Shown here: one piece after another, positions 1 to 10,225 of the stretch | How the letters are laid out: each line of letters begins with the position of its first letter | Position numbering within the stretch: position 1 is the stretch's first letter | NCBI RefSeq assembly: GCF_003334255.1 | Contig: NZ_QOWU01000085.1 | Source of the DNA: Escherichia coli | GTDB lineage: Bacteria > Pseudomonadota > Gammaproteobacteria > Enterobacterales > Enterobacteriaceae | DNA: 10,225 bases | Reading direction: 5' to 3' (one strand) | Program-made: the position numbers and the translations under genes | The notes under the pieces: generated by a model | Database searches by the model: none | Told to the model about the DNA's origin: nothing | The model's input: only the letters and a program-made list of their open reading frames with translations

Positions 1-148
1 GAAAAACGAGTATTTTTAGTCATCCTGTTTACCTCTTTCTCAGGGAGTTTAGTCTCCAGGATTTCCGGGGCGGTTCAGACCAACTAAGGCCATATGCGTT
101 TCCACGCATACCTTTCAACTAGCTATTCACTATTGGAAATCATAAGAA

Positions 149-445
149 ATGACACAAACAAGTTACAGCAAACTATCCCAGCGTGACGTTGATCGCGCAG
201 AAACAGATTTACTCATCAACCTGTCAGCTCTGACGCAAAGGGGACTGGCAAAGATGATTGGCTGCCATGAATCGAAGGTCAGTCGTACCGACTGGCGATA
301 CATCGCGGCGATTTTATGCGCGTTCCAGATGGCATCTGATATCAGTCCGATCAGCCGGGCTTTCCAGCATGCCATTAACGTTCATGCAAATAAAAAACGT
401 CCGGTTGGGGCCGGACGTTCTGAGCAAATCCTGATGAATATCTGA
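149..445 (+). CDS. cII: CII-like transcriptional activator (lambda cII family)
   Basis: 98 aa, about the length of lambda CII. The C-terminus ANKKRPVGAGRSEQILMNI closely parallels what I recall of lambda CII (TNKKRPAATERSEQIQMEF), and the central SKVSRTDW segment parallels CII's DNA-binding region (SQISRWKRDW). It sits directly upstream of the replication genes, as in lambda. Confidence 0.8.
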   Translation: MTQTSYSKLSQRDVDRAETDLLINLSALTQRGLAKMIGCHESKVSRTDWRYIAAILCAFQMASDISPISRAFQHAINVHANKKRPVGAGRSEQILMNI

Positions 446-508
446 TATTCAGGCAGGGCATGGAGCAATACACGGGAATAATTCTGCCACATCTGGAAGA
501 ATTTCGCC

Positions 509-578
509 AGCAACAACACCAACCGCAGCAGCCTGAAGCCGATTGGGTTAACCCGGGAGATACCGGGACCGTCTGCGG
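509..578. repeat. Diverged partial copy of an internal segment of the downstream replication gene (matches 1258..1350)
   Basis: By-eye alignment: agcaacaacaccaaccgcagcagcctgaagccgatt...gggttaacccgggagataccgggaccgtctgcgg versus 1258..1350. The downstream copy has an extra 23 nt bounded by a 10-bp direct repeat gaagccgatt. The upstream copy lies in a 41-codon ORF (460..585). Confidence 0.6.
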
Positions 579-608
579 TATGGAGTAAATCTTGTATGCG
601 AGGGGACT

Positions 609-1691
609 ATGCGTAATTACGCAACAATTTCACCTCAGTTCTGGTTAGGCGATACAGGGCGAAAACTAAGGAAGTCTGGTCCGGAATGTATGGTAGTGGC
701 GTTGTATATGATGACCTCGCCTCATTCCAATATGCTGGGCCTTTATTACCTGCCTGTTTTGTACATTGCTCACGAAACCGGACTTGCTCCTGAAGGGGCT
801 TCTAAGGGGCTTCAAATGGCTTGCGAGGCTGGTTTTTGCAGCTATGACCATGATTCTGAGGTTGTATGGGTGCATGAAATGGCAGCATGGCAGGTTGGTG
901 AATCGCTGAAACCTGGCGATAACCGTTGTGCTGGGGTAAGAAATGAATATTCCGCGTTGCTGGAAAATCCTTTTTTATCATCCTTTTATGATAGATATAA
1001 GGATGATTTCCACCTGGATGTCAGACGTGAATCATGTCGGAAAATTGAAGCCCCTTCAGAGCCCCTTTCAAGCCAAGAACAGGAACAGGAACAGGAACAG
1101 GAAAGGGATAAAACCCTTCTGGTCCATGGCGAAAAAATCGCCACGGACCCACAGGGGGATTTTTGTCCTGTTCTGACTGAACGTCCAGGACCAGATGGCA
1201 CGACACCGGAAGCAGATTCCGGGCGTTGTGTGCAGCAGGTGCTGATCGTCGAACCGGAGCAACAACGCCAACCGCAGCAGCCTGAAGCCGATTCCGCGAT
1301 GAGCGGGAAGCCGATTGGGTTAACCCGGGCGATGCCGGGACCGTCTGCGGGACGAGTTGATTATCCTGACGTGTTCGAACGGGTCTGGCGTGAATATCCG
1401 CATCGGGCAGGGTCAAACCCGAAGAAATCCGCGTTCAATGCCTGGAGGGCCAGATTACGCGAAGGGGTGTCACCGGATGTCGTGCTGGATGGCGTGAGGC
1501 GTTACGCAAGATACCTGGAGGCTACCGGGAAAGCGGGAACTGAATTTGTTCAGCAGGCATCGACGTTTTTTGGCCCGAACAGGAATTTCGAAAATCCGTG
1601 GTCGCTGCCGAAGGCTGGCGCAGTCAGCCTGCGTTGCGTGAATCACATTTCTGAACCGGACACCGAAATTCCGCCGGGTTTCAGGGGGTAA
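609..1691 (+). CDS. Phage replication initiation protein (O-like functional analogue; resembles the so-called replication protein 15 type of lambdoid prophages)
   Basis: 360 aa with SD GAGGGG 4-5 nt before the ATG. It follows cII and is immediately followed by a DnaC-like loader gene. It contains an internal AT-rich segment with inverted and tandem repeats (origin-like) and an acidic (QE)n linker between two domains. The family assignment is from memory only. Confidence 0.6.
   Translation: MRNYATISPQFWLGDTGRKLRKSGPECMVVALYMMTSPHSNMLGLYYLPVLYIAHETGLAPEGASKGLQMACEAGFCSYDHDSEVVWVHEMAAWQVGESLKPGDNRCAGVRNEYSALLENPFLSSFYDRYKDDFHLDVRRESCRKIEAPSEPLSSQEQEQEQEQERDKTLLVHGEKIATDPQGDFCPVLTERPGPDGTTPEADSGRCVQQVLIVEPEQQRQPQQPEADSAMSGKPIGLTRAMPGPSAGRVDYPDVFERVWREYPHRAGSNPKKSAFNAWRARLREGVSPDVVLDGVRRYARYLEATGKAGTEFVQQASTFFGPNRNFENPWSLPKAGAVSLRCVNHISEPDTEIPPGFRG
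977..1007. repeat. Perfect 9-bp inverted repeat (atcatcctt / aaggatgat) with 13-nt AT-rich loop, inside the replication gene
   Basis: Read directly: atcatcctt-ttatgatagatat-aaggatgat, in an AT-rich stretch (about 960..1010) flanked by short direct repeats tcctttt(tt)at. Confidence 0.7.
1077..1106. repeat. Hexanucleotide tandem repeat (GAACAG)x4 plus one degenerate unit, in frame within the replication gene
   Basis: gaacag gaacag gaacag gaacag gaaagg, translated as the QEQEQEQE linker of the 360-aa protein. Confidence 0.9.
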
Positions 1692-1697
1692 TCAGCC

Positions 1698-2438
1698 ATG
1701 AAAAACATTTCGACAGGAGGGATTCTTGAACGGGTGCGCCGTCTGGCACCACCGCACGTGGCAGCACCGTTCCGGACGACCGACGAATGGCGGGAATGGC
1801 AACTGGCTGAGGGCCGGAAGCGCAGCGAGGAAGTTAACCGCCAGAATCACCAGACGCGGGTTGAAAAAATCCTGAATCGTTCGGGCATCCAGCCGCTTCA
1901 CAGGAAGTGCTCATTCGGGAACTACCGGGTGCAGAACGACGGTCAGCGCCATGCTCTGAGCCAGGCGAAATCCATTGTCGATGAATTGATGACCGGTTAT
2001 ACAAACTTCGTGTTCAGCGGGAATCCGGGAACCGGAAAAAATCATCTGGCGGCGGCTGTGGGTAATCGTCTGCTGAAGGCCGGTAAATCCGTGATAGTGG
2101 TCACCGTGGCGGATGTGATGAGCGCGTTACATGCCAGCTATGACGACGGACTGTCAGGGGAAAAATTTTTGCGTGAACTGTGCGAAGTGGACCTCCTGGT
2201 TCTTGACGAAATTGGCATCCAGCGTGAGACGAAAAACGAGCAGGTGGTACTGCACCAGATTGTTGACCGCCGGACGGCATCACTGCGCAGTGTCGGGATG
2301 CTGACAAACCTGAATCATGCCGCAATGAGCACGCTTCTTGGTGAGAGGATTATGGACCGGATGACCATGAACGGTGGTCGTTGGGTGAATTTTAACTGGG
2401 AGAGCTGGCGGTCAAACGTTGGACGTCAGGGTATGTGA
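1698..2438 (+). CDS. DnaC-like replicative helicase loader (AAA+ ATPase, IstB/DnaC family)
   Basis: 246 aa with Walker A GNPGTGKNHLAAA and Walker B LLVLDEIG. The start is 7 nt after the stop of the initiator gene, with SD AGGGGG upstream. This is the classic position of the lambda P analogue in phi80/Rac-type replication modules. Confidence 0.85.
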   Translation: MKNISTGGILERVRRLAPPHVAAPFRTTDEWREWQLAEGRKRSEEVNRQNHQTRVEKILNRSGIQPLHRKCSFGNYRVQNDGQRHALSQAKSIVDELMTGYTNFVFSGNPGTGKNHLAAAVGNRLLKAGKSVIVVTVADVMSALHASYDDGLSGEKFLRELCEVDLLVLDEIGIQRETKNEQVVLHQIVDRRTASLRSVGMLTNLNHAAMSTLLGERIMDRMTMNGGRWVNFNWESWRSNVGRQGM

Positions 2439-2463
2439 GAATTTTTGACGAGGTAAATTTTCG

Positions 2464-3234
2464 ATGGAAACCGTATTGCATGCACTGAAAGCGATGGGAA
2501 AAGCCAATTCTGTTGAACTGGCGGCGCGGCTTGATATCAGCCGTGAAGAAGTTCTCAACGAACTGTGGGAGCTCAAAAAAAATGGCGTTGTTGATAAAAC
2601 GGGTCACACCTGGTTTCTGGCTGTCGAAGGTGAAGCCGGGGTAACCGAAGAGCGGCCAGTAAAATCTGAAACACAGGATATGCTGACCGAAGAGGTCGCT
2701 CCAAAAGTTAGCGCTGACATGATGATTGAGTTTATCTCTCAGGAGGGGGCTAAAACCTGTGAAGAAATAGCGGGTAAGTTCGGAGTTACCACTCGCAAGG
2801 TTGCTTCCACGCTGGCGGTGGTAACCGCAACGGGGCGGCTGGCACGCGTTAATCAGAACGGTAAATTTCGTTACTGCATGCCGGGGGGTAATTTACCAGC
2901 AGATCCGAAAACCGCGCCGGTAACGGAAAATGATGGTAAGGCCTTTCCTCAGCCAGCAGGTGCTGCGTTACCAGTCCGGGAAGCCGCAACACAGGAAGAA
3001 ATTAAAACAGAAACTGTGGCGGACATTGTGCAGCCGTTGCCATCGTTTACCGAAACGCAAGCAGATGAGCTGATTTTTCCGTCCCTTCGCAGGGCAAACC
3101 TGGCGCTGCGCAGGGCGAAAAGTGATGTTCAGAAGTGGGAGCGAGTCTGCGCCGCGCTGCGGGAGCTGAATAAACACCGGGATATTTTCAGTTCGATTGC
3201 TGATATTCCGGTTCATTCACCGACAACAAAGTGA
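2464..3234 (+). CDS. Hypothetical phage protein with two winged-helix-like N-terminal modules
   Basis: 256 aa, ATG with GAGG 10 nt upstream. Two similar HTH-like segments (about residues 1-55 and 85-135) are followed by a low-complexity linker and a basic helical C-terminus. No family recognised. Confidence 0.6.
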   Translation: METVLHALKAMGKANSVELAARLDISREEVLNELWELKKNGVVDKTGHTWFLAVEGEAGVTEERPVKSETQDMLTEEVAPKVSADMMIEFISQEGAKTCEEIAGKFGVTTRKVASTLAVVTATGRLARVNQNGKFRYCMPGGNLPADPKTAPVTENDGKAFPQPAGAALPVREAATQEEIKTETVADIVQPLPSFTETQADELIFPSLRRANLALRRAKSDVQKWERVCAALRELNKHRDIFSSIADIPVHSPTTK

Positions 3235-3249
3235 TCTCCGGAGGTGCTT

Positions 3250-3681
3250 ATGACAAGAGCATTTACACCAGAAGAGCGGGAAAAAATTAAGGGGCTGATC
3301 GTGGAGTTCGTACGCCTTAACGGACGAGGCACGATTCGGCAGTTATCGGATGAAATTGGTGTCAGTCATGCGTCTGTCGGTCGTTTATGCATGGAGCTGG
3401 CCGCCAGTGGTGATGTTTACAATTCCGGTTACGGAGTATTCCCGTCTGAACAGGCTCGTAAGGACTGGCAAAATGCCCGCAAAAAACTCTCAAGGGCAAA
3501 GTCGAAGAAACCGGTTGTCGTTGATCCAGACCTTATCCGGGCATTACCAGATGGGGAAATACGGCGCTACGACAGACGCTACAACACAATTTGTCGCGAG
3601 TGCCGTAACAGCGAAACGATGCAGCGTGTGCTGGCATTCTGGCGAGGGAGTGCAGAGGGATTGATGTTCTCCCCGTCGTGA
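3250..3681 (+). CDS. Hypothetical HTH-containing phage protein
   Basis: 143 aa from ATG 3250 with SD GGAGG 5 nt upstream (the track ORF starts 6 nt earlier at a GTG). The N-terminus IRQLSDEIGVSHASVGRLCMEL is HTH-like; the C-terminus has a CxxC pair. Confidence 0.55.
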   Translation: MTRAFTPEEREKIKGLIVEFVRLNGRGTIRQLSDEIGVSHASVGRLCMELAASGDVYNSGYGVFPSEQARKDWQNARKKLSRAKSKKPVVVDPDLIRALPDGEIRRYDRRYNTICRECRNSETMQRVLAFWRGSAEGLMFSPS

Positions 3682-3690
3682 ATGACGGGG
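3671..3690. terminator. Hairpin between convergent genes (ccccgtc-gtgaat-gacgggg), overlapping the stop codon at 3679..3681
   Basis: 7-bp perfect stem with 6-nt loop, read directly. There is no clear U-tract on either strand, so its terminator function is uncertain. Confidence 0.35.
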
Positions 3691-3713
3691 GCTTACGTGT
3701 TCAGAAAAGTGAT

Positions 3714-4388
3714 TCATATAGAGGCTGAATCTGATCTTTTTTGTTCACGTCTGGCTTCCACCATTGCAGGCAGAGTGAAGGCGTAGACTAAAAACATTTC
3801 GGTAAAACTCAGGATCTGGCTTGCCTCAATTGGTGTGAAAACTTCATCTGTATGAACTGCTTTATTGGCATCAATTCGTACAATATGAGCCCATTCCTTC
3901 ATCTGTTCAGTGATCAGGCCTTTTTTGTAAATCATCTGAATACGTTGCGACAGCGATTCTTTTCCTGCTTCATCGCCGAGCAGTTTTTTCGTGGAGATAT
4001 CGAGGACTCTGCGACAAAGAATAACCACTGTGTCGTACCGCCTCCTCTGTAAATCCTCTTTTGCCTCAACAAAAGTACGGTCTGCAACCGGGGGCGTATA
4101 TTCTGGTGCGGTAATTTTTTTGACCACAGGATAGATCTTGCGGAAACGGTACTGGCTATTTCCTGAAATCAGAATATCGAGGTCTTTTTTCTGGCTTTCC
4201 GCCATGGGACCGTGATAGTGGTCTGATGGGATTTCAACAATAGCAACACCTCCTCGATGACAACTTCTGCATACAAAAGCGACGTTAAAAAAAGGTGTTT
4301 TTTCAATTTGTTTTTCGGCAAATGCCTCAATAACAGCTCGCTCTTTTAAACAGTGCGGGCATGTGATATCAAAGGAGACTAAACCCAT
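3714..4388 (-). CDS. Zinc-ribbon / DUF4145-like protein, candidate single-gene defence (abortive-infection-type) factor
   Basis: 225 aa from the ATG at 4388, with SD GAGGAA 5 nt upstream on the minus strand; the track ORF extends to 4460 without any SD. The N-terminus has CPHC...CRSC (4-Cys ribbon). The C-terminal ~100 aa (RRVLDISTKKLLGDEAG...IVRIDANKAVHTDEVFTPIEASQILSFTEMFLVYAF) matches my recollection of the DUF4145 consensus (R..GN.aaH followed by EA...L). It is on the opposite strand to flanking phage genes and in visibly lower-GC sequence. Confidence 0.7.
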   Translation of the reverse strand: MGLVSFDITCPHCLKERAVIEAFAEKQIEKTPFFNVAFVCRSCHRGGVAIVEIPSDHYHGPMAESQKKDLDILISGNSQYRFRKIYPVVKKITAPEYTPPVADRTFVEAKEDLQRRRYDTVVILCRRVLDISTKKLLGDEAGKESLSQRIQMIYKKGLITEQMKEWAHIVRIDANKAVHTDEVFTPIEASQILSFTEMFLVYAFTLPAMVEARREQKRSDSASI

Positions 4389-4632
4389 GGATATTCCTCG
4401 CGAAATTAAAGAAATTAACGAAATCATTGAGGTTACTGATCGCCCCGAGTTTACCCTCATGCGTCGTTATGAAACAGGAACCGACGAACAAAAATACATC
4501 ATGGTTGCAGCATTGGCTGTGATGGCGATAGAAAGGGAGCGAAGGGAAAAGGACGTAATGGTTATTCCTGAGAGAAATGATTCACCGGATTTGAGATGGC
4601 AGGAGCCGGAGTGGGATGTGGTAATCCGGTGA
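4387..4632 (+). CDS. Small acidic hypothetical protein (81 aa), divergent from the DUF4145-like gene
   Basis: ATG at 4387 with SD AGGAG 9 nt upstream, ending at a GC hairpin shared with the convergent antitoxin gene. Its start codon overlaps the minus-strand start inside the palindrome CCATGG. No family recognised; it could be spurious. Confidence 0.35.
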   Translation: MDIPREIKEINEIIEVTDRPEFTLMRRYETGTDEQKYIMVAALAVMAIERERREKDVMVIPERNDSPDLRWQEPEWDVVIR

Positions 4633-4653
4633 TTGATATTTCTCTGGGGTAAA

Positions 4654-4674
4654 GCGCCGCCAGAATGACGGCGC
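4654..4674. terminator. GC-rich hairpin (gcgccg-ccagaatga-cggcgc) between convergent genes
   Basis: 6-bp GC stem read directly. On the minus strand it is followed by TTTACCCC, so it may terminate the toxin-antitoxin transcript; the U-tract is weak. Confidence 0.3.
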
Positions 4675-4686
4675 GGTAGTGGAGAG

Positions 4687-4995
4687 TTAAACGAAGCGGA
4701 TCTGGAGTTTTTTCCCTGTAGCACGGGCGAATTTTTTCAGTGTGGCAAATGATGGGCCGCTTGTACCTGATGCAAGATTGCTTTCCATTCTGGTTATCGC
4801 AGTCGCTTTTGTTCCCATACGTTCAGCAACTTCAGCCTGGGTTAAGCCAGCTTCTTTTCGTGCTGCCAGCATTTCATCAAGTAGTGCGAATTCATCGGCG
4901 ATGGCGTCGTATTCTGCTTTTACTGCGGGGTTAGACAACATTTTTTCTACCATATCATCGTGTGTCATGGTAGGTGGGGTACGTTTACCAGTCAT
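4687..4995 (-). CDS. HTH (XRE-like) antitoxin of a type II toxin-antitoxin pair
   Basis: 102 aa with a strong SD AAGGAGG 6 nt upstream on the minus strand. The HTH GLTQAEVAERMGTKATAITRMES is preceded by a helical N-terminal region. Its start overlaps the 3' end of the upstream toxin gene by 11 nt. Confidence 0.8.
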   Translation of the reverse strand: MTGKRTPPTMTHDDMVEKMLSNPAVKAEYDAIADEFALLDEMLAARKEAGLTQAEVAERMGTKATAITRMESNLASGTSGPSFATLKKFARATGKKLQIRFV

Positions 4996-5326
4996 GCTTA
5001 ACCTCCTTCATTCTGGTTTCAGCTTTTCTAAGCTCGGCAGGTGGAGTTTTTTGCGTTTTCTTTACAAAGCTATGCAACATAATGATTCGCTTTCCTTTTA
5101 GCGTGCAGTAAAAAACACGCCCTATGCCTTCCGAGCCCTTAAGGCGGATTTCAAACAAACCGTCGCCAAATGCCTCTGTATGCGGGGAACCAAGATTAGC
5201 TCCGTAAATACGCATTTTCTCCGTGTACCGAATGTACCGGGCTTGTAAGGTCTCAGGAAGAGAAAGGATCTCAGCTTCAACCTCGTCACTGTAGTATTCG
5301 ATAATGTAGTTCATGAGAGTAAACAT
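4985..5326 (-). CDS. RelE/ParE-superfamily toxin (Gp49/HigB-like) of a type II toxin-antitoxin pair
   Basis: 113 aa from the ATG at 5326. The C-terminal half GRVFYCTLKGKRIIMLHSFVKKTQKTPPAELRKAETRMKEV fits the Gp49/HigB-type pattern. The toxin-first gene order and 11-nt overlap with the antitoxin are typical of HigBA-type modules. The GTG-initiated 42-codon extension in the track ORF is not expected for this family. Confidence 0.8.
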   Translation of the reverse strand: MFTLMNYIIEYYSDEVEAEILSLPETLQARYIRYTEKMRIYGANLGSPHTEAFGDGLFEIRLKGSEGIGRVFYCTLKGKRIIMLHSFVKKTQKTPPAELRKAETRMKEVKHDW

Positions 5327-5338
5327 AACAAATTTGTT
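5327..5338. promoter_or_regulatory. Perfect 12-bp palindrome AACAAATTTGTT immediately upstream of the toxin start; candidate operator
   Basis: Read directly. It lies between a -10-like TATATA (minus strand) and the toxin ATG. Type II antitoxins typically autoregulate through palindromic operators. Confidence 0.4.
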
Positions 5339-5356
5339 ATATACATTCAAGGTATG

Positions 5357-5386
5357 TTGACGACAACACATATCCGGGATTATATT
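5357..5386 (+). promoter_or_regulatory. Sigma70-like promoter (TTGACG-N17-TTATAT) on the + strand, back-to-back with the minus-strand toxin promoter
   Basis: ttgacg at 5357..5362 and ttatat/tatatt at 5380..5386, read directly. On the minus strand TTGTCG-N17-TATATA sits just upstream of the toxin ATG. Confidence 0.4.
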
Positions 5387-5448
5387 CTTCGCACGCCAGC
5401 AAAATCTGGCGTCGGGATTAGGAACCCCGGATAGAAACCGCGACAGAG

Positions 5449-5470
5449 ACACGCCGCGAGCGTGTTTTTT
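5449..5470 (+). terminator. Intrinsic terminator (acacgc-cgcga-gcgtgt followed by TTTTT)
   Basis: 6-bp stem, 5-nt loop and T5 tract, read directly. It lies about 60-80 nt downstream of the + strand promoter, which would delimit a short transcript. Confidence 0.55.
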
Positions 5471-5633
5471 ATTGTCGTATGCACACGCACATCTGAATTA
5501 TGGTGGGGCGTATAGGGGAGCTGAAAAGCTCGCCGGTTGGTTTCCCGGTAGTTCCTAACCCTGTACGTCTCGCCACCCGATGATTAGGAACCTGACGGTG
5601 GTGATAGTTTAGAAACCACTCGAGGGCGTCATT

Positions 5634-6305
5634 ATGACAACTCAAGTTTCTGTTGAAACACTCTCCACGATTACTTACAAGCAGATCCCCGTTATCACTA
5701 CCGAACTTTTGGCGCACCTTTACGGCACAGAAGCTATTCGTATTCGCCAGAATCACCACGAAAACAAAGGTCGTTTCATTGAGGAAAAACACTTCTTCAA
5801 ACTTGAAGGTGAAACTTTACGTGAGTTCAAGCACAGAGTAGCTTTTAACTACTCTGTGAAAATTGCCCGTAACGTTCGCTCCCTCATCCTATGGACAGAA
5901 CGCGGCGCAGCCCGTCATGCAAAAATGCTCGAAACCGATCGGGCGTGGGAAGTGTTCGAAAAACTGGAAGACTGCTATTTCAGCCAGGGAAAAACAACAC
6001 AAACCGAACAGCAGTCGCAGATTCAGCCACAATTCACAGCCGAGGAAATCATCCTCCTTTGCTACATGCAACTCTGGATGGAAAAAGCCCAGGACCTTAA
6101 CAAGCAGCTGTACCCCATAATGAAAGAGCTGAACTCCTCATACACGAACAAGCTGTATGACATTGCGTTTGAGACTATCTACATGGTGACGAAGAACAGA
6201 GACGCGCTACTAAGGGAGGTAACACGTCTCGACATGTCAAGTTCCGTTATCCAGCGGGCCATGCCAATGCTGAAAAGCCTGCGGGCAAGACAATTTGAAT
6301 TCTGA
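5634..6305 (+). CDS. Roi-like DNA-binding protein (ORF6N-type N-terminal domain, antirepressor-like)
   Basis: 223 aa with SD GAGGG 7 nt upstream. The N-terminal region (TELLAHLYGTEAIRIRQNHHENKGRFIEEKHFFKLEGE...LILWTERGAARHAKMLETDRAWEVFEKL) resembles the ORF6N/Roi-type domain as I recall it. It sits just before ninB, as roi-like genes do in HK022-type nin regions. Confidence 0.55.
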   Translation: MTTQVSVETLSTITYKQIPVITTELLAHLYGTEAIRIRQNHHENKGRFIEEKHFFKLEGETLREFKHRVAFNYSVKIARNVRSLILWTERGAARHAKMLETDRAWEVFEKLEDCYFSQGKTTQTEQQSQIQPQFTAEEIILLCYMQLWMEKAQDLNKQLYPIMKELNSSYTNKLYDIAFETIYMVTKNRDALLREVTRLDMSSSVIQRAMPMLKSLRARQFEF

Positions 6306-6311
6306 AACTAA

Positions 6312-6333
6312 AGGAGCTTCGGCTCCTTTTTTG
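6312..6333 (+). terminator. Intrinsic terminator (aggagc-ttcg-gctcct followed by TTTTTTG)
   Basis: Perfect 6-bp stem, tetraloop and T6 tract, beginning 7 nt after the roi-like stop codon. This is the position of the nin-region terminators (tR2-like) in lambda. Confidence 0.7.
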
Positions 6334-6359
6334 TTGGGAAAATCCAGTGAGAGGGAATA

Positions 6360-6770
6360 ATGAACCAGACTATCTTCCTCCGAAGTAAGCAGCAGCAACA
6401 ATTCGCCATTAACGCCATCCTTGCAACAACTCTCGATAAAGACAAACCCGTTACGATCCGCATCACCGATTACAAGCGGAATCTCGATCAAAATGCCAAA
6501 TTTCACGCGATGGTCGCTGATATCTCCCGACAGGTTCAGTGGTGCGGCAGATGGCTAAAACCAGAACAGTGGAAAGTTTTGTTAATCAGCGGTCATGCCG
6601 TGGCGACAAAACAGGAAGCTGATGTTTTGCCAGGTCTTGAAGGTGAATACGTCAATATCCGCGAAAGCAGTGCGCAAATGAGCGTGAAGCGTATGGCAAG
6701 CCTGATTGAGTACACAACATCCTGGGCCGTGGATCAGGGTGTCAGATTTACCGACAGGAGGTACGAATGA
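6360..6770 (+). CDS. ninB: NinB (Orf family recombination mediator)
   Basis: 136 aa. The motifs [32 protein letters not shown] parallel lambda NinB (SLDQNRKLWACLGDVSRQVEWHGRWLDAESWK) as I remember it. SD GAGGG upstream. Confidence 0.8.
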
Positions 6771-6958
6771 GACGACAGCGACGAAGCATCACCGATATCG
6801 TCTGTGAAAACTGCAATTACCTTCCAACCAAACGCTCCCGAAATAAACCCAGGCCAGTCCCCAAAGAATCTGATGTTAAAACCTTCAACTATACGGCTCA
6901 CCTGTGGGATATCCGGTGGCTAAGGCGTCGAGCAAGATTTAATTGTCACTCCGGATAG
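6767..6958 (+). CDS. ninE: NinE-like small protein
   Basis: 63 aa, start overlapping the ninB stop (ATGA), so translationally coupled. It is basic with a CxxC pair. The position between ninB and the ybcO-like gene matches DLP12/lambda-type nin order. Assignment is by position and size plus weak recollection. Confidence 0.5.
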
Positions 6959-6981
6959 CCTACTGCATGAGGAATAAGATG

Positions 6982-7272
6982 ATGACAAACCTACGCAAAG
7001 AAGCGCGCGGCAGAGAATGCCAGGTACGGATTTATGGCGTATGCAATGGCAACCCTGAAACTACAGTTCTGGCGCATTACCGAATGGCTGGAATTTGCGG
7101 AACGGGAACAAAGCCAGATGATCTGTTGGCTGCATGGGCCTGTAGTGACTGCCATAATGAAATCGATCGCCGTACTCGCATTCTCGACAACAACGACGCC
7201 AGACTTTACCACCTGGAAGGCGTGATCAGGACGCTGGCGATATTGCTGAAGGAGGGGAAGATTAAGTCATGA
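6982..7272 (+). CDS. YbcO-like protein (DUF1364-type putative nuclease)
   Basis: 96 aa from the ATG at 6982, with GAGGAA 6 nt upstream; the track ORF starts earlier at 6943. RKEARGRECQVRIYGVCNGNPETTVLAHYR and the Cys/His cluster resemble the E. coli DLP12 YbcO as I recall it. It sits immediately upstream of rusA, as in DLP12. Confidence 0.6.
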   Translation: MTNLRKEARGRECQVRIYGVCNGNPETTVLAHYRMAGICGTGTKPDDLLAAWACSDCHNEIDRRTRILDNNDARLYHLEGVIRTLAILLKEGKIKS

Positions 7273-7631
7273 ATGAATATGAGTTTGTGCTTCCCTGGCC
7301 GCCGACGGTGAATACCTACTGGCGAAGACGGGGAAGCCAGTACTACATCAGCGATAAAGGCCAGAAATACCGAAAAGACGTACAGCAAATCATCCGGCAA
7401 CTCAGATTAGACATTTTCACTAAATCACGACTTCGCATCACAATTATTGCTGAACCACCAGATTCCCGCCGTCGCGACCTCGATAACATCCTGAAAGGTT
7501 TACTCGACTCTCTTATCCACGCCGGATTTGCGGAAGACGACGTGCAATTCGATGACATTCGCGTAATTCGCGGCGTGAAAGTGCCTGGCGGTAGAGTGGG
7601 GATAAAAATCACCGAACTGGAGAACATATGA
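7269..7631 (+). CDS. rusA: RusA Holliday-junction resolvase
   Basis: 120 aa. The N-terminus LPWPP and the RRRDLDN motif match RusA, which is also 120 aa in E. coli. Its start overlaps the upstream stop (ATGA). Confidence 0.85.
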   Translation: MNEYEFVLPWPPTVNTYWRRRGSQYYISDKGQKYRKDVQQIIRQLRLDIFTKSRLRITIIAEPPDSRRRDLDNILKGLLDSLIHAGFAEDDVQFDDIRVIRGVKVPGGRVGIKITELENI

Positions 7632-7828
7632 ACGCCACAATTCAAACAATACCGGAATTGCTTATCCAGGCACGAGGCAATATGACTGAAGTTTCACGAA
7701 AACTGAACTGTAATCGTGCTACGGTCAGAAAATATGTCGGTGATAAAGAAGGCAAACGGCACGCCGTCGTCAACGGTGTCCTTATGGTTCATCGTGGATG
7801 GGATAAGGGGAAAGCTACTGATGCGTGA
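7628..7828 (+). CDS. ninH: NinH-like small DNA-binding protein
   Basis: 66 aa. TIPELLIQARGNMTEVSRKLNCNRATVRKYVGDKEGKRHAVVNGVLMVHRGW parallels lambda NinH as I recall it (Fis-like HTH). Its start overlaps the rusA stop (ATGA). Confidence 0.65.
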   Translation: MNATIQTIPELLIQARGNMTEVSRKLNCNRATVRKYVGDKEGKRHAVVNGVLMVHRGWDKGKATDA

Positions 7829-8063
7829 TATTCAGCAGGTGCCTGAACGCATGGCTTTATTCAGGTCGTCTGGAAAAGCGCATGAGCAGCGTAATAGCGG
7901 AGTTCATGGCGAAGAGTATATGAACAGATTATTCGAATGCTATATGAGACTGAAGCACGGAGATCGCTATGACCTGACACGTGATGCTGACGGTTTCTAC
8001 TGCCGTGAAGTTGTGAAACGAATGTTTGAAGTGTGGTGTCATTGTAAAGGATGGGGGCTGTGA
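7821..8063 (+). CDS. Hypothetical small protein (80 aa) between ninH and the Q-like gene
   Basis: The ATG at 7821 overlaps the ninH stop (ATGCGTGA), with GGGGA upstream. The track ORF begins at 7716 but would then overlap ninH by about 110 nt. Cys/His-rich C-terminus (CREVVKRMFEVWCHCKGW). No family recognised. Confidence 0.5.
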   Translation: MRDIQQVPERMALFRSSGKAHEQRNSGVHGEEYMNRLFECYMRLKHGDRYDLTRDADGFYCREVVKRMFEVWCHCKGWGL

Positions 8064-8677
8064 TGCGGCTAACCCCAGTATTCGGCATGGTTAACTTTAT
8101 TAATGATGCTCATTTCCGCCGCATATGGAGGCATCCGAAGAAAATCATTAACTCTCGTCAGAAAGCATGGGTTCACTACATGCTACAGGTATGGGGAAAT
8201 GTTAACGCTGGTGATGATTCTCCTTGTGGTGCAATTAACGTTATTGGGCGACTGATGATTCGCAGTCAGTGGAGCGATGACAAAGCTAAGCAGATTGAGT
8301 CTGTTGTCATGCGTCTGTATGAAGAAGACGGACTACGTGGAGATGAACTCCATCAGAAAGCCCGAGAACTGGTCATCCCTCAGTCATCGGCAGGTAATAT
8401 CATTGCTCTCGCCAAAGAATCCGATGATGCTGCTTTCGTTGAACGTGTGATGGTTGAGACCTTTCATCGTGAAAGCCCTGTCCGTGATGTAGCTATTAGG
8501 CGATATTGCAATCGCGACAGCACGCAAGATATCGCCAGGATGATTTCTCAGATAACAGGAGTTGATATTCAGTATTGCCGGAGGCGGGTCGTGTGGTGCG
8601 AGAGGGTCCTTGATTCAGAAATGTTTTATGCAATGAAGCGAGAATTGGAGAAAGAACTTCTAGTGATTGCTGGATGA
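8063..8677 (+). CDS. Putative late-gene regulator (Q antiterminator-like by position), family uncertain
   Basis: 204 aa from the ATG at 8063, overlapping the upstream stop (TGATG) with a G-rich SD. It is the last gene before a promoter-plus-terminator region and the late-gene start, where Q lies in lambdoid phages. The sequence does not resemble lambda Q as I recall it, so the call is positional. Confidence 0.4.
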   Translation: MRLTPVFGMVNFINDAHFRRIWRHPKKIINSRQKAWVHYMLQVWGNVNAGDDSPCGAINVIGRLMIRSQWSDDKAKQIESVVMRLYEEDGLRGDELHQKARELVIPQSSAGNIIALAKESDDAAFVERVMVETFHRESPVRDVAIRRYCNRDSTQDIARMISQITGVDIQYCRRRVVWCERVLDSEMFYAMKRELEKELLVIAG

Positions 8678-8701
8678 TGCAAAATATTTTTTGTAAATGC
8701 G

Positions 8702-8730
8702 TTGCTTTCGAGAAATGAAAGTAGTATGTT
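8702..8730 (+). promoter_or_regulatory. Candidate late promoter (pR'-like): TTGCTT-N17-TATGTT
   Basis: Hexamers read directly, about 25 nt downstream of the Q-like stop. A terminator lies roughly 110-130 nt further downstream, as in the lambda pR'-tR' arrangement. Confidence 0.3.
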
Positions 8731-8837
8731 TTGTGTATGCTCGGAGCAAAAGCGCACTGAGAAGCGAAAGAGAAATCCTGATTTACCTCGGTCGTCGATA
8801 ATATTTAGGATCGGCATACTGGCTAGATTAGGTAAAG

Positions 8838-8864
8838 GCCTCGGCAGAAATGTCGGGGCTTTTT
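8838..8864 (+). terminator. Intrinsic terminator (tR'-like): gcctcggc-agaaat-gtcggggc followed by TTTTT
   Basis: 8-bp stem including two G-U pairs, 6-nt loop and T5 tract, read directly. Confidence 0.55.
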
Positions 8865-8996
8865 GTTTGCACAACAGGTAAGAGCATTGAACCCGCAGAC
8901 CTCGTGGAATTGGTGAAAGGTGTGCGCAGTGCTCTTATCGTTGTGGTGAAGCTCAATGGCGAGCTAGCAGACAGGCGACTGTGAAAATACTAGTCA

Positions 8997-9068
8997 TGTA
9001 GCGGATCGCCGCGCGTATTGTAATCGGCAGCGCACCGATGGGAGCTGGTTCGATTCCGGCCGCCACAA
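8997..9068 (+). tRNA. tRNA-like element, possibly a degenerate tRNA or tRNA remnant (anticodon-position triplet GCG)
   Basis: It has a canonical T-arm (gctgg-TTCGATT-ccggc), a 7-nt acceptor 3' strand cgccaca, and an anticodon-like arm (atcgg-cagcgca-ccgat). But the acceptor 5' strand tgtagcg gives one A-C mismatch, there is no convincing D-arm, position 33 is A, position 37 is C, and no CCA is encoded. A second acceptor/D-arm-like fragment lies at 8942..8964. Confidence 0.3.
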
Positions 9069-9383
9069 TCCAAACTGAGCCGTAGCCTCTGGGTGTCCTG
9101 AATTCATCAGTGATAGTTACGCTGCGGCCTTCTACATACGATTTTTGTGAAAAGCGGGTGGCAAGAGGCTGCGAAATTTTTAAATACCTCACAATTCCAC
9201 AGCTTGATGATTGTCTGGCTGCCGGAGAATTTGTTAAAAATTGCATCGCGTGGTGAATCCCCCTCAGCGGCGGGGCATCTGGCAAAGTGTATGATCCAGC
9301 GAACATGCAAATTCAGTAGCCAGGCTGAATTTACCGGGAGGCACCTGGCACCATGCGACAGACAGAAATTAGGCTATACTTCA

Positions 9384-9406
9384 GCCCCTCTCCGGAGGGG
9401 CTTTTC
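9384..9406 (+). terminator. Intrinsic terminator of unit 1 (gcccctc-tccg-gaggggc followed by TTTTC)
   Basis: Perfect 7-bp GC-rich stem, tccg tetraloop and T tract, read directly. Confidence 0.75.
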
Positions 9407-9596
9407 TGTGCAGGATGTGTCACAGTTTCCTGAATTCTGAGTACTGTCCTGTTACTCAGGGTGCTATATTTTCTGACGTGATGAAAGTCTGCCGGAAGGC
9501 GGAACGTATCGGAAATGACCCAGTAGAGAAAACGTTGACTCAGATACCGATGCTGAGTTACCGGGAAACCGGCATCACATGACCGCTATCCTTCCA

Positions 9597-9619
9597 GGCT
9601 CGCTCCGGCGGGCCTTTTT
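9597..9619 (+). terminator. Intrinsic terminator of unit 2 (ggctcgc-tccg-gcgggcc followed by TTTTT)
   Basis: 7-bp stem with one G-U pair, the same tccg loop as the other two units, and a T5 tract. Confidence 0.7.
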
Positions 9620-9866
9620 ACTGCAGAAAACAGTTTTCCCGTAAAATGCCACGTTACTCACAATTCAGGCTGGCGATTATTGTCTGGCCAGCGGGAAGTT
9701 TGTTAAAAAAATATGGCATGGTGAATCCCCCTGTGCGGAGGGGCATATCAGCGACAGGTGTTTGGTCACACCCCTTATCCTTTCTGGTGCGGGTTCAGGT
9801 GCTGATACTGAACTCACCGGGAGGCACCCTGCACCATGCATGAACGGTACATAGCGCTACTCTCCA

Positions 9867-9890
9867 GCCCCTCTCCGGAGGGGCTTTCTT
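9867..9890 (+). terminator. Intrinsic terminator of unit 3 (gcccctc-tccg-gaggggc followed by TTTCTT)
   Basis: Stem and loop identical to the unit 1 terminator, read directly. Confidence 0.75.
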
Positions 9891-9897
9891 GTTGGAT

Positions 9898-9926
9898 AAA
9901 AAAAAGCCCGCGCCGGGAAGCGCGGG
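9898..9926 (-). terminator. Minus-strand intrinsic terminator (cccgcgc-cgggaa-gcgcggg preceded by an A8 run on the + strand)
   Basis: 7-bp GC stem read directly. On the minus strand the hairpin is followed by a T8 tract. With the unit 3 terminator it forms a back-to-back bidirectional stop. Confidence 0.6.
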
Positions 9927-10127
9927 TGGCAAGGAATAAACAACAAAACGTGAAGTGATCAATTTTCAGCTGGCGAATAATACCTGATAGTAATCACTCT
10001 GCGCAACTGTATGGTCTTTTTCGTATTGCGGGCTGTAGTCATCCTCCTGTTTCTGAACCCTTGTCCATGACTGACGTCAGCCCGCACCTTATCTTGATTG
10101 CATACACTATCCCTGCCGGGAGGAATA

Positions 10128-10225
10128 ATGGCATTTAAACACTATGACGTGGTCAGGGCATCATCGCCGTCAGACCTCGCAGGAAAACTGACGCAAAAAC
10201 TGAAGGAAGGCTGGCAACCCTATGG
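10128..10225 (+). CDS. 5' end of a phage gene running off the window (hypothetical; possibly the small conserved protein often found upstream of lambdoid lysis genes)
   Basis: ATG at 10128 with SD GGGAGGA 6 nt upstream. The reading frame MAFKHYDVVRASSPSDLAGKLTQKLKEGWQPY stays open to the window end. The family suggestion is a vague recollection only. Confidence 0.5.
   Translation, partial: MAFKHYDVVRASSPSDLAGKLTQKLKEGWQPY

Follow-up and report, generated by a model that had tools for sequence, protein, structure and literature searches.

The window, by which we mean the whole stretch of 10,225 nucleotides analyzed here (Escherichia coli contig NZ_QOWU01000085.1, assembly GCF_003334255.1), opens with a short piece of an insertion sequence and continues into the cII region of a lambdoid prophage. 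Bases 1 to 77 belong to an IS629/IS1203 element (IS3 family) in minus-strand orientation and are 100% identical to its left end. Phage DNA begins at base 78, and a four-way alignment placed the break exactly between bases 77 and 78. The features of this part of the window are listed below, where "type A" denotes the leader module found in the window.

1 to 23, minus strand: first 23 nt of IS629 orfA ("12 kD protein"), with the ATG at 23-21 and the translation MTKNTRF; the annotated CDS start in the VT1-Sakai record (L002 1623) corresponds to window base 23.
32 to 40, minus strand: orfA Shine-Dalgarno region, AGAAAGAGG on this strand, 8 nt upstream of the orfA ATG and identical in the IS629 of VT1-Sakai.
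44 to 57, no strand assigned: 4-bp inverted repeat ggag-tttagt-ctcc in the orfA 5' UTR that overlaps the IS629 IRL at its inner edge.
53 to 77, minus strand: IS629 IRL, 25 bp, TGAACCGCCCCGGAAATCCTGGAGA on this strand; it corresponds to L002 1653-1677, annotated as "inverted repeat from left end of IS629", and the alignment agrees.
78 to 92, plus strand: beginning of the phage DNA, gaccaactaaggcca, forming the distal part of the stretch that separates boxB from the tR1 hairpin; identical to PhiR5_2 and kept in all type-A relatives.
93 to 110, plus strand: tR1-type RNA hairpin tatgcgt-ttcc-acgcata, with a 7-bp stem and a 4-nt loop, identified by folding, homology, and pairing counts.
111 to 134, plus strand: C-rich, G-poor tract, the putative tR1 release zone, assigned by composition and location, with release as its presumed function.
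135 to 148, plus strand: cII ribosome-binding region, GGA at 135-137, 11 nt before the ATG, by comparison with lambda, where the spacing is the same.
139 to 171, minus strand: pRE, the CII-activated leftward promoter, with the -10 element TATGAT at 144-139 and the CII site TTGC-N6-TTGT at 171-158, transferred from the mEp234 annotation.
149 to 445, plus strand: cII, 98 aa, an open reading frame annotated as a CII family regulator, with Pfam PF05269 on an identical protein.

We are highly confident that bases 31 to 130 consist of two known things joined between bases 77 and 78, the left end of IS629 and the distal part of a nutR-tR1-cII leader. The first-pass annotation had read these bases as possible nutR- and tR1-like elements on the basis of three motifs upstream of cII. 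All three are present and their sequences were given correctly. Inspection of the sequence places cctctttct at 32-40, followed after a gap of 3 nt by ggag/tttagt/ctcc at 44-47/48-53/54-57. The second hairpin, atgcgt/ttcc/acgcat, is found at 94-99/100-103/104-109, some 2 nt away from where it had been put (about 96..111), and its stem grows to 7 bp at 93-110. As to position, the proposal held for tR1 but not for nutR.

The assignment of the first 77 bases to IS629 follows from several comparisons. The record of VT1-Sakai (AP000400, L002) carries an annotated IS629 on the minus strand that is base-for-base identical to window 1-77. When bases 1-150 were compared to phage records by BLAST, window 1-79 showed 100% matches to IS629 sites in dozens of Stx phage and prophage records, and a megablast of the same bases against 5,426 complete E. 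coli genomes returned around 24,500 matching places, annotated as IS3 or IS1203 family transposase. The terminal inverted repeat ends with 5'-TG and is identical to the reference IRL of AP000400, and both the orfA start and its ribosome-binding site are at the reference distance from the end of the element. At the level of sequence, the supposed boxA is the reverse complement of the orfA Shine-Dalgarno, and the motif pair is IS sequence taken on the wrong strand. An extension of cro into this region, suggested by frames 1 and 3 being open at the window edge, was rejected because bases 1-77 are IS629; the overlapping coding sequence is that of orfA, on the opposite strand (23-1). A sigma-70 promoter scan of window 1-700 and of a full IS629 copy in the same orientation revealed no outward promoter. 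IS629 was dropped as a promoter source for cII because no promoter-like site was found in the element in this orientation. The sole terminator-like match inside IS629, also in this orientation, is at chance level.

The first motif pair, i.e., the boxA-like stretch and the 44-57 hairpin, is at chance level. The boxA-like stretch (32-40) has three mismatches in nine positions to CGCTCTTTA, a score shared by two other 9-mers of bases 1-150. Compared with CGCUCUU(U)A, it (ACCTCTTTC) departs at 3 of 9 positions, including the G. A single site in the whole window, at 4339, matches boxA with at most one mismatch, which is again chance level. Perfect 4-bp stems with loops of 3-8 nt occur 2.9 times per 100 nt in the window, versus 2.3 in shuffled sequences. 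The 44-57 hairpin itself (-7.4 kcal/mol; z = -1.9 in a 25-nt context) was equaled by 8 of 200 shuffles, and the stretch 31-77 folds no better than shuffles (z = -0.18 on the plus strand and -0.47 on the minus strand). Its 4-bp stem and hexaloop UUUAGU contrast with the 5-bp stem and the GNRA-like penta- or tetraloop (GAAAA, GACAA, GAAA) required of a boxB, which the arginine-rich motif of the cognate N recognizes.

Bases 32-57 could still be viewed as a weak but functional nutR for the N protein of this prophage, since they sit just upstream of cII and show a pyrimidine-rich motif and then a small hairpin within 3 nt. We regard this as extremely improbable, given that the sequence is 100% IS629, that the boxA mismatches (3/9) come with chance-level folding, that a 4-bp stem with a UUUAGU loop replaces the 5-bp stem and GA(C)AA(A) loop of the family boxB, and that the 32-57 sequence is missing at this position in every relative examined. 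The comparison suggested in the first-pass annotation, with the nutR regions of related prophages carrying the same type of N, found these motifs in none of about 100 relatives (0 of 80 IMG/VR loci, 10 genome contigs, and 13 phage records), which were chosen as loci with a CII at least 78% identical, contigs with an identical CII, and phage records, respectively. Bases 31-58, claimed as a nutR-like boxA and boxB, are thus the left end of IS629, and the relatives carry a different and genuine nutR at this place. The same annotation had named two observations that would speak against it: the lack of a conserved boxA/boxB here in related phages, which is what we found for the nutR half, and an extension of cro over the region, which does not occur.

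The genuine nutR of the relatives is composed of boxA CGCTCTTT, a spacer hairpin GGAC-ATTC-GTCC, and boxB TCGCTGA(C)AAAGCGA, which is of the P22/H-19B type. This boxB is present upstream of cII in all 55 type-A loci (55/55). In PhiR5_2, the cro stop is followed by boxA CGCTCTTTT, GGAC-ATTC-GTCC, boxB TCGCTGACAAAGCGA, and 14 nt (GTCCCAAGATATCT), after which the sequence runs into GACCAAC..., the first base of which is window base 78. From this base (L001 2504 onward), PhiR5_2 is identical to window 78-170. The end of boxB is 14 nt upstream of the insertion point, and the real nutR is therefore outside the window. The GenBank record of mEp234 annotates CGCTCTTTT as nutR boxA and TCGCTGACAAAGCGA as nutR boxB, and the nutL boxB of the family is GCGCTGACAAAGCGC. 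The linked N protein starts with MTRRTQFKGNSRSRRRERLK, which matches the arginine-rich motif 12-RSRRRER-18 of the N protein of H-19B as well as the residues mutated in that protein (R3, S11, R15, and R18) (PMC3526286). The nutR of H-19B, with its two hairpins, has been studied experimentally (PMC3526286). In the relatives, lambda-like pL/oL operators and a lambda-like cI/Cro accompany the H-19B-type N and the P22-like boxB (L084 1173-2060), so that this interval is a mosaic whose immunity region and N/nut specificity are of different origins. A KilA-N/BstA_C gene lies between N and cI in the relatives (L084).

The second half of the proposal, that tR1 lies before cII, was borne out, since the 93-110 hairpin is homologous to hairpins annotated as tR1 in phage records. 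In epsilon34, the sequence that aligns with window 91-112 (GGTTTATGCGCCAGTGCGCATAGCC) bears the annotation "putative transcriptional terminator tR1", and the record of phage 21 has a hairpin at the equivalent position annotated as "terminator tR1"; these GenBank labels are the depositors' annotation, qualified as "putative" in epsilon34. The position is that of tR1: in the intact relatives, boxB lies 29 nt upstream of the start of the hairpin, and the cII ATG 38 nt downstream of its end. It is intact in all 58 type-A sequences (58/58). Its predicted stability (-7.1 kcal/mol; z = -7.57) was reached by none of 200 shuffles, and perfect 7-bp stems are expected in shuffles only around 0.03 times per 100 nt. 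In lambda, the corresponding hairpin (38305-38324) is directly after the annotated rutB (38282-38301), and window 78-92 aligns roughly with the end of lambda rutB. No Rfam family was found in bases 1-148 at gathering thresholds. The literature consulted on tR1 of lambda and H-19B describes rut sites and termination zones and gives no direct role to the hairpin.

Pairing was counted in an alignment of eight homologous hairpins, those of the window, three type-A variants, lambda, epsilon34, BIS08P22, and ECO95. In these sequences, 96.4% of the alignment cells are paired and two pairs are changed on both sides. One stem pair occurs as U-A, U·G, and C-G, and another as G-C, G·U, and A-U. The observed covariation score was reached by 17 of 500 shuffles, for a sample of eight sequences only, and the covariation is thus supportive, not decisive, for a hairpin in the rightward RNA. 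Three independent G·U/U·G variants pair only in the RNA of the plus strand. This points to a structure of the rightward transcript and disfavors both alternatives, a DNA palindrome and a structure in the leftward pRE RNA. The type-B leaders, which have a nonhomologous hairpin at the same position, show an independent series from U-A to U·G to C-G, with the wobble in L052 and the compensatory change in L058.

The hairpin might also have been kept mainly for something other than termination, such as cII translation or mRNA stability, an effect linked to IHF, or the binding of a protein to a DNA palindrome. Proposals for lambda, cited in PMC5869508, are that tR1 termination and cII translation are both influenced by an IHF site preceding the cII ribosome-binding site, and that stem-loops in the leader could hinder initiation at cII. 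Bases 93-110 are indeed a perfect DNA palindrome, and some minimum free energy folds pair the flanks of the hairpin with nearby sequence. Against this, pairing of the three wobble variants is confined to the rightward RNA, which speaks against a DNA palindrome and a role in the pRE RNA; the hairpin ends 38 nt before the ATG and the GGA ribosome-binding site is not sequestered in the predicted folds; and nonhomologous hairpins, called tR1 by the depositors, occur equally far downstream of boxB in type B, type C, and lambda. We therefore consider a principal role outside termination unlikely. The 93-110 hairpin is a real phage element and very probably the known tR1 terminator hairpin.

Bases 78-148, hairpin included, are only modestly C-rich (18 C versus 10 G). 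In the intact relatives, the hairpin and the C-rich tract are situated around 45-90 nt downstream of the spacer rut. Termination zones are typically 60-90 nt downstream of a rut site (PMC3526286), so that this distance fits the expected zone. The cII start region also holds pRE: in mEp234, whose leader is near-identical to that of the window, pRE is annotated at -10 to +19 of the cII start and the CII site at +10 to +23. The 3' end of cII contains, on the minus strand (394-421), a strong intrinsic-terminator-like hairpin with a T-run (AGAACGTCCGGCCCCAACCGGACGTTTTTTATTT). It is at the position of the terminator of the oop antisense RNA, and the oopRNA of phage 21 is annotated at +243 to +323 of cII.

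Further into the window, the interval between cII and the O-like gene (445-609) has a small ORF of 42 aa (460-588), versus 72 aa in PhiR5_2 and most relatives. BLAST matches to this interval come in two pieces with a 90-bp size difference, and the short form is also found in some contigs (L088 and L089). The O-like replication protein (609-1691) contains a GAACAG hexanucleotide repeat of around four copies (1075-1100), which encodes (EQ)n. Versions of 358, 360, and 362 aa exist in the relatives, which suggests that the length variants result from variation in repeat copy number. In the nin region, Rfam identified an isrK Hfq-binding RNA (5393-5470, plus strand, 69 bits) and a C4 antisense RNA (5496-5580, plus strand, 66 bits) just ahead of a 223-aa ORF (5634-6305) whose RefSeq annotation in relatives is ORF6N domain protein. 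The arrangement looks like a P1/P7-style, c4-type antisense immunity module. Beside these RNAs are two overlapping minus-strand ORFs of 155 and 102 aa (4687-5452), whose layout resembles that of a toxin-antitoxin or small regulatory pair; against RstR-family repressors, the 102-aa ORF gives a weak helix-turn-helix match (E = 1.5e-6) that falls short of the family cutoff. Two tandem copies of the STnc100 sRNA family (9218-9411, 139 bits; 9687-9896, 130 bits; both plus strand) are downstream of a Q-like gene (8051-8677).

The closest relative overall is a prophage in E. coli G1/2, with 99.9% identity over 78-10225 and no interruption between cro and cII. None of the about 100 relatives (80 IMG/VR loci, 10 contigs, and 13 phage records) has an IS at this site, and a look-up of the exact CII protein returned uninterrupted relatives only. 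The 34-nt junction sequence had no match in IMG/VR viral contigs, JGI metagenome contigs, or GTDB species-representative genomes, and no place spanning the junction was found by megablast of bases 1-150 among the 5,426 complete E. coli genomes. The insertion appears to be private to the source of the window, and the junction rests on one sequence. The window starts inside IS629, with only the left end of the element, 77 nt, in view. On the far side of the element, ...GTCCCAAGATATCTGAC(C) would abut the right inverted repeat, with a 3-4 bp duplication of GAC or GACC, and cro and nutR would lie beyond.

An artefact of the assembly, either a contig end at a repeat k-mer or a chimeric join, could also put IS629 next to cII in a prophage whose cro-nutR-cII region is in reality intact. 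The window starts exactly 77 nt inside the IS, which is a common k-mer length of assemblers, and the junction is unique among all collections searched. A k-mer overlap at a contig end would nevertheless still reflect reads that join the IS end to base 78, and the break falls precisely at the IS terminus, as a true insertion predicts. Prophages moreover hold 62% of the mapped O157 copies of IS629, with duplications that are usually 3-4 bp (PMC3271280). An artefact thus seems very improbable to us, and we retain a true insertion of IS629 at this site.

In H-19B and lambda, nutR and the rut site of tR1 overlap, with the Rho footprint on the nut spacer; N at boxB, with Nus factors, suppresses release (PMC3526286; PMC8940904). 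Rho-dependent release was shown for the nutR/tR1 of H-19B as one unit (PMC3526286, PMC1950744). By analogy with lambda and H-19B, Rho would load on the nut/rut region of the intact leader and RNA polymerase would be released around and just after the hairpin, unless modified by N at boxB, the hairpin presumably marking or strengthening the pause and release zone of tR1. In the window there is no contiguous rut upstream of the hairpin, since IS629 replaces the nut/rut region from base 77 leftward. The insertion would thereby split the nutR-tR1 unit, and any surviving nutR would be around 1.3 kb further upstream. Transcripts from pR would have to cross IS629 antisense and untranslated before they reach cII-O-P-Q; since this stretch is untranslated, they would probably be subject to Rho unless the polymerase is N-modified. 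In the other direction, the pRE transcript would enter IS629 orfA in sense after around 65 nt and cross the IS before cro and cI.

IS629 would hence separate cII-O-P-Q from nutR and pR, and pRE from cI. The insertion probably cripples or rewires early rightward expression (cII, the replication genes, and Q) together with repressor establishment, and altered early expression would bear on the inducibility of the prophage. A bolder view, which we find very doubtful, is that IS629 has been wired into the decision circuit of the phage, pRE driving the transposase and cII-O-P-Q depending on N-antiterminated read-through of 1.3 kb of antisense IS. If so, IS629 expression would be coupled to the choice between lysis and lysogeny, and the locus would be a natural test of how far a nut signal can be separated from its terminator. 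All the components are already known, namely IS629, the H-19B/P22-type nutR-tR1 leader, cII, and pRE, and the insertion site alone is new. Lambdoid prophages commonly carry IS629 insertions, and the locus is ordinary. The value of the result is mainly corrective: what looked like a plausible regulatory motif pair is a mobile-element terminus taken on the wrong strand.

CII homologs are linked to at least three leader modules besides the type A of the window, i.e., types B and C and that of lambda. The boxB of type B is CCGCCGACAACGCGG, type C has the boxB of phage 21, and that of lambda is its own. The hairpin differs from module to module and in each case ends 32-39 nt upstream of the cII ATG:

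Type A (window) hairpin: TATGCGT-TTCC-ACGCATA
Lambda hairpin: GTATGCA-TTTATT-TGCATAC
Type B hairpin: CACTCATC-GAAA-GATGAGTG
Type C (phage 21) hairpin: AGCGGCAA...TGCCGC

Lambdoid phages with at least four unrelated nutR modules thus all keep a hairpin some 35-55 nt ahead of cII, in agreement with a conserved tR1 architecture. Two loci (L056 and L069) carry a 14-nt tandem duplication (ATACCTTTCAACTA twice) directly after the tR1 hairpin, around 45 nt upstream of cII, which lengthens the putative release zone.

The tR1 of lambda (rutA-boxB-rutB, hairpin, cII) shares with the type-A leader the order of the elements, the distance from the end of the hairpin to the cII ATG (36-39 nt), the spacing of the GGA ribosome-binding site, and a stem, TATGC/GCATA, that is recognizably homologous with one pair changed on both sides. 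It differs in the hairpin loop, 6 nt versus 4 nt in the window, and in using boxB GCCCUGAAAAAGGGC with its own N, whereas the family has GACAA or GAAAA on a TCGC stem with an H-19B-type N. Older work on lambda attributes a role in termination to its hairpin. The phages of the H-19B/P22 group (mEp234, HK106, Stx2 phage I, and epsilon34) are closer: their segment after boxB is identical or near-identical to window 78-148, hairpin included, and the relatives of the window carry the same H-19B-type N and two-hairpin nutR. The window departs from this group in lacking boxA, the spacer hairpin, and boxB, because the IS intervenes, and in that the Rho-loading and release parts of the terminator are no longer contiguous.

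As for the IS, the copy in VT1-Sakai has the same 25-bp IRL, 5' UTR, orfA Shine-Dalgarno, and start codon. In the window only 77 nt of the element are present, and its place, 14 nt after the nutR boxB and 15 nt before the tR1 hairpin, was found in no other sequence searched. Comparable cases are the classical polar IS insertions in the early right operon of lambda, such as the r32 IS2 near cII, which likewise put an IS between pR/nutR and the replication genes. Insertions of the r32 type are expected to be polar, with the polarity relieved by N-modified polymerase. The present case differs from r32 in that the element is another IS and the host a natural prophage.

Follow-up and report, generated by a model that had tools for sequence, protein, structure and literature searches.

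The repeat unit described here, a 70-nt segment lying between the cII-family gene and the replication initiator gene of a lambdoid prophage, is probably recombination debris that behaves as a variable-number tandem repeat (VNTR) rather than a working gene or control site. The unit was analyzed in a 10,225-nt stretch of Escherichia coli DNA (referred to here as the window), where it is present once upstream of the initiator gene and once inside that gene. In E. coli and Shigella prophages related to that of the window, the upstream unit belongs to a tandem array of variable copy number. The window represents the one-unit allele of this array, and the single static scar envisaged in the earlier note is an incomplete description of the locus. 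The two hallmarks of a VNTR, head-to-tail units of high identity and variable copy number, were found in the relatives; the window itself holds one upstream unit.

The left end of the window corresponds to the early-right region of a lambdoid prophage (Table 1). Among phage records, the closest relatives are PhiR5_2, phiSTEC1589-Stx1c, POCJ13, and 75/02 Stx; in RefSeq, POCJ13 and 75/02 Stx are assigned to Diegovirus, Sepvirinae. In E. coli G1/2, a prophage (locus L131) is 99.85% identical to window positions 75-10225. By this identity, the window from ~3250 to 10225 equals L131 12962-19937, for which the RefSeq annotation of G1/2 gives DUF977, DUF4145, a RelE/ParE toxin with an HTH antitoxin, ORF6N, ninB, ninE, rusA, and ninH. 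The short spacer downstream of the unit is invariant in an alignment of five relatives.

TABLE 1 Features of the window from the cII-family gene to the DUF1627/YdaW-like gene
Feature	Position	Strand	Basis or remark
cII-family activator gene, 98 aa	149..445	+	phrog_191, E 1.9e-33
Intrinsic terminator, hairpin and T-run, within the 3' end of cII	394..421	-	Terminator scan
Lineage-specific spacer, left of the repeat unit	446..508	no strand	461-492 resembles a lambda-type cII-O junction
Small ORF, 42 codons	460..588 (stop included)	+	ORF list; phrog_2751; RefSeq WP_000438872.1
Upstream repeat unit, single, 90-nt type without the 23-nt segment	509..578	+	Repeat search, alignment, shuffles
Short spacer with initiator ribosome-binding site GAGGGG (600-605)	579..608	+	Read from the sequence
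Replication initiator gene, 360 aa	609..1691	+	phrog_1701, E 2.6e-151
Internal (source) copy of the unit, in linker-coding DNA	1258..1350	+	Repeat search, alignment
DnaC-like loader gene	1698-2438		
DUF1627/YdaW-like gene	2464-3234		

Alignment with MAFFT confirmed the duplication that the earlier note had reported: the upstream copy (70 nt) agrees with the internal copy (93 nt) at 67/70 positions, and the alignment contains one 23-nt gap, located in the upstream copy. A repeat search recovered the same pair as a left block (509-544 and 1258-1293, 35/36 identical) and a right block (530-578 and 1302-1350, 45/49 identical). As previously noticed, the extra 23 nt are flanked by the 10-mer GAAGCCGATT, which occupies 1284-1293 and 1307-1316 in the internal copy and is present singly, at 535-544, in the upstream copy. 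With 96% identity between the two, the upstream copy is not the decayed sequence it had been taken for, and the internal copy is identifiable as the source sequence of the array. Nor is this source the 3' region of the initiator gene: it covers codons ~217 to 247 of 360, in the mid-gene linker between the N- and C-terminal modules. For the 23-nt difference, the suggestion of a slipped event holds, and the event can be specified as a deletion between the two 10-mers. The 113-nt upstream units of two relatives (loci L010 and L136) retain the 23-nt segment, and its absence from the upstream copy of the window is therefore the derived state.

The junction was present in 81 of 5,426 complete E. coli genomes (~1.5%). 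The majority of the 81 carry the two-unit form (2 x 90 nt), O104:H4 outbreak strains included, and a handful carry the one-unit form. The four closest phages likewise have two upstream units 90 nt apart in addition to the internal copy; the window is exactly 90 nt shorter, and the small ORF spans 219 nt (72 aa) in these phages versus 129 nt in the window. Alignment against the two-unit form showed that the window unit combines the left flank of its unit 1 with the right end of its unit 2. In E. coli 23CRST047 (L010), there are three 113-nt units, each with the 23-nt segment (Tandem Repeats Finder: period 113, 2.7 copies, 98% matches). The protein clusters of the small ORF, and the contigs that encode them, supplied additional alleles: in L136 a 113-nt unit is followed by a 90-nt unit, and a 102-aa ORF implies a three-unit 90-nt allele, with an inferred spacer of ~343 nt. 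Spacer lengths between cII and the initiator gene that were read directly, all from prophages at least 95% identical to the window, were 163, 237, 253, 276, and 410 nt. The array is kept across lineages ~4.5% apart and in plaque-forming or inducible phages, and no zero-unit allele was seen among the alleles examined. At least three initiator haplotypes carry the one-unit allele, a pattern that suggests recurrent loss of units, although the direction of change is not certain.

A shorter tandem repeat is nested between the large units. This 16-nt sub-repeat, ATGTGCAGTCACACCA, is absent from the window and was located at 1981-2012 in L001 and at 2302-2334 and 2415-2447 in L010; depending on the allele, it is present in one, two, or more copies. 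In L139, which has two large units, the sub-repeat occurs only once and a 76-aa ORF extends into the initiator start; in the allele with an 88-aa ORF, there are additional copies. Several of the frame changes between ORF alleles result from these differences in sub-repeat copy number.

Upstream units that bear the 23-nt segment also agree with their own internal copy at an A/T variant (T in both for L010, A in both for L136). Gene conversion and selection for matching copies account equally well for this agreement. Concerted evolution, seen as GATGCC in all four copies of L010, was considered as a sign of function and set aside, as gene conversion explains it equally well. Four loci from IMG/VR (L043, L060, L067, and L078) have an internal copy of the GATGCC type together with 90-nt upstream units that read GAAGCC; they are uninformative on this point because the slipped deletion can itself produce GAAGCC.

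Separated by 749-772 bp, the upstream and internal copies form direct repeats on either side of the N-terminal half of the initiator gene. Exchange between them was observed in E. coli SW071619 (L007, 2709-2779), which has a hybrid unit consisting of the upstream left half and the internal right half, with the crossover located within GGGTTAACCCGGG. The N-terminal half of the initiator is lost in this strain, and RefSeq annotates the remainder as a pseudogene. The hybrid allele shows that the two copies are recombinationally active direct repeats; given their position, recombination between them can delete the N-terminal half and disable prophage replication. The natural 772-bp deletion in L007, found likewise in SW07163, also removed the candidate replication origin described below. 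The SW071619 prophage would be replication-defective after this deletion, with the DnaC-like and downstream genes intact.

The distribution of the unit follows the modular structure of the initiator gene, which comprises a lineage-specific N-terminal module, a linker, and a C-terminal module that is shared with other initiator types from ~1210 onward. For instance, a gene of the Tritos type matches the initiator at 82% DNA identity beginning at window position 1210, 48 nt before the internal copy. A Pfam search of the initiator gave no match even at an E value of ≤10. The last 25 residues (336-360; window 1614-1691) weakly resemble the C-terminal tail of E. coli DnaT (NCBIfam, E 0.009; PDB entry 2ru8, E 0.0085), and this resemblance probably lies behind the annotation "primosomal protein I" in some phage records.

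Scanning IMG/VR with a 20-nt core of the unit retrieved at least 120 loci. Among the matches listed, the internal copy occurs in initiators of at least three N-terminal types: MRNYATISPQ (the window type), MANAWLRLWHDM (Tritos), and MSLIKAFQ.../MRDYAKVSP. In a sensitive blastn search with the 93-nt unit, upstream copies were found only with the MRNYATISPQ type, again among the matches listed, and at least 99 loci with other N-terminal types or truncated genes have the internal copy alone. The MRDYAKVSP type, a diverged homologue of the N-terminal module of the window, has no upstream copy and lies in an entirely different upstream context.

Within the C-terminal module, the left half of the unit (1268-1311), which bears the 10-mers, is the best-conserved DNA across initiator types (90-97%). 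In the Tritos type, each of the four 10-mers encodes the same peptide motif, [PKR]-[EK]-A-D-[SR], and the conservation of 1268-1311 is therefore explicable at the protein level. In the linker, a compensated frameshift (a 1-nt deletion followed by a 1-nt insertion, spanning ~50 nt) separates window positions 1294-1345 from L005 (Tritos) 2585-2635. While the DNA of these stretches is ~75% identical, the encoded peptide reads AMSGKPIGLTRAMPGPSA in the window type versus AIQREADRVVPENTGQPV in the Tritos and MRDY types. The linker peptide thus tolerates complete replacement and is under low constraint.

The earlier note had interpreted the feature as a scar of mosaic recombination. That part of the interpretation was borne out at the boundary between cII and the spacer, even though the array is not a single static scar. 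Approximately 200 phage records match the window cII gene at ~80% DNA identity, and their matches end at 429-445. The spacer at 446-508 had no match in any other phage group or record; together with the N-terminal module, it was found only in the Diegovirus-like group. Within the spacer, positions 461-492 align with the cII-O junction of the lambda-like phage ev017 (24/32 identical), in a syntenic position directly after the cII stop codon. This is the best local alignment in the 3.3-kb locus, with a score only ~2.4 standard deviations above shuffles. The ev017-like stretch covers the 5' end of oop and the ribosome-binding site and start codon of O, with ATG changed to CTG at 485-487. It is likely, though not proven, that 461-492 is a vestige of a lambda-type cII-O junction; read in this way, the sequence supports the junction as the scar at which a lambda-type O gene would have been replaced.

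Left of the spacer, in the minus-strand region 388-468, a strong terminator (hairpin at 394-421, with a T-run) is homologous to the lambda oop terminator. Alignment to lambda 38539-38739 gave the conserved sequence AAAAAACG.CCGG...CGTTCTGA.CAAATCC. An oop-like antisense RNA is predicted to start near 465, which would place its 5' end under the first codons of the small ORF and make it overlap the left edge of the feature. A leftward promoter for this RNA would be expected ~77 nt upstream of the terminator end. The position equivalent to the lambda oop -10 element reads CAGAAT, and a scan of 1-1800 for consensus sigma-70 promoters found none, either in the unit or for the oop-like RNA. At a permissive threshold, Rfam returned chance-level matches only; the best near this site was AgvB at 392-453 on the minus strand (E 0.59, 20.7 bits versus a gathering score of 56).

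The initiator gene contains a likely candidate for the replication origin of the module, at ~790-1067. Repeats with an 11-nt period form two clusters in inverted orientation, AAGGGGCTTC twice at 790-815 and GAAGCCCCTT twice at 1045-1067. Between the clusters lies a 65-75% AT stretch (940-1000) with a small inverted repeat (977-989/995-1007). Similar clusters, AAGCCCCTT, lie ~245 nt apart in L039, a diverged homologue of the MRDYAKVSP type. No duplicate of this candidate origin is found upstream.

Further repeats in the initiator gene are also prone to slippage and variable in copy number between relatives. E. coli G1/2 (L131 10750-10785) and L108 have the 11-nt repeat AGCCCCTTCAG in three copies. 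In G1/2 this 11-nt insertion is the sole indel relative to the window in an otherwise 99.85%-identical prophage, and its initiator is annotated as frameshifted, consistent with the insertion. Similarly, a run of GAACAG/GAACAA hexamers at 1074-1103 encodes EQEQEQ... and differs in copy number among relatives; the stretch compared ranges from 46 to 69 nt, which fits initiator variants of 358, 360, and 362 aa.

Alternatives to the debris reading were weighed. We consider it unlikely that the upstream unit or units serve as a cis-acting DNA element for replication or for expression of the initiator, with copy number tuning initiation. Such an element might, for example, supply additional sites to a factor whose targets include the linker DNA inside the gene, comparable to extra origin sequences that titrate an initiator. 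Several observations would fit this proposal. GAAGCCNNTT occurs 6 times in the window versus 0.43 expected, always within 535-1316; no DNA of the C-terminal module is better conserved than the unit half that bears the 10-mers; and one 10-mer is conserved in the window lineage despite a different reading frame. The agreement of upstream and internal copies at the A/T variant in L010 and L136 points the same way, and the lack of an observed zero-unit allele may reflect a need for one unit or more.

However, the GAAGCCGAT 10-mers are common to initiators with unrelated N-terminal DNA-binding modules, whose own iterons differ (GTCACG in Tritos), so they are not type-specific initiator sites. The peptide motif encoded by the Tritos 10-mers supplies a protein-level reason for their conservation, the candidate origin lies elsewhere, and the 99 or more loci with other initiator types do without an upstream copy. 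In addition, copy number, length, and sequence of the unit all vary freely, and no promoter-like site was found in the scan of 1-1800. AT content is 33-40% across the unit and its flanks, the sole AT-rich stretch being the one in the candidate origin.

A structured single-stranded DNA or RNA element was rejected, as folding of the unit as DNA on both strands (z -1.8 to +0.1) and of 500-640 as RNA (z -1.9) gave no significant result. The unit does not qualify as a set of origin iterons, since it is common to at least three N-terminal types and adjoins no AT-rich region. The cis-acting copy that the earlier note offered as an alternative therefore gained no support from the fold, promoter, iteron, or AT tests.

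A broader proposal is that the array is retained for the linker motif that it shares with the initiator, acting either as DNA sites (the GAAGCCGATT stretch) or as a micro-protein that competes with the linker of the initiator for a partner; a related reading treats the direct repeats as a built-in means of cassette excision. We regard this as less probable still. If it were true, the number of units would tune replication initiation or initiator translation, so that the array would work as a copy-number rheostat ahead of that gene. Under the related reading, direct repeats around the origin-specificity half would excise that cassette and thereby domesticate the prophage.

The micro-protein deserves separate treatment, as the small ORF is annotated by RefSeq and belongs to phrog_2751. 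In this proposal, the ORF would encode a functional product with one to three QPQQPEAD motifs, which may act as a mimic or competitor of the initiator or as an upstream ORF translationally coupled to it. We judge this very improbable. The ATG of the ORF is preceded by AGGCAGGG, the part encoding QPQQPEAD is in the frame of the initiator, and the 90-nt units preserve the frame to give products of 42, 72, and 102 aa. Coupling would be possible in the frameshifted alleles, whose ORFs end 4-8 nt past the initiator ATG. Against this, the C-termini are wholly different between alleles. Across the family, the ORF measures 42, 46, 51, 58, 62, 72, 76, 88, or 102 aa, with frameshifted and unrelated C-termini, and in L010 it stops inside the first unit, with no gene called by RefSeq. 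The start of the ORF overlies DNA that aligns with the noncoding lambda cII-O spacer. The family, represented by 10 clusters from 5.8 billion proteins, is confined to E. coli and Shigella prophages (all named sources being E. coli), and NCBIfam gave no match to the ORF.

Comparison of the window with L010 also indicates a lack of constraint at the protein level. Over the first 28 codons of the ORF, 5 codons differ, with 0 synonymous and 5 nonsynonymous changes. The corresponding synonymous-to-nonsynonymous ratios are 14:4 for cII and 8:4 for the first 600 nt of the initiator gene (22:8 combined). The difference between 0:5 and 22:8 has a hypergeometric P value of ~0.004, or 0.013 when the DnaC-like gene (3:7) is added, both values resting on few sites. 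The earlier note had described the ORF as 41 codons at 460..585 in a different frame and had asked whether it is conserved. It has 42 codons when read to its stop, and its frame differs from that of the initiator only after the 23-nt gap; over the first 36 nt of the unit, the two share one frame (QQxQPQQPEAD). It is not conserved as a protein, as its length and frame change with the array alleles. The 42-codon ORF is probably a fortuitous by-product of spacer and unit DNA and not a gene.

Finally, the likelihood that the similarity reflects chance or CAG/CAA low complexity is negligible: CAA/CAG-rich sequence accounts for the left 20 nt of the unit, but the right half, GGGTTAACCCGGGAGATACCGGGACCGTCTG, is neither CAG/CAA-rich nor of low complexity and is 42/44 identical between copies, each half occurs exactly twice in the window (pattern search with ≤3 mismatches) and in 0/200 dinucleotide-preserving shuffles of it, and relatives carry these units in tandem arrays. 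The outcome that the earlier note had named as refuting it, similarity confined to low-complexity CAG/CAA-rich sequence, was therefore not obtained.

For the preferred reading, in which the upstream unit is debris evolving as a VNTR, we propose the following order of events. The MRNYATISPQ... initiator module would have taken the place of a lambda-type O gene immediately after cII. At this junction, a ~93-nt piece of the inter-domain linker DNA of the initiator may have been duplicated in front of the gene and then amplified head to tail with a 113-nt period. Slippage between the two GAAGCCGATT 10-mers would have removed 23 nt, giving the 90-nt period. Units would now be gained and lost by unequal crossing-over or slippage, with occasional exchange with the internal copy, and the window would represent the minimal allele, with one unit of the 90-nt type.

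Read in this manner, the feature can leave the list of candidate regulatory or coding elements, a clean negative result, and the annotated 42- to 102-aa "hypothetical protein" (phrog_2751, WP_000438872.1 and relatives) probably corresponds to no gene. The array serves as a hypervariable marker in a prophage family to which the Stx phages POCJ13 and 75/02 Stx and the prophages of O104:H4 outbreak strains belong. Recombination between the direct repeats is a simple way for such prophages to lose replication competence, as in SW071619. Full-text searches of the literature found no description of the cII-initiator repeat, and iterons and repeats go unmentioned in a study of Stx-phage replication types (PMC8044961), whose coverage does not extend to this module. 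The phenomenon is an ordinary one that appears to be undescribed for this phage group. In more general terms, the locus illustrates how a lambdoid module swap may leave debris that then evolves by slippage.

Three known systems invite comparison. The modular theory of lambdoid phages is said to go back to Susskind and Botstein, and mosaic junctions of these phages were reportedly described by Juhala et al. in 2000 and, for HK620, by Clark et al. in 2001. Short remnants are left at such junctions when illegitimate or homologous recombination takes place at the borders of genes or domains. The feature resembles them in lying exactly where cII homology ends and a different replication module begins, next to a spacer with a probable lambda-type cII-O remnant; the initiator is itself a two-module mosaic, with its joint near 1210. 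Unlike those remnants, the one described here duplicates the linker of the incoming module rather than the displaced gene, and it has been amplified into a tandem array of variable copy number.

The array shares with bacterial and prophage VNTRs (minisatellites) its head-to-tail units of 90 or 113 nt with 98% matches, its one to three copies among near-identical prophages, its nested 16-nt sub-repeat, and the apparent recurrent loss of units across haplotypes. It differs from them in that a dispersed paralogue of the unit lies in an essential phage gene, at a distance of 750 bp, so that the array acts as a direct repeat able to delete half of the initiator gene.

The third system is the lambda origin, in which iterons and an AT-rich region lie in the linker part of gene O. 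The source copy of the unit similarly occupies linker-coding DNA in mid-gene, as does ori-lambda according to the lambda annotation. Extra oop-ori DNA carried on plasmids is reported to inhibit lambda replication (PMC3349717), and the second, partial copy of the unit near oop recalls such extra origin DNA. Unlike the lambda origin, however, the unit is without iteron properties, and the likely origin of this module, at ~790-1067, is not duplicated upstream.

Follow-up and report, generated by a model that had tools for sequence, protein, structure and literature searches.

A segment at positions 790-1110 of the prophage DNA analysed here, lying inside the coding sequence of a phage replication initiator, is probably a replication origin of the in-gene iteron type. 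The segment holds an 11-bp unit, GAAG-GGG/CCC-CTTC, in four copies arranged as two tandem pairs (792-813 and 1047-1068) that differ in the central triplet. Several copies were thus present in the initiator gene at helical periodicity and above chance, as is characteristic of an in-gene iteron origin. Comparison across the initiator family showed that the 11-mers are under selection as DNA, beyond coding needs. Selection on the DNA itself is evident because conserved positions, 11-nt spacing, frozen codons, mixed reading frames and flips of the central triplet were found together. We infer that the initiator binds these sites and that melting and the start of replication are located here.

The original prediction had placed an origin at 940-1110, with iterons beside AT-rich DNA inside the initiator gene. 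The idea of an in-gene origin is backed by strong comparative evidence, which comes from the 11-mers, elements that went unnamed. One pair of 11-mers lies inside that interval. The other (cluster 1, 792-813) lies outside it, and a 900-1150 fragment, as suggested for cloning, would therefore omit cluster 1.

Genomic context of the initiator gene

The window, i.e., the whole stretch of DNA analysed, comprised 10,225 bp of Escherichia coli sequence (GCF_003334255.1, contig NZ_QOWU01000085.1) and belongs to a lambdoid, Stx-phage-like prophage, of which it forms the early-right region. Positions 450-1700 shared 99.6% identity with Escherichia phage PhiR5_2 and approximately 98% identity with Shigella phages 75/02 Stx and POCJ13 and with phiSTEC1589-Stx1c. 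The initiator gene lies directly upstream of a helicase or loader gene, which is the slot of an initiator. Downstream of the loader were a YdaW-like gene and then a Ren-like gene. Coordinates of all features are given in Table 1.

Among close phage relatives the gene at 609-1691 carried three labels: replication protein O, primosomal protein I, and DNA-binding protein. Family-wide, database names were limited to DNA-binding protein or hypothetical protein. No Rfam match was found in 1-2600, and a promoter scan of 1-1800 found no sigma-70 consensus promoter.

Table 1. Features of the initiator locus (window positions in nt; protein features in residues, aa)
Feature	Position	Strand	Description
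cII	149-445		
Small ORF	460-588		
Initiator gene	609-1691	+	360 aa
Winged-helix N-domain	aa 1-~140		of the 360-aa initiator
Disordered segment with (QE)n linker	aa ~141-165		
Repeat-rich linker	between (QE)n segment and C-terminal domain		
C-terminal domain	aa ~245-335		
Candidate iteron cluster 1	792-824	+	GAAGGGGCTTC at 792-802, TAAGGGGCTTC at 803-813
Degenerate third unit of cluster 1	814-824	+	AAATGGCTTGC
AT-rich low-stability spacer	940-1010		candidate DNA-unwinding element, between the clusters
Inverted repeat	977-1007		ATCATCCTTTTAT / ATATAAGGATGAT; 12/13 pairs, loop of 5 nt
Candidate iteron cluster 2	1047-1068	-	GAAGCCCCTTC at 1047-1057, AGAGCCCCTTT at 1058-1068; CCC centre on coding strand
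(GAACAG)4.5 array	1077-1103	+	perfect copies; encodes SQEQEQEQEQER, a (QE)n linker
Second inverted repeat	1121-1149		GGTCCATGGCG-AAAAA-TCGCCACGGACC; 11/12 pairs, immediately 3' to the hexamers
Linker segment with GAAGCCGATT repeats	1206-1350	+	repeats at 1209, 1284 and 1307
C-terminal tail, 20 aa	1629-1688	+	LRCVNHISEPDTEIPPGFRG; like the DnaT and YdaU tails
DnaC-like helicase loader	1698-2438	+	NF009043, 490.8 bits; PHROG 50

Two clusters of an 11-bp unit in the window

Both pairs of the 11-bp unit were detected as tandem repeats by TRF. The two full units of cluster 1 had position weight matrix (PWM) scores of 20.0 and 17.2, compared with 14.8 at the 95th percentile of best scores from shuffles. 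Allowed one mismatch at most, AAGGGGCTT matched eight times in the window, four of them at the two clusters, and none of 200 shuffles reached eight matches. The 50-kb PhiR5_2 sequence contained the exact 9-mer only three times, all inside the initiator gene. The pair-to-pair distance was approximately 255 bp, with a spacer of approximately 235 bp. Because the period is 11 nt, successive units of cluster 1 are read in different frames (EGAS and KGLQ); the same period would bring adjacent sites onto a single face of the helix.

Conservation of the 11-mers across the initiator family

Viral contigs were scanned with the N-terminal 200 aa of the initiator. In total, 80 loci with 53-100% identity were recovered, from which 52 representatives were drawn with less than 85% amino acid identity to each other and GC contents of 35-67%. 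Hosts of the family include E. coli, Klebsiella, Acinetobacter, and Rhizobium.

Both clusters were at the same gene positions in all 52 representatives. The exact AAGGGGCT occurred 77 times at gene nt 150-199 and 78 times at nt 400-499; outside these intervals, only about 12 copies were present in approximately 3.6 kb per locus across the 52 representatives. Neighbouring units in this set were spaced by exactly 11 nt in 111 of 119 cases, and the distance between clusters was 230-278 nt (median 256).

Codon choice was nearly frozen at the 11-mers. The mean major-codon fraction was 0.89 at 11-mer sites vs. 0.52 elsewhere, and normalised codon entropy was 0.20 vs. 0.88 (Mann-Whitney p = 3.6e-8, the 52 homologues sharing a phylogeny and so not being independent samples). 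The concern over kinship is limited because the other synonymous sites are near saturation. Site codons were used as follows: GAA 100%, GGG 100%, AAG 100%, GCC 100%, CCT 91%, and CTT 92%. At equally conserved residues outside the 11-mer sites, codon use was almost free.

The centre of cluster 2 on the coding strand was CCC in 38 representatives, GGG in eight and mixed in six. Thus, in 14 of the 52, some or all units were flipped at the centre, which altered the peptide while the GAAG and CTTC flanks were kept. Variant spellings tended to be common to both clusters of one genome (odds ratios of 9.5 and 21; p ~0.02, uncorrected for phylogeny). In the E. coli sequences G6/7 and G8, cluster 2 was one 11-bp unit longer and the gene was frameshifted.

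These patterns bear on the reading in which the DNA itself is functionless and the 11-mers reflect either protein constraint or short junctions kept by module recombination. Cluster 1 does encode a strongly conserved E-G-A-x-K-G-L, and cluster 2 with the QE array lies at a mosaic junction, as that reading would expect. Against it, synonymous codons were fixed only at the 11-mers, in hosts ranging from 35 to 67% GC; the same word was used in different frames; and the centre flip of cluster 2 changed the peptide. Cluster 2 also falls in a disordered segment, cluster 1 is away from any junction, and a single recombining pool is unlikely for taxa so divergent. DNA without its own function is therefore highly improbable as an account of the 11-mers.

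The orientation of the clusters allows another account, namely that the oppositely oriented clusters pair as a long-range mRNA stem regulating translation or stability. Positions 790-802 and 1047-1059 are complementary over 13 nt (100%). In eight of the 52 representatives, however, both clusters were oriented alike, with GGG on the coding strand, and were unable to pair, yet the motif was kept. The stem between clusters was rejected because of these same-orientation homologues, and its probability is close to nil. Shine-Dalgarno-like pausing or an internal start at M70 was likewise rejected: codon 70 is Met in this lineage only, and the mRNA of cluster 2 mostly has the C-rich spelling.

A further account takes the 11-mers as operator or roadblock sites through which the initiator or another phage protein autoregulates the replication operon at the level of transcription or translation, with the origin elsewhere. 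Many initiators autoregulate via their iterons, as in iteron plasmids, and the sites here are inside the transcribed early-right operon. Four related representatives (L021, L027, L031, and L034) additionally had an extra core 25-36 nt upstream of the start codon. Most representatives, however, were without a site near a promoter, and two clusters approximately 255 bp apart deep in a coding sequence would be an odd layout for operators. The lack of the exact 9-mer anywhere else in the 50 kb of PhiR5_2 is a further point against this account, and the position of the clusters, the parallel in phage Tritos (below) and the AT-rich minimum are more in keeping with an origin. Operator sites with an origin elsewhere are thus unlikely. 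Autoregulation and origin function can coexist.

AT-rich spacer and inverted repeats

The AT-rich stretch of the original prediction was present, with a GC fraction of 0.28 at 941-1000. By nearest-neighbour energy, 970-1009 (GC 0.23) was the least stable 40-mer of the entire window (z = 3.6). In the family, the least stable 40-mer within the gene was between the clusters in 27 of the 52 representatives and 3' of cluster 2 in 13. The family AT dip was conserved in position but mild, at -0.05 GC, and 88% of representatives had a negative value. As GC3 barely deviated, the dip is mostly a matter of amino acid composition, and AT-richness was rejected as a family-wide signal at the DNA level. The spacer is a plausible unwinding element; because the family dip is mild and driven by composition, the site of unwinding is uncertain. 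No DnaA-box or IHF consensus was found in the window.

The perfect 9-bp inverted repeat that had been reported in this stretch, ATCATCCTT (977-985) pairing with AAGGATGAT (999-1007), was likewise found and extends further (Table 1). No other short-loop inverted repeat in the window was as good. One of 40 Markov simulations produced 12 or more pairs, and 200 synonymous recodings of the peptide never equalled it (z = 3.7). The flanking short direct repeats are real but weak: ATCCTTTT occurs at 967-974 and 980-987, overlapping the inverted repeat. The significant repeats are the 11-mers.

Conservation of the 977-1007 repeat was rejected in the family comparison. Relative to synonymous recodings the mean z was 0.25, and p<=0.05 was reached in three of the 52 representatives, the same as in three control regions. 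The arms encode poorly conserved residues with ordinary third-position variability, and a C983A change breaks or weakens the repeat in STEC1589, 2009C-3133, and L007. The repeat is lineage-specific and polymorphic. The best inverted repeats of the homologues were loosely clustered in the same AT-rich codons. The second inverted repeat (1121-1149) was invariant in six close relatives.

These results bear directly on the proposal that initiator binding and origin function reside in the inverted repeat, the short direct repeats and the hexamer array themselves. The inverted repeat exceeded all synonymous recodings, outranked every other such repeat in the window and lies within the least stable DNA. 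Set against this are its lack of family conservation, the poorly conserved arms with the disrupting C983A change, and the changing spelling of the hexamers among homologues. It is very unlikely that these elements are the functional core, and the earlier placement of the inverted repeat at the centre of the origin did not hold up. The usual cues for an origin, here an inverted repeat and an AT-rich stretch, can instead be lineage-specific features within the origin region, outside the conserved core.

The hexamer array

The reported (GAACAG)4-5 array proved to be 4.5 perfect copies encoding the (QE)n linker. Aligned near-identical E. coli prophage relatives carried 3, 4, 5, 6, or 7 copies. In 78 E. 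coli genomes, matches to 760-1230 (a 471-nt query) spanned 465-494 nt, mostly in 6-nt steps. This copy-number comparison confirmed, from sequence variation among relatives, the predicted in-frame slippage hotspot. Family-wide, the array was present in 3 to at least 12 copies with varied codon spelling: GAACAG, GAGCAG, CAAGAG, and CAAGAA. The varied spelling points to conservation at the protein level. The array is also the junction for exchange of N-modules.

Domain structure of the initiator

The initiator matched PHROG 1701 ('DnaD-like helicase loader') over residues 1-360 (E = 2.6e-151). The 'DnaD-like' label of this PHROG was without support, there being no Pfam DnaD match for the initiator, and the Pfam scan returned no family for it even at E<=10. 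The N-domain is a CRP-like winged helix with the topology H1-S1-H2-H3-S2-wing-S3 and is structurally similar to solved winged-helix domains. By standard winged-helix topology the recognition helix is predicted to be residues 61-73. Codons 62-68, within this predicted helix, are supplied by iteron cluster 1, and helix 61-73 may read the candidate site GAAGGGGCTTCGAAGGGGCTTC. Residues 141-156, which follow the last helix of the N-domain and contain the codons of cluster 2 and the QE array, were of low confidence (low pLDDT).

The 20-aa tail is presumed to be a docking peptide for the DnaC-like loader. It was identical to the tail of Rac YdaU at 14 of 20 residues (BLASTP aligned the last 20 residues only; 70%, E = 2e-6). 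The DnaT model NF002770 matched residues 337-360 only, with 15.6 bits vs. a curated cut-off of 201, and DnaT chains in the PDB matched the initiator tail only (E = 0.0085 to 0.026). The label 'primosomal protein I' is overstated because the similarity to DnaT is confined to the tail and far below that cut-off.

The GAAGCCGATT repeats of the 1206-1350 linker segment were considered as weak iterons and rejected, their PWM scores of 2-3.7 being at background level. Approximately 70 nt of this linker segment are duplicated upstream of the initiator gene, at 509-578.

Comparison with known replication systems

The closest functional parallel is with phage lambda. As in lambda O with ori-lambda and in the O-type origins of Stx phages, the putative origin is in the initiator gene and combines repeated sites with an AT-rich tract. 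DNA binding by the N-terminal part and recruitment of the helicase loader by the C-terminal part, known for lambda O, are predicted here. The gene occupies the same slot as in lambda, following cII and preceding the loader and ren (lambda annotation). A further shared feature is that changes in iteron number alter the protein (PMC7466680).

The initiator nevertheless had no detectable homology to lambda O: Phage_rep_O (PF04492) was absent, and the N-domain alignment, compared with lambda O in hhalign, had a probability of 0.12. Its partner is a DnaC-like loader, whereas that of lambda O is P. Lambda has four 18-bp iterons in one array followed by the AT tract; here, 11-bp units form two pairs that bracket AT-rich DNA. 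This departure from the lambda layout counts against the origin reading. The description of the protein as a lambda-type initiator is accordingly one of analogy only.

The initiator of phage Tritos (Phage_rep_org_N type) shares the C-terminal half, with 64% identity from aa 165, and has an unrelated N-domain. The part of its gene that encodes this N-domain also contains two clusters, of GTCACG with a 10-nt period, 260 nt apart and followed by a low-complexity array. The G38P initiator of SPP1, a replisome organiser, is reportedly associated with in-gene repeat boxes at oriL.

The Rac prophage has the gene order ydaU-ydaV-ydaW. The loader at 1698-2438 was 85% identical to YdaV, the next gene is YdaW-like, and the 20-aa tail is common to YdaU and the initiator. 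The body of YdaU (DUF1376) is not homologous to the initiator; ydaU does have in-gene repeats, with other repeat words. An active origin, oriJ, has been reported for Rac (PMC3945230). A location of oriJ at the sequence level was not found in the accessible literature.

The plasmid winged-helix Rep proteins RepA, RepE, and pi have two winged-helix domains and units of approximately 19-22 bp, compared with one domain and 11 bp here. They show no sequence homology to the initiator, and in the present family the sites are inside the gene. E. coli DnaT resembles the initiator in the last ~25 residues, and, as in dnaT-dnaC, the gene precedes one for a DnaC-type loader; the rest of the initiator is unrelated to DnaT.

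Six PLSDB records, and only these, matched the initiator; the one examined was a linear prophage fragment and was uninformative on plasmid replicons. Literature covering the motif, oriJ, lambdoid, DnaC-like and iteron origins, and replication modules contained no description of this origin. Within the literature and databases searched, this initiator family appears to be undescribed, as do its 11-bp site, the arrangement in two clusters and the sharing of DNA between a site and the recognition-helix codons. The principle of an in-gene origin is already known from lambda, replisome organisers and iteron plasmids.

Proposed initiation and significance

In the proposed mechanism for the in-gene iteron origin, the winged-helix N-domain would bind the 11-bp iterons. 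Initiators on both clusters would then associate, with the ~235-bp spacer wrapped or looped, and the resulting strain would melt the AT-rich stretch. The C-terminal domain and the DnaT/YdaU-like tail would bring in the phage DnaC-like loader (1698-2438) and host DnaB. The (QE)n segment, hypervariable through slippage, would tether the DNA-binding part flexibly to the recruiting part.

Throughout the family, a constant N-domain with its sites was combined with a variable C-terminal part and a variable next gene; the latter encoded a DnaC-like loader, a DnaB-like helicase, a P-like loader, a primase-helicase, or a protein of unknown type. Such a pattern would be expected of an origin-specificity module in which the DNA-binding domain travels with its in-gene sites.

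More tentatively, this unnamed and widespread phage initiator family may use a near-universal iteron, GAAG-SSS-CTTC, one cluster of which encodes the initiator's own recognition helix. If so, protein and binding site would be locked together, which could explain the letter-perfect conservation at GC contents of 35-67%, and origins would be predictable from sequence alone in many prophages. The locus would also illustrate cleanly how a binding site can overlap the codons of the very domain presumed to recognise it.

No origin has been mapped in Stx-converting and related prophages that carry this module, including those of O104:H4 outbreak strains (among the 78 genomes), and existing work concerns lambda O/P-type modules only. 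With a candidate origin at approximately 790-1110 and a candidate site, GAAGGGGCTTC, origin cloning, footprinting and work on replication control become directly possible. Conservation across the family would allow origins in prophages of this class to be located by a simple rule based on sequence.

Linker duplication and other features of the window

The features located in the window and in two related loci are listed in the table. The minus-strand hairpin in the 3' end of cII is similar in position to the terminator of the lambda oop antisense RNA. The inverted repeat directly 3' of the hexamer array showed no variation among six close relatives.

Approximately 70 nt of the initiator linker occur in duplicate 5' of the gene (window 509-578 and 1258-1350). 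In close relatives a copy of approximately 90 nt occurred twice in tandem 5' of the initiator gene, within a 72-aa "hypothetical" ORF, whereas the window contained a single copy, equivalent to a 90-nt deletion. The deletions and duplications had their endpoints within the 10-mer GAAGCCGATT, which is read in two frames; phage Tritos and locus L012 contained four copies, arranged as two pairs.

Features of the window and of related loci
Feature	Position	Strand	Details
Intrinsic-terminator-like hairpin	394-421	minus	Strong; 11 pairs and T-run; within cII 3' end
10-mer GAAGCCGATT (linker-duplication repeat), further positions	535, 1209, 1284, 1307		
Second strong inverted repeat, GGTCCATGGCG-AAAAA-TCGCCACGGACC	1121-1149		11/12 pairs
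Short tandem repeat GAAATTAAA	4402-4424		2.6 copies
ORF corresponding to HigA antitoxin	4687-4995	minus	Synteny with PhiR5_2 phage annotation
ORF corresponding to HigB toxin	about 4985-5215	minus	Synteny with PhiR5_2 phage annotation
isrK	5393-5470		Rfam, above gathering score
C4 antisense RNA	5496-5580		Rfam, above gathering score
STnc100 sRNA, two copies	9218-9411, 9687-9896		Rfam, above gathering score
GTCACG repeats, two clusters	L085 (phage Tritos) 1337-1375, 1597-1645		4 and 5 copies; 10-nt period
AGATGTTCAAACA-type repeats and perfect 11-nt inverted copy	L004 (Rac prophage) 3505-3578		Inside ydaU

Repeats within initiator genes of related phages

The two Tritos clusters lie inside an unrelated "replisome organiser" N-domain and are followed by (ACAGATAAAGAT)x3; the Tritos initiator gene has the architecture seen in the window with a different iteron. 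In the K-12 Rac prophage, the ydaU repeats are candidate iterons of the reported origin, oriJ.

Among homologues of the window initiator, those of E. coli G6/7 (L088) and G8 (L090) contained one additional 11-bp unit in iteron cluster 2 (corresponding to window 1047-1070). This unit shifts the initiator reading frame, and RefSeq annotates both genes as frameshifted pseudogenes. In four other loci (L021, L027, L031, and L034), one additional iteron core (AGCCCCTT) precedes the start codon of the initiator gene by 25-36 nt, which hints at initiator autoregulation in this subgroup.

Follow-up and report, generated by a model that had tools for sequence, protein, structure and literature searches.

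Two genes lying behind the replication genes of a prophage, at positions 2,464 to 3,681 of the window (the whole 10,225-nucleotide stretch of DNA analysed here), are ordinary accessory genes of known families. The first, ORF256, is a DUF1627 protein of the YdaW type (phrog_630), and the second, ORF143, is a DUF977/LygF protein of the Ren-like group (phrog_142). An earlier note on this DNA had recognised neither family; both are in fact catalogued and annotated in thousands of genomes, so that the sequence finding as such adds nothing new. On balance, we lean towards viewing the pair as co-transcribed early-right accessory genes, whose products would be replication-stage adaptors with a Ren-like counter-defence role, ORF143 being the equivalent of Ren. 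Family membership, domain architecture and conserved placement are established; the mechanism is what we infer from here on.

Gene calls and locus organisation

The two open reading frames were present on the + strand, at 2464-3234 (256 aa, ATG start) and 3244/3250-3681. In a 99.9% identical prophage, RefSeq holds the same two CDS, the second beginning at the ATG found at position 3250 of the window (143 aa). This 143-aa form is favoured, because the GGAGG placed 5 nt before ATG 3250 overlaps the alternative GTG at 3244. Judging from their Pfam matches, both are genuine genes (ORF256 on PF07789, DUF1627: E 1.2e-95, residues 91-243, model positions 1-153/155; ORF143 on PF06163, DUF977: E 1.8e-25, residues 1-135 on model positions 1-133/134). 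The features of the locus, all on the + strand, are as follows.

1698..2438, +, DnaC-like helicase loader gene, directly upstream (context; phrog_50, E 7e-82; RefSeq 'ATP-binding protein')
2450..2453, +, RBS of ORF256, GAGG, 10 nt before the ATG (sequence read)
2464..3234, +, ORF256, YdaW-type DUF1627 protein, 256 aa (Pfam, PHROG, RefSeq)
2464..2628, +, ORF256 winged-helix module 1, residues 1-55, net acidic (AlphaFold2)
2629..2712, +, ORF256 linker 1, residues 56-83, disordered, of variable length (pLDDT 44-66)
2713..2886, +, ORF256 winged-helix module 2, residues 84-141, net basic, Ren-like (AlphaFold2, profiles)
2887..3084, +, ORF256 linker 2, residues 142-207, disordered, acidic, Pro/Ala/Glu-rich (pLDDT, alignment)
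3085..3201, +, ORF256 conserved basic C-terminal helix, residues 208-246 (AlphaFold2, alignment, PHROG)
3240..3244, +, RBS of ORF143, GGAGG, 5 nt before the ATG at 3250 (sequence read)
3250..3681, +, ORF143, LygF-type DUF977 protein, long-form lambda Ren homologue, 143 aa (Pfam, PHROG, RefSeq)
3268..3441, +, ORF143 winged helix, residues 7-64 (AlphaFold2)
3448..3504, +, ORF143 basic helix 4, residues 67-85, specific to the DUF977 branch (AlphaFold2, charge)
3583..3642, +, Ren C-terminal motif of ORF143, N112-W131, with the CxxC (BLASTP, alignment)

Both genes are co-directional with the replication genes, with gaps of 25 nt and 15 nt and a Shine-Dalgarno site for each. In sequence scans, promoter-like sites were absent from 2300-4700, and nothing resembling a terminator occurred from the DnaC-like gene up to the ORF143 start; a single weak stem-loop (5 pairs) lies inside ORF143, at 3396-3408. 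The pair occupies the slot between the replication genes and the variable accessory island, as the earlier note had described.

Architecture of ORF256

ORF256 matches phrog_630 almost end to end (E 4.8e-131, positions 1-247/253), and phrog_29124 and phrog_1888 by its C-terminal helix; its RefSeq entry is WP_054518628.1, 'DUF1627 domain-containing protein'. In the AlphaFold2 model, module 1 consists of helices 4-11, 16-23 and 27-39 and strands 43-46 and 49-52 (pLDDT 94-97). L34 and W50 are invariant among 43 homologues, and the mean net charge of this module in the family is -2.0. Module 2 (helices 84-94, 99-106 and 110-123, strands 127-131 and 134-138, pLDDT about 95) has a mean family charge of +3.6. 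It resembles Ren: residues 86-137 match phrog_142 (E 2.4e-6), and hhalign aligns the module with the Ren/DUF977 winged helix (probability 96%, E 8e-9).

Linker 1 ranges from 13 to 41 aa over the DUF1627 family, and linker 2 from 44 to 85 aa. The latter (pLDDT 42-69 for residues 141-210, as 10-residue block means) has a family mean charge of -6.2 and a short conserved motif, (I/L)P(S/T)F(T). The C-terminal helix (helices 208-237 and 239-246, pLDDT 91-96) has the consensus I..EIRRTKS.L..LEKLR.AVR.L.KH, in which R216 is nearly invariant, and a family mean charge of +6.5. Both winged helices and this helix are kept in the 43 full-length DUF1627 homologues, at identities down to 20%; the relative orientation of the modules is not predicted by the model (pTM 0.35). 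A kinship between the C-terminal helix (I..EIRRTKS) and the Ren C-motif (I.RECR.S) was also considered, and rejected (hhalign E 0.2-0.5).

The internal duplication that the earlier note saw in this protein is borne out as far as the two modules are concerned. Residues 1-55 and 84-141 are each modelled as an H-H-H-beta-beta winged helix with pLDDT about 95, and hhalign between the two sub-alignments gave a probability of 95%, E 3e-8 and a score of 38, compared to 9.4 ± 2.0 (maximum 17) for controls with shuffled columns. The duplication event is another matter. Pairwise BLASTP found no match inside ORF256, the repeat being visible solely by profile-profile comparison and structure; identity between the modules is 11%, and module 1 matches ArsR/MntR-type profiles about equally well. 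We conclude that ORF256 has two winged-helix modules, and that for these reasons a tandem duplication event is not demonstrated. The two winged helices of ORF256 and that of ORF143 all match one another by profile, with scores of 31-41 versus about 9 ± 2 after shuffling.

ORF143 carries the Ren C-terminal motif

ORF143 and lambda Ren fall into the same PHROG, phrog_142, 'Ren-like exclusion protein' (E 3.5e-40 over positions 1-114/116 for ORF143, 1.6e-41 for Ren); the RefSeq entry of ORF143 is WP_000196185.1, 'DUF977 family protein'. The protein is basic (pI 9.8). Its winged helix (helices 7-24, 29-36 and 40-53, beta hairpin 57-64, pLDDT above 90) is followed by helix 67-85 (pLDDT 87-92), which is missing in the 96-aa lambda Ren; residues 66-88 have a net charge of +7. 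Further on, N112-T-I-C115-R-E-C118-R-N-S-E-T-M-Q-R-V-L-A-F-W131 contains the Ren family motif, N-x-I-x-x-E-C-R-x-S-x-x-M-x-R-V-L-x-x-Y/W. By BLASTP, residues 112-131 align with lambda Ren 73-92 at 50% identity (E 2e-5). Within the motif N112 and R126 are invariant, and E117, C118, R119, S121, M124 and L128 are at least 90% conserved. The region is modelled as helices 116-119 and 122-138, with pLDDT 50-76.

The earlier note was correct on the HTH (residues 7-64) and the C-terminal CxxC of this protein; the latter, C115-x-x-C118, is encoded by codons 3592-3594 and 3601-3603. Among the matches listed, 112 of 120 close DUF977 relatives retain it, as does HK225, but it does not extend to the wider Ren family, as C115 is Phe in four Ren-branch proteins (lambda Ren and those of Klebsiella, Enterobacter and Cronobacter). 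Lambda Ren has Phe at the first Cys position, so that the CxxC is no metal site of the family as a whole. A zinc site was rejected: the CxxC supplies two ligands only and is not conserved in the Ren branch. The remaining cysteine, C47, is Ala in most relatives, and a zinc finger or ribbon (four conserved Cys/His, two knuckles) was not found in ORF143, which has just one CxxC.

Sequences of solved structures nearest to the Ren/DUF977 profile were full ADAR1 (1.4e-7), ADAR1 Z-beta (E 6.3e-5) and PKZ Z-alpha (4e-3). PKZ Z-alpha also superposes on the ORF143 winged helix (TM 0.81, 25% identity) and on an ORF256 module (TM 0.85). These matches could designate the Ren-type winged helix as a Z-alpha/Z-beta-like reader of unusual nucleic acids, with the CxxC as an intermolecular zinc site in addition or instead, a reading to which we give very little credit. 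The Z-alpha likeness is no better than for minimal winged helices generally, FeoC and MarR scoring equally. Z-DNA contacts are absent in ORF143, where Gly and Met replace N173 and Y177 (ADAR1 numbering) and the wing has no Pro-Pro; the residues aligned to N173 and Y177 vary across the Ren/DUF977 family. Equivalence of a Trp with that of the Z-alpha wing is uncertain, as W73 sits in model helix 67-85. Because the contact residues are missing, membership in the Z-alpha/Z-beta group was rejected, despite a genuine profile match to ADAR1 Z-beta.

Winged helices without the marks of classical regulators

Both proteins are HTH-like, as first noted, their AlphaFold2 models being winged helices. They were also called regulators, a label that is an assumption for either family. 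The proteins might be classical sequence-specific winged-helix transcription regulators, acting on phage or host genes in the delayed-early phase. All three modules have the fold of MarR, ArsR, GntR and IclR regulators (fold searches, weak profile matches), ORF143 as well as module 2 and the C-terminal helix of ORF256 are basic, and one list of predicted transcription factors of E. coli with unassigned function includes YdaW (PMC9308461). We nevertheless find this unlikely. No curated regulator cut-off was reached, the best NCBIfam scores being 25.3 bits against 55 required for ArsR/SmtB and 22.7 against 153 for MntR, and all Pfam HTH matches of the two proteins had E 0.007 or worse. Module 1 of ORF256 has a recognition helix that is acidic throughout the family, neither model has the flanking dimerisation helices of the MarR/ArsR type, and a repeat scan revealed no repeated or palindromic operator-like sites that stand out around the two genes. 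Winged helices in tandem on long disordered linkers also characterise protein-binding scaffolds (ScpB, ESCRT-II and UFL1/DDRGK1, for example, the top fold matches). Finally, lambda Ren is not, to our knowledge, a regulator.

Conserved placement after the helicase loader

The 1.35 kb segment was matched in 2,566 of 5,426 complete E. coli genomes, Stx-converting and Rac-type prophages among them, and more than 1,000 complete genomes of the species had near-identical copies of both genes. Phage records with identical annotation include those of PhiR5_2, of Rac, and of Shigella phages 75/02 and POCJ13. PhiR5_2, which forms plaques on K-12, carries both genes (99.7% identical).

At all of 80 close loci the DUF1627 gene is immediately preceded by a loader gene, DnaC-like at 46 and lambda-P-like at 34, and at 73 of the 80 the DUF977 gene comes next. 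A DUF1627 protein only 24% identical has a DnaB-like helicase gene before it and a DUF977-like gene after it. We conclude that the pair keeps its place directly behind a helicase loader or helicase gene, whatever the type of the latter. In lambda, HK225, phiES15, Klebsiella phage 6 and Bas106, likewise, a Ren homologue comes immediately after P or DnaC, and the stop and start codons of loader and Ren homologue often overlap. The two families also occur singly (PPompW, HannyBb, L096); in HannyBb the DUF977 gene comes right after an O-like replication-initiation gene, a separate loader gene not being annotated. Another distant DUF1627 member lies two genes past a lambda-P-like gene, with one small gene between, which has a weak Lpa-like activator match. 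Some distant relatives are found away from replication modules, either behind a RecE-like exonuclease or in the setting of a conjugative element.

Such a position could mean that the two proteins are auxiliary replication factors modulating helicase loading or the assembly of the origin complex, for instance by tempering loader toxicity or by tethering the O/loader/DnaB complex, in which case any exclusion phenotype would be a side effect. The position holds over three unrelated loader/helicase types, translational coupling of ren to P or DnaC is frequent, and Thomason et al. consider Ren 'likely involved in DNA replication', with Rex-O and Rex-Ren contacts. The same independence from loader type, however, disfavours a specific loader partner. 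In addition, both genes are dispensable in many related phages, Ren is nonessential in lambda (PMC10695390) and is required neither for P-lethality nor for replicative killing (PMC3640518), and the distant DUF1627 members just mentioned lie outside replication modules. We therefore hold a replication function of this kind to be doubtful.

A proposed Ren-like counter-defence role

We return to the adaptor role that we favour. ORF256 and ORF143 would belong to a delayed-early, pR-type operon of a Rac/Stx-like lambdoid prophage, and would be produced together with the replication proteins. Both would act at the replication stage as small nucleic-acid- or protein-binding adaptors, and not as classical operon regulators. 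ORF143 would do the job of Ren, keeping a Rex-type abortive infection from aborting the phage's own replication and development, and ORF256 would be a related but separable partner with a similar counter-defence role.

The ren gene of lambda confers resistance to RexAB exclusion, a property known for lambda ren only; the ren/Rex-exclusion phenotype was reportedly described by Toothman and Herskowitz in 1980. Ren is the founding member of its family, and has no known mechanism after 45 years; Thomason et al. go no further than a likely part in DNA replication, which tells against the counter-defence reading. Database annotations call it an exclusion protein or a Rex inhibitor, and two-hybrid contacts of Rex proteins with Ren appear in a preprint (10.1101/2021.04.19.439022). 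In an overexpression screen, K-12 ydaW (two winged helices only) scored as blocking the retron-Sen2 toxin (preprint 10.1101/2020.06.22.160242). According to the earlier note, regulators in this slot sometimes take part in superinfection exclusion or replication control. That guess fits, with a Ren homologue in the place of Ren; as Ren lets lambda escape Rex exclusion, the role would be one of anti-exclusion rather than exclusion.

Some observations bear against this role. ORF256 intervenes between the loader gene and ORF143, unlike the canonical ren arrangement, and certain distant DUF1627 members occur outside replication modules. The retron-blocker result is a screen outcome with an overexpressed truncated protein. 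Beside cI, the annotation of the near-identical prophage of strain G1/2 has a BstA-like KilA-N protein instead of rexAB-like genes, and the genes at that position had no match to RexA/RexB-type families. In PADLOC-DB, ORF143 had no match, and ORF256 matched only at the HTH level (Csa3/CARF-HTH models, E 1.7e-6 over 46 residues).

A bolder proposal, to which we attach a low probability, is that YdaW and LygF form a conserved two-protein counter-defence cassette of three Ren-type winged helices, blocking abortive infection systems that sense the replication complex. The cassette would travel with the helicase-loading step, the Ren motif acting against Rex-like systems and the tandem winged helices of YdaW against retron-type toxins. 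If true, the cassette would be among the most widespread anti-defence modules of E. coli prophages.

No match to well-characterised structural or replication families was found for either protein. The analysis does provide handles for experiments: the YdaW domain map (two winged helices and a basic helix), a functional element common to LygF and Ren in the form of the Ren C-terminal motif, the conserved coupling to the helicase or loader gene, and PhiR5_2 as a K-12 plaque-forming phage with both genes.

Comparison with known systems

At the level of fold, ORF256 resembles proteins with minimal winged helices in series, such as ScpB, ESCRT-II subunits, UFL1/DDRGK1 and the C-terminus of SelB, which were the top Foldseek matches to its model (E about 7e-4 to 5e-3). 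The likeness goes no further (TM 0.2-0.3, 14-19% identity, no sequence kinship), and the modules of ORF256 are parted by disordered linkers. Foldseek searches of PDB and BFVD yielded generic winged-helix or tandem matches only (best E 7e-4 for ORF256, at least 3e-3 for ORF143), and sequence searches of solved structures gave no relative past generic winged helices.

A literature search on LygF, DUF1627 and DUF977 retrieved no functional study, the 'LygF' matches being fish lysozyme genes. Kinch et al. 2009 (PMC2686095) had already identified the winged-helix fold of DUF977 (LygF in GenBank phage records). Fusions to Fic domains exist for some DUF977 domains, whereas ORF143 stands alone with its Ren C-motif. 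In the sister group phrog_2391 (for example a 106-aa protein in L094) the winged helix is kept without the Ren motif.

The closest known counterpart of ORF256 is YdaW of the Rac prophage (E. coli K-12 b1361), 58% identical over residues 1-154, which include both winged helices. Like ORF256 it follows a DnaC-like gene, ydaV, and in intact Rac relatives lygF comes next, as here. K-12 YdaW is a truncated remnant of 186 aa devoid of the conserved C-terminal helix, whereas ORF256 is intact; data on K-12 ydaW therefore cover only part of a DUF1627 protein.

ORF143 compares with lambda Ren (gene ren, NP_040633) in several respects. The two share phrog_142 with equal strength, both are basic proteins with an N-terminal winged helix and a C-terminal Ren motif, and both genes occupy the same map place, at the end of the replication module and before the nin region. 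Pairwise similarity is confined to 20 residues, and ORF143 (143 aa against 96) adds the basic helix 67-85 and a 25-aa flexible linker. The CxxC is found on the ORF143 side only, a Cys standing where Ren has Phe, and Pfam recognises ORF143 as DUF977 whereas lambda Ren matches no Pfam family. Canonical ren adjoins the loader gene, while ORF143 is set off from it by ORF256, within the same operon and region.

Genomic context of the two genes

The window represents the early-right part of an E. coli prophage of the lambdoid, Rac/Stx-like kind. Its genes are ordered as follows:

149-445 (+), cII
609-1691 (+), O/DnaD-like initiator, intact, 360 aa
1698-2438 (+), DnaC-like loader
2464-3234 (+), ORF256, a YdaW-type DUF1627 protein of 256 aa
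3250-3681 (+), ORF143, a LygF-type DUF977 protein of 143 aa
3714-5314 (-), moron island separating the Ren-like gene from the nin genes, including a DUF4145 protein (-; phrog_1305; weak PADLOC PD-T7-4 match, E 2e-3)
4387-4632 (+), small ORF (phrog_8371) overlapping the edge of the island
4687-4995 (-), HTH antitoxin, in the island
4985-5314 (-), RelE/ParE toxin, in the island
5634-6305 (+), ORF6N antirepressor gene, 3′ of the island; followed by NinB, NinE, DUF1364, RusA, NinH and a Q-like antiterminator

The two ORFs reported in the earlier note are present, and correspond exactly to the RefSeq CDS. ORF256 has a GAGG 10 nt 5′ of its ATG. For ORF143, a GGAGG lies 5 nt 5′ of the ATG and overlaps an alternative GTG at 3244, which makes 143 aa the probable length of the product. 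The intergenic gaps are short (25 nt between loader and ORF256, 15 nt between ORF256 and ORF143), no sigma-70-like promoter was found in 2300-4700, and no terminator-like site separates the loader gene from the ORF143 start; we therefore read both genes as one operon with the replication genes. One weak 5-pair stem-loop is located inside ORF143 (3396-3408).

Elsewhere in the window, Rfam gathering-level matches to isrK (5393-5470, +, 69 bits) and to the C4 antisense RNA (5496-5580, +, 66 bits) stand immediately 5′ of the ORF6N antirepressor gene, and this stretch is a P1/P7-type c4/ant (immI-like) antirepressor control module within a lambdoid nin region. The STnc100 sRNA family is represented twice in tandem (9218-9411 and 9687-9896, +, 139 and 130 bits) 3′ of the Q-like antiterminator gene. 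An ~85-nt direct repeat (509-578 versus 1258-1350, 36 nt at 97% and 49 nt at 92%) was also seen, and the annotated 42-aa ORF at 460-588 duplicates an internal piece of the initiator (QQxQPQQPEAD...). An EQEQEQ linker is specified by a (GAACAG)n run at 1074-1102. The reading frame of the initiator is unbroken in the window; the annotation of the 99.9%-identical prophage of strain G1/2 (locus L001) gives it as frameshifted. In that prophage, a KilA-N domain protein matching the BstA abortive-infection family (L001 4793-5554, -, PADLOC E 2.5e-20) is encoded beside the cI-like gene, in the position of lambda's rexAB.

Family identity and distribution

The families, which the earlier note had not recognised, are both catalogued, and the assignments are almost certainly right. 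ORF256 matches Pfam DUF1627 (E 1.2e-95) and phrog_630 (E 4.8e-131), and ORF143 matches DUF977 (E 1.8e-25) and phrog_142, "Ren-like exclusion protein" (E 3.5e-40). Lambda Ren (from NC_001416) matches phrog_142 as well (E 1.6e-41), and no Pfam family. In GenBank phage records the two genes are called ydaW (or "YdaW family") and lygF.

The 1.35-kb segment with both ORFs is 99.9% identical to prophages of sequenced E. coli strains and 99.7% identical to Escherichia phage PhiR5_2. It was matched in 2,566 of 5,426 complete E. coli genomes, with at least 80% covered in 1,136 of these. The DUF1627 family is small, as a library-wide HMMER search of 1.84 billion yielded only 164 representatives (50% identity clusters, E ≤1e-3). 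A DUF1627 gene, 78% identical to ORF256 at the protein level, is found in "Actinobacillus phage vB_Apl-pPE4" (PP818812.1), and a 100% identical lambda ren in "Campylobacter phage CJLB-4" (MW057783.1); both records look to be lambdoid sequence from E. coli that was assigned to the wrong host. Two ENA-derived predicted proteins of 372 and 403 aa (P0075 and P0081, one contig each) join DUF1627 and DUF977 in one chain, and are either read-through/frameshift artefacts of adjacent genes or rare natural fusions.

Domain architecture

ORF256 divides into five segments, on which the AlphaFold2 model (mean pLDDT 77) and an alignment of 43 full-length family members, with identities as low as 20%, are in agreement:

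residues 1-55, winged helix (module 1), pLDDT ~95, L34 and W50 invariant
between the modules, linker 1, disordered and variable
residues 84-141, winged helix (module 2), pLDDT ~95
between module 2 and the C-terminal helix, linker 2, long, disordered, acidic, Pro/Ala/Glu-rich
residues 208-246, conserved basic helix, pLDDT >90, consensus I..EIRRTKS.L..LEKLR.AVR.L.KH

BLASTP of one half against the other gave no match. Aligning the module 1 and module 2 sub-alignments with hhalign gave a probability of 95% (E 3e-8, 53 columns, 11% identity) and a score of 38, far over column-shuffled controls (9.4 ± 2.0, maximum 17), meaning that ORF256 holds two copies of one fold. The internal duplication claimed earlier stands to that extent; a specific tandem duplication is unproven, as module 1 is about as similar to ArsR/MntR-type profiles as it is to module 2. 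Module 1 is acidic family-wide (mean -2.0), its "recognition" helix included; the basic parts are module 2 (+3.6) and the C-terminal helix (+6.5). Winged helices might suggest that ORF256 and ORF143 are classical transcription regulators, which we consider unlikely.

The ORF143 model (AF2, mean pLDDT 75) comprises:

residues 7-64, winged helix
residues 67-85, strongly basic helix, region charge +7
residues 86-112, disordered stretch
residues 116-138, C-terminal helices, pLDDT 50-76

The HTH and C-terminal CxxC described for this protein are thus the winged helix and C115/C118. We aligned lambda Ren, the Ren proteins of HK225, Cronobacter phiES15, Enterobacter ENT1, Klebsiella phage 6 and Bas106, and DUF977 proteins. 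All share the winged helix and a C-terminal motif, in which N112 and R126 are invariant and E117, C118, R119, S121, M124 and L128 at least 90% conserved. Pairwise BLASTP of ORF143 against lambda Ren finds this motif alone (E 2e-5). Of the 120 close relatives listed, 112 have the CxxC, as does HK225. This Cys pair is not a family-wide zinc site, since lambda Ren and three further Ren proteins have Phe in place of C115, and ORF143 has no second ligand pair. For W73 the equivalence is uncertain: MAFFT pairs it with the wing Trp of lambda Ren, and the model puts it in helix 67-85.

Against the Ren/DUF977 winged helix, hhalign gave 96% (E 8e-9) for module 2 and 88% (E 2.8e-6) for module 1, both scores being far over shuffled controls. 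Judged by these profiles, the three winged helices are alike. Phrog_142 further matches ORF256 residues 86-137 (E 2.4e-6) and Rac YdaW residues 17-68 (E 4e-5). Kinship of the two proteins' C-terminal helices was ruled out (E 0.2-0.5).

Searches of solved structures found no relative. The best PDB sequence match of the Ren/DUF977 profile was human ADAR1 Z-beta (1xmk, E 6e-5; full-length ADAR1, 1.4e-7), with Z-alpha domains of fish PKZ next (4e-3); as the residues that contact Z-DNA are absent or not conserved, this likeness was set aside. Foldseek returned tandem winged-helix scaffolds for ORF256 (ScpB, ESCRT-II, UFL1/DDRGK1, SelB) and minimal winged helices for single modules (FeoC, Z-alpha, MarR, GntR, IclR), none of them specific.

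Conservation of the slot

Ren genes lie directly 3′ of a helicase-loader gene of either the P or the DnaC type, and in many cases the loader's stop codon overlaps the ren start codon. The slot of our pair is conserved likewise: among 80 IMG/VR loci with DUF1627 genes 86-91% identical, a loader is immediately upstream in all 80 (DnaC-like in 46, lambda-P-like in 34) and DUF977 next downstream in 73. A 24%-identical DUF1627 has a DnaB-like helicase upstream and, downstream, a 106-aa DUF977-like protein (phrog_2391) lacking the Ren motif. A 26%-identical one is two genes 3′ of a lambda-P-like gene, with a 123-aa gene (weak Lpa-like activator match) between; one of 28% identity has an IstB/DnaC-like loader before it and no DUF977. 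Each gene also occurs without the other (PPompW, HannyBb). From these comparisons, we conclude that the pair is a separable accessory cassette ending the replication module, independent of loader type. The constant neighbourhood of a loader might also point to auxiliary helicase-loading factors, a reading to which we give little credit.

Distant DUF1627-like proteins (~26-30% identity) were seen outside replication modules (L095 3377-4165, L098 3127-3846, L099 3097-3816), one among type IV secretion/conjugation genes, where it follows a Dam-type methyltransferase, the others directly 3′ of a RecE-like exonuclease VIII gene.

Possible role and comparison with known systems

The identity, architecture, operon context and synteny of the pair were established here. 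Toothman and Herskowitz reportedly found, in 1980, that ren mutants are sensitive to Rex exclusion, and phage records label Ren an exclusion protein or Rex inhibitor. In the view of Thomason et al., Ren is "likely involved in DNA replication"; their two-hybrid assays gave contacts of Rex proteins with O and Ren (preprint 10.1101/2021.04.19.439022). The retron-Sen2 toxin RcaT was blocked by prophage genes including K-12 ydaW in an overexpression screen (preprint 10.1101/2020.06.22.160242). DUF977 was described as a winged helix, sometimes Fic-fused (Kinch et al. 2009, PMC2686095). Our literature search found no functional paper on DUF1627 or LygF.

We tentatively propose a mechanism, the likeliest of those considered but, as a whole, possible rather than probable. 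After induction or infection, ORF256 and ORF143 would be produced alongside the replication proteins. ORF143 would act like Ren, shielding phage development from Rex-type abortive exclusion, probably via its conserved C-terminal motif and a basic surface binding nucleic acid or protein; ORF256 might be a modular adaptor of related type, serving in counter-defence or at the replication stage.

The earlier observation was therefore correct, and its interpretation right only in part. As known, widely distributed DUF/Ren-family members, the pair is ordinary as a discovery. Compared to lambda Ren, the DUF977 branch of ORF143 carries the basic helix and linker as specific insertions. K-12 Rac YdaW (b1361, 186 aa) is 58% identical to ORF256 over residues 1-154 and divergent beyond: both winged helices are retained, and the C-terminal helix of ORF256 is missing.

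Follow-up and report, generated by a model that had tools for sequence, protein, structure and literature searches.

A RAZR-like zinc-ribbon/DUF4145 gene with an overlapping-start partner in a cargo slot of an Escherichia coli prophage: a candidate latent abortive-infection RNase

The closest described system to the gene analyzed here is PD-T7-4, renamed RAZR, in which an N-terminal Cys4 zinc ribbon is combined with a C-terminal DUF4145 domain, a divergent form of the HEPN domain (PMC9519451; PMC13017515). The name stands for ring-activated zinc-finger RNase; the protein responds to ring-forming phage proteins, cleaves ssRNA non-specifically and acts by abortive infection (Vassallo 2022, PMC9519451; Zhang 2026, PMC13017515; PDB 9Y9C). 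RAZR functions as a single gene; its catalytic residues are R146 and H154, and defence is lost with either R146A or H154A. Its zinc-finger domain determines trigger specificity, and the higher-order oligomer interface for ring assembly involves V21, D179, D180 and R184 (PMC13017515). DUF4145 was placed in the HEPN superfamily, and its zinc-ribbon fusions were listed, by Anantharaman 2013 (PMC3710099).

We analyzed a 10,225-nucleotide stretch of an E. coli contig (NZ_QOWU01000085.1; the whole stretch is referred to as the window), which carries a RAZR-like zinc-ribbon and DUF4145/HEPN gene, below the HEPN gene, at 4388..3714 on the minus strand. The gene encodes 224 aa, its stop codon is at 3714-3716, and a Shine-Dalgarno sequence, GAGGA (4395..4399, minus strand), lies 6 nt upstream of its ATG. 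The RefSeq CDS for the same gene is WP_032144013.1, annotated as "DUF4145 domain-containing protein" and 100% identical in E. coli G1/2. The Shine-Dalgarno sequence and the RefSeq CDS support the minus-strand gene of the original prediction, in which the protein was given as 225 aa because the stop codon was counted. The HEPN gene runs antisense to the early operon of the phage, with replication genes (O-like, DnaC-like, DUF1627 and DUF977) on one side and ninB on the other. It has as its neighbour a toxin-antitoxin pair, an HTH protein (4687-4995, minus strand) and a RelE/ParE toxin (4985-5314, minus strand). The original prediction had this setting right: an opposite-strand gene within a co-directional phage operon, located between the replication and nin modules and adjoining a toxin-antitoxin pair. 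It had also described a lower-GC islet. The HEPN gene has indeed the lowest GC content among all genes measured in the window (43.3%; GC3 39%), the window as a whole having 49.1% and the replication module (609-3681) 52.7%; however, its right flank has 45-48% GC, and the islet is therefore sharp on the left side only. Upstream of the HEPN gene, a promoter scan of the window found no sigma-70 match of at least 9 of 12 positions, and in a comparative scan of the relatives a weak candidate recurred in inconsistent placement. It is possible that the gene is transcribed by read-through from the minus-strand toxin-antitoxin operon, across a weak hairpin at 4654-4674. A tRNA scan found no tRNA genes.

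That hairpin is one of two at the edges of the cassette. The left edge is formed by a hairpin at 3671..3690, between the convergent DUF977 and HEPN genes, with a perfect 7-bp stem and a 6-nt loop (dG of -14.5 to -16 kcal/mol); the loop contains the DUF977 stop codon, and homology to other DUF977 prophages stops at approximately 3638-3640. The right edge of what is a two-gene cassette is the GC-rich hairpin at 4654..4674, which has a GCGCCG/CGGCGC core and up to 9 pairs as RNA (dG of -17 to -18 kcal/mol) and is followed by TTTA on the minus strand. Identity in alignments with loci L014, L002 and L020 drops exactly at 4654-4674; the hairpin marks a recombination junction with an interchangeable toxin-antitoxin module, and it may in addition act as a weak terminator or attenuator of the toxin-antitoxin operon. 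Thus, both hairpins that were said to bracket the HEPN gene are real, but the one at 4654-4674 does not flank it directly, since an 81-aa plus-strand ORF intervenes.

The N-terminal domain of the encoded protein (residues 1-86; 4131..4388, minus strand) is a Cys4 zinc ribbon, the presumed sensor. Its cysteines C10/C13 (CPHC) and C40/C43 (CRSC), with codons within 4260-4361, are invariant in 29 relatives, and the four are retained in 109-123 of 125 representatives at 50% identity. In the AF2 model (pLDDT 89.5) this domain is predicted to comprise E4-6, E20-27, E33-40, E46-52, H61-68, E72-74 and E81-86. A proline-rich linker joins it to the C-terminal HEPN (DUF4145) domain, residues about 100-222 (3723..4091, minus strand). 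The original prediction had recognized a four-cysteine ribbon, had suggested DUF4145 and had proposed a Pfam search as a check; that search matched DUF4145 (PF13643) at residues 118-197 with an E-value of 8.1e-9. The predicted catalytic motif, R171-I-D-A-N175-K-A-V-H179 (R-x7-H; codons at 3852..3878, minus strand), lies in the segment IVRIDANKAVH, residues 169-179. R171, N175 and H179 are invariant in the 29-relative alignment and are kept in 120, 122 and 124 of the 125 representatives, respectively. A four-helix core with the R...H after the third core helix assigns the domain to the HEPN superfamily (Pfam clan CL0291), and the best fold matches of the model include HEPN-MNT-type toxins (5yep, 7ae2). 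As in RAZR, the R-x7-H spacing exceeds the canonical x4-6; the original prediction had noted this correctly, but its reason for withholding HEPN identity does not hold, because the spacing is exactly that of R146...H154 in RAZR. For the ribbon, the family profile gave a weak match to the RPB9 zinc ribbon (E 0.23) and another weak match to the L44 ribbon; RPB9 also served as a comparator for the zinc-finger domain of RAZR (PMC13017515). The protein matches PHROG 1305 over its full length (E 1e-63), a family that PHROGs labels "DNA binding protein", and the HEPN family as a whole comprises 1595 clusters at 50% identity (E <=1e-3).

The protein analyzed here (224 aa) and RAZR (about 211 aa) have in common the CPxC...CxxC Cys4 ribbon, the proline-rich linker and the C-terminal DUF4145 HEPN domain, and both are carried by mobile elements of Enterobacterales. 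The motif R-I-x-x-N-x-A-V-H is the same in both, and R171...H179 aligns residue for residue with R146...H154 of RAZR. By BLASTP, the two proteins are 24% identical over 141 aa (E 2e-5), with RIxxNxAVH aligned. A phmmer search of the PDB with the HEPN protein alone returned nothing at E up to 10, and only the family profile reached 9y9c_OA (RAZR) with the R...H in register. Alignments of the two families compared by hhalign gave a probability of 87% (E 4e-6), over 82 HEPN columns only. The RAZR-Ec sequence used in these comparisons was rebuilt from PDB alignments, and a search with a RAZR fragment gave truncated proteins only. In the AF2 models, the order of secondary-structure elements appears collinear; the RAZR model is poor (shallow alignment, pLDDT 61.6) and served for this order and as a library control. 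In a Foldseek search of the PDB with the model of the HEPN protein, 9y9c_OA was not among the best 50 matches, the chain being present in the library; this negative result is weak, because the HEPN part deposited in 9Y9C was obtained by fitting an AlphaFold model into density of low resolution. The original prediction could not assign the architecture to a named system and considered it undescribed; that view has to be given up, since RAZR/PD-T7-4 is built in this way, from a Cys4 ribbon and a DUF4145 HEPN domain.

The HEPN family here is nevertheless a sequence family separate from RAZR and falls outside the RAZR family model. The similarity is limited to the HEPN core and the linker; the zinc-ribbon domains do not align, and the N-terminal domain here is approximately 20 residues longer than that of RAZR, with an extra helix and strand. 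A PADLOC search, another check proposed earlier, did return the PD-T7-4 model (PDLC04109) for this protein, but at only 15.5 bits (E 0.002), compared to 338 bits for RAZR-Ec; with the same model, five of the six HEPN-family members scanned scored 13-28 bits, and gp01 of phage Cartapus, which is more distant, 26 bits. Reciprocal HMM scoring of both families yielded at most 29 bits versus 354-427 bits, with no intermediates among 472 proteins. The BLASTP alignment places V201, Y202 and L206 opposite D179, D180 and R184 of the RAZR interface, and Y202 and L206 are invariant within the HEPN family; because these RAZR residues are replaced, ring-scaffolded higher-order assembly should not be assumed for this family, although it may have an interface of another kind.

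The HEPN gene was found in 37 of 5426 complete E. coli genomes, and the adjacent DUF1627-DUF977 module in 2529 of them. Its locus is a hypervariable cargo slot of E. coli lambdoid/Stx prophages; in related prophages the same slot holds restriction-modification, hok, methyltransferase or toxin-antitoxin cargo. A comparison of homologue neighbourhoods, which the original prediction had suggested as a way to establish prophage location, placed the relatives in temperate phages or phage-like surroundings at every locus with readable neighbours, and at several genome positions. The carriers include Stx phages, Klebsiella phage 2b, Burkholderia phi644-2 and the P2-like Cartapus, as well as prophages of Pantoea, Enterobacter and Paraburkholderia. 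Both flanking long ORFs are opposite in strand to the HEPN gene at 54 of 67 distinct loci. An IS3 element interrupts the gene in one genome, and one viral contig carries it in split form. Low GC content, the antisense orientation to the phage operon and the cargo slot support the conclusion that the HEPN gene behaves as a moron.

A plus-strand gene overlooked in the original prediction shares the CATG at 4386..4389 with the HEPN gene: the ATG of the former is at 4387-4389 (plus strand) and that of the latter at 4388-4386 (minus strand), a two-base overlap. This annotated CDS (ORF81, 4387..4632, plus strand; WP_001624507.1) encodes 81 aa, is co-oriented with the early operon and matches PHROG 8371 (phrog_8371) with an E-value of 7e-56. 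Its Shine-Dalgarno sequence, AAGGAG (4372..4377, plus strand), falls within codons 4-6 of the HEPN gene, and that of the HEPN gene within codons 3-5 of ORF81. A two-base overlap of divergent starts is an unusual arrangement, and expression of each gene is antisense to the other. A homologous ORF of 54-81 aa in the same head-to-head geometry accompanies 40 of the 67 distinct HEPN-family members (about 60%), and the remaining 27 (about 40%) have no partner. Of the first 62 distinct family loci checked, 39 show the CATG geometry, Paraburkholderia L025 and L023/L024 among them. In the reverse direction, a locus search with a single small-ORF sequence as query showed an abutting HEPN gene in 20 of 21 loci. 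ORF81 and a Paraburkholderia ORF are 35% identical (E 4e-7), and all partner ORFs tested match phrog_8371. The pair recurs with HEPN proteins just 32-52% identical, in Enterobacterales and Burkholderiales, and in different settings: the pR operon here, a YqaJ recombination operon in L025 and the immunity region in L023. We considered that ORF81 might be a spurious ORF or reflect 5'UTR conservation; this was ruled out by the conserved open frame, by PHROG membership and by codon-position differences of 0.40/0.31/0.60, a coding-type substitution pattern. ORF81 has a basic tail; it had no match in Pfam, PADLOC or NCBIfam, and its similarity to the RFX1 winged helix (E 0.14) is not significant.

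The linkage of the two genes is not absolute. ORF81 occurs without the HEPN gene in prophage ST865 and in L125, which suggests that the linkage may be partly historical. The Shine-Dalgarno stretch at 4395-4399 is common to ST865, which has no HEPN gene, and homology to ST865 breaks off precisely at the start codon common to ORF81 and the HEPN gene; thus, the two genes are separable by recombination. The designation "single-gene" of the original prediction is nonetheless doubtful, since most family members come with a conserved small gene at an overlapping start codon.

Taken together, the zinc-ribbon and DUF4145 architecture, the moron traits and the temperate-phage relatives make a defence role of the HEPN protein a reasonable prediction. 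In our view, the gene at 4388..3714 (minus strand) probably encodes a latent RAZR-like abortive-infection RNase, carried as a moron of a lambdoid/Stx prophage and coupled to a partner in the lytic operon. By analogy to RAZR, the HEPN protein would be made in the lysogen at a low level and in an inactive state; its zinc-ribbon domain would recognize a protein of a superinfecting phage and bring HEPN dimers into active geometry, and the activated dimers would cut RNA non-specifically, so that translation would halt and the infection would abort. As judged from the gene geometry, when the resident prophage enters its own lytic cycle, early-operon transcription would run antisense through the whole HEPN gene while the small partner is made, and the two together could switch off or neutralize the phage's own RNase, as self-immunity or as regulation. 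The solo carriage of about 40% of family members fits a latent effector and not a constitutive toxin, and BstA is a precedent for prophage defence with cognate self-immunity (PMC8585504). A more specific proposal, which we put forward tentatively and with less conviction than the coupling itself, is that phrog_8371 might be a dedicated off-switch of a RAZR-like RNase, made only upon transcription of the lytic operon, aided by antisense transcription and preventing self-triggering by the phage's own ring-forming proteins. If this were true, the defence would consist of two parts and bring its own self-immunity, an arrangement so far undescribed among RAZR-type systems, and orphan copies of the partner, such as that of ST865, would serve as anti-defence genes that counter RNases of this family in other lysogens.

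Alternatively, the HEPN gene could be a RAZR-like single-gene defence and ORF81 an ordinary gene of the early operon, the two traveling together because the recombination junctions lie outside the pair. RAZR itself works as one gene (PMC13017515), solo members make up about 40% of the distinct HEPN family, ST865 and L125 have ORF81 but no HEPN gene, and the ST865 break shows that recombination can part the two, all of which would be expected under this model. Conversely, it does not readily account for the recurrence of the overlap and of a homologous small ORF with HEPN proteins of 32-52% identity, for the spread of the pair over Enterobacterales and Burkholderiales in neighbourhoods as different as pR, the YqaJ operon of L025 and the immunity region of L023, or for its retention in 20 of 21 reverse-search loci; we consider this model unlikely.

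Less likely again is an addiction or regulatory module of toxin-antitoxin type, in which the HEPN protein would be a constitutive toxin, the small protein its antitoxin or repressor, and prophage maintenance the outcome. HEPN proteins are the toxins of HEPN-MNT systems, which the fold matches to 5yep and 7ae2 recall, the partner combines a basic tail with a faint likeness to winged helices, the cassette adjoins other toxin-antitoxin modules, and the IS3 disruption in one genome and the split gene in one viral contig could reflect a cost. However, divergent overlapping starts, with no operon, make the usual coupled expression impossible; the orientation of the partner places it on the strand silent in lysogeny; and 27 of the 67 distinct HEPN genes are stably partnerless, which argues that the protein is non-toxic alone, as is RAZR. 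On gene layout and solo carriage, the pair thus differs from type II toxin-antitoxin systems, in which the genes are co-transcribed and the toxin is harmful alone. The label "DNA binding protein" of PHROG 1305, together with the frequent role of zinc ribbons as nucleic-acid binders and the weak RPB9 and L44 ribbon matches, could point to a phage regulatory or nucleic-acid-binding protein that serves the phage's own life cycle, with the HEPN-like domain in a non-defence role. However, that label was assigned automatically; across the 125 representatives at 50% identity, R, N and H of the predicted catalytic motif hardly vary; and the gene is antisense to phage operons, is a rare cargo of a variable slot and differs in genome position from phage to phage. 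We regard a role of this kind as the least probable of the readings considered, and a very improbable one.

If the reading of a latent RAZR-like RNase is true, RAZR-type immunity, i.e., a zinc-ribbon sensor with a DUF4145 HEPN RNase, reaches a second, large family, which annotation based on the PADLOC PD-T7-4 model scores too low for a call. Temperate phages, among them Shiga-toxin phages of E. coli and Shigella, are the main carriers of the family, which could therefore shape superinfection of pathogenic lysogens. The conserved partner offers a route into how a prophage with an abortive-infection RNase survives its own induction, and is a possible source of natural inhibitors of HEPN RNases.

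Among other known systems, DS-38 (HEP2, WP_001313577.1) is a validated E. coli defence protein with a zinc finger and a HEPN domain (bioRxiv 10.1101/2025.01.08.631726; PMC13092281). Its authors found that the HEPN domain alone aligns with PD-T7-4, and the gene is set apart from the one here by length (1101 nt, 366 aa, compared to 224 aa), so that identity of the two proteins was ruled out. WP_032144013.1 was absent from the part of the DefensePredictor tables that the search covered (PMC13092281). As no experimental test of the HEPN family was found in the literature, the family appears uncharacterised. HepS, the HEPN abortive-infection protein of prophage Gifsy-1 (PDB 9OIK/9OIJ), is without a zinc ribbon. 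Its HEPN similarity to the protein here is much weaker than that of minimal HEPN domains. We know of no overlapping-start partner of HepS. HEPN-MNT toxins (5YEP, 7AE2) have an MNT partner, and a HEPN-MNT system was ruled out here, as there is no nucleotidyltransferase beside the HEPN gene. In BxaP (PMC10799925) DUF4145 is N-terminal, and both domain order and partners are unlike those of the HEPN protein; in Ishtar (bioRxiv 10.64898/2026.07.06.735840) DUF4145, where present, is N-terminal, and the partners differ as well. BstA with aba (PMC8585504) defends by abortive infection from within a prophage, whose own lytic cycle is spared only with the help of a cognate device. The logic would be the same as that proposed for the partner ORF and the antisense layout, a functional likeness only, the proteins being unrelated. 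The aba device of BstA is reportedly a DNA element, not a protein. RAZR remains the nearest comparison, and, as its architecture is already known, the HEPN protein is not a new kind of system. The two differ in genomic arrangement: RAZR genes are co-directional, behind a 535-aa integrase and without a divergent small ORF, whereas the HEPN family here is antisense inside prophages, mostly with an overlapping-start partner.

The window comes from a lambdoid prophage of E. coli and represents its early-right region; over 3600-4750 it matches E. coli G1/2 and related strains with 100% identity. The plus strand carries cII-like (149-445), O-like (609-1691), DnaC-like (1698-2438), DUF1627 (2464-3234) and DUF977 ("Ren-like", 3244-3681) genes, followed by the minus-strand zinc-ribbon/DUF4145 gene under study (the HEPN gene, 3714-4388), a plus-strand ORF of 81 aa (ORF81, 4387-4632), and minus-strand genes for an HTH protein (4687-4995) and a RelE/ParE toxin (4985-5314). 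Beyond these, again on the plus strand, are the isrK and C4 RNAs (5393-5580), an ORF6N antirepressor gene (5634-6305) and, from 6360, ninB, ninE, DUF1364, rusA, ninH and a Q-region gene. In the window, the O-like replication gene is an uninterrupted ORF of 360 codons; its counterpart in the otherwise identical G1/2 prophage (homologous locus L001, 5999-7092) is annotated as frameshifted. It should be noted that isrK (5393-5470) and the C4 antisense RNA (5496-5580) are matches at the Rfam gathering score, preceded by a sigma-70 promoter on the same strand (5357-5386, 10/12) and followed by the ORF6N gene; together, 5357-5580 and this gene look like an antirepressor control module of the P1/P7 c4-ant (immI-like) type carried by a lambdoid prophage. 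Downstream of the Q-region gene, the STnc100 sRNA family is represented by two copies in tandem (9218-9411 and 9687-9896, plus strand; 139 and 130 bits).

The original prediction described a low-GC islet with a four-Cys ribbon and a DUF4145-like region, bracketed by hairpins and adjoining a toxin-antitoxin pair, and all of the elements that it listed were found. The HEPN gene has the lowest GC content in the window (43.3%, with 39% at third positions), compared to 52.7% for the replication module. The hairpin at 3671-3690 has a perfect 7-bp stem; the one at 4654-4674 is also real, with the correction that it lies past ORF81. The 9-mer GAATGACGG is common to both hairpins (3680-3688 and 4663-4671), which may be coincidental or may mark past recombination. 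The toxin-antitoxin pair is present as claimed. Among related prophages, this module is swapped exactly at the 4654-4674 hairpin: RelE/ParE with HTH in the window, HigB with HigA (L014), HigA with ParD (L002), and TumE with HVO_A0114 (L020), all of them oriented toward the HEPN gene.

The HEPN gene encodes 224 aa, with GAGGA ahead of its ATG. The four cysteines are C10, C13, C40 and C43, the motif IVRIDANKAVH occupies residues 169-179, and DUF4145 is matched in Pfam (E 8.1e-9). The cysteines and the motif are invariant in an alignment with 29 relatives (37-71% identical) and conserved in 109-124 of 125 full-length representatives (50% identity); the family is large, comprising 1595 clusters at 50% identity (E <=1e-3), mostly full-length matches of 205-230 aa. 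An AlphaFold2 model based on the alignment of the family has high confidence (pLDDT 89.5): the four cysteines fall in an N-terminal domain rich in beta strands, and the C-terminal domain is helical.

This architecture is that of a named system. PD-T7-4, identified by functional selection in E. coli (PMC9519451), is now called RAZR, a ring-activated zinc-finger RNase that combines an N-terminal Cys4 zinc ribbon with a C-terminal DUF4145 domain, a divergent HEPN RNase (PMC13017515). The catalytic pair is R146 and H154 (R-x7-H), and defence is lost when either residue is mutated. RAZR is an abortive-infection system, activated by assembly around ring-shaped phage proteins, with its specificity set by the zinc-finger domain (PMC13017515). 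Therefore, the R-x7-H spacing that had cast doubt on HEPN identity is a hallmark of this system. The original interpretation holds in part: a defence role is plausible, and the architecture, being that of a named and mechanistically characterised system, is not undescribed.

The HEPN gene is rare, being present in 37 of 5426 complete E. coli genomes, compared to 2529 for the adjoining DUF1627-DUF977 module. In other E. coli prophages (L010-L013), the slot after the DUF977 gene is a cargo hotspot, occupied by QueH alongside a restriction-modification system (Dcm methyltransferase with a restriction enzyme of the NgoMIV family), by QueH and hokD, by methyltransferases, including a SAM methyltransferase with an IS110 element, or by small ORFs. 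Stx phages 75/02 and POCJ13, as well as phages from ECOR strains, carry close copies of the HEPN gene. Distant relatives occupy other moron positions: between lysis and terminase genes (Klebsiella phage 2b and a Pantoea prophage), between int/xis and the early-left operon (an Enterobacter prophage), beside cII (Burkholderia phi644-2), and between cos and the portal gene (P2-like Cartapus). The long ORFs on either side of the gene both run opposite to it at 54 of 67 distinct loci. An IS3-family insertion cuts the gene after approximately codon 125 in E. coli S1-CAM-02-A (L021, 1746-3375), and one IMG/VR viral contig has it split into two ORFs (L121), suggesting occasional inactivation.

The "single-gene" part of the original prediction is questionable. 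The start codons of the HEPN gene and ORF81 (phrog_8371, start at 4387) share CATG at 4386-4389, and the ribosome-binding site of each lies inside the first codons of the other. The overlap recurs in a Paraburkholderia prophage: its HEPN protein is only ~36% identical, yet the start of the gene again overlaps by two bases that of a 60-aa ORF, a homologue of ORF81 (35% identity, E 4e-7). When 80 IMG/VR loci were surveyed along with the others, 40 of 67 distinct family members proved to have a divergent ORF of at least 45 aa that overlaps the HEPN gene at CATG. Over ~55 residues, the small ORFs can be aligned and have a conserved motif, DRPEFTLMQRYE...QK..FV.ALIGKLIEQDR; every one tested hits phrog_8371, and their differences by codon position (0.40, 0.31 and 0.60) are a coding signature. 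A reverse search from a small ORF gave 21 viral loci, 20 of which had an abutting, divergent HEPN ORF of the family. In 36 of the 40 pairs, the small ORF runs in the direction of the phage genes around it. Either gene can also stand alone: there are solo HEPN sub-branches (e.g., a 212-aa 'MAMMSID' clade), and E. coli ST865 has ORF81 without the HEPN gene, its homology to the window starting exactly after the shared start codon and stopping at the 4654-4674 hairpin. The ORF81 product has no match in Pfam, PADLOC or NCBIfam, and its resemblance to the RFX1 winged helix is not significant.

The analysis establishes the architecture and the HEPN fold, conservation of the zinc and catalytic residues, distant homology to RAZR, moron behaviour in prophages, and a conserved antisense arrangement with the partner. 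By analogy with RAZR, the protein is most likely a latent RNase produced in the lysogen, with the zinc-ribbon domain recognising a protein of a superinfecting phage; activation would lead to RNA cleavage and abortive infection. Judging by the geometry, lytic transcription of the resident prophage would run antisense through the HEPN gene and make the partner, which could silence or neutralise the RNase, such that induction is not self-aborted. BstA is a precedent for this self-sparing logic (PMC8585504). The interest of the locus is moderate, and would rise with a partner shown to act in self-immunity or anti-defence.

For comparison, the RAZR-Ec sequence was rebuilt from alignments to PDB chain 9y9c_OA, with R146 and H154 verified. 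A BLASTP alignment that extends from the linker to the end of the HEPN domain (141 residues, 24% identity, E 2e-5) pairs RIDANKAVH with RIVGNQAVH of RAZR. The family profile matches 9y9c_OA with the motif in register (E 0.1), and profile-profile comparison of the two families gave 87% probability (E 4e-6, 82 HEPN columns). As far as architecture and catalytic motif go, the protein is RAZR-like. Conversely, the PADLOC PD-T7-4 model scores RAZR at 338 bits versus 15.5 bits for the HEPN protein and 13-28 bits for relatives where matched, with no match to one scanned relative (P0060); current defence models score the family too weakly to call. Reciprocal HMM scoring of 472 collected proteins separated the two families completely. 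The phage Cartapus DUF4145 protein (L008, 162-860; 232 aa, 26% identical, PD-T7-4 26 bits) may be intermediate between them; a defence hotspot of P2 has been described between the replication endonuclease and portal genes (Vassallo et al.). DS-38, another validated ZF-HEPN defence protein, was considered and rejected as distinct and larger (366 aa). The zinc-ribbon domains of RAZR and the HEPN protein do not align. The N-terminal domain of the HEPN protein extends to residue ~86, compared to 65 in RAZR, and includes one more helix and strand; at the positions of the RAZR interface residues D179, D180 and R184, it has V201, Y202 and L206. RAZR genes (L127-L131, the loci of E. coli and of the second RAZR homologue) share 8 nt with the 3' end of a tyrosine-integrase-family gene (535-538 aa) read in the same direction, suggesting a dedicated integrase-linked islet. 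RAZR proper is co-directional behind a large integrase, whereas the HEPN family is usually antisense to flanking long ORFs. The HEPN protein belongs to a sister family outside PD-T7-4 as currently defined, which is a divergent RAZR-like family with a conserved overlapping-start partner.

What the first reader, a model, noticed from the sequence alone, without database searches (positions are those of the whole stretch)
4371..4632. Divergent start codons overlapping inside a CCATGG palindrome, and an unassigned 81-aa acidic ORF
The minus-strand DUF4145-like gene starts at 4388 (SD GAGGAA at 4394..4399) and the + strand ORF starts at 4387 (SD AGGAG at 4373..4377); both start codons lie within one CCATGG at 4385..4390. 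With no intergenic space, each promoter would have to lie within the other coding region or the two would be mutually exclusive. The small protein could be a partner or regulator of the DUF4145-like protein, or simply spurious.
Basis: seen in the sequence. Interest (0 to 1): 0.5.

Follow-up and report, generated by a model that had tools for sequence, protein, structure and literature searches.

The report
Prophage HEPN defence gene with partner
Two genes on opposite strands of an E. coli lambda-like prophage share the four bases CATG as their start codons: one is a zinc-ribbon RNase of a known anti-phage type, and the other is a real, conserved small protein made from the phage's early lytic operon that probably switches that RNase off when the prophage itself wakes up.

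Summary
The 81-aa ORF is not spurious.

- **Setting.** The window is the early-right operon of a lambdoid prophage.
- **Minus-strand gene (3714-4388).** It encodes a Cys4 zinc ribbon plus a DUF4145/HEPN domain. This is the architecture of the abortive-infection RNase RAZR (PD-T7-4), but the family is distinct.
- **Small ORF (4387-4632).** It lies on the operon strand.
  - Homologues at 35-50% identity start inside the same CATG as the DUF4145 gene: 41 distinct versions in about 20 lineages, from Enterobacterales to a Zoogloeaceae MAG.
  - Its substitution pattern is protein-coding (pN/pS 0.42, against 1.0-1.5 in four of the five other frames).
  - Its core folds as a confident three-helix unit.
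- **Co-occurrence.** 50 of 58 viral loci with the small ORF carry the DUF4145 gene. DUF4145 copies located outside the early operon lack the small ORF or hold a decayed remnant.
- **Signals.** Each gene's ribosome-binding site lies in the other's first codons. In other genera ninB's ribosome-binding site lies in the small ORF's last codons.

My best explanation, which is inferred and not shown, is a defence/self-immunity pair analogous to Tha-Ith of Staphylococcus phages. No sequence homology to Tha-Ith was found. No expression or binding data exist.

The parts
3714..4388 (-). Gene for a 224-aa protein with an N-terminal Cys4 zinc ribbon (C10, C13, C40, C43), a variable linker, and a C-terminal DUF4145/HEPN domain (R171, D173, N175 and H179 invariant). 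It is an antisense insert in the early-right operon.
   Evidence: - ORF and translation.
- Pfam DUF4145, residues 118-197, E=8e-9.
- phrog_1305, E=1e-63.
- Invariant columns and conserved start.
- HEPN toxins 5yep/7ae6 are the best credible fold matches (prob 0.85-0.97).
- Weak match to the PD-T7-4 model (E=0.002).
- GC 43%, against 52-55% for the replication genes.
4387..4632 (+). Gene for an 81-aa protein. It has a conserved ~55-aa three-helix core (..[SN][DE]I....L...[DE]RPEFTL.QRYE.....QK..FV.ALIGKLIEQDR) and an E. coli-specific acidic, disordered tail (about residues 56-81).
   Evidence: - phrog_8371, full length, E=7e-56.
- No Pfam, NCBIfam, PADLOC or PDB match.
- Remote homologues.
- pN/pS 0.42 in frame, against 1.0-1.5 in four of the five other frames and 0.58 in one antisense frame.
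- AlphaFold helices 5-16, 20-30 and 33-57; pLDDT block means 93-95 for residues 11-50.
4386..4389 (.). CATG shared by the two divergent start codons (+ ATG at 4387-4389; minus ATG at 4388-4386).
   Evidence: CATG is present in 80 loci, including Photorhabdus (L028) and a Zoogloeaceae MAG (L029).
4394..4399 (-). Shine-Dalgarno sequence GAGGAA of the DUF4145 gene. It is encoded by the antisense of the small ORF's codons 3-5.
   Evidence: - Sequence.
- Purine-rich motif 5-10 nt upstream of the start in 14 of 20 lineages.
- Synonymous constraint: codon 4 Ser is TCC in 7 of 8 (antisense GGA), p=7e-6.
4373..4377 (+). Shine-Dalgarno sequence AGGAG of the small ORF. It is encoded by the antisense of DUF4145 codons 4-6 (V-S-F).
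   Evidence: - Sequence.
- SD-like motif (GAGG/GAGA) in 15 of 20 lineages.
4464..4491 (-). Candidate promoter for the DUF4145 gene, embedded in the small ORF (codons 26-35). In the window it reads -35 TTGTTC (4491-4486), a 16-nt spacer, and -10 TAACGA (4469-4464). It is weak here because the -7 T is missing. It is an inference only.
   Evidence: - TTG(A/T/C)TC-16-TA(A/T)CGT sits at the same position in L017, L021, L024, L052, L060, L076, L079 and L085.
- The Q35 codon is CAA (antisense TTG) in 37 of 38.
- Scores do not exceed shuffled controls.
- The consensus scan found nothing.
4654..4676 (-). Conserved G+C-rich hairpin between the higA stop and the small ORF stop. On the minus strand it is followed by UUUA, so it may act as a partial terminator insulating the DUF4145 gene from higBA read-through.
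   Evidence: - Minus-strand fold -19.1 kcal/mol, z=-3.5, 0 of 200 shuffles as stable.
- Conserved in all E. coli contexts.

Best explanation
This is a two-gene module in the accessory-gene hotspot between the replication genes and ninB of lambdoid prophages.

**The defence gene.**
- The minus-strand gene encodes a zinc-ribbon + DUF4145/HEPN RNase with the same domain architecture as the abortive-infection protein RAZR (PD-T7-4).
- It is an antisense insert in the early-right (pR) operon.
- It is presumably expressed in the lysogen to abort infection by other phages.

**The small gene.**
- It lies on the operon strand, so it is made only when the early lytic operon is transcribed, either on induction or on infection by a phage that carries it.
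- I infer that its product neutralises the cognate HEPN protein, so that the prophage's own lytic cycle is not aborted.
- Read-through of pR transcription across the antisense DUF4145 gene would add transcriptional silencing.
- Orphan copies in some STEC phages would then act as an anti-defence gene.

**Shown:** gene reality, conserved pairing and CATG overlap, strand logic, embedded ribosome-binding sites, domain architecture.

**Inferred:** defence activity, expression timing, inhibition by the small protein.
For: **Context and strand logic**
- The small ORF is co-directional with O, P and ninB, and the DUF4145 gene is antisense.
- NinB lies on the small-ORF strand in 43 of 43 loci where it was found, and abuts or overlaps the small ORF in 22.
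- ninB's ribosome-binding site lies in small-ORF codons 51-53: GAC AGG AGG shows synonymous constraint, and L020 reads GAAAGGAGGAATTGTG.

**Pairing**
- Homologues of both genes share CATG in 41 distinct intact versions across about 20 lineages.
- 50 of 58 IMG/VR loci with the small ORF have the DUF4145 gene adjacent. The other 8 are one E. coli lineage.
- DUF4145 homologues outside the early operon have no small ORF or only a remnant: the late region in L051, L094 and the 212-aa clade, and next to int/xis in L072.

**Coding signal and fold**
- pN/pS is 0.42, similar to 0.36 for DUF4145.
- AlphaFold gives a confident three-helix core.

**Co-divergence**
- Small-protein divergence tracks the HEPN half (Mantel r=0.79) more than the zinc-ribbon half (r=0.58), although the zinc-ribbon half is physically closer.
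- In L011 the zinc-ribbon half has diverged to 47-68% nt identity while the small ORF stays about 99% identical.

**Architecture and precedent**
- Cys4 + DUF4145 with R-x7-H, as in RAZR, where the zinc-finger domain is the variable specificity domain.
- Tha-Ith: a prophage HEPN RNase inhibited by a small protein from an overlapping opposite-strand gene, with mutually exclusive expression (PMC11087260).
- The self-targeting problem is also documented for HepS, at the same hotspot (PMC13043305).
Against: - There are no expression, binding or phenotype data for either gene.
- A paired-alignment AlphaFold run on a linker-fused construct gave no sign of a complex: pTM 0.54, and small-protein pLDDT lower than when modelled alone. 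This hack cannot model HEPN oligomers.
- DUF4145 survives with a decayed small ORF in L053, L054 and the L072 group, and in a whole clade without it. The partner is therefore dispensable in some settings.
- The candidate DUF4145 promoter is weak and does not beat shuffled controls.
- Within E. coli, the substitutions I counted by hand (about 15 nonsynonymous to 10 synonymous) suggest dN/dS near 0.5, and the C-terminus tolerates a frameshift.
- There is no homology to Ith or Tha.
- RAZR and HepS work as single genes.
Confidence: 0.42

Rival explanations
1. The small protein regulates DUF4145 expression rather than inhibiting the protein. It might bind the promoter or 5' leader that lies within its own coding sequence, or act through the fully complementary translation-initiation regions of the two mRNAs.
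For: - The DUF4145 promoter and leader must overlap the small ORF wherever ninB follows directly.
- Several synonymous sites in the small ORF are unusually conserved.
- The three-helix core could in principle bind nucleic acid.
- The pairing is conserved.
Against: - No helix-turn-helix or ribbon-helix-helix signature was found in Pfam, the PDB or BFVD.
- The long third helix is hydrophobic rather than basic.
- A regulator made only from the lytic operon cannot act on protein already present in the lysogen.
- A recoding test, as done for Ith, has not been done.
Confidence: 0.15
2. The small gene is an independent early-operon (nin-region) accessory gene of unrelated function. It stays next to the DUF4145 gene only because the two share start and ribosome-binding-site sequences, leaving no neutral site for recombination to separate them.
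For: - The overlap leaves no intergenic space, and each ribosome-binding site lies in the other gene.
- The small ORF is translationally embedded upstream of ninB.
- It persists without DUF4145 in one E. coli lineage.
- DUF4145 functions elsewhere without it.
Against: - Recombination did separate or re-sort the two genes: the junction sits exactly at 4391 in L004/L005 and inside DUF4145 in L011. Linkage is therefore not physically forced.
- The small ORF is never found in DUF4145-less lambdoid phages outside that one lineage. An independent ninB-associated gene would be expected there.
- It decays when DUF4145 moves out of the early operon.
Confidence: 0.2
3. The pair is a toxin-antitoxin system. 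The HEPN protein is a constitutive toxin and the small protein its antitoxin, both expressed in the lysogen.
For: - HEPN domains are common toxins, and the best fold matches are HEPN toxins of HEPN-MNT systems.
- The pair is small, tightly linked, and sits among other toxin-antitoxin modules.
Against: - The genes are divergent, not co-transcribed.
- The small ORF has no recognisable promoter and sits in an operon that is repressed in lysogens.
- It has no MNT or other known antitoxin domain.
- Intact DUF4145 genes exist with a decayed or absent partner. That would be lethal for a constitutive toxin.
- RAZR and HepS are non-toxic until triggered.
Confidence: 0.07
4. The 81-aa frame is a chance ORF or an annotation artefact lying over the 5' leader of the DUF4145 gene.
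For: - The family is narrow at high identity, and most E. coli copies are at least 91% identical.
- dN/dS is weak within E. coli, and a frameshift at the C-terminus is tolerated.
Against: - Homologues at 35-50% identity keep the frame open in 41 distinct versions.
- pN/pS is 0.42 in frame, against 1.0-1.5 in four of the five other frames (0.58 in one antisense frame).
- The fold prediction is confident.
- The orphan lineage has rebuilt an N-terminus with its own SD and a GTG start.
Confidence: 0.02

Closest known systems
RAZR / PD-T7-4 (ring-activated zinc-finger RNase; Zhang et al., Nature 2026, PMC13017515; PDB 9y9c)
   Same: - About 220 aa, with an N-terminal Cys4 zinc ribbon, a linker, and a C-terminal DUF4145/HEPN domain whose catalytic R and H are 8 residues apart (RAZR R146/H154; here R171/H179).
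- The zinc-ribbon half is the most variable part in both.
   Different: - Sequence similarity is marginal: PD-T7-4 HMM E=0.002 over residues 85-183, and 9y9c E=0.1.
- The HMM of this clade does not retrieve canonical RAZR loci.
- RAZR is a solo gene downstream of an integrase, with no small partner. Here the gene sits antisense in a phage early operon with a conserved partner.
- Triggers and oligomerisation are untested.
Tha-Ith of Staphylococcus aureus prophages (Rostol et al., Nat Microbiol 2024, PMC11087260)
   Same: A prophage-encoded HEPN RNase defence gene is paired with a small (66-aa) protein gene on the opposite strand that overlaps it. The lysogenic and lytic transcription units run antisense to each other, so the defence is on in lysogeny and off in lytic growth.
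   Different: - No sequence homology for either partner (hhalign probability 0.2).
- The geometry is reversed. Tha lies in the cI operon, ith is the antisense insert, and they overlap tail-to-tail by 64 nt. Here the HEPN gene is the antisense insert in the lytic operon, and the overlap is head-to-head by 4 nt.
- Inhibition is demonstrated for Ith. Here it is only inferred.
HepS of Gifsy-1 (Sargen et al., Nature 2026, PMC13043305)
   Same: [quoted passage not shown]
   Different: - It is a different HEPN family, with an Rx4-6H motif at R100-H105 and no zinc ribbon.
- It has no partner gene.
- It avoids self-targeting through a non-triggering tail-tip variant rather than an inhibitor.
BstA-aba, and lambda Rex/Ren (self-immunity of prophage-encoded exclusion)
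   Same: The logic is the same: a prophage-encoded abortive defence carries a cognate element that spares the prophage's own lytic cycle. BstA is cited in PMC11087260. My own knowledge is the basis for lambda ren lying just downstream of P in the pR operon and relieving Rex exclusion.
   Different: - aba is a DNA element inside bstA, not a protein.
- Ren is unrelated in sequence, and rexAB lie elsewhere.
- Neither shares start codons with its partner.
DS-38 (DefensePredictor preprint, 10.1101/2025.01.08.631726)
   Same: The preprint describes it as a validated E. coli defence protein with HEPN and zinc-finger domains whose zinc finger differs from that of PD-T7-4. It may be this family, since phages PhiR5_2 and PhiR12_3 that carry the module come from ECOR strains.
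   Different: Identity could not be checked, because no accession or supplementary table is held. If DS-38 is this gene, it was treated as a single-gene unit.

Membership tests
RAZR / PD-T7-4 | N-terminal Cys4 zinc-ribbon domain | tested here: met
   - C10, C13, C40 and C43 are invariant in 26 homologues.
- The profile weakly matches RPB9 zinc ribbons (E about 0.2), the same relatives cited for RAZR.
- The AlphaFold model shows beta strands at 4-52.
RAZR / PD-T7-4 | C-terminal DUF4145/HEPN domain with a catalytic Arg and His | tested here: met
   - Pfam DUF4145, E=8e-9.
- R171 and H179 are invariant, with the same spacing as RAZR R146/H154.
- HEPN toxins are the best fold matches.
RAZR / PD-T7-4 | Sequence membership in the PD-T7-4 model or family | tested here: inconclusive
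   - PADLOC PD-T7-4: E=0.0022, 15.5 bits, partial.
- PDB 9y9c: E=0.1.
- The HMM of this clade finds no canonical RAZR locus at E<=1e-5.
RAZR / PD-T7-4 | Self-sufficient single-gene system | tested here: not met
   A conserved partner ORF shares the start codon in 41 distinct versions. Canonical RAZR loci have none.
RAZR / PD-T7-4 | Activation by assembly around ring-shaped phage proteins; abortive infection by nonspecific RNA cleavage | not testable with these tools
   This needs phage challenge, escaper mapping and biochemistry.
Tha-Ith type defence/self-immunity pair | Prophage-encoded HEPN effector with a small protein gene on the opposite strand that overlaps it | tested here: met
   The geometry differs: head-to-head by 4 nt here, against tail-to-tail by 64 nt in 80alpha.
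Tha-Ith type defence/self-immunity pair | Homology to Tha-1 / Ith-1 | tested here: not met
   hhalign probability 0.2 for both comparisons.
Tha-Ith type defence/self-immunity pair | The small protein inhibits the cognate HEPN protein; the two expression states are mutually exclusive | not testable with these tools
   Only the strand logic is shown. The fused AlphaFold model gave no complex signal.
Type II / HEPN-MNT toxin-antitoxin | Co-transcribed bicistronic operon with an MNT or other known antitoxin domain | tested here: not met
   The genes are divergent. The small protein has no domain match.
Type II / HEPN-MNT toxin-antitoxin | The antitoxin is obligately present with the toxin | tested here: not met
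   Intact DUF4145 genes occur with an absent or decayed small ORF in L051, L053, L054, the L072 group and the 212-aa clade.
PHROG phrog_8371 (small ORF) and phrog_1305 (DUF4145 protein) | Full-length match to the family profile | tested here: met
   phrog_8371 at E=7e-56 over 1-81 of 81; phrog_1305 at E=1e-63. phrog_8371 has no known function. The 'DNA binding protein' label of phrog_1305 is not supported by anything found here.

The most novel reading that the evidence does not exclude
The conserved head-to-head module is a life-cycle switch. A zinc-ribbon HEPN abortive-infection RNase is armed in the lysogen, and a previously undescribed ~55-aa three-helix protein family is its dedicated inhibitor. 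That inhibitor is produced only from the early lytic operon, so the prophage escapes its own defence. Orphan copies in STEC phages would then be the first anti-defence proteins known against RAZR-type systems. The shared CATG and the mutually embedded ribosome-binding sites would make expression of the two genes mutually exclusive.
Probability: 0.35. Interest if true: 0.75.

Novelty: new variant of a known kind. Interest (0 to 1): 0.62.

Why it matters
**The open question.** Prophage-encoded abortive-infection systems must spare their own prophage. Few solutions are known: Ith for Tha, the aba element for BstA, and a trigger variant for HepS.

**What this module offers.**
- It would be a genetically tractable E. 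coli / lambdoid example for the RAZR-type zinc-ribbon HEPN architecture.
- It would provide a candidate natural inhibitor of such RNases.
- Its architecture, with divergent genes sharing start codons and each carrying the other's ribosome-binding site, is rare and is conserved here across genera.

**Practical points.**
- Gene callers missed the small ORF in many contigs.
- The 'DNA binding protein' annotation of the DUF4145 gene is unsupported.

Tried and rejected
- **Known-family searches on the small protein.** Pfam (single sequence and alignment), NCBIfam, PADLOC, PDB by sequence profile, and Foldseek against the PDB and BFVD all found nothing.
- **Word-indexed protein search.** It found only E. 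coli copies at 78% identity or more, which at first suggested an orphan ORF. The exhaustive HMMER search was needed to find remote homologues.
- **dN/dS within E. coli.** It had too little divergence to decide: about 25 changes, with a ratio near 0.5 by my hand count.
- **Linker-fused, paired-alignment AlphaFold as a surrogate for complex prediction.** No signal. I treat this as uninformative.
- **Promoter scans.** The consensus scan found no promoter between 4391 and 4700. The PWM scan gave only a weak, position-conserved candidate that does not beat shuffles. AT-rich promoter-like hits abutting the ATG are explained by the small ORF's N-terminal Asn-Ile codons and were rejected.
- **Origin of the E. 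coli acidic tail.** I tested whether it is a remnant of ninB. No similarity was found.
- **Rfam.** It found nothing in 3700-4700.
- **Homology to Tha-1/Ith-1.** Rejected.
- **Identity with DS-38.** It could not be checked.
Full report
**Observation.**
- CCATGG lies at 4385-4390.
- A + strand ATG at 4387 is preceded by AGGAG (4373-4377).
- A minus-strand ATG at 4388 is preceded by GAGGAA (complement of 4394-4399).
- The + ORF runs to 4632 and encodes 81 aa with net charge -7.
- The longest minus ORF starts at 4460. An alignment of 26 homologues has an invariant M1 and a conserved MG[LIM] N-terminus, which places the start at 4388.
- RefSeq and phage records annotate the same overlapping pair.

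**Setting.** The window matches E. coli strain G1/2 at 100% over the 1,001 bases compared (3690-4690) and phage PhiR5_2 at 96%. It is the early-right operon of a lambdoid, Stx-phage-like prophage.
- On the + strand, in order: O (609-1691), a DnaC-like P (1698-2438), DUF1627 (2464-3234), DUF977/'Ren-like' (3244-3681), the small ORF (4387-4632), an ORF6N antirepressor (5634-6305), ninB (6360-6770), then further nin genes.
- On the minus strand, inserted into this operon: the DUF4145 gene (3714-4388) and a HigBA-like toxin-antitoxin pair (4687-5314).
- These inserts have a lower GC content (43-47%) than the replication genes (52-55%), as morons typically do.
- The small ORF therefore needs no promoter of its own inside the DUF4145 gene. 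It lies on the path of pR transcription.

**The large protein.**
- It carries Pfam DUF4145 at residues 118-197 (E=8e-9).
- Across homologues the invariant residues are four cysteines (C10, C13, C40, C43) and R171-x-D173-x-N175-xxx-H179.
- DUF4145 is a HEPN RNase family (PMC3710099).
- The model's credible fold matches are HEPN toxins 5yep and 7ae6.
- This architecture matches RAZR (PD-T7-4), a 219-aa abortive-infection RNase. RAZR's Cys4 zinc-finger domain recognises ring-shaped phage proteins and sets specificity, and its catalytic residues are R146/H154 (PMC13017515).
- Sequence similarity to RAZR is marginal.
- Canonical RAZR loci are solo genes next to an integrase, and my clade HMM does not retrieve them.
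- I therefore call it RAZR-like in architecture, not a RAZR family member.
- As in RAZR, the zinc-ribbon half is the variable part. In an E. coli allele that is 71% identical overall (L011), nucleotide identity falls to 47-68% across window 4027-4266 and reaches 80-82% by 4267-4386, next to the start. The adjacent small ORF stays about 99% identical.

**The small ORF is a real gene.**
- A word-indexed search found only E. coli/Shigella copies.
- An exhaustive HMMER search of 1.84 billion representatives found three remote homologues at 43-52% identity.
- Their contigs all carry a DUF4145 gene on the opposite strand that starts at the same place.
- A locus set in which no small ORF had been called (L013-L016) proved on translation to encode one.
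- I then surveyed 112 loci obtained with a DUF4145 alignment.
  - 80 loci have CATG at the DUF4145 start.
  - From that CATG, 41 distinct intact small ORFs of 54-131 aa open on the other strand.
  - They fall into 20 clusters below 85% identity.
  - They span Escherichia, Cronobacter, Serratia, Tatumella, Rosenbergiella, Enterobacter and Photorhabdus, plus a Zoogloeaceae MAG.
- Across divergent pairs, synonymous sites are saturated (pS about 0.74) while pN is 0.31. pN/pS is 0.42 in frame, against 0.58 to 1.48 in the five other frames (four of them between 1.0 and 1.5). That is close to the 0.36 of the DUF4145 gene itself.
- AlphaFold2 on a 29-sequence alignment gives three helices (5-16, 20-30, 33-57), with pLDDT block means of 93-95 for residues 11-50.
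- The E. coli-specific acidic tail is disordered. It tolerates a frameshift in two loci.
- No known family or fold matches the small protein.

**The pairing runs in both directions.**
- Of 58 IMG/VR loci found with the small-protein alignment, 50 have the DUF4145 gene adjacent.
- The other 8 are one E. coli STEC-phage lineage (also L004/L005).
  - There, homology begins exactly at window 4391.
  - A new N-terminus (MNNKIN...) with its own GAGG and a GTG start has replaced the shared CATG.
  - One copy is interrupted.
- Conversely, DUF4145 homologues outside the early operon have no small ORF or only a remnant.
  - L051, L094 and the 212-aa clade sit between the lysis genes and terS.
  - The L072 group sits next to int/xis.
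- The small ORF is thus kept only where it can be expressed from the early lytic operon.
- The HEPN gene does not need it to be tolerated. That argues against a classical antitoxin.

**Anatomy of the overlap.**
- Only CATG is conserved. The hexamer palindrome is incidental.
- Each gene's ribosome-binding site lies in the first five or so codons of the other.
  - Ser codon 4 of the small ORF is TCC in 7 of 8 lineages, which gives GGA on the other strand.
- At its 3' end, the small ORF's D-R-R codons are GAC AGG AGG in most lineages. These form the Shine-Dalgarno sequence of ninB, which starts 5-8 nt later and overlaps the small ORF's end.
- The small gene is therefore wedged between, and shares signals with, both neighbours.
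- In genera where ninB follows directly, the promoter of the DUF4145 gene must lie inside the small ORF or beyond.
  - A candidate TTG(A/T/C)TC-16-TA(A/T)CGT recurs at -103 to -76. The Q35 codon is CAA in 37 of 38, which gives TTG on the other strand.
  - The candidate does not beat shuffled controls. In the window it reads TTGTTC-16-TAACGA, which is weak (4491-4464).
  - In E. coli, read-through from higBA past the hairpin at 4654-4676 is an alternative.

**Mechanism.** I consider a defence/self-immunity pair the most likely.
- The HEPN protein would be made in the lysogen and abort infection by other phages.
- On induction, pR transcription would run antisense across its gene and also produce the small protein. 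The small protein would neutralise HEPN protein already present, before late proteins that might trigger it appear.
- The precedent is Tha-Ith in Staphylococcus prophages. There, a tail-activated HEPN RNase blocks its own prophage unless the 66-aa Ith, encoded by an overlapping opposite-strand gene, inhibits it. [quoted passage not shown]
- HepS, at the same lambdoid hotspot, illustrates the same self-targeting problem, solved there in a different way (PMC13043305).
- Two observations fit an inhibitor that contacts the conserved HEPN half.
  - Small-protein divergence tracks that half (Mantel r=0.79) better than the adjacent zinc-ribbon half (r=0.58).
  - The small ORF is unchanged where the zinc-ribbon half has been swapped.
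- The orphan copy in STEC phages would then be an anti-defence gene.

**Caveats.**
- Nothing here shows expression, binding or phenotype.
- The linker-fused AlphaFold model gave no evidence for a complex.
- There is no homology to Tha or Ith.
- Several lineages have lost the small ORF.
- The rivals, with my confidence in each, are:
  - a regulator of DUF4145 expression (0.15);
  - an unrelated early gene locked in place by shared signals (0.2);
  - an antitoxin (0.07);
  - an artefact (0.02).
- A validated E. coli 'HEPN + zinc-finger' defence protein, DS-38, may be this family, but I could not check.

**Verdict.** It forms a two-gene module with a RAZR-like HEPN gene. The function of the small protein is inferred by analogy. 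I rate this a new variant of a known kind (prophage HEPN defence with a cognate small partner), with an unusual, conserved head-to-head start-codon overlap.

Noticed in passing
window 5393-5470 and 5496-5580 (+): Rfam matches to isrK (69 bits) and C4 antisense RNA (66 bits) lie just upstream of the ORF6N antirepressor gene (5634-6305). This looks like a P1/P7- or Gifsy-type antisense-RNA control of an antirepressor.
   Followed up: no
window 9218-9411 and 9687-9896 (+): There are two full-length copies of the sRNA family STnc100 (139 and 130 bits), about 470 nt apart.
   Followed up: no
window 4687-5314 (-): A HigA/HigB-like toxin-antitoxin pair sits convergent with the small ORF. In related E. 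coli prophages the same slot holds different families: RelE/HTH, TumE/HVO_A0114, HigA plus ParD. It is a cassette-exchange site whose left border is the conserved hairpin at 4654-4676.
   Followed up: partly
window 4027-4330 (-): The zinc-ribbon/linker half of the DUF4145 gene is hypervariable between E. coli alleles: 47-68% nt identity to L011 across 4027-4266, rising to 82% in the 4267-4326 window, with about 98% on the HEPN side and about 99% in the small ORF. This fits a diversifying specificity domain, as reported for RAZR.
   Followed up: partly
window 4474-4476, 4489-4491 and homologous codons (small ORF codons 22, 30, 35, 39, 44): Synonymous sites are unusually conserved across lineages: Thr30 ACA 10 of 10, Phe22 and Phe39 TTT 14 of 14, Gln35 CAA 16 of 17, and Ile44 ATA. 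The candidate promoter explains only Gln35. The rest are unexplained.
   Followed up: partly
L094 3001-3639; L051 2995-3663: DUF4145 homologues (the 212-aa 'MAM..' clade and one 'MG..' member) sit in the late region between the lysis genes and terS, antisense to the late operon, with no small partner. This is a second hotspot for the same defence gene.
   Followed up: partly
L072 2176-2835 and upstream: A DUF4145 gene lies next to integrase/excisionase and carries only a degraded remnant of the small ORF (GATG instead of CATG, 18-45 codons). The module appears to have been relocated and the partner then lost.
   Followed up: partly
L141 1480-1743; protein P0019: Some orphan copies of the small ORF in STEC-type phages are interrupted or truncated (48 aa).
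   Followed up: no
window 3671-3690: A 7-bp G+C-rich hairpin (CCCCGUC...GACGGGG) spans the stop codon of the DUF977 gene, in the 32-nt gap between the convergent DUF977 and DUF4145 genes. It may be a bidirectional terminator.
   Followed up: no
L013-L016 3799-4002 (-): The gene caller behind the public contig annotations missed the 68-aa small ORF in these loci, and the space was listed as a 161-nt intergenic gap. The family is therefore probably under-annotated.
   Followed up: yes

Follow-up and report, generated by a model that had tools for sequence, protein, structure and literature searches.

The pair of overlapping minus-strand genes described here very probably constitutes a functional type II toxin-antitoxin (TA) operon of the Gp49 (Tad-Ata/HigBA) family, inserted on the opposite strand of the early-right/nin region of an Escherichia coli lambdoid prophage. 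The whole stretch of DNA analysed (10.2 kb, hereafter the window) corresponds to this region, with cII, a replication gene, a DnaC-like ATPase gene, DUF1627, DUF977/Ren-like, ninB, ninE, rusA, ninH and a Q-like gene in this order on the plus strand, and no tRNA genes were found within it. The minus strand of the window carries two inserts, a DUF4145 gene (4388..3714) and the TA pair, and the segment 4600-5640 is 100% identical to the E. coli G1/2 chromosome over the queried stretch. The module is intact but ordinary for its Gp49/HigB-HigA kind: the pair is already annotated by NCBI PGAP as a type II RelE/ParE toxin and an HTH protein, and the record of phage PhiR5_2 labels it HigB/HigA. Its elements are the following:

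4985..5314, minus strand: toxin gene, a Gp49/HigB-type RelE-superfamily mRNA endonuclease by homology (ATG at 5314, stop at 4985, 109 aa)
4687..4995, minus strand: antitoxin gene (ATG at 4995, stop at 4687, 102 aa)
5001..5008, minus strand: Shine-Dalgarno (SD) sequence of the antitoxin, AAGGAGGT, inside the 3' end of the toxin gene and 5 nt before the antitoxin ATG
5325..5340, symmetric on both strands: putative operator, a perfect 16-bp palindrome, ATAACAAATTTGTTAT, proposed from sequence and conservation
5322..5330, minus strand: inferred extended -10, TGT-TATGTT, overlapping the right arm of the operator and invariant in alignment A1
5345..5350, minus strand: inferred -35, TTGAAT, 17 nt from the -10 and likewise invariant in alignment A1
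4654..4674: GC-rich hairpin with a 9-bp stem followed by UUU, probably a weak terminator of the TA operon

The original prediction of a Gp49/HigB-like toxin encoded together with an HTH antitoxin is well supported by profile searches, in which the toxin matches the Pfam family Gp49 (PF05973, E 5e-27, model positions 2-90 of 90) and the antitoxin matches HTH_3 (E 1e-10). The toxin is also matched by phrog_2523 (E 3e-42), and the NCBIfam search with this protein returned a sole match, far under its cut-off. Family profiles connect the toxin with HigB of S. pneumoniae (6af3_A, E 3e-12) and HigB1 of Mtb (E 1e-5), and the antitoxin with S. pneumoniae HigA (6af3_B, E 9e-8) and with Mtb HigA2 (7ewc, E 2e-7) and HigA3 (6lty, E 1e-6), whereas in single-sequence searches toxin and antitoxin match chains A and B of one and the same complex, S. 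pneumoniae HigBA (6af3). The AF2 model of the toxin (pLDDT 87.5) shows the order beta1-alpha1-alpha2-beta2-5-long alpha3, with a C-terminal helix at residues 92-108, and its Foldseek ranking is headed by 6af4 (TM 0.73) and ribosome-bound HigB1 (7nbu, TM 0.71), followed by RelE, YoeB and YafQ. The residues of S. pneumoniae HigB found important by mutagenesis, R68, R73, F90 and K92, plus E66 (PMC7984235), have their aligned counterparts in R57, R66, F83, K85 and E55 of the present toxin, to which the corresponding HigB1 residues (PMC9098466) align as well. Among 13 relatives, E55, R57, R66 and K85 are invariant and F83 is nearly so.

Among solved structures, S. pneumoniae HigBA (6AF3/6AF4) is the best match in sequence and fold for both proteins. 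Its toxin has the same secondary-structure order, the long C-terminal helix and the aligned E, R, R, F and K, and its antitoxin shares with the present one the N-terminal toxin-binding elements, the HTH and a C-terminal dimerisation strand (PMC7984235). However, identity is about 20%, and the S. pneumoniae system is chromosomal, Gram-positive and has an unrelated operator. A second relative of the same fold, the TAC toxin HigB1 of Mtb (7NBU/7AWK), has been shown on the 70S ribosome cleaving mRNA at the A site (PMC9098466), and could be regarded, by analogy, as the mechanistic model for the present toxin, although its identity is 18% and the Mtb TAC system requires a SecB-like chaperone, none of which is present at this locus. 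From these homologies, the toxin would be a RelE-fold, ribosome-dependent mRNA endonuclease, with the A-site cleavage mechanism deduced from the ribosome-bound HigB1. On the other hand, some Gp49-type toxins, such as Mtb HigB2 and HigB3, are non-toxic (PMC9098466).

The organisation of the operon also agrees with what had been proposed, that is, a toxin-first order with an 11-nt overlap (4985-4995, minus strand) and a strong SD for the antitoxin (AAGGAGGT, 5008..5001), which relatives with 71-73% toxin identity keep unchanged or almost unchanged, and which reads GAAGGAGG in locus L062. By contrast with N15, discussed below, the toxin ATG has no recognisable SD before it. The perfect SD of the antitoxin would allow this protein to be made in excess, as is required when the toxin gene comes first. 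The antitoxin itself is laid out as a variable N-terminal segment (residues 1 to about 30), an Xre-type HTH (44-98) and a C-terminal strand. As deduced from its homologues, it would neutralise the toxin through the variable N-terminal segment, co-evolving with the N-terminal helices of the toxin, and would dimerise and bind the 16-bp palindrome through its Xre HTH. Downstream of the pair, the GC-rich hairpin sits between the convergent antitoxin gene and a small plus-strand ORF. A 76-nt segment containing it (4625-4700, minus strand) folds with a minimum free energy of -20.7 kcal/mol (z -2.7), and the hairpin was not called by a consensus terminator scan.

A viral-contig scan recovered 80 loci, in nearly all of which an antitoxin homologue lies directly downstream of the toxin, from 100% down to about 40% identity, and the toxin-first arrangement with an adjoining antitoxin is kept in relatives. 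Substitution rates indicate that both genes are under purifying selection. For the toxin, dN/dS is 0.13-0.15 when the window is compared with the clade of 71-73% identity, with lower values (0.04-0.07) in the catalytic half. The antitoxin ratio amounts to 0.08-0.14 when group B relatives are taken for comparison and to 0.39 with the recombinant L004; the corresponding values are 0.01-0.05 and 0.11 for the HTH part, and 0.15-0.73 for residues 1-30. Most of the divergence falls within residues 1-50 of the toxin and 1-30 of the antitoxin, the regions that build the interface in the S. pneumoniae complex. In Stx phage 75/02, recombination has occurred inside the antitoxin gene, in such a way that the antitoxin N-terminus stays with its cognate toxin type and the HTH part is shared with the window (dS 0.06, versus 1.7 for the toxin).

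The most distinctive element upstream of the pair is the palindrome. A perfect 12-bp palindrome had been noticed here, and its core (AACAAATTTGTT, 5327-5338) is real, but the true length of the symmetry is 16 bp (5325-5340). Its position was also misjudged, since instead of lying between the -10 and the toxin ATG it overlaps the likely -10, 10 nt upstream of the ATG. ATAACAAATTTGTTAT is the only perfect palindrome of at least 16 bp in the window. When the entire 10.2 kb is shuffled with its dinucleotide composition preserved, 15% of the shuffles contain a palindrome of this size, but only 43 of 20,000 (0.2%) do so when shuffling is confined to the 78 bp that separate the toxin ATG from the isrK match (5315-5392). 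No further copy of ATAAC-N6-GTTAT occurs in the window, and a search near the isrK promoter allowing up to one mismatch gave none. Among relatives, the palindrome is kept at an unchanged position as TA[A/G/T]CA-N4-6-TG[T/C/A]TA, with arm pairs that differ by clade (ATAAC/GTTAT, TAACA/TGTTA, TAGCA/TGCTA and TATCA/TGATA), so that the variable base changes symmetrically in both arms. This covariation supports the proposed palindromic operator. The right arm, TGnTA, doubles as the TGnTA of the putative extended -10, and the palindrome covers both the promoter spacer and the extended -10, which implies that bound antitoxin, or the TA complex, would shut the operon off. In short, there is good comparative evidence that the palindrome may be the site of a dimeric HTH protein occluding the promoter. 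A similar logic is known from the more distant Gp49-type HigBA of A. baumannii, whose toxin is a ribonuclease and whose operon is autorepressed by HigA with HigB as co-repressor (PMC5906591).

The promoter covered in this way was located by an alignment of the upstream regions, which shows a conserved TTGAAT-17 nt-TGT-TATGTT block, then 7 variable bases and then the ATG. The TTG of the -35 holds the same position in group B, and TGnTAnnnT is kept in clades A-D, in L062 and apparently in L079, for which the upstream text is partial. Farther upstream, the alignment shows indels of 4 and 7 nt, and homology is lost completely in Stx phage 75/02. Judged by consensus, the promoter is weak (4/6 at each hexamer, with only the TG extension rescuing it), and it is a putative one, as the match falls below the threshold of the consensus scan. 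Two other candidates were discarded. A perfect TATAAT (5384..5379, minus strand), which would have placed the palindrome in a leader, falls beyond the conserved block and lacks a usable -35; relatives whose regional DNA identity is about 80% have TATAGC instead, and it is missing in Stx phage 75/02. The combination TTGTCG (5366..5361)-17-TATATA has a spacer that carries insertions of 4 and 7 nt in relatives.

The distance from the -10 to the toxin ATG is fixed at 7 nt despite nine different 7-mers occupying it. This fixed gap, the lack of an SD and the exclusion of an upstream in-frame ATG together suggest that the toxin mRNA may be leaderless and probably poorly translated, a proposal that, judged from sequence comparison, has about an even chance of being right. 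The upstream ATG (5326) was rejected as a toxin start, as it is followed by an in-frame TAA in L035, L039 and L048 and replaced by ATC in L036. With ATG 5326 as the start, the ATA variants described below would have been harmless M5I changes. The leaderless model does not fit the clade of 48-53% identity, where the ATG overlaps the predicted -10, and leaders are present in more distant relatives (the N15 type, L062 and a copy on an Acinetobacter plasmid), in N15 together with an SD.

As for the biological role of the operon, its family offers a first framework. In the literature, Gp49 proteins correspond to Tad-Ata/COG4679-COG5606, which forms a toxin-first branch within the RelE superfamily and whose toxins cleave mRNA in a ribosome-dependent manner (PMC2701414, PMC5906591, PMC11980606). 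The family eponym, gp49 of phage N15, is cited as a member (PMC2701414, PMC5906591). The gp49-gp48 pair of N15 and the Tad-Ata modules of the Paracoccus plasmid pAMI2 and of SXT belong to the same Pfam family as the present pair (PF05973/COG4679 toxin, COG5606 Xre antitoxin). The present toxin is 43% identical to gp49, and the antitoxin 36% identical to gp48; both pairs are toxin-first operons of temperate phages, and have the FVKKTQKTP motif and the catalytic residues in common. Yet N15 gp49 has an AGGAGG SD, a leader and a different inverted repeat upstream (TTCACT-N4-AGTGAA), and the N15 genes overlap by 1 nt rather than 11. In A. baumannii, the HigBA system of plasmid pAB120 is also Gp49-type, has the reverse gene order in common with the present pair and has been reported to stabilise plasmids (PMC5906591), although it represents a different Gp49 branch, with about 20% identity to Tad-type toxins according to its authors (PMC5906591). 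This low identity indicates that the Acinetobacter plasmid homologue with 66% identity to the present toxin is a separate locus, and its identification with the characterised A. baumannii HigB was ruled out on these grounds.

These relatives make it quite possible, although somewhat short of probable, that the pair acts as a selfish cassette for addiction or stabilisation and has no part in defence, in which case it would persist in prophages through post-segregational killing and by hitch-hiking on recombination. The title of Dziewit et al. 2007, as cited in PMC2701414 and PMC5906591, calls the N15 and SXT modules toxin-antitoxin stabilising systems. Plasmids carry many relatives of the toxin (3780 records, of which 2506 are conjugative), and the cassette itself is mosaic and mobile, with sharp homology boundaries; in E. 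coli it is rare (30 of 5426 complete genomes at a coverage of at least 80%). Moreover, the toxin ATG has changed to ATA in six loci, among them PhiR5_2 and several E. coli genomes, whose toxin differs by a single substitution in 109 residues, and PGAP chooses arbitrary alternative starts there. Such loss of the start codon indicates that the toxin is dispensable in at least some lineages, and suggests weak host-level selection for it. However, stabilisation is plainly sensible for N15, a plasmid prophage, whereas the present pair resides in an integrated lambdoid prophage, which is rarely lost and would gain little from it. The SXT homologues gave no measurable stabilisation of SXT (PMC2654960), and the low dN/dS of the catalytic half reflects strong purifying selection, which points to maintained activity.

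Alternatively, the module could act chiefly in prophage abortive infection or exclusion, with infection by another phage depleting the labile antitoxin or freeing the toxin in some other way, so that translation would stop and the invader would fail, at a defence spot shared with the neighbouring gene. This role is possible but rather doubtful. The neighbour in question is the following:

3714-4388, minus strand: DUF4145 gene, RAZR-like, encoding a Cys4 zinc ribbon and a DUF4145/HEPN domain

Its product is matched by the DUF4145 profile (E 8e-9), and C10, C13, C40, C43, R171 and H179 do not vary among 30 homologues, the last two at the Rx7H spacing found in RAZR. The structural model of its C-terminal domain is HEPN-like, with weak matches to HEPN folds, and the PADLOC model PD-T7-4 matches residues 85-183 weakly (E 2e-3). 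RAZR (PD-T7-4) is an RNase validated in abortive infection, whose catalytic residues are R146 and H154 (PMC13017515), and it has, like this neighbour, an N-terminal zinc ribbon and a C-terminal DUF4145/HEPN domain with Rx7H. On the other hand, a search for the neighbour in the PDB gave no sequence match at E <=10, and RAZR entries were absent from its Foldseek matches. The location of the TA pair opposite the lytic operon strand, with a promoter of its own, makes it look like a moron expressed in the lysogen, and an extra HigA-family gene is found at the same spot in strain JNEC-KY176. Validated defence systems of E. coli, PD-lambda-2 for instance, also include HigB-like components (bioRxiv 10.1101/2022.05.12.491691), and the toxin core matches NsnC in PADLOC (E 5e-8). 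Against an antiphage role, PADLOC has no system model that the pair matches along its whole length, and the plasmid distribution of its relatives fits addiction at least equally well. Nor is the pair co-inherited with the DUF4145 gene, as it occurs without this gene in the clade of 71-73% toxin identity, so that the two are independent modules. Two defence-type genes do lie next to each other here, one of them of RAZR-like architecture, but the idea of a single compact defence or addiction islet holds only in part.

The conserved neighbour of the pair is, by comparison of the loci, not the DUF4145 gene but the divergent isrK/C4/antirepressor operon:

5357..5386, plus strand: promoter TTGACG-18-TATATT of the isrK/C4/antirepressor operon, found by consensus scan and back to back with the TA promoter
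5393-5470, plus strand: isrK, antirepressor leader (Rfam 69.2 bits, gathering score 50)
5496-5580, plus strand: C4 antisense RNA, antirepressor leader (Rfam 66 bits, gathering score 45)
5634-6305, plus strand: Ant/ORF6N antirepressor gene

The predicted start of the plus-strand transcript is the first base of the isrK match (5393), and the repeated C4 target GATTAGGAACC, at 5416 and 5582, is complementary to 5551-5561. Every locus sampled, from 56 to 100% toxin identity, has either isrK/C4 or the C4-like sRNA-Xcc1 in divergent orientation upstream of the toxin. Such an arrangement could suggest that the HTH protein chiefly regulates the antirepressor operon, as Mnt does on Pant in P22, and that the Gp49 protein, instead of being a growth toxin, serves as a modulator or co-repressor. 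The two -35 elements are indeed 6 bp apart, and the GATATGTGTTGTCGTCA block that holds the plus-strand -35 is invariant in Stx phage 75/02, even though isrK is missing there. Nevertheless, this regulatory role is very unlikely: the only operator-like site of the window is on the TA side, ending 16 bp upstream of the plus-strand -35 and centred near -60, with no second ATAAC-N6-GTTAT site; the catalytic residues of the toxin are intact and conserved; and neither C4 nor ant adjoins the pair in its more distant relatives. A possible second operator near the isrK promoter, TGTTG-N4-CAACA over the plus-strand -35, was set aside, as its half-sites are everted and it is absent, by eye, from group B.

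It is equally improbable that the two operons form one unit, in which antitoxin lability or mRNA cleavage by the toxin would couple stress to the antirepressor and to prophage induction, and in which the TA pair, if this were true, would be an input to the lysis-lysogeny switch; the divergent arrangement of all the sampled loci at 56-100% identity fits such a unit, but a single operator was found, on the TA side.

Regarding the pair as a type II TA operon of the Gp49 family, the general picture of such modules is left unchanged by the present findings, and their practical value lies in annotation, as they describe an intact Gp49/HigBA module whose operator and promoter can be defined. A C4-type antirepressor control region accompanies this module, which in the present phage also has a RAZR-like gene next to it. 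A leaderless toxin mRNA combined with a perfect SD for the antitoxin, if true, would be a simple route to antitoxin excess in a toxin-first operon. Finally, the specificity base of the operator, which switches symmetrically between clades, offers a natural series for the study of HTH-operator co-evolution.

The stretch upstream of the toxin-antitoxin pair, 5380-6305 on the plus strand, is a P1-like antirepressor control region, transcribed divergently from the pair and made up of the following elements:

5380-5433, plus strand: c4-a1b1 element, scoring slightly below the gathering score
5393-5470, plus strand: isrK
5496-5580, plus strand: C4 antisense RNA
5634-6305, plus strand: Ant/ORF6N gene, 3′ of the isrK and C4 elements

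A direct repeat, GATTAGGAACC, occurs at 5416-5426 and again at 5582-5592, and the C4 loop carries the complementary sequence (5551-5561). On the side of the toxin-antitoxin pair, the inverted repeat TGTTG-ACGA-CAACA (5355-5368) overlaps the isrK promoter at its -35. The sequence block around this repeat shows no changes, not even in Stx phage 75/02, where isrK is missing from that position. One relative (L021) carries two isrK-C4 units (2081-2269 and 2737-2925 of that locus), about 650 bp apart and both upstream of a single toxin-antitoxin pair.

In six loci (L003, L008, L019, L020, L090 and L091) the toxin ATG, equivalent to 5312-5314 of the window, has become ATA, in toxins that are near-identical to that of the window (1 substitution in 109 residues), and the PGAP annotation of these loci gives a "toxin" that is either truncated (76 aa) or extended (153 aa). 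In the Shigella Stx phage 75/02 (L004), a recombination breakpoint lies within the antitoxin gene (2820-3128): its toxin, like the N-terminus of its antitoxin, belongs to the type with 71-73% toxin identity to the window, and the HTH part and all the sequence downstream are almost identical to the window. E. coli JNEC-KY176 (L092) shows an additional, apparently solitary gene for a "HigA family addiction module antitoxin" (2177-2482), located between the small ORF and the toxin-antitoxin pair, which suggests a hot spot here for the insertion of genes of that sort. In a clade of loci (L053-L067) with toxins 38-53% identical to that of the window, the pair directly follows a tyrosine-recombinase-like gene, whose 3′ end was recognized by eye from the ...RYAHLSPD... 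C-terminus. The predicted -10 there shares bases with the toxin ATG, and expression must therefore differ in that clade.

Elsewhere in the window, a perfect 14-bp palindrome, TGCGTAATTACGCA (610-623), the second longest of the window, is placed at the start codon of a replication-protein-like ORF (609-1691). No tRNA genes were found within the window, and three STnc100-like sRNA elements lie in tandem downstream of the Q-like gene:

9218-9411, plus strand: STnc100-like, 139 bits
9447-9622, plus strand: STnc100-like, 30 bits
9687-9896, plus strand: STnc100-like, 130 bits

The DUF4145 gene (3714-4388, minus strand) encodes a Cys4 zinc ribbon and a HEPN-like domain with an invariant R171-x7-H179, the same architecture as in the abortive-infection RNase RAZR (PD-T7-4), whose profile gives a weak match to this product (E 2e-3). 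It adjoins a small divergent ORF:

4387-4632, plus strand: 81-aa ORF, phrog_8371, no known function

The ATG of this ORF overlaps the DUF4145 start codon within CCATGG. The ORF lies on the lytic-operon strand and was found in all DUF4145-bearing loci among the fetched loci examined. Speculatively, its product could be a partner or a self-immunity factor of the RAZR-like protein.

Follow-up and report, generated by a model that had tools for sequence, protein, structure and literature searches.

A probable isrK–C4 antirepressor cassette in the nin region of a lambda-immunity Escherichia coli prophage

The locus and its relatives

The window, by which we mean the whole analyzed stretch of 10,225 nucleotides (Escherichia coli assembly GCF_003334255.1, contig NZ_QOWU01000085.1), matches a prophage of E. 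coli strain G1/2 with 100% identity. In that prophage the order is cI, cro, cII and replication genes, followed by a RelE/ParE-HTH toxin–antitoxin pair on the other strand and then by the cassette that is the subject of this work; downstream of the cassette lie ninB, ninE, rusA, ninH and a Q-like gene. An earlier note, made from the sequence alone, had predicted a short transcript of about 80 nt at the start of the cassette, with its own promoter and terminator, and had proposed that it could be a small RNA or an attenuated leader of the nin operon. We annotate the following features at this place:

5357..5386, + strand: promoter P_isrK (−35 TTGACG at 5357-5362, 18-nt spacer, −10 TATATT at 5381-5386)
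5393..5470, + strand: IsrK-family small RNA (78 nt; Rfam RF01394), predicted to be also the 5′ leader of a read-through transcript
5393..5412, + strand: IsrK hairpin 1 (stem 5393-5399/5406-5412, loop CAAAAT)
5413..5429, + strand: IsrK hairpin 2 (stem CGGG/CCCG; loop element TTAGGAAC at 5418-5425, complementary to C4 at 5551-5558)
5432..5439, + strand: IsrK single-stranded recognition element TAGAAACC, of which GAAACC at 5434-5439 is complementary to the C4 loop GGTTTC at 5539-5544
5449..5470, + strand: IsrK intrinsic terminator (stem ACACGC/GCGTGT at 5449-5454/5460-5465, loop CGCGA, U-run at 5465-5470)
5496..5580, + strand: C4-type antisense RNA element (full-length Rfam RF01695 match with 66 bits; gathering score 45)
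5501..5584, + strand: 27-codon frame, the counterpart of the 'orf45' of Gifsy-1, which begins at a conserved AUG inside C4
5584..5618, + strand: leader target sites for C4 (TTAGGAAC at 5584-5591 and GAAACCA at 5612-5618)
5634..6305, + strand: antirepressor gene ant, 223 aa, the output of the cassette (full-length match to phrog_377 'anti-repressor Ant', E 1.5e-83)

The product of 5634-6305, labeled ORF6N domain protein in RefSeq, had been taken for roi-like in the earlier note. It is not roi; the phrog_377 match, the two Pfam domains ORF6N and P22_AR_C and the similarity to AnrP of Gifsy-1 identify it as an Ant-type antirepressor. Over its first 149 aa Ant shares 60% identity with AnrP (STM2616), while its C-terminal part differs. 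The gene begins 53 nt past C4, with no icd ORF in between.

Similar DNA was found in 274-291 phage records, most of them Stx-converting, and in 736 of the 5426 complete E. coli genomes. For comparison, 17 further loci were scanned, which come from Stx phages, phiP27, cdtI, N15, a Klebsiella N15-like phage, an Actinobacillus phage, APSE-7, P1, P7, a Pseudomonas phage and Gifsy-1. In all 18 loci an IsrK-like unit is followed by C4, and both stand upstream of ant, icd, a BRO gene or an unannotated first gene. The gap between IsrK and C4 measures 22-27 nt in 15 of the 18; it is 25-26 nt in P1 and P7 and 39 nt in the Pseudomonas phage. The labels 'isrK' and 'C4 antisense RNA' already stand side by side in the annotation of APSE phages, as also published (PMC7313666), and of Stx2 phage F039. 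Some GenBank phage records place hypothetical CDSs over the IsrK/C4 stretch, and RefSeq leaves it unannotated.

The IsrK unit with its terminator and promoter

The covariance search that the earlier note had proposed returned a full-length match. Rfam isrK (RF01394) aligns to 5393-5470 over model positions 1-77 of 77 with 69.2 bits (gathering score 50) and an E-value of 1.6e-13, so that the predicted transcript corresponds, judged by its sequence, to IsrK, an already known small RNA of prophages. The 78-nt unit has a minimum free energy (MFE) of −27.3 kcal/mol and is more stable than 200 of 200 shuffled sequences (z = −2.87). Its MFE and centroid structures agree with the Rfam model, in which two 5′ hairpins are followed by the terminator hairpin and a U-run. 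The perfect hairpin cgccag-caaaat-ctggcg that had been described at 5394-5411 is indeed present, and its full stem is longer, extending over 5393-5399/5406-5412; among 17 loci it carries compensatory changes at five of the six aligned pairs. Its loop CAAAAUC is conserved and has no partner in C4. A tRNA/tmRNA scan found nothing.

The intrinsic terminator that had been placed at 5449-5470 is part of the Rfam isrK consensus, and RNA folding and conservation confirm it. When the loci were checked one by one, all 18 were found to have a GC-rich hairpin of their own here with 5-8 U in a row behind it, and in the alignment of 17 loci four consecutive U of this run are invariant and in register. A simple terminator scan, performed window-wide and over a narrow range, did not list the + strand terminator at 5449-5470. 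In our reading the scan missed it because the U-run is a possible pairing partner of the GAGA upstream, and the extension of the stem then consumes the tail. RNAalifold on a MAFFT alignment also missed the terminator, with stems of unequal length being misaligned; the call is based on the Rfam alignment, RNAfold and conservation.

A sigma70 scan of both strands of the whole window gave TTGACG-N18-TATATT as its top match (10/12), directly ahead of the unit. Overall, the window holds no excess of promoter-like sequences (7 sites, with 10.9 expected). In the alignment of 17 diverged loci, TTGA of the −35 element and TAnnnT of the −10 element are invariant and in register, and the distance from the end of the −10 element to the first RNA base is 7 nt. 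In E. coli O104:H4 the DNA upstream of 5371 is unrelated, and TTGACA-N18-TATATT is nevertheless kept. We predict that transcription of IsrK starts at A5393, the position at which the Rfam isrK model begins as well. The promoter had been described before as TTGACG-N17-TTATAT; the site is the same, while this parsing is one base off and gives a −10 element with a poorer fit to the consensus than TATATT. At the level of sequence, a small RNA unit of 78 nt with its own promoter and an intrinsic terminator, close to the expected 80 nt, is thus supported. Inspection of 5340-5395 for repressor control revealed no lambda-type operator and no LexA box at P_isrK, and a C1-type operator as annotated for P7 is absent as well. 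The immunity region of the prophage has lambda-like OR operators. The −35 element of P_isrK is 42 nt away from the toxin ATG (5314), with a palindrome at 5325-5340 in between, and a back-to-back arrangement of P_isrK with the toxin promoter is plausible.

It could be argued that all this reflects chance likeness to promoters and terminators, or a small ORF, with no RNA function behind it. The missing enrichment of promoter-like sequences, the silence of the terminator scan at the site and the hypothetical CDSs in some GenBank records would fit such a reading. The covariance-model E-values of 1.6e-13 for isrK and 2.2e-11 for C4 are hard to reconcile with it, as is the conservation of promoter, hairpins and U-run across distant phages, and the region shows no conservation of reading frames. 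Together with the layout shared by 18 loci and the covariation described below, these data effectively refute it.

The other possibility raised before, a lambda tR2-like leader of the nin operon, deserves more attention. The unit would then be an attenuator that halts unmodified rightward early transcription before nin and Q, and the short RNA would be a by-product. Its position suits this role, since it lies on the strand of cro, cII, the replication genes, nin and Q just upstream of ninB, and an intrinsic terminator would also stop non-antiterminated transcripts that arrive from upstream. However, a lambda tR2-type terminator has no promoter of its own, whereas the IsrK unit has a conserved, dedicated promoter immediately upstream, 7 nt ahead of the RNA start. 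In addition, the unit travels as a cassette, being found also outside nin regions and in the non-lambdoid phages P1, P7, N15 and APSE, and the internal sequence of the unit follows that of C4 and the ant leader, which is unexpected for a mere terminator. We consider the attenuator an unlikely explanation of the unit, although unmodified PR transcripts may, as a side effect, be stopped by the IsrK terminator as well. Returning to IsrK as part of a cassette, the choice between a small RNA and an attenuated leader would fall away: by the isrK-C4-ant layout the RNA is expected to be both, a small RNA and the 5′ leader of a longer transcript.

C4, the ant leader and their pairing with IsrK

The C4 element, which starts 25 nt downstream of IsrK, exposes two recognition elements: TGGTTTC in a hairpin loop (5538-5544) and the single-stranded GTTCCTAA (5551-5558). 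Exact complements of GTTCCTAA are found in the IsrK hairpin-2 loop at 5418-5425 and in the leader at 5584-5591, and complements of the loop element in GAAACC of IsrK (5434-5439) and in GAAACCA of the leader (5612-5618). We describe these elements by position, the a/b naming being different among sources. In the window, TTAGGAAC has three matches where 0.18 are expected, and it occurs nowhere besides this network; TAGAAACC has three matches against 0.30 expected, one of which, at 7992, is unrelated. With the threshold relaxed, the Rfam family c4-a1b1 (RF03163), which represents the a1 and b1 targets of C4, overlaps the 5′ half of IsrK with 44.2 bits, below the threshold of 46.7 that several sister loci reach.

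The downstream site GAAACCA ends at 5618, which is 3 nt before the Shine-Dalgarno sequence GAGGG of ant (5622-5626). It does not overlap this sequence and is within the 30S footprint. Occlusion of the ribosome-binding region of ant by C4 is for this reason plausible but not certain: the leader site stops 3 nt upstream and leaves the Shine-Dalgarno sequence itself uncovered. This arrangement differs from that in P7, where the site GATTGTGAGG includes the Shine-Dalgarno sequence, and from phiP27 and APSE, where the C4 target site includes it as well.

The 27-codon frame that begins inside C4 ends at 5582-5584, 47 nt upstream of the ant ATG at 5634. Across the 18 loci orf45-type frames vary in length, the shortest having 14 codons and the longest more than 64, including an in-frame fusion, and we rejected a coding reading of the IsrK/C4 region on the basis of this lack of conservation. 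By its sequence, the 27-codon frame is probably not a conserved coding gene, and its AUG more likely owes its conservation to the closing stem of C4, to which it belongs.

If C4 recognizes both IsrK and the leader, the elements should change together between loci, and this is what we see. Among 17 loci the recognition elements vary in sequence yet remain complementary at fixed positions. The C4 elements fit the IsrK and the leader of their own locus better than those of other loci: when the locus assignments were permuted 20,000 times over the 17 loci, none of the 20,000 permutations reached the observed fit in any of the four comparisons. A formal pair count on the MAFFT alignment of 18 loci, which covers the IsrK loop against C4 (at the leader sites the MAFFT gaps are inconsistent), gave 85.5% paired cells for this helix compared to 64.0% in shuffles, and 24 two-sided changes compared to 7.4, with none of 500 shuffles as high. 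Slid controls for this count were all far lower. IsrK, C4 and the ant leader hence co-vary in all three partners. No combination of the two recognition elements recurs among the 18 loci. Between P1 and P7 the C4 loop element has changed along with its targets, and this difference is said to be the basis of their immI heteroimmunity.

We had also calculated whole-segment duplex energies between the C4 loops and their targets. Here, cognate partners scored better on average, but the data are noisy because of the conserved stems, with some leaders ranking only 5-7, and we replaced them by complementarity at the level of the elements, with the permutation and the formal pair count. Folding of the long leader by MFE and cofold gave small cofold gains only and did not tell 'structure A' of Gifsy-1 from its 'structure B'; MFE folding cannot represent loop-loop contacts.

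The covariation also bears on the idea that IsrK is a free-standing, Hfq-dependent small RNA that acts in trans mainly on host mRNAs and has no role in the expression of the adjacent gene. The Rfam family carries the name 'isrK Hfq binding RNA', and other prophage small RNAs of pathogenic E. coli are reported to act on host RNAs (PMC4104026, PMC7547250). The conserved hairpin-1 loop, for which C4 offers no partner, would also be available for such contacts. On the other hand, the variable positions follow the neighboring C4 and leader rather than a fixed host target, IsrK always stands beside C4 and an ant-type gene, and in Gifsy-1 the phenotype needed the local isrK-anrP locus (PMC4825925). 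We judge this explanation to be slightly less likely still than the attenuator. IsrK may nonetheless have additional host targets.

Known systems and a model of the switch

A close homologue of the locus, isrK-orf45-anrP of Gifsy-1, has been characterized. Its layout is alike, with a promoter, a three-hairpin RNA of 77-78 nt with a terminator, a C4-like element (orf45/STnc1160) and an AnrP-type antirepressor. The two IsrK RNAs are identical at 69 of 78 positions, and the differences are confined to the two recognition elements, TTAGGAAC/GAAACC here and TTGGCGT/TCACCG in Gifsy-1; the partners in C4 and leader differ too, and the differences between the two C4 RNAs fall into the complementary elements. 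The terminator is base-for-base that of Gifsy-1 IsrK, including identical flanks. What is different is the coupling frame and the position: orf45 has 45 codons in Gifsy-1 with a stop that overlaps the anrP start, whereas its counterpart here has 27 codons and is uncoupled, and our cassette precedes ninB and is separated from the Q-like gene further downstream by about 2.4 kb, while that of Gifsy-1 is found just downstream of antQ.

In Gifsy-1, P_isrK gives rise to a short terminated RNA and, through a leaky terminator, to a read-through isrK-orf45-anrP mRNA, and both are needed (Hershko-Shalev et al. 2016, PMC4825925). The long transcript is translationally silent, and short IsrK provided in trans increases anrP translation more than 100-fold (PMC4825925). 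IsrK and AnrP promote Gifsy-1 induction, a phenotype that required the local isrK-anrP locus, and the mechanism relies on orf45 translation (PMC4825925). A stable processed RNA, STnc1160, derives from the orf45 region (PMC4825925). The earlier note had counted read-through in place of a discrete terminated product against its proposal; read-through is, however, part of the Gifsy-1 mechanism with the identical terminator (PMC4825925), and is to be expected at our locus too.

[quoted passage not shown] In Gifsy-1 numbering, G28 and G31 fall into the hairpin-2 loop element, and C159 and C162 lie within the C4 match of Rfam, in its single-stranded element. It follows that the helix mapped in Gifsy-1 is the same as the co-varying helix described above, and that the Gifsy-1 'orf45/STnc1160' is a C4-type RNA. 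Because the frame at our locus has 27 codons and ends 47 nt short of ant, the coupling step of Gifsy-1 cannot transfer unchanged. A further observation from Gifsy-1 is that a cis mutation in IsrK that weakens the pairing of the loop with C4 leads to higher basal expression (PMC4825925). Since a pure decoy does not predict this, the cis form of IsrK is, by analogy with Gifsy-1, probably inhibitory and the trans form activating, and a simple model of IsrK as a decoy for C4 understates the complexity of the direction and of the cis/trans logic.

The second related system is the immI region of P1 and P7, which according to Citron and Schuster (1990, 1992) reportedly consists of the a1/b1 sites, the C4 antisense RNA, the a2/b2 sites, icd and ant1/2, and in which C4 is said to be a repressor RNA that blocks icd/ant, with RNase P releasing it from the precursor as a stable RNA of about 77 nt, and icd to be required for ant expression. 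The P7 record annotates c4 as an antisense RNA that acts on icd and ant and comes from the same promoter, and reviews state that c4 represses Ant synthesis in P1 and P7. As in immI, C4 at our locus is situated between two sets of complementary sites under one promoter and an antirepressor is controlled; unlike in immI, there is no icd, and ant directly follows the leader. The P1/P7 leaders score 43.7-47.9 bits with the isrK model and contain a hairpin and a U-run between the upstream sites and c4, while the P1/P7 c4-a1b1 model (RF03163) stays below threshold at our locus. Judged by sequence, IsrK in lambdoid phages appears to correspond to the immI leader of P1.

The CI RNA of P4, with seqA and seqC, and the CA RNA of N15 are alike in that one transcript holds a processed small RNA together with complementary sites upstream and downstream of it. 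The anti-immunity locus of N15, which is matched by both the isrK and the C4 models and precedes antC, is described as acting via premature transcription termination. So is the P4 system, whose SeqA was named a structural homologue of IsrK (PMC4825925). Compared to this termination control in P4 and N15, the sequence of our locus is compatible with either a translational or a termination mode.

With a probability of roughly 85%, we read the region 5357-5470 as the promoter and first element of an antirepressor cassette of the P1 immI/Gifsy-1 isrK type that resides in the nin region of a lambda-immunity prophage. The family matches, the layout, the complementarity and its covariation among the three partners are established for this locus itself. 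In the model that follows, the formation of a short and a long RNA, the activation by IsrK in trans and the pairing of the hairpin-2 loop with C4 are carried over from the Gifsy-1 experiments, and the role of C4 as a processed repressor RNA from P1 and P7. P_isrK would initiate at about 5393, and most transcripts would end at about 5465-5470 to give a short IsrK of about 75-78 nt. A fraction would read through and produce the C4-type RNA (5496-5580) together with the ant mRNA from 5634. The C4 elements 5538-5544 and 5551-5558, in cis or after processing, would pair with the leader at 5584-5591 and 5612-5618, so that ant would stay untranslated. The copies of both sites in IsrK (5418-5425 and 5434-5439) would be able to pair with C4 as well. 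Accumulating short IsrK would then target, in trans, the C4 carried by the long transcript and turn ant translation on, and Ant would antagonize the prophage repressor and cause induction of the prophage. We infer the start site, the efficiency of termination and the processing of C4 for this prophage, and likewise the identity of the switch logic, direct occlusion near the ribosome-binding site of ant and the resident lambda-type repressor as the target of Ant.

RNA family and type of locus are known, and a close homologue has been characterized. This instance differs only in its recognition specificity, in the missing orf45 coupling frame and in its genomic position. The main value of the analysis hence lies in the annotation: a stretch that RefSeq leaves blank is a known regulatory RNA pair that controls an antirepressor. 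It also links two literatures, in that the Gifsy-1 orf45/STnc1160 corresponds to C4 RNA and IsrK to the a1/b1 leader of P1. This link is not new in kind, as Rfam holds isrK, C4 and c4-a1b1 and the Gifsy-1 paper points to seqA/CI of P4.

One may speculate, with some doubt, that the recognition elements form a specificity code which insulates or cross-wires the switches of co-resident prophages, and that C4 here occludes the ribosome-binding region of ant directly while IsrK serves as an anti-antisense RNA. If true, the cassette would work more simply than in the Gifsy-1 model as published, and a lambda-immunity prophage would gain a RecA-independent route to induction. Because such cassettes are widespread and most of the phage records are from Stx phages, control of spontaneous induction by IsrK/C4 could affect Shiga-toxin phage biology. 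In Stx2a phages the cassette is found near the integrase end.

Immunity of the host prophage and cassette copies

The cassette of IsrK, C4 antisense RNA and antirepressor gene ant is located in a lambda-immunity prophage. We conclude this from the lambda-type OR operators in the prophage's cI-cro intergenic region, which lie just left of the window (L001 coordinates):

L001 380-470: lambda-type OR operators TATCACCGCAAGGGATAA, TAACACCGTGCGTGTTGA and TACCTCTAGCGGTGATAA

Lambda itself lacks an antirepressor cassette of this kind. Many E. coli genomes contain 2-4 places that match the cassette; in E. coli G1/2 (NZ_CP060083.1), which has a prophage 100% identical over the window, there are 2.

Elements around the IsrK promoter and in the ant leader

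The positions in the window are:

5314, minus strand: ATG start of the RelE/ParE-type toxin gene
5325-5340: perfect 16-bp palindrome ATAACAAATTTGTTAT, between this start and the -35 element of P_isrK, the IsrK promoter
5598-5604: GGTGGTG motif, between both C4-complementary leader target sites ahead of ant

This palindrome probably serves the toxin-antitoxin operon as its operator. The P_isrK -35 element TTGACGACAA reads TTGTCGTCAA on the opposite strand, and therefore this region may be common to the two divergent promoters, that of the toxin-antitoxin operon and P_isrK.

The GGTGGTG motif is conserved at the equivalent position in nearly all related loci and is complementary to CACCACC, the 3' strand of the C4 closing stem. 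After unfolding or cleavage of C4, the two could form an alternative hairpin around the first leader site.

In the P_isrK spacer, a (T/C)CGGGG motif is kept in many homologues; it could be what remains of a duplication, or else a site for a protein.

The spacer sequence CGGGATTA (5375-5382) recurs in IsrK hairpin 2 (5413-5420), and TATCCGGGATT is complementary to AACCCCGGATA (window 5371-5381 versus 5423-5433).

Public annotations and a tandem RNA pair

Several public records carry annotated CDSs over IsrK/C4:

L002 2985-3224: phage phi346
L013 1314-1604: N15 gene 32
L007 1034-1177

Labelled hypothetical or "transcriptional repressor", they begin within the two RNAs or cross them. Because the reading frames over IsrK/C4 are not conserved, these CDS calls, or at minimum their starts, look spurious.

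Further along the window, two copies of the Rfam family STnc100 stand in tandem downstream of a Q-like antiterminator gene, and each copy ends in the terminator hairpin AGCCCCTCTCCGGAGGGGCT:

8051-8677: Q-like antiterminator gene (phrog_753)
9218-9411, plus strand: STnc100 copy 1 (138.7 bits)
9687-9896, plus strand: STnc100 copy 2 (129.9 bits)

The pair may represent duplicated short leader RNAs of a late promoter, of the StxS or lambda 6S RNA kind.

Follow-up and report, generated by a model that had tools for sequence, protein, structure and literature searches.

A Putative Q-Type Late Antitermination Cassette with a Divergent Q21-like Regulator in a Lambdoid Phage of Escherichia coli

Gene Content and Phage Context of the Locus

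The window analyzed here is a 10,225-nucleotide stretch of Escherichia coli DNA (contig NZ_QOWU01000085.1 of assembly GCF_003334255.1). The Escherichia phage PhiR5_2 (PV340546.1) is 100% identical to the whole window, and so are prophages in 18 complete E. coli genomes. The window spans the early-right operon of a lambdoid phage, with genes in the order cII, O, DnaC-type loader, morons, an isrK/C4-RNA/antirepressor cassette, NinB, an HNH/DUF1364 protein, RusA and NinH. NinH is followed by an ORF of 80 aa and then by a gene predicted to encode a Q-like late antiterminator of 204 aa (8063-8677), which is the last gene of the operon. This gene and all signals described below lie on the plus strand. 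The 80-aa ORF (7821-8063) was considered as a part of the cassette and rejected, since it was found in only 15 of 90 loci.

In the full record of PhiR5_2, RusA, NinH, the 80-aa ORF and the Q-like gene are followed by about 4 kb of small genes and sRNAs and then by holin, lysozyme, Rz and terminase, so that the putative regulator stands last in the early-right operon, ahead of the lysis genes. Homologues between nin-type and lysis genes were observed in phages of Salmonella, Cronobacter, Hafnia, Pantoea and Yersinia, in ST64B, and likewise in the metagenomic phage Tbat2_3 from bat faeces. The homologues of ZF40 and OS31 come after nin-type genes, in stretches that were fetched without an annotated lysis cassette. 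All of the phage-annotated homologues examined are located at the end of the early/nin region, and any annotated lysis cassette is downstream of them. Gifsy-1 AntQ was considered as a possible member of this family, since the window contains isrK; the arrangement differs, however, as isrK is found downstream of antQ in Gifsy-1, whereas in the window isrK is upstream of ninB. Many sRNA genes, STnc100 among them, are found behind the Q genes of prophages.

The Q-like Protein and Its Family

The ATG of the Q-like gene shares bases with the stop codon of the ORF before it (TGATG). An alternative version of 208 aa starts at 8051; the 204-aa start was preferred because homologues start with MRLTP or MKLTP and an identical 204-aa protein exists in the database. 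Besides this one identical protein, the database search returned hundreds of homologues of 200-207 aa. PHROG 753, named "anti-termination protein Q-like", matched the 204-aa protein end to end with an E-value of 3.5e-68, and RefSeq also gives this name to homologues. The family is small; out of 1.84 billion representatives, it accounts for 29 clusters (50% identity), and its named source organisms are all Enterobacterales. Its proteins are nearly always annotated as "hypothetical protein", and one close homologue is entered in UniRef as "DUF1133 family protein".

Three Q families are distinguished in the structural literature: Q21 (PF06530), lambda Q (PF03589) and Q82 (PF06323). Neither the window protein nor its 20 aligned relatives matched any of the three models, and for PF03589 and PF06323 no match to the protein or its relatives was obtained even at E-values up to 10. 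When the 204-aa sequence was searched by itself against Pfam, NCBIfam and PDB, no informative match was obtained, and its matches to ERp29 and HMG-CoA synthase were discarded as noise. DUF1133 (PF06576) was the sole Pfam family seen; it matched 2 of the 20 aligned relatives, and the window protein itself received no reported score against it in the Pfam search. An earlier note on this DNA had remarked that the protein does not resemble lambda Q, and the lack of a match to any of the three Pfam Q families agrees with this. The note had also spoken of an unrecognized Q type, which holds with respect to the Pfam Q models but not with respect to PHROG 753 and RefSeq, where the family is already labeled Q-like.

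The Promoter and the Conserved Spacer Block

A PR'-like promoter directly downstream of the gene is composed of a -35 hexamer TTGCTT (8702-8707) and a -10 hexamer TATGTT (8725-8730), which are separated in the window by a spacer of 17 bp. From the window alone, this promoter is not above chance, because only 7 of the 12 consensus positions match and it is absent from the consensus scan, which listed neither the promoter nor the terminator of the cassette and counted 7 promoter-like sites in the window against 10.9 in shuffles.

For comparison, the regions after the stop codon were gathered from 10 phage records and 80 IMG/VR loci, giving 63 distinct promoter regions, of which 52 were kept after trimming for an information profile. 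In the 63 regions, whose conservation is partly shared descent since the loci are phylogenetically related, the -35/17 bp/-10 geometry was found at a fixed distance from the stop codon. The fixed layout is TTG(C/A)nn, a 17-bp spacer with G-C-G-AAAT-n-GAAGT, TAcATT, 5 nt, (T/C)A(T/A/G)GCT and CGG. Among the 52 distinct related promoters, TTG at -35..-33 reached 1.7-1.9 bits and TA..TT at -12, -11, -8 and -7 reached 1.6-2.0 bits; information peaks were observed at -35..-33, -27, -25..-21, -18..-15, -12/-11/-8/-7 and -1..+8, with 0.2-0.5 bits between them. The sigma70-like promoter proposed earlier at 8702-8730 is thus present in its hexamers and conserved in its geometry across the 63 distinct regions, and a sigma70 promoter immediately after the gene is predicted in silico.

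The spacer block GAGAAATGAAAGT (8710-8722, -27..-15; family consensus G-C-G-AAAT-n-GAAGT) shows high information at -27, -25..-21 and -18..-15 and is flanked by variable positions, and it is a candidate Q-binding element. The Q-binding element (QBE) proposed for the Q21-type phage L is located at about -30..-15 (G3 2020 paper), which is the same place as that of the conserved block in the window family. HK75, also of the Q21 type, carries AATTATCC/ATTTAGCC at the place of this element, the same as phage L. The Q21 binding element consists of two tandem 8-bp subsites; no such repeat was seen in the spacer of the window family, and some family members show at most a 6-bp periodic CGAAAT/CGAAGT. 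In ST64B and ZF40, whose proteins share 24-26% identity with that of the window, the -35, the -10, a CATGCT hexamer and the terminator are kept, but the spacer is different and A-rich, which fits a site co-varying with its protein. In OS31, whose promoter falls inside the end of the gene, the comparison covered the hexamer and the terminator, both of which are kept.

A Candidate Pause Element and the Predicted Start Site

A second -10-like hexamer, TATGCT (8736-8741), begins 5 nt after the -10 and is a candidate sigma-dependent pause element. The form (T/C)A(T/A/G)GCT was found 5 nt after the -10 in all members including ST64B and ZF40, with the spacing of OS31 excepted. In this region, the information reaches 2.0 bits at each of A(+1), G, C, T and C, and the A and the last T of the hexamer are invariant; in silico, the hexamer thus retains the A and the final T required by sigma region 2. 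It had not been mentioned in the earlier note.

Transcription is predicted to start at A8737, 7 nt after the -10. With this start, the hexamer would occupy about -1..+5, which would be the arrangement of a sigma-dependent pause element as in lambda and phage 21, and a pause would be expected near 8751-8754, about +15 to +17. In lambda, the pause element is located at about +1..+6 and the pause is expected near +16. In the Q21-type PR' of HK75 (TTGACA, 18 bp, CATAAT, 7 nt, TAAGCT), a hexamer that closely resembles it stands at almost the same position.

The Downstream Terminator

The promoter is followed by a tR'-like intrinsic terminator (8834-8868) with a stem at 8838-8859 that can be extended to 8834-8863, a GAAA loop and the T-run TTTTTGTTT at 8860-8868. 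It folds at -18.9 kcal/mol (z -3.9), a stability that none of 200 shuffles equaled. A separate terminator scan of our own also listed the hairpin at 8834-8868. Each of the 62 distinct downstream regions holds a hairpin with a T-run that begins 61-299 nt (median about 68) after the predicted start, whereas in control windows from the same loci and the same strand a terminator was found in 6.5% within 200 nt and in 11% within 300 nt. An intrinsic terminator therefore stands between the promoter and the late genes, and the one that had been read at 8838-8864 from the window is confirmed by its strong fold and by its counterparts in the 62 related regions. Three further terminators were listed by the consensus scan at 9383-9402, 9596-9615 and 9866-9885.

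These signals bear on whether the protein could be a late-gene activator or a sigma-like factor that employs a sigma-region-4-like helix-turn-helix to switch on the promoter and does not modify elongating polymerase, with the terminator merely ending a small RNA gene. The sigma70-type -35 TTG and -10 TA..TT are kept at 17 bp, unlike in activator-dependent or ECF-type promoters, and the second -10-like hexamer and the universally present terminator are needed for antitermination and not for activation. Such an activator is considered very unlikely, and the predicted fold of the protein, described below, argues in the same direction.

The Predicted Leader RNA

From the predicted start and the terminator, a terminated leader transcript of about 130 nt (8737-8868) is predicted, and a 6S-like leader RNA of this size is plausible by analogy with lambda. 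The whole leader folds into three stem-loops (z -3.4). A possible 5' stem-loop is located at 8740-8761, with an outer stem GCUC/GAGC in the relatives that overlaps the pause hexamer and hardly varies. Its architecture was seen in all 13 variants of the initial transcript, while the inner stem varies (GC/GC, GUC/GAC, CGUC/GGCG). Judged from per-sequence folds, the z-scores of this stem-loop were only -0.8 to -2.6, and the window copy is weakened (GAGA, z -0.83), so that conservation of a 5' stem-loop is suggestive only.

The second stem-loop is long (8777-8832) and carries the invariant loop AAUAUUUAG. Five of its pairs survive two-sided changes in an RNAalifold analysis of 8 distinct sequences, which in effect represent two lineages. 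No Rfam family matched the leader RNA of the window or of nine related loci. The promoter and the leader were found in 35 of 5,426 complete E. coli genomes and are annotated in none of them. By analogy with StxS, described below, it is no more than a possibility that the leader acts as an sRNA.

Linkage of Gene and Site and Exchange of the Module

An exact search of IMG/VR with the initial-transcript motif TATGCTCGGAGCARAAGCGMAC returned 87 places, 80 of which were fetched. The Q-like gene was directly upstream in 78 of the 80 loci; in the remaining two, the sequence ahead of the motif is shorter than 200 nt and thus too short for the comparison. With unaligned C-terminal residues counted, the gene ends 59-64 nt upstream of the motif, and beyond about +40 the sequences at related loci are mosaic.

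The comparison with HK75 is consistent with this linkage. HK75 and the window agree at more than 90% identity in the NinH flank and again from 8858 onward. In the segment enclosed by these shared flanks, HK75 encodes an almost exact counterpart of Q21 (PDB 6JNX/6P18, E about 1e-90), and the PR' and tR' annotated by its authors are located there as well. The identity with the window resumes at the terminator T-run, where the annotated tR' of HK75 ends, indicating that the segment from the Q start to the terminator was exchanged as one unit. Exchange as one unit is the expected behavior of a Q/QBE specificity module, and regulator and target site are thus inherited jointly, as seen both in the 78 testable loci and at the boundary with HK75. 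The earlier comparison of this locus to a pR'-qut-tR' geometry gains from the synteny, the conserved promoter and the universal terminator, and also from the position of the cassette, which equals that of the annotated Q21/PR'/tR' cassette of HK75.

The linkage also bears on a reading in which the gene encodes an unrelated nin-region DNA-binding protein and the promoter and terminator belong to an independent neighboring small-RNA gene. The leader is structured with some compensatory changes, sRNA genes such as STnc100 are abundant downstream of prophage Q genes, and short PR' transcripts can be functional sRNAs, e.g., StxS, all of which would suit such a gene. However, neither annotation nor searches revealed another Q-family gene in the stretch from the nin region to the lysis genes of PhiR5_2, all 78 testable loci have the gene and the promoter motif together although the sequences become mosaic farther downstream, and the cassette replaces Q21-PR'-tR' exactly. 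An independent small-RNA gene is accordingly held to be exceedingly improbable, and an sRNA role of the leader would also be compatible with a Q-type switch.

Relation of the Protein to Q21

An AlphaFold2 model built on an alignment of 20 sequences reached moderate confidence (pLDDT 77.7, pTM 0.63) and showed an all-helical 204-aa protein. Q21 was the best structural match to the model, over 122 residues; in a Foldseek search, its chains were returned with a probability of 1.00, with E-values of only 0.07-0.2 and structural alignments at 13-15% identity. Q21 was also the best match, although a weak one (E 0.017), when the family profile was compared with PDB; the two colinear motifs that carry this match are LTxxQxxW..L..WG and DDDA...YY..S..IA. 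An hhalign comparison with the Q21-family alignment gave a probability of 74.5% (below 95%) and an E-value of 2.7e-5 over 122 columns. DUF1133 bridges the window family and Q21, because most Q21-family proteins match both PF06530 and DUF1133. The Q proteins of HK75 and POCJ13 match PF06530; POCJ13 Q had been considered as a negative control for hhalign and was rejected, since it is itself a PF06530 protein. The same DDDA...YY motif is carried by POCJ13 Q.

Sigma-factor structural matches span only 67-93 residues and are limited to the C-terminal domain, and a BFVD fold search gave only weak sigma-region-4-like matches. No sigma region 2 was found in the 204-aa protein, which thus does not combine regions 2 and 4 as a sigma-70 or ECF factor does. 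The longer Q21 match and the missing region 2 speak further against the activator or sigma-like factor considered above. In the earlier note, the protein had been left as either a member of another Q family or a different regulator; the results fit a divergent Q subfamily that is a very distant structural relative of Q21 better than an unrelated regulator.

The window protein differs from Q21 in three respects. It has about 27 extra N-terminal residues; in the alignment, a helical insertion of about 40 residues (about 63-103) stands where the H2-H3 segment of Q21 forms the torus; and the loop of about 17 residues in the Q21 HT[loop]H is replaced by an ordinary turn of 3-7 residues, so that the window protein lacks the helix-turn[loop]-helix with its long minor-groove loop. 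The low-confidence segments of the model (51-57, 67-69 and 107-114) surround the insertion, exactly where the protein differs from Q21.

A Q-type antiterminator that is not homologous to Q21 was also weighed, in which the likeness in fold would come from a shared sigma-region-4-like domain and from model bias. The lack of a PF06530 match, the low identity, the modest Foldseek and hhalign statistics, the insertion at the torus and the short turn in place of the HT[loop]H are all in line with such a protein, and according to the literature (G3 2020 paper), the lambdoid late antiterminators comprise at least five sequence types. This reading is regarded as rather improbable. The predicted structure has the Q21 fold, and with moderate confidence the 204-aa protein is assigned to a very divergent branch of it. 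By analogy with Q21, the RNA-exit channel is the probable site of action of the protein.

Proposed Mechanism

We infer that the cassette is, with good probability, a Q-type late antitermination switch built on a divergent, uncharacterized subfamily of the Q21 fold. In the proposed mechanism, the 204-aa protein would be made as the last product of the early-right operon, and a constitutive sigma70 promoter (-35 at 8702, -10 at 8725) would start transcription at about A8737. Sigma region 2 would then re-bind TATGCT at -1..+5, and RNA polymerase would pause near +15 to +17. As long as the protein is absent, transcription would terminate at the hairpin and U-run (8834-8868) and the structured RNA of about 130 nt would be released. 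Once the protein had accumulated, its C-terminal helix-turn-helix would bind the spacer block at 8710-8722, and the bound protein would load onto the paused polymerase, which would become terminator-resistant. Read-through of tR' and of the terminators at 9383-9402, 9596-9615 and 9866-9885 would carry transcription into the cargo, lysis and head genes.

A more specific version of this mechanism is that the subfamily loads or acts differently from Q21: the insertion would replace the "nozzle" segment, an ordinary helix-turn-helix would read the DNA, and the 5' stem-loop (GCUC...GAGC) might aid pausing or Q engagement. This is speculative and considered unlikely; if true, it would represent a mechanistically distinct fourth or later way to build a Q antitermination complex.

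Significance of the Cassette

Q proteins are the textbook case of processive antitermination, and the present cassette is a compact example of a type that is named neither by the three Pfam Q models nor by the NCBI protein-family models. Its DNA signals are predicted at single-base resolution and have many natural variants, so that the cassette is easy to test. If the relationship to Q21 holds, the Q21 fold can diverge far, with an inserted nozzle domain and a simplified DNA-binding motif, while the same promoter, pause and terminator logic is kept. In Enterobacterales prophages, "hypothetical proteins" of about 200 aa at the same position could be annotated as late antiterminators. In addition, PR' sites mark where prophage cargo becomes induction-dependent, and this cargo can include virulence or sRNA genes.

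Comparison with Known Q Systems

The published design of a Q cassette consists of the gene, PR', a sigma-dependent pause element and a terminator. The closest system is the Q21 cassette PR'-QBE-SDPE-tR' (PF06530; PDB 6P18, 6P19, 6JNX), from which the window protein differs in having no PF06530 match and about 14% identity. The leader predicted for the window is about 130 nt long with two extra stem-loops, whereas the terminator hairpin of HK75 already starts within the pause element.

In the system of lambda Q, PR' and 6S RNA, the regulatory logic and the gene order are the same, and the leader RNA is short and ends at a terminator. Lambda Q and Q21 are independent inventions. The Q82 family is a functional analogue at the same genome position, with no sequence match to the window protein. 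Five Q types were reportedly defined by Grose and Casjens in 2014, and the window family could be included among these.

In Stx2 phages, the terminated PR' leader, StxS, acts as an sRNA. Like the leader predicted for the window, it is a short RNA from a constitutive late promoter and is ended at tR' in lysogeny. The link to the Q21 fold together with its differences, the base-level map of PR', pause and tR' for this type and the putatively conserved 5' stem-loop appear to be undescribed in the searchable literature. Compared with the known systems, the cassette is ordinary in design, and its regulator is probably a very distant relative of Q21.

Predicted leader RNA of the presumed late transcript

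Two stem-loops are predicted upstream of the terminator hairpin in the leader, the predicted terminated transcript of the window (8737-8868, plus strand). The first, a possible 5' stem-loop at 8740-8761 and in the related loci, has a 5' arm (GCUC) that shares bases with the pause hexamer TATGCT, the candidate sigma-dependent pause element. GCTC at +3 to +6 was invariant across the related loci (2.0 bits per position), and this invariance exceeds what sigma recognition alone would need. The sequence of the inner stem differed among variants. In the second, long stem-loop (8777-8832), two lineages differ by compensatory changes and the loop, AAUAUUUAG, is invariant; this stem-loop could act as an sRNA seed. 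It was found in some family members only, where it forms an insert of roughly 60 nt that separates the conserved start region from the terminator. In the Q21-type cassette of phage HK75 (L002 2926-3006), the terminator hairpin starts within the pause hexamer (TAAGCUGCCG...), so that the full leader measures only about 45 nt, compared with the predicted length of about 130 nt in the window.

Sequences flanking the Q-like gene

An 80-aa ORF (7821-8063; PHROG 17609, unknown function) lies upstream of the Q-like gene, the presumed late antiterminator gene, and its stop codon overlaps the Q-like start codon as TGATG. It was rejected as a component of the cassette formed by the Q-like gene, promoter, pause element and terminator, since the two genes occur together in only 15 of the 90 loci.

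At 8942-9068 there is a degenerate tRNA-like remnant. Its Rfam tRNA score of 26.5 bits does not reach the gathering score (29), and no tRNA was found in this interval by ARAGORN. The remnant falls in a block conserved with HK75 and also with phages having tRNA-Thr/Asn genes at that position. The 117-aa minus-strand ORF annotated across it in PhiR5_2, an Escherichia phage 100% identical to the window, is probably spurious.

The prophage sRNA family STnc100 is represented twice, at 9218-9411 (138.7 bits) and 9687-9896 (129.9 bits). Both copies lie within the presumed Q-dependent late transcript and have terminators of their own, at 9383-9402 and 9866-9885, respectively. An additional terminator-like hairpin is located at 9596-9615.

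Early-right region and antirepressor locus

The early-right region carries a HigB/HigA-like toxin-antitoxin pair (4687-5452, minus strand; so annotated in PhiR5_2, with weak RelE/ParE and HTH matches), adjoining a gene for a 248-aa PHROG 1305 'DNA binding protein' (3714-4460, minus strand). The pair and this gene are probably morons.

Within the nin region, Rfam matches to isrK (5393-5470) and C4 antisense RNA (5496-5580) are directly followed by an antirepressor gene (5634-6305), the three together spanning 5393-6305. This arrangement is similar to the P1 immI (c4-ant) region and to the Gifsy-1 isrK-orf45-anrP locus, but in the window it lies upstream of ninB and not, as in Gifsy-1, downstream of the Q gene.

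Follow-up and report, generated by a model that had tools for sequence, protein, structure and literature searches.

A tRNA-like RNA element of enterobacterial phages with a conserved fifth arm and a self-complementary apical hexamer

The segment at positions 8942-9068 (127 nt, plus strand) of a 10,225-nt stretch of Escherichia coli DNA (hereafter, the window) is a tRNA-like element, as a sequence-only reading of this DNA had first described it, and the likeness is well beyond chance. On the evidence of sequence comparison, it appears to be a previously undescribed RNA that matches no known family. Our best explanation, to which we assign a probability of roughly 45%, is that the segment constitutes the complete gene for an undescribed mobile phage RNA, namely a stable, five-armed, non-decoding mimic of tRNA(Arg) that would act in trans. 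The tRNA-like features listed in the sequence-only reading were all found where it had placed them, including the canonical T arm, A33, and C37. It had offered three interpretations: decay or disruption of a tRNA, a recombination site derived from a tRNA, and a genuine non-canonical tRNA. Conservation and covariation favor the last, in the form of a tRNA-like RNA.

Architecture of the element

The upper half of the molecule is built like that of a tRNA (Table 1), with a 7-bp acceptor stem, a D arm carrying G18 and G19, and a T arm with a GUUCRAnY loop; the acceptor stem, the D stem with G18-G19, and the T arm with GUUCGAUU are shared with canonical tRNA. The suggestion that the 5' fragment at 8942..8964 belongs with the 3' acceptor part, about 57 nt apart, was borne out, with 58 nt (8965-9022) lying between them, whereas decoding tRNAs have the single nucleotide 26 between the D and anticodon stems. 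An internal segment, GUAGCGG (8999-9005), had also been considered as the acceptor 5' strand, with an A-C mismatch. This candidate was rejected: the segment varies freely, covaries with 8974-8982 (helix B), and shows no covariation with the nearly constant 3' acceptor strand.

Other features are also non-canonical relative to tRNA. A8 takes the place of the usual U8 (A8-A9 is nearly invariant, with one row reading CAAGCT), the D loop that holds G18 and G19 is only 6 nt long, and position 73 is base-paired. The anticodon-like loop, whose "anticodon" is GCG, has A33 and C37 in every collected copy, in place of the U33 and purine 37 of decoding tRNAs. After 9069, no unpaired CCA is encoded consistently; the 3' flanks vary by context, and CCA is encoded in some contexts only.

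Alignment of the Rfam tRNA model covered exactly 8942-9068 at 26.5 bits, below the gathering score of 29 (E = 0.0019; 421 nt searched), and left a 74-nt stretch after the D arm unaligned. ARAGORN, which the sequence-only reading had proposed as a check, detected neither a tRNA nor a tmRNA over the entire window, and none in the homologues tested. At the gathering threshold, no Rfam 15 family matched the window or any of 7 homologous variants, and a permissive search of the window region (E up to 10) revealed only the sub-threshold tRNA together with spurious microRNA and terminator fragments. An assignment to tmRNA is not supported, given the negative ARAGORN tmRNA search, the lack of an Rfam match, and a length of only 127 nt. 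The 58-nt stretch does not resemble a group I intron either: such introns comprise at least 200 nt and lie in the anticodon loop, whereas this insertion of 57-58 nt lies 5' of the anticodon-like stem and matched no intron family at E up to 10. A search of the literature by sequence string and by topic uncovered no description of the element.

Table 1. Features of the element and of its upstream leader, in window coordinates
Feature	Position	Strand	Details
Q-like antiterminator gene	8051-8677		phrog_753 (PHROGs), E = 3.5e-68
tR'-like intrinsic terminator	8838..8863	+	GCCUCGGCAGAAAUGUCGGGGC then U run; read from sequence, downstream of Q-like gene
CACAAC motif, 5' foot of leader hairpin	8870..8875	+	complementary to GUUGUG 8940-8945
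Leader hairpin abutting element	8877..8939	+	13-bp base GGUAAGAGCAUUG / CAGUGCUCUUAUC plus upper stem
Acceptor 5' strand with extension	8940..8948	+	G8940 and U8941 pair with U9069 and A9068
Acceptor stem	8942-8948 / 9061-9067	+	UGUGGUG / CGCCACA; 7 bp, one U-G (sequence)
A8-A9 linker and D arm	8949..8964	+	A8, A9 = 8949-8950; GCUC-AAUGGC-GAGC 8951-8964 (Rfam tRNA alignment)
Stretch between D stem and anticodon-like hairpin	8965-9022	+	58 nt
Helix A 5' strand, base of fifth arm	8967..8970	+	GCAG, pairs with 9018-9021 UUGU
Internal loop 5' side	8971..8973	+	ACA here; consensus AUA, then almost invariant G
Helix B 5' strand	8974..8982	+	GGCGACUGU, partner 9001-9010 GCGGAUCGCC, A9005 bulged
Apical loop	8983..9000	+	18 nt, begins GAAAA, holds hexamer; A-rich flanks conserved in type
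Hexamer ACUAGU, proposed kissing-loop dimerization site	8989..8994	+	self-complementarity kept across variants
Helix B 3' strand	9001..9010	+	covariation
Internal loop 3' side	9011..9017	+	GCGCGUA, nearly invariant
Helix A 3' strand	9018..9021	+	UUGU
Anticodon-like arm	9023..9039	+	AUCGG-CAGCGCA-CCGAU; 7-nt loop 9028-9034
Variable loop	9040..9043	+	4 nt, GGGA here; consensus GGAA (alignments)
T arm	9044..9060	+	GCUGG-UUCGAUU-CCGGC (Rfam tRNA alignment)
Acceptor 3' strand, position 73, extension	9061..9069	+	CGCCACA 9061-9067, A9068 (discriminator position), U9069

Covariation, the fifth arm, and the apical hexamer

The secondary structure was decided by comparative data and not by single-sequence folding; a single-sequence fold of 128 nt gave z = -1.1, and its minimum-free-energy structure is not the cloverleaf. 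Across 76 distinct sequences, pairing was found in 95.3% of cells, and 24 of the 37 pairs varied on both sides. These values were not reached in any of 500 shuffles, and slid controls were 31-48% paired. RNAalifold, unaided, recovered the same arms, although only the lower part of helix B. The acceptor pairs undergo UA/AU and GC/AU exchanges, and pairing extends to -1:73 (UA 39, GC 20, AU 11) and -2:74 (GC 66, AU 4, GU 3, UA 1). The T arm is 98.9% paired, with both-sided changes in 4 of its 5 pairs, and the D stem is 99% paired, with one-sided variation only (C-G to U-G). Four compensatory variants of the anticodon-like stem were observed (AUAGG/CCUAU, AUUGG/CCAAU, AUCAG/CUGAU, and ACCGG/CCGGU). 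In its loop, positions 33 and 35-38 are invariant among the copies collected via a 5' pattern that leaves the loop unconstrained; position 32 is C, U, or A, and position 34 alternates between G and U, each giving an Arg anticodon. Unrelated phages retain the full unit with identical boundaries even where identity falls to about 72-77%, and alignments to the most divergent copies end exactly at the ends of the element.

These data leave next to no probability that the segment is a functionless relic, whether a decayed tRNA pseudogene or a leftover tRNA-borne attachment site. The failure of tRNA finders and several non-canonical core positions would fit decay, but purifying and compensatory selection is evident across about 76 variants, and the covariation already refutes it. 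Disruption of a former tRNA, as once envisaged, does not agree with an intervening 58-nt stretch that is co-conserved and contains two helices with compensatory changes. The proposed recombination site fares no better: the unit keeps the same boundaries in four unrelated contexts, occurs in leaders and tRNA clusters and neither at prophage ends nor beside integrase genes, and the constraint acts on RNA pairing, G-U intermediates included.

A minus-strand protein-coding gene could in principle also impose conservation here, given that an ORF spans 8953-9306 (-) in the window, that the PhiR5_2 record has a hypothetical protein across the position, and that PV340546 and some of the Skate-like records annotate a CDS covering the element. 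Nevertheless, the conservation ends with the RNA and not with the ORF, indels of 1, 3, and 16 nt separate the homologues within this region, and the substitutions are compensatory for RNA helices. Indels and covariation have thus already refuted this account, and we give it virtually no weight.

These comparisons show the 58-nt stretch to be a conserved fifth arm that occupies the place of nucleotide 26. Helix A, at its base, occurs as GCAG/CUGC, GUGU/ACAC, GGG/CCC, GAG/CUC, and GCGA/UCGC, with both-sided changes in 3 of 4 pairs. The 5' side of the internal loop conserves A-Y-A-G (alignments A3 and A7). In helix B, all 10 model pairs changed on both sides, with variants such as GGCGACAGU/GCUGACCGCC, GUUUUGCGGU/ACCGCAGGAU, AUCCAUG/CAUGGAU, and CUUGCGG/CCGCAAG. 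A short subfamily has a helix B of 6-7 bp closed by a (C/U)GAAGAG loop, and the palindromic loop is absent from it. We hypothesize that GCGC of the internal loop could form a tertiary pairing with GCGC of the anticodon-like loop. Of the 12 distinct sequences with U34, 11 also have U at 9010, compared with 11 of 64 with G34 (Fisher p = 1e-6, uncorrected for phylogeny).

Several other assignments within the arm were dropped. The sequence of the internal loop does not fit the kink-turn or loop-E consensus. Mimicry of boxB by the GAAAA/GAAGA start of the apical loop was set aside because the motif is not stem-closed in long forms and is not strictly conserved, and it is weakened further by the presence of the element in phages without sign of N-type antitermination. 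Pairing of CUAG 8963-8966 with CUAG 8991-8994 was rejected since the second motif becomes CGCG or CCGG while the first stays CUAG.

The apical hexamer takes the forms ACUAGU, UCUAGA, UCGCGA, UCCGGA, ACCGGU, GCUAGC, and UCUGGA, of which six are Watson-Crick forms and one is a G-U form. Self-complementarity held in 228 of 228 hexamer cells (100%; 76 distinct sequences), with AU 43, UA 29, and GC 4 at positions 1-6, CG 76 at positions 2-5, and UA 58, GC 12, CG 4, and UG 2 at positions 3-4. Slid controls gave 19-41% for all three pairs, and 75% for the lone pair left at slide -3. Positions 3 and 4 are adjacent and are unable to pair inside one molecule. The hexamer varies and yet is always self-complementary, which indicates a kissing-loop homodimer. 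At the sequence level, the element thus carries the palindromic loop expected of self-associating RNAs, covarying at adjacent positions as well. Most members carry the hexamer in the loop that caps helix B, where it would join two copies by a kissing loop. Covarying palindromes have served as evidence for intermolecular kissing loops in OLE, GOLLD, and ROOL (Kretsch et al., bioRxiv 10.1101/2024.12.08.627333). Given that the palindromic loop is missing from the short subfamily, dimerization cannot be a requirement of the core function.

Distribution, genomic settings, and the leader

The full-length unit was found in 92 phage records (Escherichia, Salmonella, and Pantoea). Among complete E. coli genomes, 175 of 5426 carry it, and every copy is chromosomal; further copies were found in >120 viral contigs, 61 metagenome contigs, and one Klebsiella genome. 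The D-arm pattern yielded 14 matches in species-representative genomes, including 3 true copies (in an Enterobacteriaceae genome, Klebsiella pneumoniae ATCC 13883, and one 'Cellvibrionaceae' MAG contig); 10 of the other 11 were checked, lack the element, and represent chance matches. This distribution portrays the element as apparently mobile, by horizontal transfer, between enterobacterial phages. Among the genomic contexts compared, no companion gene was consistently seen beside it. It is, in effect, a compact structured RNA exchanged among phages of E. coli, Salmonella, Klebsiella, and Pantoea that annotation pipelines have missed or mislabeled; the labels on individual copies include tRNA-Arg, a 58-nt 'tRNA-Ser', 'hypothetical protein', 'polyubiquitin-A', and 'terminator'.

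Four unrelated settings were distinguished: late-operon leaders after Q and tR' (as in this window), N leaders, positions between terminators, and tRNA clusters, the last being promoter-driven and found in virulent Skate-like phages. In Skate-like phages, the element lies on the opposite strand inside tail operons as a separate promoter-driven unit, and these phages and related contigs provide it with a sigma-70-type promoter of its own. In another group of copies (L012), an intrinsic terminator follows about 10 nt downstream. The element also stands first in line before genuine tRNA genes, namely those for Arg-UCU (located 5 nt downstream), Ile, and Met/Ile-CAU. Its own promoter, the nearby terminator, the neighboring tRNA genes, and the four contexts argue for an autonomous gene.

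In this window, the site had been placed just downstream of a tR'-like terminator, and this location is corroborated by the Q-like gene and by the hairpin with U run lying upstream (Table 1). The latter gave partial alignments to terminator hairpins of other families, and a simple terminator scan did not list it. A link to the tRNA genes of Stx phages, proposed earlier, holds for position and not for homology, as ileZ, argN, and argO of 933W display no specific similarity to the element. The adjoining leader hairpin has a fold energy of -28.6 kcal/mol (z = -3.2), and its base covaries across contexts (GGAGAGAGUAUUU/AAGUACUCUCUUC, GGUAAAUCAAUUU/GGGUUGGUUUAUC, and CAGGUAAUGGCACUG/CAGUGCCAUUACCUG). 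The CACAAC motif occurs in all late-leader and tRNA-cluster contexts, and the minimum-free-energy fold of a 219-nt precursor uses the CACAAC/GUUGUG pairing; from this folding model, CACAAC could compete with acceptor-stem formation in the precursor.

Since most copies are located in the leaders of antiterminated operons, we also considered that the element may be a cis-acting processing module, a reading that we regard as rather unlikely. The fold would then be an RNase P or RNase III entry site and the released RNA a by-product, with cleavage either parting the antitermination leader (qut/tR' or nutL) from the message or leaving a structured, protected 5' end. Support comes from a lambda-immunity E. 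coli prophage whose flanks are identical to lambda over PL-nutL and again between the base of the stem and the start codon of N. Here, the element stands precisely in place of the upper part of the N-leader hairpin, which we take to be an RNase III site. With so exact a swap, cis processing fits as well as a trans role does. Furthermore, N-leader copies have a longer acceptor stem of 12-18 bp that differs in compensatory fashion from one immunity type to another, and late-leader copies are directly abutted by the covarying hairpin. On the other hand, a processing signal needs no invariant CAGCGCA loop, conserved GCGCGUA loop, or self-complementary hexamer, and the opposite-strand units of Skate-like phages and the copies between two terminators have no downstream message to process. 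Cis processing and trans action are not mutually exclusive.

Candidate mode of action and related RNAs

For the trans-acting mimic of tRNA(Arg) that we prefer, the canonical upper half would have the acceptor stem stacked on the T arm, with G18 and G19 of the D loop forming the elbow, while the remodeled lower half would present the fifth arm and a nearly invariant Arg-type hairpin that, with A33 and C37, would not support normal decoding. In this window, Q-dependent late transcription would include the RNA, which lies about 80 nt beyond tR' and immediately behind the leader hairpin. Excision and stabilization would presumably be performed by host tRNA-maturation enzymes, with RNase P acting at the 5' end and RNase III possibly cutting the flanking long stems. 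Once released, the RNA would occupy a host factor that recognizes tRNA, e.g., a tRNA-directed defense nuclease or a tRNA enzyme. We thus infer processing, stability, dimer formation in vivo, and a decoy role. One aspect of the structure runs counter to this explanation: with -1:73 and -2:74 paired, and no consistent free discriminator and CCA, the element would be an atypical substrate for RNase P and for the CCA-adding enzyme.

The element sits where phages place cargo that is strongly expressed in lytic growth, beside real tRNA genes. Cleavage of tRNA is a common target of anti-phage defense, and a non-decoding tRNA mimic with a dimerization loop is therefore a plausible new player. HK75, which carries the element, is still restricted by P2 Old, a tRNA-cleaving defense (bioRxiv 10.64898/2026.07.10.737580), implying that P2 Old at least is not countered. 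A more elaborate proposal, which we consider improbable, is that of a self-assembling mimic, in which at least two copies joined by the apical palindrome, and possibly by the GCGC loop and the GCGCG internal loop, would display several tRNA(Arg)-like faces resistant to cleavage and would thereby trap or inhibit an oligomeric host factor, either a defense nuclease that targets tRNA or a tRNA enzyme. If true, this would represent a new, RNA-only class of phage counter-defense, carried as a mobile cassette.

It is quite doubtful that the element is instead a working tRNA-Arg (GCG or UCG), with the fifth arm tolerated on the ribosome or the 57-nt insertion spliced by a novel route. PGAP does call one 127-nt copy tRNA-Arg (L008 3018-3144), and the element stands in tandem with real tRNA genes. 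Position 34 is only G or U, so that Arg identity is kept, and C35 and G36 are invariant (position 32 varies too). The arm also resembles the hairpin CUCGG-CUACGAA-CCGAG of E. coli argV (tRNA-Arg(ACG)), with which it has 4 of 5 stem pairs and loop positions 32, 35, 36, and 38 in common. However, A33 and C37 are invariant, whereas tRNAs that decode carry, almost without exception, U33 and a purine in position 37. A8 in place of U8, the 6-nt D loop, and the base-paired position 73 speak against decoding as well, as do the rejection of all tested copies by ARAGORN and the sub-gathering score with the Rfam tRNA model. The insertion lies outside the anticodon loop, is too small for a group I intron, and matches no intron family; its own conserved loops suggest a function in the mature RNA. 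Moreover, a GCG anticodon would merely duplicate host decoding, which the abundant host tRNA-Arg(ICG) already covers.

The mimic that we favor can be set against several known RNAs. Like class II tRNAs, the element has an additional helix at the D/anticodon junction, but its extra arm lies 5' of the anticodon-like stem (position 26) instead of in the variable region; for RNA structure, it would offer a natural five-way-junction tRNA. Both tmRNA and YrlA are non-decoding RNAs in which the upper half of tRNA is kept and the anticodon side is replaced or extended. Unlike either, the element builds its acceptor stem from its two ends and possesses a genuine D stem. In addition, tmRNA has a tag reading frame, none being found in the element by ARAGORN, and YrlA has ends that form a Ro-binding stem and an internal tRNA-like module; neither family gave an Rfam match to the element at E up to 10.

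Species 1 and 2 of T4 (rnaC and rnaD) are small, stable phage RNAs, 139 and 119 nt long, encoded in a tRNA cluster directly after tRNA-Arg, and their function is, to our knowledge, still not known. Toward its 3' end, rnaC resembles tRNA in its acceptor and T arm, as the element does, although it lacks a D arm and an Arg-like hairpin. With the family model of the element, rnaC scored 14 bits, from the generic T arm and acceptor only, and rnaD gave no match, which argues against homology; unlike in the element, no self-complementary loop was noted in either.

ROOL and GOLLD, two RNAs of phages or prophages, have no known function and often occur beside tRNA islands (bioRxiv 10.1101/2024.12.08.627333). 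Together with OLE, they self-associate via kissing loops, for which the element has a palindrome in its sequence; they are, however, 500-800 nt or more in length and not tRNA-like, whereas the element comprises 127 nt, shows signs of a dimer contact only, and has no Rfam match. The retroviral dimerization initiation site (HIV-1 DIS) offers an analogy with regard to mechanism only: its hairpin loop carries a palindrome of six nucleotides flanked by purines, of which alternative versions occur, each self-complementary. The molecule and its biology are unrelated.

Finally, the lambda N-leader hairpin occupies the same position as the element and shares its stem base (GGCUUUGGGGUGUG... / ...CACACCACCAAAGCU) in lambda-immunity prophages, but its top is dissimilar (6 bits with the family model). 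The apparent swap with this RNase III hairpin provides a route to study how leader processing controls N expression.

A conserved tRNA-like RNA in phage genomes

All features that the sequence-only reading had claimed for the tRNA-like element (window 8942-9068, plus strand, 127 nt) were found in the sequence where it had placed them (see the table for these and for neighboring features). In the window, ARAGORN, a check which that reading had named, detected neither a tRNA nor a tmRNA. With the Rfam tRNA model, the alignment spans exactly 8942-9068, leaves out 74 nt behind the D arm, and scores 26.5 bits versus a gathering score of 29 (E = 0.0019; 421 nt searched). No other Rfam family came near its own threshold on the window, and no Rfam 15 family passed on the window or on seven variants of the element. 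The tRNA core deviates by a nearly invariant A8 in place of U8 and by a D loop of only 6 nt.

Features of the element and its surroundings in the window
Feature	Position	Details
isrK Hfq-binding RNA	5393-5470	69 bits
C4 antisense RNA	5496-5580	66 bits
Ant-type antirepressor gene	5634-6305	phrog_377; isrK and C4 RNAs directly upstream
Q-like antiterminator gene	8051-8677	phrog_753
Hairpin with U run	8838-8863	Between Q-like gene and element
Leader hairpin	8877-8939	Covarying; fold z = -3.2; directly before element
Acceptor stem	8942-8948 with 9061-9067	UGUGGUG with CGCCACA
A8 and A9		Between acceptor 5' strand and D arm
D arm	8951-8964	GCUC-AAUGGC-GAGC
Stretch from D arm to anticodon-like hairpin	8965-9022	58 nt
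Hexamer	8989-8994	ACUAGU; fixed position in 18-nt apical loop of helix B
Anticodon-like hairpin	9023-9039	AUCGG-CAGCGCA-CCGAU; 5 bp and 7-nt loop, A33 and C37
Variable loop		GGGA; between anticodon-like hairpin and T arm
T arm	9044-9060	GCUGG-UUCGAUU-CCGGC
Discriminator position	9068	A
STnc100 small RNA, two diverged copies	9218-9411; 9687-9896	139 and 130 bits; after element, late-operon leader

A BLAST search with the element and short flanks (window 8925-9075) matched 92 phage records, all at a coverage of at least 80%; the majority are Salmonella Skate-like siphoviruses, and the others include lambdoid and P22-like phages and Pantoea phage PdC23. BLAST also located the element in 175 of 5426 complete E. 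coli genomes, on the chromosome in every case, and pattern scans added >120 viral contigs, 61 metagenome contigs, one Enterobacteriaceae genome, and also Klebsiella pneumoniae ATCC 13883. A contig of a 'Cellvibrionaceae' MAG holds a copy (L152 4317-4453) scoring 153.3 bits, equal to the commonest E. coli variant; the copy does not enlarge the set of sequences, and the contig probably comes from an enterobacterial phage and was mis-binned.

The alignments of the most divergent matches (72-77% identity) start and stop at the element's own ends. The proposal of a decayed or disrupted tRNA was not borne out, the element being a conserved unit with constant boundaries and compensatory substitutions. 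A pseudogene and an attachment-site remnant are both excluded. In some records, an ORF is annotated across the site on the minus strand; it cannot account for the conservation, since homologues carry indels of 1, 3, and 16 nt and the substitutions compensate pairwise. That the element is a real structured RNA gene is a near-certainty. Most public records leave it unannotated, and the existing labels disagree: 127-nt tRNA-Arg (PGAP, L008 3018-3144), 58-nt 'tRNA-Ser', minus-strand hypothetical protein, 'polyubiquitin-A', and 'terminator' (the other loci behind them being L002 3087-3144, L001 9254-9586, and the database matches H7/H8).

Covariation of the arms and of an apical hexamer

A covariance model was derived from 70 variants, and 77 copies (76 distinct) were realigned. 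Standard pairs occupy 95.3% of cells in the realigned copies versus 31-48% with slid partners, and both-sided changes occur in 24 of 37 pairs, which was equalled in 0 of 500 shuffles. RNAalifold, to which no structure was supplied, yields the same arms with partial recovery (of helix B, just the four lowest pairs; of the D stem and of helix A, three pairs out of four each). The acceptor stem covaries through UA/AU and GC/AU exchanges and is prolonged by the pairs -1:73 (UA 39, GC 20, AU 11) and -2:74. Double changes affect four of the five T-stem pairs, and the anticodon-like stem AUCGG/CCGAU is exchanged for AUAGG/CCUAU, AUUGG/CCAAU, AUCAG/CUGAU, or ACCGG/CCGGU. D-stem changes fall on one side only, and therefore this stem is supported mainly by the tRNA model.

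The additional arm comprises helix A (8967-8970 with 9018-9021), found as GCAG/CUGC, GUGU/ACAC, GGG/CCC, GAG/CUC, and GCGA/UCGC, and helix B (8974-8982 with 9001-9010), with double changes in 10 of 10 pairs. The segment 8999-9005, previously taken for an internal acceptor strand, instead serves as the 3' strand of helix B; its covariation with 8974-8982 refutes that assignment. The resulting architecture is a five-way junction of acceptor, D arm, new arm (helices A and B with the internal loop between them), anticodon-like arm, and T arm; an equally good description would treat the AUCGG hairpin as an extra arm of class-II type and the new arm as an anticodon arm that has been lengthened.

The apical loop of helix B harbors a self-complementary hexamer that occurs among the variants as ACUAGU, UCUAGA, UCGCGA, UCCGGA, ACCGGU, GCUAGC, and UCUGGA. 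Standard pairs fill 228 of 228 hexamer cells (positions 1-6: AU 43, UA 29, GC 4; positions 2-5: CG 76; positions 3-4: UA 58, GC 12, CG 4, UG 2), and slid controls gave 19-41% for three-pair counts and 75% for the single pair left at slide -3. Adjacent nucleotides are unable to pair within one strand, and therefore the constraint acts between two molecules. By the same reasoning, intermolecular kissing loops were confirmed in OLE and GOLLD (Kretsch et al., bioRxiv 10.1101/2024.12.08.627333). UCUGGA, self-complementary as RNA only, via G-U pairs, is the form through which a change between UCUAGA and UCCGGA would be expected to pass. We consider it likely that the element RNA forms a dimer. Dimerisation looks like an accessory trait of the common form rather than its core function, because a short metagenome subfamily (L211, L216, and L217), with a helix B of 6-7 bp, a (C/U)GAAGAG cap, and no palindrome, conserves everything else.

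Conserved loops and a putative role in trans

The anticodon-like loop has the consensus (C/U/A)-A-(G/U)-C-G-C-A, and positions 33 and 35-38 are constant in all copies, including 138 gathered by a 5' pattern that leaves the loop unconstrained. The corresponding arm of E. coli tRNA-Arg(ACG), CUCGG-CUACGAA-CCGAG, is similar, although positions 33, 34, and 37 differ. A33 and C37 are incompatible with decoding tRNAs as known; because of these and the paired position 73, the RNA probably does not decode, and a true tRNA-Arg, for which PGAP's call in one genome speaks, appears very improbable.

The internal loop of the new arm (A-Y-A facing GCGCGUA) is nearly invariant, and its GCGC could pair with the GCGC of the anticodon-like loop. 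In addition, U at the 9010-equivalent, the base of the helix B 3' strand, is present in 11 of 12 distinct U34 sequences versus 11 of 64 with G34 (Fisher p = 1e-6, relatedness not corrected; columns 97 [window 9030] and 77 [window 9010] of homologue alignment A7). This is only a hint of a tertiary contact, and may reflect either shared ancestry or a register shift in the contact between the two loops.

Our best guess, with a probability of about 0.45, is a trans-acting tRNA-Arg mimic, dimeric in its common form, that would engage a host tRNA-binding factor. The canonical upper half (acceptor/T stack, G18-G19 with the T loop) would make the RNA a substrate of RNase P and probably of other tRNA-handling enzymes, whose processing would cut it out of leader or cluster transcripts and make it stable; the long stems on its flanks are possible RNase III sites. 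The invariant Arg-like loop and the internal loop resemble a recognition surface. A decoy for a defence or an enzyme seems doubtful. Despite carrying the element, HK75 is sensitive to P2 Old (bioRxiv 10.64898/2026.07.10.737580), so the P2 Old tRNase is not countered.

The nearest concept is that of T4 stable RNAs species 1 and 2, which are encoded in the tRNA cluster of T4 and resemble a tRNA in their 3' part; no homology of the element to them was found. tmRNA and YrlA likewise join the upper half of a tRNA to a lower half of another kind but differ in architecture, and the Rfam and ARAGORN tests fail, whereas ROOL and GOLLD share the phage/tRNA-island setting and self-association but are many times larger. 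Since no Rfam 15 family passes and our literature search found no paper with its sequence or description, the element belongs among the phage tRNA-like stable RNAs, outside every described family.

Genomic contexts

Of 136 distinct flank contexts, we assigned part by means of two sequence signatures and the remainder by eye. About half of the distinct contexts are late-operon leaders, as in the window (Q gene, tR'-type terminator, covarying leader hairpin, element), often with STnc100-family small RNAs downstream. The second context is the N leader. E. coli EC28 is identical to lambda from PL through nutL, and the identity resumes at the stem base and runs up to the N start codon; in lambda-immunity E. 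coli prophages (L007 2990-3140 compared with lambda, L169) the element substitutes exactly for the top of lambda's N-leader hairpin, with the stem base kept. It appears that, in nature, a tRNA-like fold has taken the place of an RNase III-type hairpin at this site between nutL and the ribosome-binding site of N; lambda itself has no match to the covariance model. Other immunity types show the same arrangement, the acceptor stem being extended to 12-18 bp by covarying flanks. The swap speaks for the main rival explanation, a role in cis-processing, which could coexist with one in trans; this rival leaves the conserved loops and stand-alone units unexplained, and we regard it as unlikely.

In the L012 group, a Q-type gene is followed by two intrinsic terminators with the element between them, and here too STnc100 comes after the element (L012 4388-4590). 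In virulent phages (Skate-like Salmonella phages and related contigs), it stands as a unit of its own, encoded on the opposite strand from the tail genes, with a strong sigma-70-type promoter predicted from sequence (TTGACA-17-TAGATT), and real tRNA genes often follow (Ile; Met/Ile-CAU; Arg-UCU, once only 5 nt downstream). The fifth context, in Pantoea phage PdC23, is a nin-like region. The presence of one cassette at sites this dissimilar speaks for a self-contained function, which would rely on host factors.

In the virulent-phage contexts, the element is followed by a second hairpin: in L216 (11700-11800, minus strand; AGGUAAUAGCAUUG ... CAGUGCUAUUAUCU) it is of the leader type, and in L002 (3137-3211) it is a 13-bp hairpin where related phages have tRNA-Ile. 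Both may serve the tRNA cluster as modules for processing or as its boundaries.

The window represents part of a lambdoid phage and matches Escherichia phage PhiR5_2 at 100% identity over the region queried, with the order cro, cII, O, DnaC-like, and, further on, NinB, RusA, NinH, Q-like antiterminator, hairpin with U run, and element. At the foot of the leader hairpin, CACAAC (8870-8875) is complementary to GUUGUG (8940-8945), the acceptor strand from -2 to +4. This pairing replaces the acceptor stem in the precursor's minimum-free-energy fold and could act as a switch or arise as an intermediate of folding. CACAAC is also similar to the 3' end of the element itself (CCACAAC), in the manner of a direct repeat. 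The isrK/C4/ant set is a P1/P7 immI-like or Gifsy-1 isrK-type module within the nin region of a lambdoid phage, and between it and the replication genes a HigB/HigA toxin-antitoxin pair is annotated in the PhiR5_2 record that matches the window (window 4687-5101, minus strand).

Follow-up and report, generated by a model that had tools for sequence, protein, structure and literature searches.

The closest described relatives of the RNA genes analysed here are STnc100 and PasD, which have been judged to be of common ancestry, PasD1 and PasD2 being validated and Hfq-associated (bioRxiv 10.64898/2026.05.13.724894). In EHEC EDL933, RNA-seq showed 11 transcribed STnc100 copies, one of which (STnc100_4) was verified by Northern blot (PMC5331693). 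Hfq binding and target pairing of PasD1/2 were detected by RIL-seq (PMC8550237), and the same two properties are attributed to EcOnc13 as cited in PMC8550237. The 5′ end of PasD2 is known from Northern blot and RNA-seq, and the PasD seed is UGUGAG (PMC8550237, table S6 and fig. S5). Over half of the complete E. coli genomes have this curated prophage sRNA family in one form or another.

We analysed a window of 10,225 nt (the whole stretch of E. coli DNA under study) that carries three related units in tandem. All three belong to a prophage sRNA family that has been catalogued before, so that their identification is largely ordinary and of low novelty. By analogy with the RNAs above, we consider it probable (roughly 0.8) that the units are three tandem, independently transcribed base-pairing sRNA genes of the prophage STnc100/PasD family, with different seeds.

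Genomic setting of the array

The carrier is an E. coli lambdoid prophage with 100% identity to phage PhiR5_2 and strain G1/2. A Q-like antitermination protein gene (8051..8677, + strand; PHROG phrog_753 “anti-termination protein Q-like”, E-value 3.5e-68) is followed by three head-to-tail RNA gene copies and then by a NanS-p-type esterase gene (from 10129), with holin and lysozyme genes also on the downstream side of the array. The array occupies the cargo slot, from Q to the late genes, that was proposed in a preliminary description of this DNA; the Q-like gene is its upstream boundary, and the esterase and lysis genes lie downstream. Relatives of the units also adjoin lysis genes, and the setting is that of RF02076, namely the late-regulatory region of lambdoid prophages in Enterobacterales. 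The Q-like gene is labelled as a hypothetical protein by RefSeq.

The stretch 9097-9930, to which the units had been assigned, does contain all three, and their true limits are ~9211-9893. At its start, 9097-9188 lies outside unit 1 (promoter from ~9211, RNA from 9248) and forms part of a block (8860-9173) with ~92% identity to the stretch directly after tR′ in phage HK75 and relatives. At its end, the hairpin at 9907-9926 is the minus-strand terminator of a convergent fourth candidate sRNA gene (9900..10086, - strand; terminator 9926-9907 from the terminator scan). This candidate has 81% identity to the EPEC RIL-seq sRNA candidate E2348C_1409.E2348C_1408.IGR and a fold z-score of -3.05, and it is outside the repeat family.

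Assignment of the three units to an RNA family

Three tandem, diverged units with TCCG-loop terminators had been seen in the sequence, and the terminator hairpins were located at 9383-9402, 9596-9615 and 9866-9885 (+ strand), in a region that holds 11 terminator-like sites versus 1.9 ± 1.6 in shuffled sequences. The alternation of conserved and variable blocks between units 1 and 3 was likewise reproduced: blocks of 75-88% identity recur at a spacing of 468-483 nt, with unrelated blocks between them. All three units could be aligned over their whole length. Each comprises a putative sigma-70-type promoter, a closed multi-helix 5′ domain of 105-124 nt, a linker of 15-26 nt and a TCCG-loop terminator.

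The preliminary description could match the units to no known RNA family, which proved wrong: the Rfam scan that it had suggested returned STnc100 (RF02076; gathering threshold: 47 bits) for unit 1 with 138.7 bits (9218-9411) and for unit 3 with 129.9 bits (9687-9896), both far over the threshold and both covering the whole 206-position model. Unit 2 aligned to the same model full-length at 30.0 bits (E-value 4.5e-5), under the threshold. Our own covariance model (R1) found exactly three copies in the window, at 9245-9359 (97.2 bits), 9473-9583 (40.6 bits, E-value 1.9e-6) and 9713-9842 (99.6 bits). Unit 2 is a diverged paralogue in the STnc100/PasD family; it is carried by 673 of 5426 complete E. 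coli genomes, and as its subfamily falls below the Rfam threshold it is missed by annotation pipelines. The consensus fold of RF02076 was recovered, with a closing helix around hairpins of CCCC/GGGG, UUCAG/CUGAA and CCGGG/CCCGG and then the terminator.

Further relatives were collected from genome contigs with a sequence pattern (17 specified bases and a 31-step gap) that was too loose: of the 120 loci returned, ~105 were removed as chance hits in unrelated phyla, which left 15 real copies. Other tandem arrays were present at loci L094, L097, L083 and L076, in E. albertii (L136) and in Superficieibacter (L142); arrays of the family consist of 3-5 genes in tandem with different linkers.

The view that the units are homologous structured RNAs, that is paralogous sRNA genes and not coding sequence, is upheld by the Rfam matches, by covariation and by length differences not divisible by three (the domain in relatives measures 105, 112, 113, 114, 115, 118, 119, 122, 125, 129, 130, 133 and 135 nt). 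The units were not found to be pieces of any known repeat or mobile element, one of the outcomes that had been named as speaking against this view.

Promoters, linkers and terminators

Each unit appears to have its own sigma-70-type promoter. For unit 1 (9211..9241, + strand) it would consist of a -35 element TTGTCT (9211-9216), an 18-nt spacer, TG at 9232-9233 and a -10 element TAAAAA (9235-9240). The unit 3 promoter (9680..9709, + strand) has TTGTCT at 9680-9685, an 18-nt spacer, TG at 9701-9702 and TAAAAA at 9704-9709, and is conserved with unit 1 and the rest of the family. For unit 2, an extended -10 element, TGcTATATT (9462..9470, + strand), was read from the sequence as the probable equivalent; it ends 6-7 nt before the start of helix P1, as in other family members. 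Across 59 distinct upstream sequences the geometry is TTGxCx, 18 nt, TAAxxx, 4-7 nt and the first base of P1, which is also the mapped 5′ end of PasD2. Together, this 5′ end and the conserved -35/-10 geometry place the first 29 positions (1-29) of the Rfam RF02076 model in the promoter DNA, not in the RNA. A generic promoter scan called no + strand promoters for the units. The same scan reported look-alikes on the reverse strand (TTAACA-16-GACAAT at 9237-9210 and 9706-9679), which were discounted, since they are conserved in neither unit 2 nor PasD and the PasD2 5′ end agrees with the promoter on the + strand.

The linkers of unit 1 (GACAGACAGAAAUUAGGCUAUACUUC, 9357..9382), unit 2 (GACCGCUAUCCUUCC, 9581..9595) and unit 3 (AUGAACGGUACAUAGCGCUACUCUCC, 9840..9865), all on the + strand, are mutually unrelated and are unpaired or weakly paired in single-sequence folds. 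They are presumed to be the seed regions, by analogy with PasD, whose seed UGUGAG lies within its linker; the unit 1 linker occupies the same position as this seed, and those of units 2 and 3 are assigned by position. The intrinsic terminators (terminator scan, + strand) are AGCCCCUC-UCCG-GAGGGGCU followed by UUUCUGUG in unit 1 (9383..9410), AGGCUCGC-UCCG-GCGGGCCU followed by UUUU in unit 2 (9596..9620) and AGCCCCUC-UCCG-GAGGGGCU followed by UUCUUGUU in unit 3 (9866..9893). A Rho-independent terminator with a U tail after a single-stranded segment is the arrangement of Hfq-class sRNAs; the U tails here (UUUUCUGU, UUUUU and UUUCUUGUU) are short and interrupted, and weaker than ideal Hfq 3′ sites. 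Family-wide, the tail consists of a linker of 21-27 nt, in at least 10 different types, and then the terminator.

Helices of the 5′ domain

The 5′ domain of unit 1 (9248..9356, + strand; placed by Rfam, R1 and the single-sequence fold) contains P1 (9248-9255/9349-9356), P2 (~9260-9275), P4 (9309-9316/9325-9332) and P5 (9334-9348), and the single-sequence fold gives P1, P4, P5 and the terminator with a z-score of -3.13. In unit 2 (9476..9580, + strand; Rfam 30 bits, R1 40.6 bits and centroid fold), P1 is formed by ACGUGAUG (9476-9483) with CAUCACAU (9573-9580), P2 is UCUGCC-GGAA-GGCGGA, P4 is 9537-9543/9553-9559 and P5 is CCGG-GAAA-CCGG; P1, P2, P4, P5 and the terminator all appear in the centroid fold (z-score -2.44). 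The domain of unit 3 (9716..9839, + strand; Rfam 129.9 bits, R1 99.6 bits and fold) has P1 at 9716-9723/9832-9839, P4 at 9791-9798/9808-9815 and a P5 with one C.U mismatch; folded alone, unit 3 reaches a z-score of only -1.22 and is no stabler than shuffles. The stems “ttcag...ctgaa” with differing loops that had been noticed in the sequence correspond to helix P4.

The preliminary description had also suggested a test for compensatory changes, and these were found. When 65 distinct domains were aligned by sequence alone (MAFFT), 92% of the cells were paired and both partners had changed in 11 of 26 pairs, with a covariation score of 0.200 compared to 0.128 in shuffles (0 of 500 as high) and ≤ 0.101 when the partners were slid. 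In the model-fitted alignment, both sides change in 17 of 26 pairs, with 0 of 500 shuffles as good for every measure. These statistics are cell-based, not event-based. Covariation backs P1, P2 and P4 across relatives; P5 is almost invariant, which leaves its pairs uninformative either way.

A pseudoknot within the 5′ domain

The P4 loop pairs with the strand directly after P2 to form a pseudoknot: CUGGC (9279-9283) with GCCAG (9319-9323) in unit 1, AUCGG (9508-9512) with CCGAU (9547-9551) in unit 2 and AUCAGC (9747-9752) with GCUGAU (9801-9806) in unit 3. The two strands co-vary in at least 15 sequence types, including relatives in Citrobacter, Enterobacter, Leclercia and Pantoea, and at least 8 sequence types from viral contigs show complementarity between them. 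The MAFFT alignment places the pseudoknot's 5′ strand in three registers, owing to a length difference of 1-2 nt after P2; since this ruled out a column-based count, alignment-free tests were used. Permutation at the level of sequence classes gave 8 of 20000 as good, and 1 of 20000 when only Watson-Crick pairs were counted. Thirteen held-out relatives from other genera added further sequence types, on which a first test (longest helix, G.U allowed) was modest, with 2184 of 200000 permutations as good. The energy test with objectively defined loops was decisive: over 18 pooled types, the duplex energy with the RNA's own loop was -7.4 kcal/mol versus -2.6 kcal/mol with the loops of other RNAs, and 0 of 200000 permutations were as good.

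In the nested consensus of the Rfam match, the strand after P2 is paired locally, without contact to the P4 loop, and the pseudoknot goes unmentioned in a recent paper on the family's structure. The strongly co-varying pseudoknot predicted by these comparisons as a conserved part of the shared 5′ domain thus appears to be a feature that we have not found described before. Its covariation is unusually rich. Like the diverged unit 2 subfamily, the tandem arrays and the promoter part of the Rfam model, it is potentially useful to those who study these RNAs.

Proposed working of the array and alternative explanations

In a lysogen, the unit's own sigma-70-type promoter would initiate each RNA at the first base of the 8-bp P1, and the strong intrinsic terminator would stop transcription ~145-178 nt on. 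The first 105-124 nt would form a compact domain in which P1 encloses P2, the variable P3, P4 and P5, together with the pseudoknot; our preferred guess is that this conserved domain stabilises the RNA. The linker (15-26 nt, single-stranded), the terminator hairpin and the U tail would make up the usual Hfq-binding 3′ module, and the linker would bear the seed for target mRNAs, by analogy with PasD1/2. Since no linker resembles another, the array would provide three regulators that share a conserved scaffold and differ in their target sets; with 3-5 such genes in an array, a phage would deliver several regulators in compact form. In the lytic phase, Q-modified RNA polymerase that has started at pR′ would pass all three terminators and continue into the esterase and lysis genes. 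The analysis itself shows that the units belong to the family, which fold and pseudoknot they share (by covariation), that the promoter geometry is conserved and where the terminators lie; discrete transcripts, Hfq association and the position of the seed would carry over from other copies in the literature. We infer that these copies are expressed and that their linkers act as seeds on target mRNAs.

The functional unit might instead be the pseudoknotted 5′ domain, acting as a protein- or ligand-binding decoy, a sponge or a sensor, with the linker secondary or with two functions in one RNA. This possible but doubtful reading draws on the conservation of the domain, which is far higher than that of the linker (GGUGAAUCC and CCGGGAGGCACCCGGCACCA hardly vary across the range from E. 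coli to Pantoea), on its closed multi-helix architecture with a co-varying tertiary contact, on the joining of one domain type to at least 10 different tails and on the insensitivity of PasD abundance to hfq loss. However, the domain has no known partner or ligand and matches no Rfam riboswitch or ribozyme family even at E-values up to 10, and the RIL-seq chimeras of PasD lie in the last 50 nt at the 3′ end, as expected of ordinary seed pairing; the stability is explicable by 5′ structure that protects against RNase E, in which case the invariant unpaired bases would not be needed. With similar reserve, we tentatively suggest that STnc100/PasD RNAs may be modular, consisting of a ~110 nt pseudoknotted domain with its own function (such as host or phage protein binding, small-molecule binding or a nuclease-resistant cap) on which phages swap seed-plus-terminator tails and whose genes they stack. 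A function of its own would explain why selection keeps the scaffold, not the seed. Two other origins for the repeats were rejected. A derivation of the domain from tRNA, conceivable because P5 abuts the 3′ strand of P1 like the T arm and the acceptor stem, found no support from the tRNA model; ARAGORN returned no tRNA or tmRNA anywhere in the window, and the only sub-threshold tRNA match (8942-9068) lies outside the units. Type III toxin-antitoxin RNA repeats were dismissed on the grounds that the units are ~230 bp with their own promoter and terminator and that no toxin gene follows.

Location between tR′ and the late genes, and the order of aptamer-like domain, linker and terminator, would also suit cis-acting elements of the late operon, either a triple terminator that shields the esterase and lysis genes against read-through in the lysogen or riboswitch-like or antitermination leaders for the same genes. 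In addition, GAGGGGC in the 3′ arm of P2 is complementary to GCCCCUC in the 5′ arm of the commonest terminator, which would allow an alternative structure. By-eye examination found this alternative pairing possible in units 1 and 3, but it is absent in unit 2 and PasD; moreover, every unit has its own conserved putative promoter directly upstream of P1, units 1 and 2 each precede another unit rather than a coding gene, and the genes that follow family members are unrelated, being lysis genes in some cases and a porin-like gene or a lipoprotein gene in others. PasD itself occurs as a discrete and abundant RNA, with chimeras formed in trans (PMC8550237). We therefore regard a cis-acting role as improbable, with insulation possible as a side effect of three strong terminators. 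Small proteins are very unlikely to be the products, even though open frames of 55-97 codons are present (9147-9440, 9415-9582 and 9646-9843), three hypothetical proteins are annotated here in the PhiR5_2 record and ribosome profiling in EHEC shows appreciable coverage on some STnc100 copies (RCV up to 3.2). Coverage is low on most EHEC copies, RefSeq PGAP annotates nothing in the 1.45 kb, the frames cross promoters and terminators, indels between relatives have lengths not divisible by three, and the substitutions form compensatory pairs. Three base-pairing sRNA genes with different seeds remain our preferred reading.

Comparison with known RNAs

STnc100 (RF02076, “Gammaproteobacterial sRNA STnc100”) has its helices, terminator and prophage context in common with units 1 and 3. 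PasD1 and PasD2 of EPEC E2348/69 (EcOnc13 in EHEC) share the fold of the units, with P1 at the 5′ end, P2, the pseudoknot (AAUGAUC with GAUCAUU), P4, linker and terminator, and PasD2 scores 41.4 bits on Rfam STnc100 and 45.4 bits on R1. The gene position is also alike, downstream of Q and just upstream of a sialate esterase gene. Unlike the units, PasD has a truncated P5, a longer linker (~45 nt) with UGUGAG and a different terminator, and its copies are reported to be dispersed whereas the units are in tandem. The PasD seed TGTGAG is absent from the + strand of 9211-9893 in all three units and their linkers are unrelated to that of PasD; the units are thus relatives of PasD rather than variants of it.

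AgvB, AsxR, StxS, Esr41 and PasA/PasC occupy the same slot between Q and the lysis genes in lambdoid prophages and are Hfq-associated regulators expressed in lysogens, but they are 60-90 nt long, without a comparable 5′ domain, and do not match the units in sequence or structure; an Rfam search of 8650-10225 at E-values up to 10 gave no riboswitch, ribozyme, AgvB, AsxR or Esr41 match. OmrA/OmrB, PrrF1/PrrF2 and Qrr1-5 resemble the units in that homologous sRNA genes lie side by side or occur several times, have individual promoters and terminators and serve overlapping or diversified target sets. These are chromosomal core genes in which the seed or the Hfq module is conserved and variation is located elsewhere, whereas the units are phage cargo that conserve a large 5′ domain and vary the presumed seed.

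Three tandem STnc100-type sRNA genes

A terminator scan placed TCCG-loop terminators at 9383-9402 (unit 1), 9596-9615 (unit 2) and 9866-9885 (unit 3), and counted 11 terminator-like sites in the region, where shuffled sequence gave 1.9 ± 1.6. Four blocks with 75-88% identity, spaced 468-483 nt apart and with unrelated sequence between them, are common to units 1 and 3, and a three-way alignment showed unit 2 to be built on the same plan. The three terminated units, and the alternation of conserved with variable blocks in units 1 and 3, were thus recovered as given in a preliminary description; its range of 9097-9930 contains the units but is too wide at both ends, 9097-9188 belonging to an HK75-like block and 9907-9926 being a minus-strand terminator. 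An Rfam scan assigned unit 1 (9218-9411) and unit 3 (9687-9896) to the prophage sRNA family STnc100 (RF02076) with 138.7 and 129.9 bits, respectively (threshold: 47), so the earlier failure to match them to an RNA family is resolved: the observation was real and its interpretation right, yet the object is a known family. Unit 2 (9447-9622) matched STnc100 over its full length below the threshold (30 bits; E-value: 4.5e-5). Relative to STnc100, its closing helix changes from UGGUG/CACCA to UGAUG/CAUCA and a hairpin from UUCAG/CUGAA to CUCAG/CUGAG, and a hairpin of CCGGG-AGGCA-CCCGG becomes CCGG-GAAA-CCGG, all compensatory. Unit 2 alone is widespread, being carried by 673 of 5426 complete E. coli genomes. 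Relatives differ in length by amounts not divisible by three, and this, together with the compensatory changes, excludes a coding reading for practical purposes and bears out the view of the units as homologous structured RNAs.

The order of unit 1, unit 2 and third copy recurs in two IMG/VR loci (L094 and L097), and an E. albertii locus carries unit 1-type and third copies at a matching spacing of 467 nt (L136). Three copies of the domain occur at a further locus (L083), five in an IMG/VR contig (L076; four within 900 bp, 6982-7882) and three in Superficieibacter electus (L142; 257-nt spacing, 12813-13430, minus-strand orientation), where the pseudoknot sequence is different in each copy.

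Prophage setting

The 1.45 kb around the units matched temperate phage PhiR5_2, the E. coli G1/2 chromosome and 16 further complete E. coli genomes at 100% identity. In the RefSeq record the stretch with the units is unannotated; a “hypothetical protein” of 615 nt lies upstream, and a carbohydrate esterase of the SASA family lies downstream, followed by holin, lysozyme and lysis protein. With the upstream gene identified as a Q-like antiterminator (8051-8677; phrog_753, E-value: 3.5e-68) and the esterase and lysis genes downstream, the units therefore lie in the lambdoid prophage cargo slot from Q/pR'/tR' to the late genes, in agreement with the placement proposed earlier.

The block at 8860-9173 is ~92% identical to DNA just past the annotated tR' of phage HK75, and at about 92% identity it is also present in the post-tR' region of several Salmonella and E. 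coli phages. Within it, a plus-strand element at 8942-9068 reached 26.5 bits with the Rfam tRNA model, for which the threshold is 29; it fits the model in the acceptor stem and in the D and T arms, but has 74 nt in place of the 18 model positions that separate the D arm from the variable region (anticodon arm), and ARAGORN called no tRNA there. This element could represent either a tRNA gene that was disrupted or an RNA that resembles tRNA. Further upstream, isrK (69.2 bits) adjoins C4 antisense RNA (66 bits) at 5393-5580 on the plus strand, ahead of an ORF6N-domain gene (5634-6305) that is probably an antirepressor; together these would form an immunity module of the P1/P7 c4-ant type, carried by a lambdoid prophage. 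The annotation of the identical RefSeq record also places genes for a RelE/ParE-family toxin and an HTH antitoxin in the prophage early region, on the minus strand at about 4687-5300 (L001 2008-2635).

A fourth candidate sRNA gene (9900-10086, minus strand) is convergent to unit 3 and ends in a terminator at 9926-9907 (CCCGCGC-TTCC-CGGCGCGGG, then T8). No Rfam family matched it; it folds with a z of -3.05 and shares 81% identity with the EPEC RIL-seq sRNA candidate E2348C_1409.E2348C_1408.IGR, whose EHEC homologues are EcOnc08/21/42. In many other prophages, too, this element comes after STnc100-type terminators.

Nested fold and covariation

Relatives were gathered from IMG/VR by a pattern across the P2 hairpin, which yielded 128 copies at 120 loci, representing 64 distinct domain sequences. 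When 65 distinct domains were aligned by sequence alone with MAFFT (A2), 92% of cells in the four nested helices were paired, and 11 of 26 pairs showed both-sided, structure-preserving changes, as the preliminary description would predict; at column pair 6-134, for example, 39 sequences have A-U and 20 have G-C, and at pair 88-110 the split is 37 G-C to 24 A-U. Covariation scored 0.200, compared with 0.128 ± 0.005 in shuffled alignments (0/500) and ≤0.101 with partners slid. A covariance model built from A2 detected three copies in the window, and its own alignment of 64 distinct hits gave both-sided changes in 17 of 26 pairs (0/500 for all five measures); because that alignment is fitted to structure, more weight is placed on the A2 result. 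Single-sequence folding agreed with the fold for units 1 and 2 (z: -3.13 and -2.44, respectively) and was uninformative for unit 3 (z: -1.22).

The P2 hairpin (CCCCCU...GGGGC) is nearly a copy of the terminator hairpin of its own unit, GCCCCUC-UCCG-GAGGGGC (9260-9275 and 9383-9402 in unit 1; 9728-9744 and 9866-9885 in unit 3), so a strand-swapped alternative pairing is possible in these two units; unit 2 and PasD lack it.

Pseudoknot

In every sequence class, the 5-7 nt right after P2 are complementary to the P4 loop, with sequences that vary by class: CUGGC with GCCAG in unit 1, AUCGG with CCGAU in unit 2, AUCAGC with GCUGAU in unit 3, AAUGAUC with GAUCAUU in PasD, and CUGGUG with CACCAG, CCAGUC with GACUGG, GCCAGUC with GACUGGC and CAGUUA with UGACUG in other classes. 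Since the 5' strand occupies three registers in the alignment, the pseudoknot was tested alignment-free. With loops permuted among classes, the observed total helix length was reached in 8 of 20000 permutations (1 of 20000 for Watson-Crick pairs only). A held-out set of 15 family members from GTDB species genomes (Citrobacter werkmanii, a Citrobacter sp., four Enterobacter genomes, Superficieibacter electus, Leclercia adecarboxylata, Pantoea stewartii, E. albertii and one MAG) added further types, such as UAGGUC/GACCUG, GCUAGGC/GUCUAGC, CCAGUUG/UAACUGG and GAGCCACAA/UUGUGGCUU. For 18 types, the terminal loop in the fold of the P4 hairpin was taken as an objective definition of the loop; the mean duplex energy of the post-P2 strand was -7.4 kcal/mol with its own loop and -2.6 kcal/mol with the loops of the other 17 types; no permutation was as good (0/200000), and in 11 cases the own loop was the best of the 18. 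The paired stretch has one or two unpaired bases on its 5' side and one on its 3' side, a geometry that presumably resembles a kissing-loop contact.

Promoters, linkers and terminators

The 59 distinct upstream sequences have little similarity beyond one common promoter geometry: a -35 of TTGACx, TTGTCT or TTGAAx, an 18-nt spacer that often ends in TGT, a -10 of TAAAAA, TAAATT, TAACGT or TAATCT, and 4-7 nt to the first base of P1. Units 1 (-35 at 9211-9216, -10 at 9235-9240, start at 9248) and 3 (9680-9685, 9704-9709 and 9716, respectively) follow it on the plus strand, and unit 2 has an extended -10 (TGcTATATT, 9462-9470; start at ~9477), also on the plus strand. The 5' end of PasD2 (741157), assigned from RNA-seq coverage and Northern blot size (PMC8550237, table S6), coincides with the first base of P1; together with the promoter geometry, this puts the first 29 positions of the Rfam model, with the conserved UGUUAAAAA among them, in the promoter and not in the transcript. 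At units 1 and 3, a generic scan returned minus-strand promoter look-alikes (9210-9237 and 9679-9706; TTAACA, 16 nt, GACAAT), which are the plus-strand -10 and -35 blocks read as reverse complements and probably a coincidence of the quasi-palindromic ATTGTC...TGTTAA.

Past P1, most family members have a linker of 21-27 nt and then the terminator, most commonly GCCCCUC-UCCG-GAGGGGC, the source of the “tccg loop” first noticed; in members without a nearby terminator, one lies 110-180 nt further on, with lysis or moron genes still adjacent. Near-identical domains carry at least 10 unrelated linker types, and the linkers of units 1, 2 and 3 are GACAGACAGAAAUUAGGCUAUACUUC, GACCGCUAUCCUUCC and AUGAACGGUACAUAGCGCUACUCUCC, respectively. 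The PasD seed UGUGAG, which lies in the PasD linker and was defined from the motif CUCACA in RIL-seq targets (PMC8550237), was not found on the plus strand of units 1-3.

Proposed function

The best-supported reading is that the units are three autonomous sRNA genes. They have the family membership, fold, pseudoknot, promoter geometry and terminators described here; expression, Hfq association and seed position would be as in PasD and the EHEC copies, from which they are borrowed, and we infer expression and targets for these three particular copies. In the lysogen, each unit would make an RNA of about 145-178 nt, with a compact pseudoknotted domain as its 5' part and, as its 3' part, a linker, terminator hairpin and U tail that may serve as the usual platform for Hfq and target pairing, so that three unrelated linkers on one scaffold would give three target sets. 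Read-through of terminators by Q-modified polymerase is established lambdoid biology, and upon induction such polymerase should read through those of the units.

The 5' domain might instead be the real effector, through protein or ligand binding. Conservation falls on the domain and not on the seed, its unpaired stretches are invariant, and PasD levels do not drop in Δhfq (log2FC: +0.55 and -0.18) while those of PasA, PasB and PasC do; we nevertheless regard this reading as doubtful. A main role as a cis-acting leader or terminator cassette is unlikely because every unit has its own promoter and the units follow one another, although insulation of the late genes by three terminators must arise as a side effect.

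Comparison with known prophage sRNAs

All 11 STnc100 copies of EHEC EDL933 are transcribed, one was confirmed by Northern blot, and ribosome coverage is low for most (PMC5331693). Stx2 phages carry a copy 75 nt downstream of stx2B, and STnc100 RNA was detected in outer-membrane vesicles (PMC12370729). PasD1 and PasD2 are abundant sRNAs of 172-173 nt in EPEC E2348/69 that Hfq RIL-seq uncovered and Northern blotting confirmed (PMC8550237); they share a common ancestor with STnc100 according to Zhu, Shabalina and Storz (bioRxiv 10.64898/2026.05.13.724894). PasD2 scored 41.4 bits on the Rfam STnc100 model, and its gene lies downstream of Q and immediately upstream of an esterase gene. The words “pseudoknot” and “promoter” are absent from the text of that preprint, and the cmscan consensus line of the Rfam STnc100 matches pairs the strand after P2 locally, with no P4-loop contact. 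Because copies of PasA and of PasD are dispersed rather than in tandem according to the preprint, the arrays are a small addition to this picture. What is new is modest: a sub-threshold paralogue (unit 2), the array arrangement, the reading of the Rfam model's 5' end as promoter, and a well-supported pseudoknot.
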